Source: a virus (lineage: Monodnaviria > Loebvirae > Hofneiviricota > Faserviricetes > Tubulavirales). From it: DNA of 5,777 nt. How positions within the stretch are numbered: position 1 is the first letter of the stretch; every line of letters starts with the position of its first letter. The notes beneath the pieces are model-generated. The model did not search any database, was not told where the DNA came from, and was given only the letters and a program-made list of their open reading frames with translations. The position numbers were made by a program, and so were the translations under genes. The stretch is taken from IMG/VR virus record IMGVR_UViG_2579778634_000001, one strand, 5' to 3'. This document shows, piece after piece, positions 1 to 5,777 of this stretch.

Positions 1-141
1 ATGTCTGACGCTGATTTTCTGAACTTTGTTTTATTTGCTGCGCCTGCAATGATTTTATTTTCTTCAGGTTTTGGCATCGGAATAAAACTGATTCGCGCCT
101 GTGACTCACAAAGCATTACTGTTCAGCGTTATTATGACTGA
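1..141 (+). CDS. Small hydrophobic protein, putative minor coat protein pVII-like (46 aa if the ATG at 1 is the true start; may continue from upstream of the window)
   Basis: Frame-1 ORF ending TGA 139-141; hydrophobic core (FLNFVLFAAPAMILFSSGFGIGI); lies immediately upstream of the coat gene cluster as gVII does in Ff phages; its stop overlaps the next ORF start (ATG 134). No residue-level homology established. Confidence 0.4.
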   Translation: MSDADFLNFVLFAAPAMILFSSGFGIGIKLIRACDSQSITVQRYYD

Positions 142-304
142 ATTTGATTTCAGCGGTGTTTTATCCGCACTGAATTCTGGCGTACAGGACGGGGAGCTTT
201 ACTGGGCCGTTCTTTATGTCTGGATTGTCTGCTGGCTTCTTGGCTTTGGTCTTGGTGTTATTTTCACTCTGGTCTGCCGGATGTTCAGTGATGCTGTTAA
301 TTAA
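134..304 (+). CDS. Small hydrophobic protein, putative minor coat protein pIX-like (56 aa from ATG 134; the ORF track extends to a GTG at 101)
   Basis: ATG 134-136 overlaps the upstream stop (139-141) by 8 nt with no Shine-Dalgarno, consistent with translational coupling; transmembrane-like segment (YWAVLYVWIVCWLLGFGLGVIFTLV); ends TAA 302-304 just before gVIII. Longer than M13 pIX (32 aa), so the start is uncertain. Confidence 0.45.
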   Translation: MTEFDFSGVLSALNSGVQDGELYWAVLYVWIVCWLLGFGLGVIFTLVCRMFSDAVN

Positions 305-310
305 TTTTAA

Positions 311-571
<261 letters not shown>

Positions 572-586
572 TAGTTATTTAATGAC

Positions 587-609
587 AGCGCCCTCCGGGG
601 CGCTTTTTT
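587..609 (+). terminator. Rho-independent terminator downstream of the major coat gene
   Basis: Perfect GC stem GCGCCC (588-593) / GGGCGC (598-603) with 4-nt loop TCCG, extended by an A587-T604 pair, followed by a T6 run (604-609). Ff phages carry a strong terminator at the same position after gVIII. Confidence 0.8.
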
Positions 610-622
610 AATCATACCAGGA

Positions 623-2221
623 GTGTTTTTTTTGATTCACTTTATTATTCCGCTTCTGTTTTTGTTCTTTTCCTCGTTTTCTTTCGCTGAAGAGAAAGAA
701 AATCCGGATGCACTTGTTCAGTGTGCAGGCCATTCATCCTGCAGGACAGATTATTCGGACGCGGGGACGTCGATTAAATTAGCCAGGGCGGCCGGTCATC
801 TTTTCTGTGGTTCGGGCAATTATGACGCATGTTCCGGAATAATTCATTATTGTGGTGTGCCACTTTCAACGCCTGTTAATGCACCTTCGACTGTCGGGTC
901 TTTTGTCCGTGCCCGGTGGTCAGCATATAAAGTCTGGGATTCAGACAAGCAAAAGTGGACAGCCTGCACCCTTGCTTTTCAGGGTGGTGAGGGGGATTTG
1001 ACACCTGAATATAATAAGCCGCCAACTGACGAGATTTGTCTTTCTCGTCCGGTTCTTGATGGTATGACTTTTTCTGATGTTTATAAAGGTGATGACGGGA
1101 CCCGTTATGTTAATGTGCAGGGGTGTATTTATGAGGCAACCGGCAATCCTCTTATTTGTAATCCCGATGATGATACAGTTTGTACTGCCGACTGGAAACC
1201 AGTTGCTGTAGATCCTGCATTCTCCGATGGTAAGGAGGATGGCGGTAGCTCAGGTGGTGGCAGTTCCGGTGGTGGTAACCCAGGCGGCGGCAGTTCCGGT
1301 GGTGGTTCAGGTTCTGGCTCCGGTGGTTCATCCGGTAGCGGTGGCTCCGGCTCGGGTTCCGGCGGCTCATCCGGCAGTGGTGGTTCAGGTTCTGGCTCCG
1401 GTGGTTCATCCGGTAGCGGTGGCTCCGGCTCGGGTTCCGGCGGCTCATCCGGCAGTGGTGGTTCAGGTTCTGGCTCCGGTGGTTCATCCGGTAGCGGTGG
1501 CTCCGGCTCGGGTTCCGGCGGCTCATCCGGCAGTGGTGGTTCAGGTTCTGGCTCCGGTGGTTCATCCGGTAGCGGTGGCTCCGGCTCGGGTTCCGGCGGC
1601 TCATCCGGCAGTGGTGGTTCAGGTTCTGGCTCCGGTGGTTCATCCGGTAGCGGTGGCTCCGGCTCGGGCTCCGGCGGTTCATCCGGTAGCGGTAGTTCAG
1701 GTTCAGGATCCGGTGGCTCATCCGGCGATGACAATGGCTGGCTTGATGGTATTTTGGGCTGGTTAAAAACAATATGGGTGTCAGTGAATGATTTAAATAA
1801 TGCTTTTTCTGTTTCTCAGGCTGATATGAATAATGCATTAAATTCACTGGACAATGGTATTAAAGATATTAGTCAGAATATAGCTTCTTCTTTGCCTGAT
1901 GGGGATTTCCCTTTAGGGGAGCTTTCGCATTATTTGCCAGGACAGGGAAGTGAGAGTCATGATAATAACAATTGGCTTACAGTTAATATTGACAAACTGG
2001 TAAATACAAATAATGGAACTGCTCTTCCTTTTACTTTACAGTTTAGCTTTAATCTTCCGTTGATTGGCGCGATTAATTTCAAGATTGATACAAGCCATTT
2101 TGCAAAAGCTTATGACGATTATGTTCGTTCTGTTCTTGAATATGCTATTTATATGATAACCATGTTACGCGTTTTTGTTATTTCTCGCCGTACATTATTT
2201 GAACGTGAGGTAAAACTCTGA
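623..2221 (+). CDS. gIII: Adsorption / minor coat protein pIII-like (532 aa): signal peptide, Cys-rich N-terminal domain, N1-like segment, long Gly/Ser linker, C-terminal anchoring domain
   Basis: GTG 623 overlaps SD AGGAG (619-623), so the in-frame TTG 632 with 8-nt spacing is an alternative start (M13 gIII also uses GTG). Signal-like FFLIHFIIPLLFLFFSSFSFA. Segment GCIYEATGNPLICNPDDDTVCTADWKPV resembles the M13 pIII N1 segment GCLWNATGVVVCTGDETQCYGTWVPI (recalled). Gly/Ser linker as in Ff pIII. Hydrophobic C-terminal segment (LEYAIYMITMLRVFVI). Stop TGA 2219-2221 overlaps the gVI ATG. Confidence 0.88.
   Translation: MFFLIHFIIPLLFLFFSSFSFAEEKENPDALVQCAGHSSCRTDYSDAGTSIKLARAAGHLFCGSGNYDACSGIIHYCGVPLSTPVNAPSTVGSFVRARWSAYKVWDSDKQKWTACTLAFQGGEGDLTPEYNKPPTDEICLSRPVLDGMTFSDVYKGDDGTRYVNVQGCIYEATGNPLICNPDDDTVCTADWKPVAVDPAFSDGKEDGGSSGGGSSGGGNPGGGSSGGGSGSGSGGSSGSGGSGSGSGGSSGSGGSGSGSGGSSGSGGSGSGSGGSSGSGGSGSGSGGSSGSGGSGSGSGGSSGSGGSGSGSGGSSGSGGSGSGSGGSSGSGGSGSGSGGSSGSGGSGSGSGGSSGSGSSGSGSGGSSGDDNGWLDGILGWLKTIWVSVNDLNNAFSVSQADMNNALNSLDNGIKDISQNIASSLPDGDFPLGELSHYLPGQGSESHDNNNWLTVNIDKLVNTNNGTALPFTLQFSFNLPLIGAINFKIDTSHFAKAYDDYVRSVLEYAIYMITMLRVFVISRRTLFEREVKL
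1243..1728 (+). repeat. Tandem direct repeats encoding the pIII Gly/Ser linker: 78-bp unit, four perfect copies (1301-1612), one slightly diverged copy (1613-1690), degenerate flanks
   Basis: Seen directly: unit ggtggttcaggttctggctccggtggttcatccggtagcggtggctccggctcgggttccggcggctcatccggcagt starts at 1301, 1379, 1457 and 1535 (perfect) and 1613 (3-4 substitutions). Each unit is two 39-bp halves encoding the same 13-aa GGSGSGSGGSSGS with different codons. This also explains the long shadow ORFs on the - strand and in other frames. Confidence 0.95.
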
Positions 2222-2580
2222 TGTGGGCCATTTTAGGTGCTTTTTTTGTTGATGTTGTTTTAAAATCACTACGTTTCATTGCAGGAGTTATCGGTGATAA
2301 AGCTGTTGCATGGGCTAAGCTCCTTTCTTATCTTGGTCTTTGCTACACTTCATATTATGCTCTTGTATCTGCCGTCAATTTTATTATTCGTCAAATCTCC
2401 GATGTTAATAAACTCGATGTTATTGTAGTTGCATTCAGTTACCTTCCTTTAAATATTCAGTACTGTTTTAATATCATCCTCCATGTTCAATTTATTTCAT
2501 ACATATATCTTTATAAGGATAGAGTGTATCGATTGGTTTATGATTTATTTAAATCAAATGGGCTTAATGTTGGCAAGTAA
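2221..2580 (+). CDS. gVI: Minor coat protein pVI-like (119 aa)
   Basis: ATG 2221 overlaps the gIII stop (cTGATGt), with GAGG 2206-2209 upstream; hydrophobic 119-aa protein of M13 pVI size (112 aa); C-terminal LPLNIQYCFNIILHVQFISYIYLYKD resembles M13 pVI LPSNALPCFYVILSVKAAIFIFDVKQK (recalled); canonical position between gIII and gI. Confidence 0.8.
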   Translation: MWAILGAFFVDVVLKSLRFIAGVIGDKAVAWAKLLSYLGLCYTSYYALVSAVNFIIRQISDVNKLDVIVVAFSYLPLNIQYCFNIILHVQFISYIYLYKDRVYRLVYDLFKSNGLNVGK

Positions 2581-2594
2581 TTTTGCGGGGGTAA

Positions 2595-3809
<1,215 letters not shown>

Positions 3810-3810
3810 G

Positions 3811-4530
<720 letters not shown>

Positions 4531-4559
4531 TATCTTCATGACTGAAAAACAGCACTTAA

Positions 4560-5777
<1,218 letters not shown>

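Follow-up and report, generated by a model that had tools for sequence, protein, structure and literature searches.

Variation in the number of linker repeats of g3p (pIII), the adsorption protein of filamentous phages, is already published for UPphi and IKe (PMC7307601). In the UPphi phages, no gene varied more than gene III, with 95 variants across 229 genomes (PMC7307601), and the number of its glycine-rich repeats was its main variation (Shapiro and Putonti 2020, PMC7307601). The glycine-rich region of IKe was described as changing length within few generations in culture (Bruno and Bradbury 1997, as relayed in PMC7307601). Being flexible, g3p linkers are not resolved by cryo-EM; infectivity depends on the distance between N1N2 and the C-domain (PMC10175506). 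In the Ff phages (M13/fd/f1), N1 comes first and two linkers, G1 and G2 (18 and 39 aa), flank N2 with charged (E)GGGS units.

The stretch of DNA analyzed here, “the window” (5,777 nt; IMG/VR record IMGVR_UViG_2579778634_000001), falls within this published variation as an extreme in size. Like Ff G1 and G2, its pIII linker is a flexible, Gly/Ser-rich tether of short tandem units with synonymous codon variation; unlike them, it is single, uncharged, and 162 aa long, with the N1-like domain in second place. Its length compares with 40, 40, and 20 aa in IKe, I2-2, and If1, respectively, and the view of an earlier, sequence-only reading that it is longer and more regular than the linkers of M13 (18 and 39 aa of (E)GGGS) held. 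We document below how the array is built, that its gene is of pIII type, and its polymorphism among near-identical phages, and we consider it very probable that the array is an in-frame VNTR that encodes the flexible pIII tether of an integrated E. coli inovirus and that grew by repeat misalignment.

The pIII of IKe and I2-2 shares the order of parts found in the window: N-terminal domain, TolA-binding-type N1, one Gly-rich linker, and C-terminal anchor domain. The N1 domains were 44% identical over aa 125-198 (PDB 4eo1, E=4e-13), and a terminator-like hairpin precedes gIII in both, annotated in IKe and read from the sequence in the window. The 40-aa IKe linker consists of GGDT/GGST/GGGSS, in contrast to a 13/26-aa pure G/S motif in the window. 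Neither the N-terminal domain nor the C-domain showed detectable similarity to IKe/I2-2; genome-wide, megablast gave no match to them, and tblastn of pIII matched at aa 125-198 only, at 41-44% (including If1). Unlike the nonintegrating IKe, the window phage is integrated, in tandem, beside hipBA. Its g3p repeat-number variation resembles that of UPphi, which are dif-integrated tandem inovirus prophages of Enterobacterales (PMC7307601). The UPphi unit, however, is a 5-aa GGGES, as opposed to 39/78-bp units encoding GGSGSGSGGSSGS; the linker range is far wider in the family of the window (16 to ~200 aa); and UPphi genomes are 7.6 kb and IKe/I2-2-like in most genes, whereas the window-type unit is ~8.7 kb and its pIII matches IKe in N1 only. 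By description, CUS-1 (E. coli K1) and YpfPhi (Yersinia pestis) are also similar in size and tandem arrangement; these 8.7-kb filamentous prophages are integrated at dif and carry genes for a secretin and a Zot-like protein (PMC4266046). More broadly, the array recalls the slipped-strand contingency VNTRs of bacterial and phage surface proteins, in which misalignment of coding repeats yields length variants of an exposed protein.

The gIII gene and its product

Features of gIII and its surroundings are as follows (residue numbers are counted from GTG 623, at which the open reading frame begins, giving 532 aa):

619..623 (+): Shine-Dalgarno AGGAG, 8 nt 5' of TTG 632 (read from sequence)
632..2221 (+): gIII, encoding a candidate adsorption (minor coat) protein of the pIII/g3p type; 529 aa when counted from TTG 632
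632..688 (+): predicted signal peptide IHFIIPLLFLFFSSFSFA (hydrophobic N-terminus; cleavage presumably after SFA)
689..1006 (+): N-terminal variable domain, aa 23-128, an exchangeable module
1025..1216 (+): N1-like (TolA-binding-type) domain, aa 135-198 (phmmer against PDB, tblastn, AF2)
1241-1726 (+): Gly/Ser linker, aa 207-368, 162 aa (translation)
1241..1300 (+): linker prefix GGSSGGGSSGGGNPGGGSSG (20 aa), 15/30-bp GGGSS-type units (Tandem Repeats Finder, period 15/30 at 1240-1306; translation)
1301..1612 (+): four identical 78-bp repeats (C+D); identical units start at 1299, 1377, 1455, and 1533
1613..1690 (+): fifth 78-bp repeat (C+B) (sequence comparison of units)
1691..1729 (+), or 1689-1727 in repeat phase: terminal diverged half unit A, GSSGSGSGGSSGD, end of the linker (translation)
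1727..1807 (+): conserved junction DDNGWLDGILGWLKTIWVSVNDLNNAF, start of the C-domain (invariant columns G372-N392)
1808..2218 (+): C-terminal domain with hydrophobic anchor (~aa 503-521, nt 2129-2185), then basic residues
2221..2580 (+): gVI-like gene (weak PHROG 1944 match, 1.6e-4)

The gene order, from Pfam and PHROG, was gVIII-gIII-gVI-gI-gIV. Both gI (PHROG 1675 “protein I of M13,” 2e-49, plus Pfam Zot) and gIV (PHROG 1012, 4e-115, plus Pfam Secretin) were recognized, and the gVIII-like ORF of 80 aa had a weak PHROG match. The hairpin ahead of gIII is rho-independent-terminator-like and is accompanied by a Shine-Dalgarno sequence, and the TTG equivalent to 632 is the RefSeq-annotated start in relative L001.

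That the gIII product is a pIII/g3p-type adsorption protein, as the sequence-only reading had proposed, is indicated by its N1 domain matches and gene order. In the PDB, phmmer matched the N1-like domain to G3P of IKe (4eo1, E=3.9e-13), If1 (2x9a, 5e-8), and fd (1fgp, 4e-7), the range over all such matches being E=4e-13 to 2e-5. Pfam PF05357 Phage_Coat_A matched at aa 129-174 (E=8e-9, 35.5 bits, cutoff 20.8); tblastn identity of the N1 region to pIII of IKe, I2-2, If1, and PEar was 38-44%; and the PHROG matches of the product were “attachment protein” and “virion structural protein.” The gene lies between the gVIII-like gene and the gVI/gI/gIV-like genes, and its translation reads as a predicted signal peptide, a Gly-rich linker, and a C-terminal anchor with a basic tail. 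The signal peptide is predicted by analogy with IKe and M13 pIII, in which signal peptides are annotated. The N-terminal variable domain (aa 23-128), which had no match in PDB or Pfam, is presumed to be the primary receptor-binding module, and the N1-like domain makes TolA the likely coreceptor.

An AF2 model of the full protein with 31 homologues had a mean pLDDT of 36.6. Values of 65-82 were confined to the N1-like domain, the C-domain region was of low confidence, and the linker was coil with pLDDT <30; the linker would thus act as a disordered tether. A sequence search of the PDB with the C-domain gave no match. Aligned by hhalign to the C-domains of Ff, IKe, and If1, it gave a probability of 6% over 23 columns, covering the anchor only, which lined up position for position with theirs.

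In strain 100416, the window-type prophage forms a unit of 8,739 bp, found as two tandem copies directly after hipBA, and the prophage of L012 also sits in a hipBA context. In E. coli K-12, dif adjoins hipBA. Active dif-integrating inoviruses occur as tandem copies at dif (PMC4266046). Sensitive blastn of gI (distant mode) located this family in just 32 of the 5,426 E. coli genomes searched, and a gI search of contigs, with one genome per species, returned no relatives. None of 50,697 phage records was matched by the whole window in megablast, so this phage is not a deposited isolate. The exact window pIII sequence was absent from the assembly collection, and the left-flank 44-mer was not found in metagenome contigs. 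Rfam returned no RNA family anywhere in the window, and for a plasmid-like motif in the gI-gIV spacer, single-stranded DNA folding was no better than that of shuffled sequence.

Anatomy of the repeat array

The linker, which the sequence-only reading had placed at 1243-1728, within 2 nt of the boundaries given above, contains 88 G, 72 S, 1 N, and 1 P. Its description as about 160 residues of pure G/S was thus right in length, but one N-P pair interrupts the run, and the longest uninterrupted G/S stretch is 148 aa. Following a prefix whose GGGSS-type unit is also found in IKe and in relatives of the 5-aa type, Tandem Repeats Finder identified an array of period 78 at 1299-1725 (5.5 copies, 97% matches, score 798), which was also called at period 39 with 77% matches. 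Positions 1299-1590 equal themselves when shifted by 78 nt, so that perfect periodicity spans 370 nt and the longest exact direct repeat is 292 nt. The corresponding repeats in M13, IKe, I2-2, and If1 are 17-23 nt (17 in M13 and 23 in IKe). The array is not a chance feature.

The proposed structure of five 78-bp repeats, four of them identical, was borne out: the fifth, starting at 1611, carries 3 changes relative to the other four and is followed by a diverged half unit. In frame, the order of 39-nt units is C D C D C D C D C B A, or (CD)4CBA, an 11-unit count that is as given in the IMG/VR sequence of the window. The halves C and D (39 nt each) do encode one 13-aa peptide with different codons, as had been read: both yield GGSGSGSGGSSGS, and 9 of 39 nt differ, every one at a third codon position (9 of 13 third positions versus 0 of 26 others, p=3e-6). 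The 4 differences between units B and D are likewise all synonymous, and the 7 internal unit variants share a single encoded 13-mer. Differences restricted to third positions point to purifying selection on the linker peptide.

Linker alleles on one backbone and across the family

Sequences sharing the backbone of the window comprised 6 alleles among n=9, with between 5 and at least 14 units and lengths of 84 to ~201 aa, where alleles from IMG/VR and protein databases may stem from short-read assemblies that mis-size repeats. Linker length therefore varies between isolates, as the sequence-only reading had expected, and close relatives differed mainly in linker repeat number, in frame every time. 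Unit counts were 5, 5, 5, 5, 6, 11, 11, and at least 14. The clearest case is L022, whose allele (CDCBA) differs from the window array by three 78-bp units only, with 0 SNPs in 1,300 nt of left flank and 1 SNP in 2,080 nt of right flank. The same CDCBA was found in L001 (both tandem copies) and L040, while L024 had CDCBBA, L023 had CDCBBBBHBBA, and L037 had (CD)5CBB and then the beginning of A, hence at least 14 units. There is thus one CD pair in L001, L022, L040, L023, and L024, four in the window, and five in L037; L024 and L023 gained their extra copies of unit B in the 39-bp register. L023, L024, and L037 have common flank SNPs, yet three different alleles. Of the expansions, at least three arose independently, and both the 78-bp and the 39-bp registers were involved. 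Eleven units (162 aa) were reached twice, by 78-bp CD expansion in the window and by 39-bp B expansion in L023. As a separate observation, strict conservation of the 13-mer together with two expansions at exactly 11 units fits poorly with a purely neutral tether.

Three unit types occur in the family, of 15, 39/78, and 27 bp. Units in relatives of the window encode GGGSS/GGGNS or SGGSSGGST, and relatives with 15-bp or 27-bp units have linkers of 16 to ~170 aa, the upper end being L031, built of 27-bp units. The 162 aa of the window are accordingly not the longest linker of the family, this candidate having been ruled out by L037 (at least 14 units) and L031. Complete genomes hold linkers of 83-116 aa, and between 16 and 116 aa the lengths form a near-continuum in which no optimum stands out. 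Among database pIII proteins that are identical in the N and C domains, the linker alone varies in length (e.g., 31-111 aa); protein clusters are then split by linker length alone, and variant counts exaggerate real diversity.

By local identity, gIII has a mosaic makeup around the linker. Identity of L021 to the window is confined to nt 601-1000; for L004, the values are 70-74% in the N-terminal domain versus 97-98% downstream. The C-domains fall into three classes (about 95-100%, 50%, and 45% identity), all of which have the junction segment 1727..1807 in common in the alignment: L012 and L021 are still 97% identical to the window at the junction, after which identity drops. The C-domain and gVI are exchanged as one cassette, with a boundary at ~nt 1800-2600, and gVI identity in L012, L018, and L021 is 36-62%, versus 94-100% for the downstream gI. 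This covariation fits a pIII-pVI partnership. P0024 (L012, 45-aa linker) was considered as a simple deletion derivative and ruled out, as it has a different C-domain and gVI cassette.

Origin, stability, and significance of the array

[quoted passage not shown] An ancestral array C D C B A of 39-nt units would have grown repeatedly through misalignment between repeats, probably by replication slippage and/or unequal recombination, with the 78-bp CD pair going from 1 to 4 copies in the lineage of the window. Because every unit length is a multiple of 3, the protein would be left intact and tether length alone would change; for the same reason, on/off switching of the kind seen in contingency loci does not arise. 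The copies being identical, the expansion is likely very recent. Our best guess is that tether length is tolerated over 16 to ~200 aa and is mostly drifting.

How unstable such arrays are depends on the allele. The instability predicted by the sequence-only reading applies to alleles with long perfect repeats but not to the linker as such: the sister allele WP_050488172.1, with diverged units and longest repeats of 41 nt, was identical in 7 strains from 5 countries, and instability thus tracks perfect repeat length. With its 292-nt exact direct repeat, the window allele should be the least stable in the family. The tandem prophage copies in strain 100416 carry one and the same allele, so change is not evident at every duplication and the rate is not extreme. 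The accompanying warning about short-read mis-sizing was plausible and partly upheld, in that the 370-nt periodic stretch exceeds common short reads and 2 of the 9 same-backbone sequences, both contigs, end in or at the array.

That warning bears on whether the window's copy number could be an artefact of assembly, with a real unit but a count of four CD pairs made or mis-sized by the assembler or by polishing. Reads of 150-250 nt cannot span 370 nt of perfect periodicity; the two contigs that end within the array or at its edge, L035 and L037, are from IMG/VR; and Logan contig L012 has a short linker and one 312-bp spacer repeat fewer. We nevertheless regard an artefact as distinctly improbable, since multicopy CD arrays recur (five pairs in the independent contig L037), complete genomes hold their 83-116-aa linkers unproblematically, the window array is in frame with flanks that match relatives base for base, and assembly collapse normally shortens arrays rather than lengthening them. 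Very unlikely, in our view, is relaxed constraint in a decaying, nonfunctional prophage in which a long linker would be irrelevant to virion function. In some relatives gIII is indeed disrupted (6 stops interrupt its reading frame in L013), and UPphi prophages with premature stops have been reported (PMC7307601), but all seven window genes are intact in the ORF list, every length change is in frame, unit-to-unit differences are exclusively synonymous, and the identical tandem copies at the hipBA/dif region resemble those of active dif-integrating inoviruses (PMC4266046). The long ORFs open over the array in other frames, a 201-aa Pro/Glu-rich one at 1129-1734 (-) and a 179-aa one at 1227-1766 (+2), raised the question of whether the array codes elsewhere. 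We treat this as negligible: homology (N1 upstream, conserved C-domain downstream) exists in the gIII frame only, variation is restricted to third positions of that frame, and Rfam gave no match. Repeats of GGY/TCN/AGY codons lack stops in several frames by construction, and these ORFs were rejected as by-products of codon composition.

Tether length might instead be adaptively tuned, the array being a contingency-type locus that adjusts the reach of the receptor-binding head, with long alleles selected; reach could matter for O-antigen or capsule thickness or for how far TolA in the periplasm lies from the primary receptor. We hold this to be unlikely, if credible. In its favor, the two independent routes of the window and L023 converge on 11 units and 162 aa, long tethers occur separately in L031 (27-bp unit, ~170 aa) and L037 (~201 aa), the exact 13-mer is under apparent purifying selection, the most variable gene changes fastest in its linker (PMC7307601), and the N1N2-to-C distance affects Ff infectivity (PMC10175506). 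However, the 11-unit coincidence has n=2, family lengths run almost without gaps between 16 and 116 aa around no evident optimum, and a longer natural glycine-rich region in IKe was without fitness effect (Bruno and Bradbury 1997, as relayed in PMC7307601). The specific proposal of a rapid tuning device, in which in-frame repeat gain and loss (39 and 78 bp, with three unrelated unit types across the family) sets the reach of the head, is decidedly unlikely. If tuning were true, selection would favor alleles of 162-201 aa on certain hosts, such as those with thick O-antigen or capsule or with TolA far from the primary receptor, and the 13-mer conservation and two arrivals at 11 units would be footprints of selection.

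Several implications follow for work with these phages. Short reads give no reliable size for gIII of window-type prophages. For engineering, uncharged G/S tethers of ~4-5x the length of the M13 G2 linker are tolerated in nature, and the conserved postlinker junction marks a natural swap point between receptor-binding and anchor modules that may help the design of chimeric g3p. For IKe, fitness is the sole property examined so far, with no effect (Bruno and Bradbury 1997, as relayed in PMC7307601). Here, the lineage represents a natural allelic series of 84, 97, 162, and ~201 aa on a near-identical backbone, which could be used to ask whether g3p tether length affects adsorption or host range.

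Gene content and the identity of the gIII product

Every gene in the 5,777-nt window lies on the + strand, and together they make up the part of a filamentous phage genome (Inoviridae) that provides virion structure and assembly.

Genes and intervals of the window
1–141 and 134–304, +, two small ORFs (ORF list)
329–571, +, gVIII-like ORF of 80 aa (ORF list)
632–2221, +, gIII, with a TTG start 8 nt after AGGAG; the ORF opens at GTG 623, from which residues are counted
2221–2580, +, gVI-like gene
2598–3809, +, gI/Zot (PHROG "protein I of M13," 2e-49)
3810–4568, gI–gIV spacer, 759 bp
4569–5777, +, gIV/secretin (PHROG "protein IV of M13," 4e-115)

The gVIII-like gene and gIII are separated by a GC-rich hairpin (GCGCCC…GGGCGC) with a T-run behind it (about 584–609), and IKe has a stem-loop annotated as a potential terminator at the equivalent position. 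The gI–gIV spacer, only about 110 bp in relatives L002 and L003 and 448 bp in Logan contig L012, carries a 312-bp tandem repeat (3925–4530; 1.9 copies, 94%) and three copies of a ~60-bp motif (about 3822–3880, 4161–4220, and 4474–4530) that matches hundreds of small (1.4–11 kb) E. coli plasmids at 92–97%. The motif appears to resemble the pBR322/ColE1 segment just downstream of ori (primosome-assembly/single-strand-initiation region), and by that analogy a role as a complementary-strand origin would make sense in an ssDNA phage. As ssDNA, the motif folded no better than shuffled sequence, and no RNA families were found in the window with Rfam.

In the gIII product, residues 135–198 matched the N1 (TolA-binding) domain of IKe G3P (PDB 4eo1, E=3.9e-13) as well as N1 of G3P from If1 (2x9a) and fd (1fgp, 1g3p, 8b3o); Pfam Phage_Coat_A scored above cut-off on this stretch. 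A tblastn search of all phage records matched only pIII of IKe, I2-2, If1, and the Erwinia PEar phages, at 38–44% identity over aa 125–198. The N terminus is hydrophobic and signal-like. A second hydrophobic stretch, near the C terminus and trailed by basic residues, lines up residue by residue with the Ff/IKe anchor, at an hhalign probability of only 6%; outside this anchor, a PDB sequence search found no similarity of the C-domain to solved pIII. The AF2 model was confident only for the N1-like domain and rendered the linker as a featureless coil (pLDDT below 30). The order of an N-terminal domain, an N1-like domain, one linker, and a C-domain is that of IKe and I2-2 pIII, unlike that of M13. 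We conclude from these comparisons that gIII encodes a pIII-type adsorption protein, with a C-domain only putatively homologous to that of known pIII. By analogy with Ff (M13/fd/f1; PMC10175506) and IKe, the N-terminal part would bind a primary receptor and then TolA, the C-domain would hold the protein in the virion tip jointly with pVI, and the G/S segment would serve as a disordered tether between them.

The linker array and its alleles

The linker spans aa 207–368 (nt 1241–1726). It was previously described, from the sequence alone, as about 160 residues of pure G/S encoded by five 78-bp direct repeats, four of them identical, each built of two 39-bp halves that specify one 13-aa peptide with different codons. 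Each element of the array was recovered, with coordinates within 2 nt, and only the purity needs amending: the 162 residues comprise 88 G, 72 S, 1 N, and 1 P. Tandem Repeats Finder delimited a period-78 array at 1299–1725 (5.5 copies, 97% matches), in which the units starting at 1299, 1377, 1455, and 1533 are identical, that at 1611 departs from them at 3 positions, and the array closes with a diverged half unit. Read in frame, a 20-aa prefix (GGSSGGGSSGGGNPGGGSSG) precedes eleven 39-nt units, C D C D C D C D C B A. Units C and D specify one peptide, GGSGSGSGGSSGS, and their 9 differences are confined to third-codon positions. The perfectly periodic stretch measures 370 nt, and exact self-identity at the 78-nt offset extends over 292 nt, against longest exact direct repeats of 17–23 nt in M13, IKe, I2-2, and If1. 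The linkers of those phages are likewise shorter (18 and 39 aa of (E)GGGS units in M13, 40 aa in IKe and I2-2, and 20 aa in If1), so that the window tether has 4 times the length of any of them and is far more regular; the sequence-only reading had drawn this contrast with M13.

That reading also expected linker length to vary between isolates, and it does. Nine sequences agree in their N- and C-domains and have flanks that are almost identical, and on this one backbone we found alleles of 5, 6, 11, and at least 14 units.

Linker alleles on the window backbone (letters, 39-nt unit variants; L-handles, related loci)
Window: (CD)4 C B A; 11 units
L022: C D C B A; 5 units
L001 (two copies) and L040: C D C B A; 5 units
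L024: C D C B B A; 6 units
L023: C D C B B B B H B B A; 11 units
L037: (CD)5 C B B, contig ending 15 nt into A; at least 14 units (about 201 aa)
L035: contig stops inside the array

L022 matches the window without a SNP across 1,300 nt of left flank and with a single SNP across 2,080 nt of right flank, and L023, L024, and L037 have three flank SNPs in common, yet carry three different alleles. Flank-matched alleles of differing unit number point to a five-unit array as the likely ancestor; at least three of the expansions arose independently, some in a 78-bp and some in a 39-bp register. Eleven units (162 aa) were reached twice independently, by 78-bp CD pairs in the window and by 39-bp B units in L023 (IMGVR_UViG_2619619131_000002; gIII at 3283–4929, compared with window 1301–1729).

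Among about 90 database homologues from E. coli, linkers range from 16 to 111 aa; those of GGGSS/GGGNS type change in steps of five residues, and groups with identical N and C domains vary solely in linker length (e.g., 31–111 aa across nine proteins). A distant relative with a gI 86% identical (L031 4311–4819; IMGVR_UViG_2541047895_000001) has a linker of about 170 aa made of about nineteen 27-bp SGGSSGGST units, a third, unrelated repeat type giving an equally long tether. Repeat-number variation of g3p linkers is already known from UPphi, the dif-integrated tandem inovirus prophages of Enterobacterales, whose gene III occurs as 95 variants in 229 genomes with repeat number as the main difference (PMC7307601). 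New here are the lineage and its pure G/S unit of 13/26 aa, the size reached (linkers of 162 to about 201 aa and an exact repeat of 292 nt), and a natural allelic series on one backbone.

Stability and possible function of tether length

Long direct repeats delete and expand via replication slippage and unequal RecA-dependent exchange. Identical linkers across isolates had been named as the observation that would speak against instability; length varies on the window backbone, but seven complete genomes (from Japan, China, Mexico, Mali, and Pakistan) share without change the sister pIII allele WP_050488172.1, whose 83-aa linker consists of diverged units that repeat exactly over no more than 41 nt. 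Together with the identical arrays in the two tandem prophage copies of E. coli strain 100416, this constancy ties instability to long perfect repeats, and by exact repeat length the window allele would be the most slippage-prone seen. The anticipated mis-sizing in short-read assemblies is plausible: the 370-nt periodicity exceeds ordinary short reads, and among the 9 sequences of this backbone, two IMG/VR contigs end within the array or right at its margin. For the window, as for many database alleles, the copy number is therefore provisional until confirmed by long reads, although recurrence of a multi-copy CD array in the independent contig L037 argues that the window expansion is real.

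Selection is visible on the peptide. The seven variants of the internal unit (B, C, D, F, G, H, and I) all encode one 13-mer and differ pairwise only at third-codon positions; between C and D, changes fall at 9 of 13 third positions and 0 of 26 others (Fisher p=3e-6). Linkers of relatives also admit N, P, T, I, D, and E, so that a need for flexibility alone, whatever the sequence, does not account for such conservation. The synonymous scrambling of C against D, whose longest exact in-register match is 8 nt, should also suppress 39-bp slippage until a unit has been duplicated; the unit duplicated in L023 and L024 is B.

A worm-like-chain estimate (persistence length of 0.45 nm, an assumed value for GS linkers) gave an r.m.s. 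reach of about 3.6 nm for 40 aa, 5.3 nm for 84 aa, and 7.4 nm for 162 aa, the last with a contour length of about 62 nm. Whether such differences matter to the phage bears on two readings. The conserved 13-mer and the paired arrivals at exactly 11 units would fit adaptive tuning of tether length, to which we assign a low probability; with n=2, the shared total may be coincidence. Drift of tether length within a broad tolerated range is favored, because in IKe a naturally longer linker left fitness unaffected (Bruno and Bradbury 1997, cited in PMC7307601) and the lengths seen here are nearly continuous.

Prophage setting and modular exchange in gIII

The family is rare, occurring in 32 of 5,426 complete E. 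coli genomes (blastn distant mode, gI query). The closest match among these genomes, strain 100416 (Gambia), is 99–100% identical to the window throughout except for a 234-bp (3 x 78) gap in the array; its prophage, a unit of 8,739 bp, stands directly after hipBA as two tandem copies, a context repeated in Logan contig L012. In layout, this resembles the dif-integrated tandem prophages CUS-1 and YpfPhi (PMC4266046). Sister prophages of the L003 type occur singly, between hcxB and ybiB, and 2 nt ahead of their replication gene have a transposase gene of the RNA-guided IS110 family (L011 15273–16238; L033 18667–19632; L034 19260–20225). One phage family thus seems to have two integration routes, in tandem by hipBA and singly between hcxB and ybiB. 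In L013 (E. coli E300010, 2009–3424), the expected frame of gIII is interrupted by 6 stops, and the RefSeq annotation is limited to a truncated CDS; some prophages of the family are, by this sign, decaying.

Sliding identity profiles resolved gIII into a set of exchangeable modules.

Modules of gIII
nt about 690–1000, N-terminal domain
nt about 1000–1240, N1-like domain
linker type, a separate module
about 1800–2600, C-domain plus gVI cassette, in three classes (about 95–100%, 50%, and 45% identity)

In the L002, L003, and L021 types, an unrelated Cys/Asp-rich segment (pIII aa about 140–222; …VIKDFSYSLGDVVWVDTGNGQ…CDDDGNC…CDDDNCDNTT) replaces the N1-like domain; it had no match in Pfam (homologous pIII proteins P0086–P0089) and hints at a different co-receptor. 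The C-domain and the entire gVI are swapped jointly, at 36–62% identity to L012, L018, and L021 between flanks of 94–100%, a pattern consistent with co-adaptation between these two proteins of the virion tip. A conserved island common to all C-domain classes comprises the end of the linker and the next 25 residues (GWLDGILGWLKTIWVSVNDLN), and the breakpoints of the C-cassette fall within it. Beyond its part as a tether, the linker region on this evidence also marks the seam at which receptor-binding and anchoring modules recombine.

What the first reader, a model, noticed from the sequence alone, without database searches (positions are those of the whole stretch)
632..1242. pIII N-terminal region is a divergent Cys-rich domain fused directly to an N1-like segment
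Residues ~24-150 (about 10 cysteines, for example VQCAGHSSCRTDY, HLFCGSGNYDACSGIIHYCG, WTACTLAF) have no counterpart I can match to M13 pIII. They are followed, without an intervening glycine linker, by a segment resembling the M13 TolA-binding N1 core (GCIYEATGNPLICNPDDDTVCTADWKPV). The putative receptor-binding domain therefore precedes N1, the reverse of the Ff N1-linker-N2 order, and there is a single linker. The primary receptor (pilus type) of this phage cannot be inferred from sequence and may differ from the F pilus.
Basis: partly seen in the sequence, partly recalled or inferred. Interest (0 to 1): 0.55.

Follow-up and report, generated by a model that had tools for sequence, protein, structure and literature searches.

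The report
IKe-style phage attachment protein, orphan tip domain
The attachment protein of an E. coli filamentous prophage carries a real but unrecognisable 112-residue domain in front of a standard TolA-binding domain; this layout is already known from phage IKe, so only the tip domain and its unknown receptor are new.

Summary
Gene III (TTG at 632 to 2221) encodes: signal peptide 1-19; an orphan domain D1 (20-131, six Cys); a full N1/TolA-binding homologue D2 (132-199, four Cys); one 166-residue Gly/Ser linker; and a C-terminal anchor domain. D2 passes Pfam PF05357, matches IKe chain 4eo1 at E=4e-13, and its model superposes on IKe, IF1 and M13 N1. The order [quoted passage not shown] is the reverse of Ff but is the same as IKe, I2-2 and PEar g3p. 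In those phages N1 lies at precursor residues 127-196 and the N-terminal domain is solved as 4eo0. The architecture is therefore not new. D1 itself is an orphan. An exhaustive search of 1.84 billion proteins found two clusters of relatives. It shows no relation to the IKe pilus-binding domain, and AlphaFold fails on it. A weak resemblance to InlB B-repeats is inconclusive. D1, D2 and the C-terminal domain reassort freely among related prophages through a conserved ~46-nt junction. D1 is most likely the primary-receptor-binding module; the receptor is unknown.

The parts
587..612 (+). Intrinsic-terminator-like hairpin plus T-run between gene VIII and gene III
   Evidence: 7-bp stem with 6 GC pairs, followed by TTTTTT. 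IKe has an annotated stem-loop at the same place.
619..634 (+). AGGAG ribosome-binding site (619-623) and TTG start codon (632-634) of gene III
   Evidence: sequence. PGAP starts the CDS at this position in NZ_CM128593. The GTG at 623 overlaps the RBS.
632..688 (+). Signal peptide (residues 1-19, MIHFIIPLLFLFFSSFSFA)
   Evidence: Hydrophobic N-terminus ending in SFA. It is conserved in relatives. The cleavage site is inferred.
689..1024 (+). D1: orphan 112-residue domain with six Cys (residues 20-131); putative primary-receptor-binding module
   Evidence: No hit in Pfam, PDB or the phage records. Only two related clusters in 1.84 billion proteins. Separate evolutionary history from D2.
976..1021 (+). 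Nearly invariant junction (encodes FQGGEGDLTPEYNKP) where D1 and D2 cassettes are exchanged
   Evidence: this stretch is conserved in all five variants. L009 is identical to the window up to 1021 and then switches to the other D2 type.
1025..1228 (+). D2: N1 / TolA-binding-domain homologue with four Cys (residues 132-199)
   Evidence: PF05357 at 35.5 bits. 4eo1 at E=4e-13, 2x9a at 5e-8, 1fgp at 4e-7. Model pLDDT 65-80. Foldseek TM 0.79-0.83 with rmsd 1.4-2.2 A.
1229..1726 (+). Single Gly/Ser linker of 166 residues (89 Gly, 72 Ser), built from 78-nt tandem repeats at 1299-1725
   Evidence: Linker length ranges from 80 to 169 residues in relatives.
1727..2221 (+). C-terminal domain with hydrophobic anchor (residues 366-529) and stop codon
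   Evidence: Matches the C-terminal part of phrog_17820 at E=5e-7. Three reassorting types exist among relatives. No Pfam hit.

Best explanation
Window 632-2221 encodes the adsorption protein (g3p/pIII) of a temperate inovirus of human-associated E. coli. It is built like the IKe protein rather than the Ff protein: signal peptide, tip domain D1, short acidic/proline connector, N1-type domain D2, one long Gly/Ser tether, and a C-terminal domain that anchors it in the virion cap.

Proposed mechanism:
1. D1 makes first contact with a host surface structure. That structure is unknown; a retractile pilus is the usual case for inoviruses.
2. D2 then binds the C-terminal domain of periplasmic TolA.
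3. The C-terminal domain mediates membrane insertion and uncoating.

D1 and D2 are independent beads, as in IKe and IF1. They are not an interlocked pair as in fd. Together with the C-terminal domain they are exchanged as cassettes between related prophages through conserved junction sequences, which probably changes host range or escapes superinfection exclusion.

What is shown: the domain boundaries, the N1 homology and fold of D2, the IKe-like order, the orphan status of D1, and cassette exchange. What is inferred: receptor binding by D1, TolA binding by D2, and a C31-C37 / C67-C74 / C59-C112 disulfide pairing.
For: Gene context:
- The gene order is gVIII-like, gIII, gVI-like, Zot/gI, secretin.
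- A terminator precedes gIII, as in IKe.

D2 is an N1 domain:
- Pfam above the gathering score.
- 4eo1 at E=4e-13.
- 44% identity to IKe g3p over residues 125-198 in the numbering of the alternative GTG start at 623, which runs three residues ahead of the TTG numbering used elsewhere.
- The model superposes on IKe, IF1 and M13 N1, including the TolA complexes 2x9a and 1tol.
- The four Cys are spaced as in fd N1.

Same order as IKe:
- IKe N1 lies at precursor residues 127-196.
- The IKe N-terminal domain is solved as 4eo0.

D1 is a separate module:
- L009 and L016 join the window's D1 (99% identical) to a different D2 (42-44% identical).
- Eight combinations of D1, D2 and C-terminal type were seen among the loci compared.
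- D1 has dS 0.28-0.50 while the adjacent D2 has dS 0.022 in the same genes.
- The crossover falls in the invariant 976-1021 stretch.

D1 is under selection and is not decaying:
- dN/dS is 0.33-0.61.
- Cys59, 67, 74 and 112 are invariant in every D1 type. Cys31 and 37 are kept in all but the L007 type, which lacks them as a pair.

D1 diverges faster than D2: 75% vs 94%, 71% vs 94%, and 27% vs 61% identity to the window.
Against: - No binding data exist, and no receptor candidate was identified.
- D1 could not be modelled: pLDDT 30-47 in one run and 39.7 in the other. Nothing structural supports an adhesin-like fold.
- Overall dN/dS is below 1, so diversifying selection is not demonstrated.
- For related temperate enterobacterial inoviruses (Ypf-phi, CUS-1) no receptor is known either, and knocking out candidate pilus genes did not block infection (PMC4266046). 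A pilus receptor should therefore not be assumed.
- D2 is closest to the IKe domain. From memory of Jakob et al. 2012, that domain binds TolA only weakly.
Confidence: 0.65

Rival explanations
1. D1 is a very diverged homologue of the IKe/I2-2 N-pilus-binding domain. The whole N-terminal half would then be simply a distant Lineavirus-type g3p that targets a conjugative pilus.
For: The position and size are the same: ~110 residues directly before N1, joined by an acidic/proline connector. D2 is closest to IKe N1.
Against: hhalign of the D1 family against the IKe/I2-2/PEar domain gives 0.1% probability. The divergent L007 D1 gives 0.15%. The Cys patterns differ: six Cys here against two in IKe. 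The phage backbone also differs: a 667-aa replication endonuclease and chromosomal integration.
Confidence: 0.1
2. The first ~65 residues of D1 are a diverged, disulfide-stabilised InlB-B-repeat-like module (PF18998). That module is common in bacterial surface proteins and would have been captured by the phage, with a lineage-specific beta-hairpin extension tied on by the third disulfide.
For: - The exhaustive phmmer search hit P0009, a protein of seven PF18998 repeats, at E=3e-6.
- BLASTP gives 35-41% identity to each repeat, with four Cys and the GT.V.L.A...G..F.G...ACSG....C motif in register.
- hhalign gives 40% probability against the P0009 repeats.
- Against 248 repeats hhalign gives 28% probability and score 24.1. 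The best of 40 column-shuffled controls scored 13.5, and the reversed control scored 10.4.
Against: - There is no Pfam hit at E<=10.
- The deep repeat HMM gives the window's D1 only 9.8 bits, and gives 0.8-3.3 bits to the divergent members P0008, L006 and L007. Composition-matched shuffles reach 8-14 bits.
- P0010, an unrelated repeat protein, also reached E=3e-4. This shows that repeats inflate the score.
- Only one of the very many PF18998 proteins was hit.
Confidence: 0.25
3. D1 is not a receptor binder. It is an accessory or shielding domain, for example one that masks the TolA site or acts in assembly or superinfection exclusion. On this reading D2 or the C-terminal domain determines specificity.
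For: No direct evidence exists for D1 function. D2 also comes in very different types, including an 'alt' type only 35% identical to N1 with no Pfam hit, so D2 could carry specificity.
Against: Cassette exchange of D1 against two D2 types argues against a tight D1-D2 regulatory interface. In every characterised g3p the non-N1 N-terminal domain is the primary receptor binder (Ff N2, IF1 N2, IKe N-terminal domain; established knowledge). D1 is the most distal and fastest-diverging module.
Confidence: 0.1

Closest known systems
g3p of Lineavirus phages IKe, I2-2 and PEar (PDB 4eo0 for the N-terminal pilus-binding domain, 4eo1 for the TolA-binding domain)
   Same: The domain order is identical: signal peptide, ~110-residue tip domain, acidic/proline connector without Gly linker, N1-type domain at residues ~127-196, one Gly-rich linker, C-terminal anchor. 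The N1 domain is 44-47% identical and has the same fold.
   Different: - The tip domain is unrelated in sequence (hhalign 0.1%) and has six Cys instead of two.
- The linker is about three times longer.
- The C-terminal domain matches a different PHROG family (17820, not 4150).
- The phage is a chromosomally integrated temperate inovirus with a different replication module, not a plasmid-pilus-dependent lytic-style coliphage.
g3p of Ff phages (M13, fd, f1; PDB 1g3p, 2g3p, 1tol)
   Same: It has an N1 TolA-binding domain (39% identity, four Cys conserved), a Gly/Ser linker and a C-terminal anchor.
   Different: In Ff, N1 comes first and is followed by a linker, the F-pilus-binding N2, and a second linker. 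Here there is no N2 homologue and a single linker, and N1 is the second domain.
g3p of phage If1 (PDB 2x9a, 2x9b)
   Same: The N1 fold gives the best structural match (TM 0.83). The domains are independent rather than interlocked (from memory of Lorenz et al. 2011).
   Different: If1 has the Ff order, with N1 first and then an I-pilus-binding N2.
Adsorption proteins of temperate dif-integrating inoviruses (CTX-phi pIII; Ypf-phi / CUS-1 PuvA)
   Same: The lifestyle is the same. The window-type prophage sits in tandem copies next to hipBA, the gene pair that from memory flanks dif in E. coli K-12; no dif site was located here. The receptor of Ypf-phi is likewise unknown, with TolQRA proposed as co-receptor (PMC4266046).
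   Different: No sequence similarity to D1 was detected anywhere outside its own small clade. This phage encodes its own secretin.
Divergent InlB B-repeat domain (Pfam PF18998)
   Same: The motif and the four-Cys register are shared with the first ~55 residues of D1.
   Different: The similarity is below accepted thresholds and is not shared by divergent D1 members.

Membership tests
Phage_Coat_A / g3p N1 TolA-binding domain (PF05357) | Profile score above Pfam's gathering threshold | tested here: met
   35.5 bits against a cut-off of 20.8, E=8.4e-9. 4eo1 matches at E=4e-13.
Phage_Coat_A / g3p N1 TolA-binding domain (PF05357) | Four conserved cysteines (two disulfides) with fd-like spacing | tested here: met
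   C136, C165, C176 and C184 align with fd C7, C36, C46 and C53.
Phage_Coat_A / g3p N1 TolA-binding domain (PF05357) | N1 beta-barrel fold | tested here: met
   Model pLDDT 65-80. Foldseek TM 0.79-0.83 and rmsd 1.4-2.2 A to 4eo1, 2x9a and 2x9b.
Phage_Coat_A / g3p N1 TolA-binding domain (PF05357) | Binds the C-terminal domain of TolA | not testable with these tools
   Inferred from homology only.
IKe-type (Lineavirus) g3p | Order: tip domain, N1, single Gly-rich linker, C-terminal domain | tested here: met
IKe-type (Lineavirus) g3p | N-terminal domain homologous to the IKe pilus-binding domain (4eo0) | tested here: not met
   hhalign probability 0.1% and 0.15%. No PDB sequence hit for residues 1-131.
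IKe-type (Lineavirus) g3p | C-terminal domain homologous to that of IKe | tested here: not met
   The C-terminal domain matches only phrog_17820 and not phrog_4150. Whole-protein identity to IKe is 26% and comes mainly from N1 and the linker.
Ff-type g3p (N1-linker-N2-linker-CT) | N1 at the mature N-terminus, followed by an N2 pilus-binding domain and two linkers | tested here: not met
   N1 is at residues 132-199. There is no N2 match and only one linker.
Divergent InlB B-repeat (PF18998) | Significant profile match | tested here: inconclusive
   No Pfam hit at E<=10. A custom HMM scores at noise level. hhalign gives 28-40%, which is above shuffled controls.

The most novel reading that the evidence does not exclude
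D1 is a previously undescribed receptor-binding fold. It directs a temperate E. coli inovirus to a chromosomally encoded surface structure rather than a conjugative pilus. Its alleles (at least six types, 27-99% identical) are swapped as cassettes through a conserved 46-nt junction to change host range or evade superinfection exclusion. It may have originated from a bacterial B-repeat surface-protein module.
Probability: 0.3. Interest if true: 0.5.

Novelty: new variant of a known kind. Interest (0 to 1): 0.3.

Why it matters
Receptors of temperate enterobacterial inoviruses are essentially unknown, even though these prophages sit in human gut and diarrhoeal E. coli isolates. D1 is a defined, exchangeable 112-residue cassette next to a recognisable TolA-binding domain, and natural chimeras already exist. 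That makes it a clean handle for receptor hunting, using D1 pull-downs, D1 swaps on M13 display, or Tn-seq for resistance. It may also be of use for retargeting filamentous phage. The domain order itself adds nothing new, because IKe already established it.

Tried and rejected
- **Characterised phage match.** Megablast of the whole window against 50,697 phage records found nothing. tblastn of residues 1-208 found only N1 matches.
- **Word-indexed protein search with D1 and with a D1 profile.** It returned only 4-6 E. coli fragments. Every protein returned across the three searches was 162 residues or shorter, so full-length g3p proteins seem not to be reachable this way.
- **AlphaFold.** It was run twice: D1+D2 with 5 sequences, and D1 alone with 7. 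D1 reached pLDDT 29-47 and 39.7. Foldseek on the D1 model gave only noise, with best E=2. No fold assignment is possible.
- **Relation to the IKe pilus-binding domain.** Rejected.
- **B-repeat lead.** It was followed with the last large search and with offline controls, and remains inconclusive.
- **P0010 hit (RTX repeat protein).** Judged a repeat-inflated false positive.
- **phrog_34046 hit to D1.** At E=0.0097 it is too weak to use.
- **Literature search for an open-access statement of the IKe domain order.** None found. The point rests on the PDB chains and the IKe record, plus memory of Jakob et al. 2012 (Mol Microbiol 84:1124) and Endemann et al. 1992.
- **Single-strand fold of the 91-nt repeat.** It is no more stable than shuffles (z=-0.11).

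Full report
**What the window is.** The 5,777-base window carries the structural and assembly module of an inovirus. It holds a small coat-protein-like ORF (329-571), a 529-residue ORF (632-2221) and a gVI-like ORF (2221-2580). These are followed by a Zot/gI protein (2598-3809), a repeat-filled spacer, and a secretin (4569 to the end).

It matches no deposited phage genome. It is 99.6% identical to a prophage present as tandem copies next to hipBA in the chromosome of E. coli strain 100416, from human stool in the Gambia. Related prophages occur in other human E. coli isolates and on a Citrobacter youngae plasmid.

**Checking the observation.** The GTG at 623 overlaps the ribosome-binding site. 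A terminator-like hairpin at 587-604 separates gene VIII from gene III, as in IKe.

In TTG numbering the protein divides as follows:

| Part | Residues | Window coordinates | Cys |
|---|---|---|---|
| Signal peptide | 1-19 | 632-688 | 0 |
| D1 | 20-131 | 689-1024 | 31, 37, 59, 67, 74, 112 |
| D2 | 132-199 | 1025-1228 | 136, 165, 176, 184 |
| Gly/Ser linker | 200-365 | 1229-1726 | 0 |
| C-terminal domain | 366-529 | 1727-2218 | 0 |

The linker holds 89 Gly and 72 Ser and is encoded by 78-nt tandem repeats.

Homology to N1 actually begins at TDEICLSRP (residue 132). The unmatched domain is therefore residues 20-131 with six Cys, not 24-150 with ten.

**D2 is a true N1 domain.**
- Pfam Phage_Coat_A scores 35.5 bits against a gathering score of 20.8.
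- The PDB sequence search gives IKe chain 4eo1 at E=4e-13, IF1 chain 2x9a at 5e-8 and fd chain 1fgp at 4e-7. All hits are confined to this segment.
- In an AlphaFold model this segment has pLDDT 65-80.
- The model superposes on the TolA-binding domains of IF1, IKe and M13 with target-normalised TM 0.79-0.83 and rmsd 1.4-2.2 A.

TolA binding itself is inferred, not shown.

**The domain order is not new.** In the IKe record, gene III starts at 2082 and the N1 match lies at 2460-2669. That corresponds to precursor residues 127-196.

The IKe, I2-2 and PEar proteins read: signal peptide, ~107-residue domain, acidic/proline connector with no Gly run, N1, one Gly-rich linker, C-terminal domain. The first IKe domain is solved as 4eo0, covering mature residues 1-109. 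The second is 4eo1, titled "TolA binding domain from the filamentous phage IKe".

PHROG families 4150, 8516 and 22527 also carry the N1 segment at profile positions 136-218, whereas the Ff-type family 8482 has it at 21-80. A paper on the PEar phages recalls that Peeters et al. already noted translocated stretches in IKe gene III relative to Ff (PMC7697814). So "receptor domain first, N1 second, one linker" is the known IKe-type layout.

**D1 is an orphan.**
- It has no Pfam hit at E<=10, no PDB sequence hit and no phage-record hit.
- An exhaustive phmmer search of 1.84 billion cluster representatives found only two related clusters (90% and 53% identity) plus two repeat proteins.
- Among 185,579 species-representative genomes there is one hit. 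It is a 3.9-kb MAG contig carrying a different inovirus backbone.
- IMG/VR holds 12 close relatives.
- Only 19 of 5,426 complete E. coli genomes carry D1, and all are human isolates.
- Profile-profile comparison with the IKe/I2-2/PEar tip domain gives 0.1% probability.
- AlphaFold fails on D1, with pLDDT 29-47 and 39.7. The resulting fold search is noise.

**A possible distant relative.** One of the four exhaustive-search hits, P0009, consists of seven "divergent InlB B-repeat" domains (PF18998). D1 residues 8-62 (mature numbering) align to each repeat at 35-41% identity, with four Cys in register.

hhalign gives 40% probability against the P0009 repeats. Against a 248-repeat alignment it gives 28% probability and score 24.1. 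The best of 40 column-shuffled controls scored 13.5, and the reversed control scored 10.4.

However, an HMM built from those repeats gives the window's D1 only 9.8 bits. It gives near zero to the divergent D1 members, while composition-matched shuffles reach 8-14 bits. I treat this lead as unproven, at about one chance in four.

**D1, D2 and the C-terminal domain are exchangeable cassettes.** The loci compared gave the following types; the P0008/L023 D1 type comes from a truncated gene and was not part of the module table.

| Module | Types seen | Identity to the window |
|---|---|---|
| D1 | six | 99-100%, 77%, 74-77%, 71%, 51-53% (P0008/L023), 27% (L007) |
| D2 | four | window N1 (100%), 94% variant, 61% variant, "alt" type at 42-44% |
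| C-terminal domain | three | 96-100%, 47-49%, 48-50% |

The L007 D1 type is still significantly related (E=5e-7) and keeps four of the six Cys. The "alt" D2 type aligns with N1 at 35% identity in BLASTP with all four Cys in register (E=1e-5), but has no Pfam hit.

These types occur in eight combinations. The Citrobacter plasmid copy has the window's D1 at 99% identity, joined to the alt D2 and a different C-terminal domain.

Synonymous divergence confirms separate histories. D1 has dS 0.28-0.50 while D2 has dS 0.022 in the same genes. At the DNA level D1 is 80-84% identical where the adjacent D2 is 97.6% identical.

The crossover lies in a nearly invariant stretch at 976-1021, which encodes FQGGEGDLTPEYNKP. 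D1 has dN/dS of 0.33-0.61. Four of its Cys are invariant across all types, and the other two are missing only in L007, as a pair. It is therefore a constrained, functional domain and not decaying sequence.

**Most likely mechanism.** By position, independence and rate of change, D1 is most likely the primary-receptor-binding module. D2 is the TolA-binding co-receptor module, the linker is a flexible tether, and the C-terminal domain is the virion anchor and entry module. This is the IKe and IF1 style of independent domains rather than the interlocked fd N1-N2 pair.

The receptor cannot be inferred. For the related temperate phages Ypf-phi and CUS-1 it is also unknown, and knocking out candidate pilus genes had no effect (PMC4266046).

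**Verdict.** The "reversed order" is already textbook for IKe. What is new is an orphan tip domain in a known slot, with clear evidence of cassette exchange. I rate this a new variant of a known kind, of modest interest.

Noticed in passing
window 3823-3913, 4162-4252, 4474-4564 (inside a 312-nt tandem duplication at 3918-4529): Three copies of a 91-nt unit lie between gene I and the secretin gene. Its first ~60 nt are about 95% identical to a segment of small ColE1-type (Rop/Mob) plasmids such as pSL476_3 (~3196-3262, near rop), and more than 300 plasmids are hit. From memory this is the ori-rop region of pBR322 that holds a PriA (n') primosome assembly site, so it may serve as a complementary-strand initiation signal. 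There is no Rfam hit, and the + strand fold is no better than shuffles. Relatives L005, L006 and L010 lack the expansion.
   Followed up: partly
L005 273-1238, L006 569-1534, L007 563-1540, L010 569-1534, compared with L004 5204-5392: Related prophages carry an IS110-family (RNA-guided) transposase directly upstream of the replication endonuclease. They sit at different chromosomal sites (yjhF, yoaA/yoaB, hcxB/ybiB), often with a DUF2726 gene after the secretin. The window-type prophage has a small 62-aa ORF there instead and sits next to hipBA, which from memory flanks dif in E. coli K-12. These look like two alternative integration modules on one phage backbone.
   Followed up: no
L004 5204-21543; L009 1-13846: The prophage is present as head-to-tail tandem copies in E. 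coli 100416 and on a 363-kb conjugative IncHI1B/IncFIB Citrobacter youngae plasmid. Some E. coli genomes hold up to four D1-bearing copies. Strain 700481 also carries a second prophage with a different D2 type.
   Followed up: partly
window 1299-1725: The Gly/Ser linker is a 78-nt tandem array of 5.5 copies at 97% match. Its length varies from 80 to 169 residues among otherwise near-identical g3p genes; strain 100416 has 78 residues fewer. This is probably replication slippage.
   Followed up: partly
L023 (JAUMZL010000036.1) 3503-3945: The only D1 homologue among species-representative genomes (51% identity) lies on a 3.9-kb contig binned as an Aerococcus MAG. The contig carries an inovirus with a different replication protein and is probably mis-binned from an enterobacterial phage.
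   Followed up: partly
window 3604-4555, both strands: Several 50-150-aa ORFs with repeated peptide sequences lie inside the 312-nt duplication. PGAP annotates one of them in strain 100416 (L004 11907-12131, minus strand). They look like by-products of the repeat rather than genes.
   Followed up: no
L008 4773-6218: In E. coli 377323_2f the L007-type gene III is split into fragments annotated as a pseudogene and separate ORFs. The cause may be a frameshift or an assembly error in the repetitive linker.
   Followed up: no
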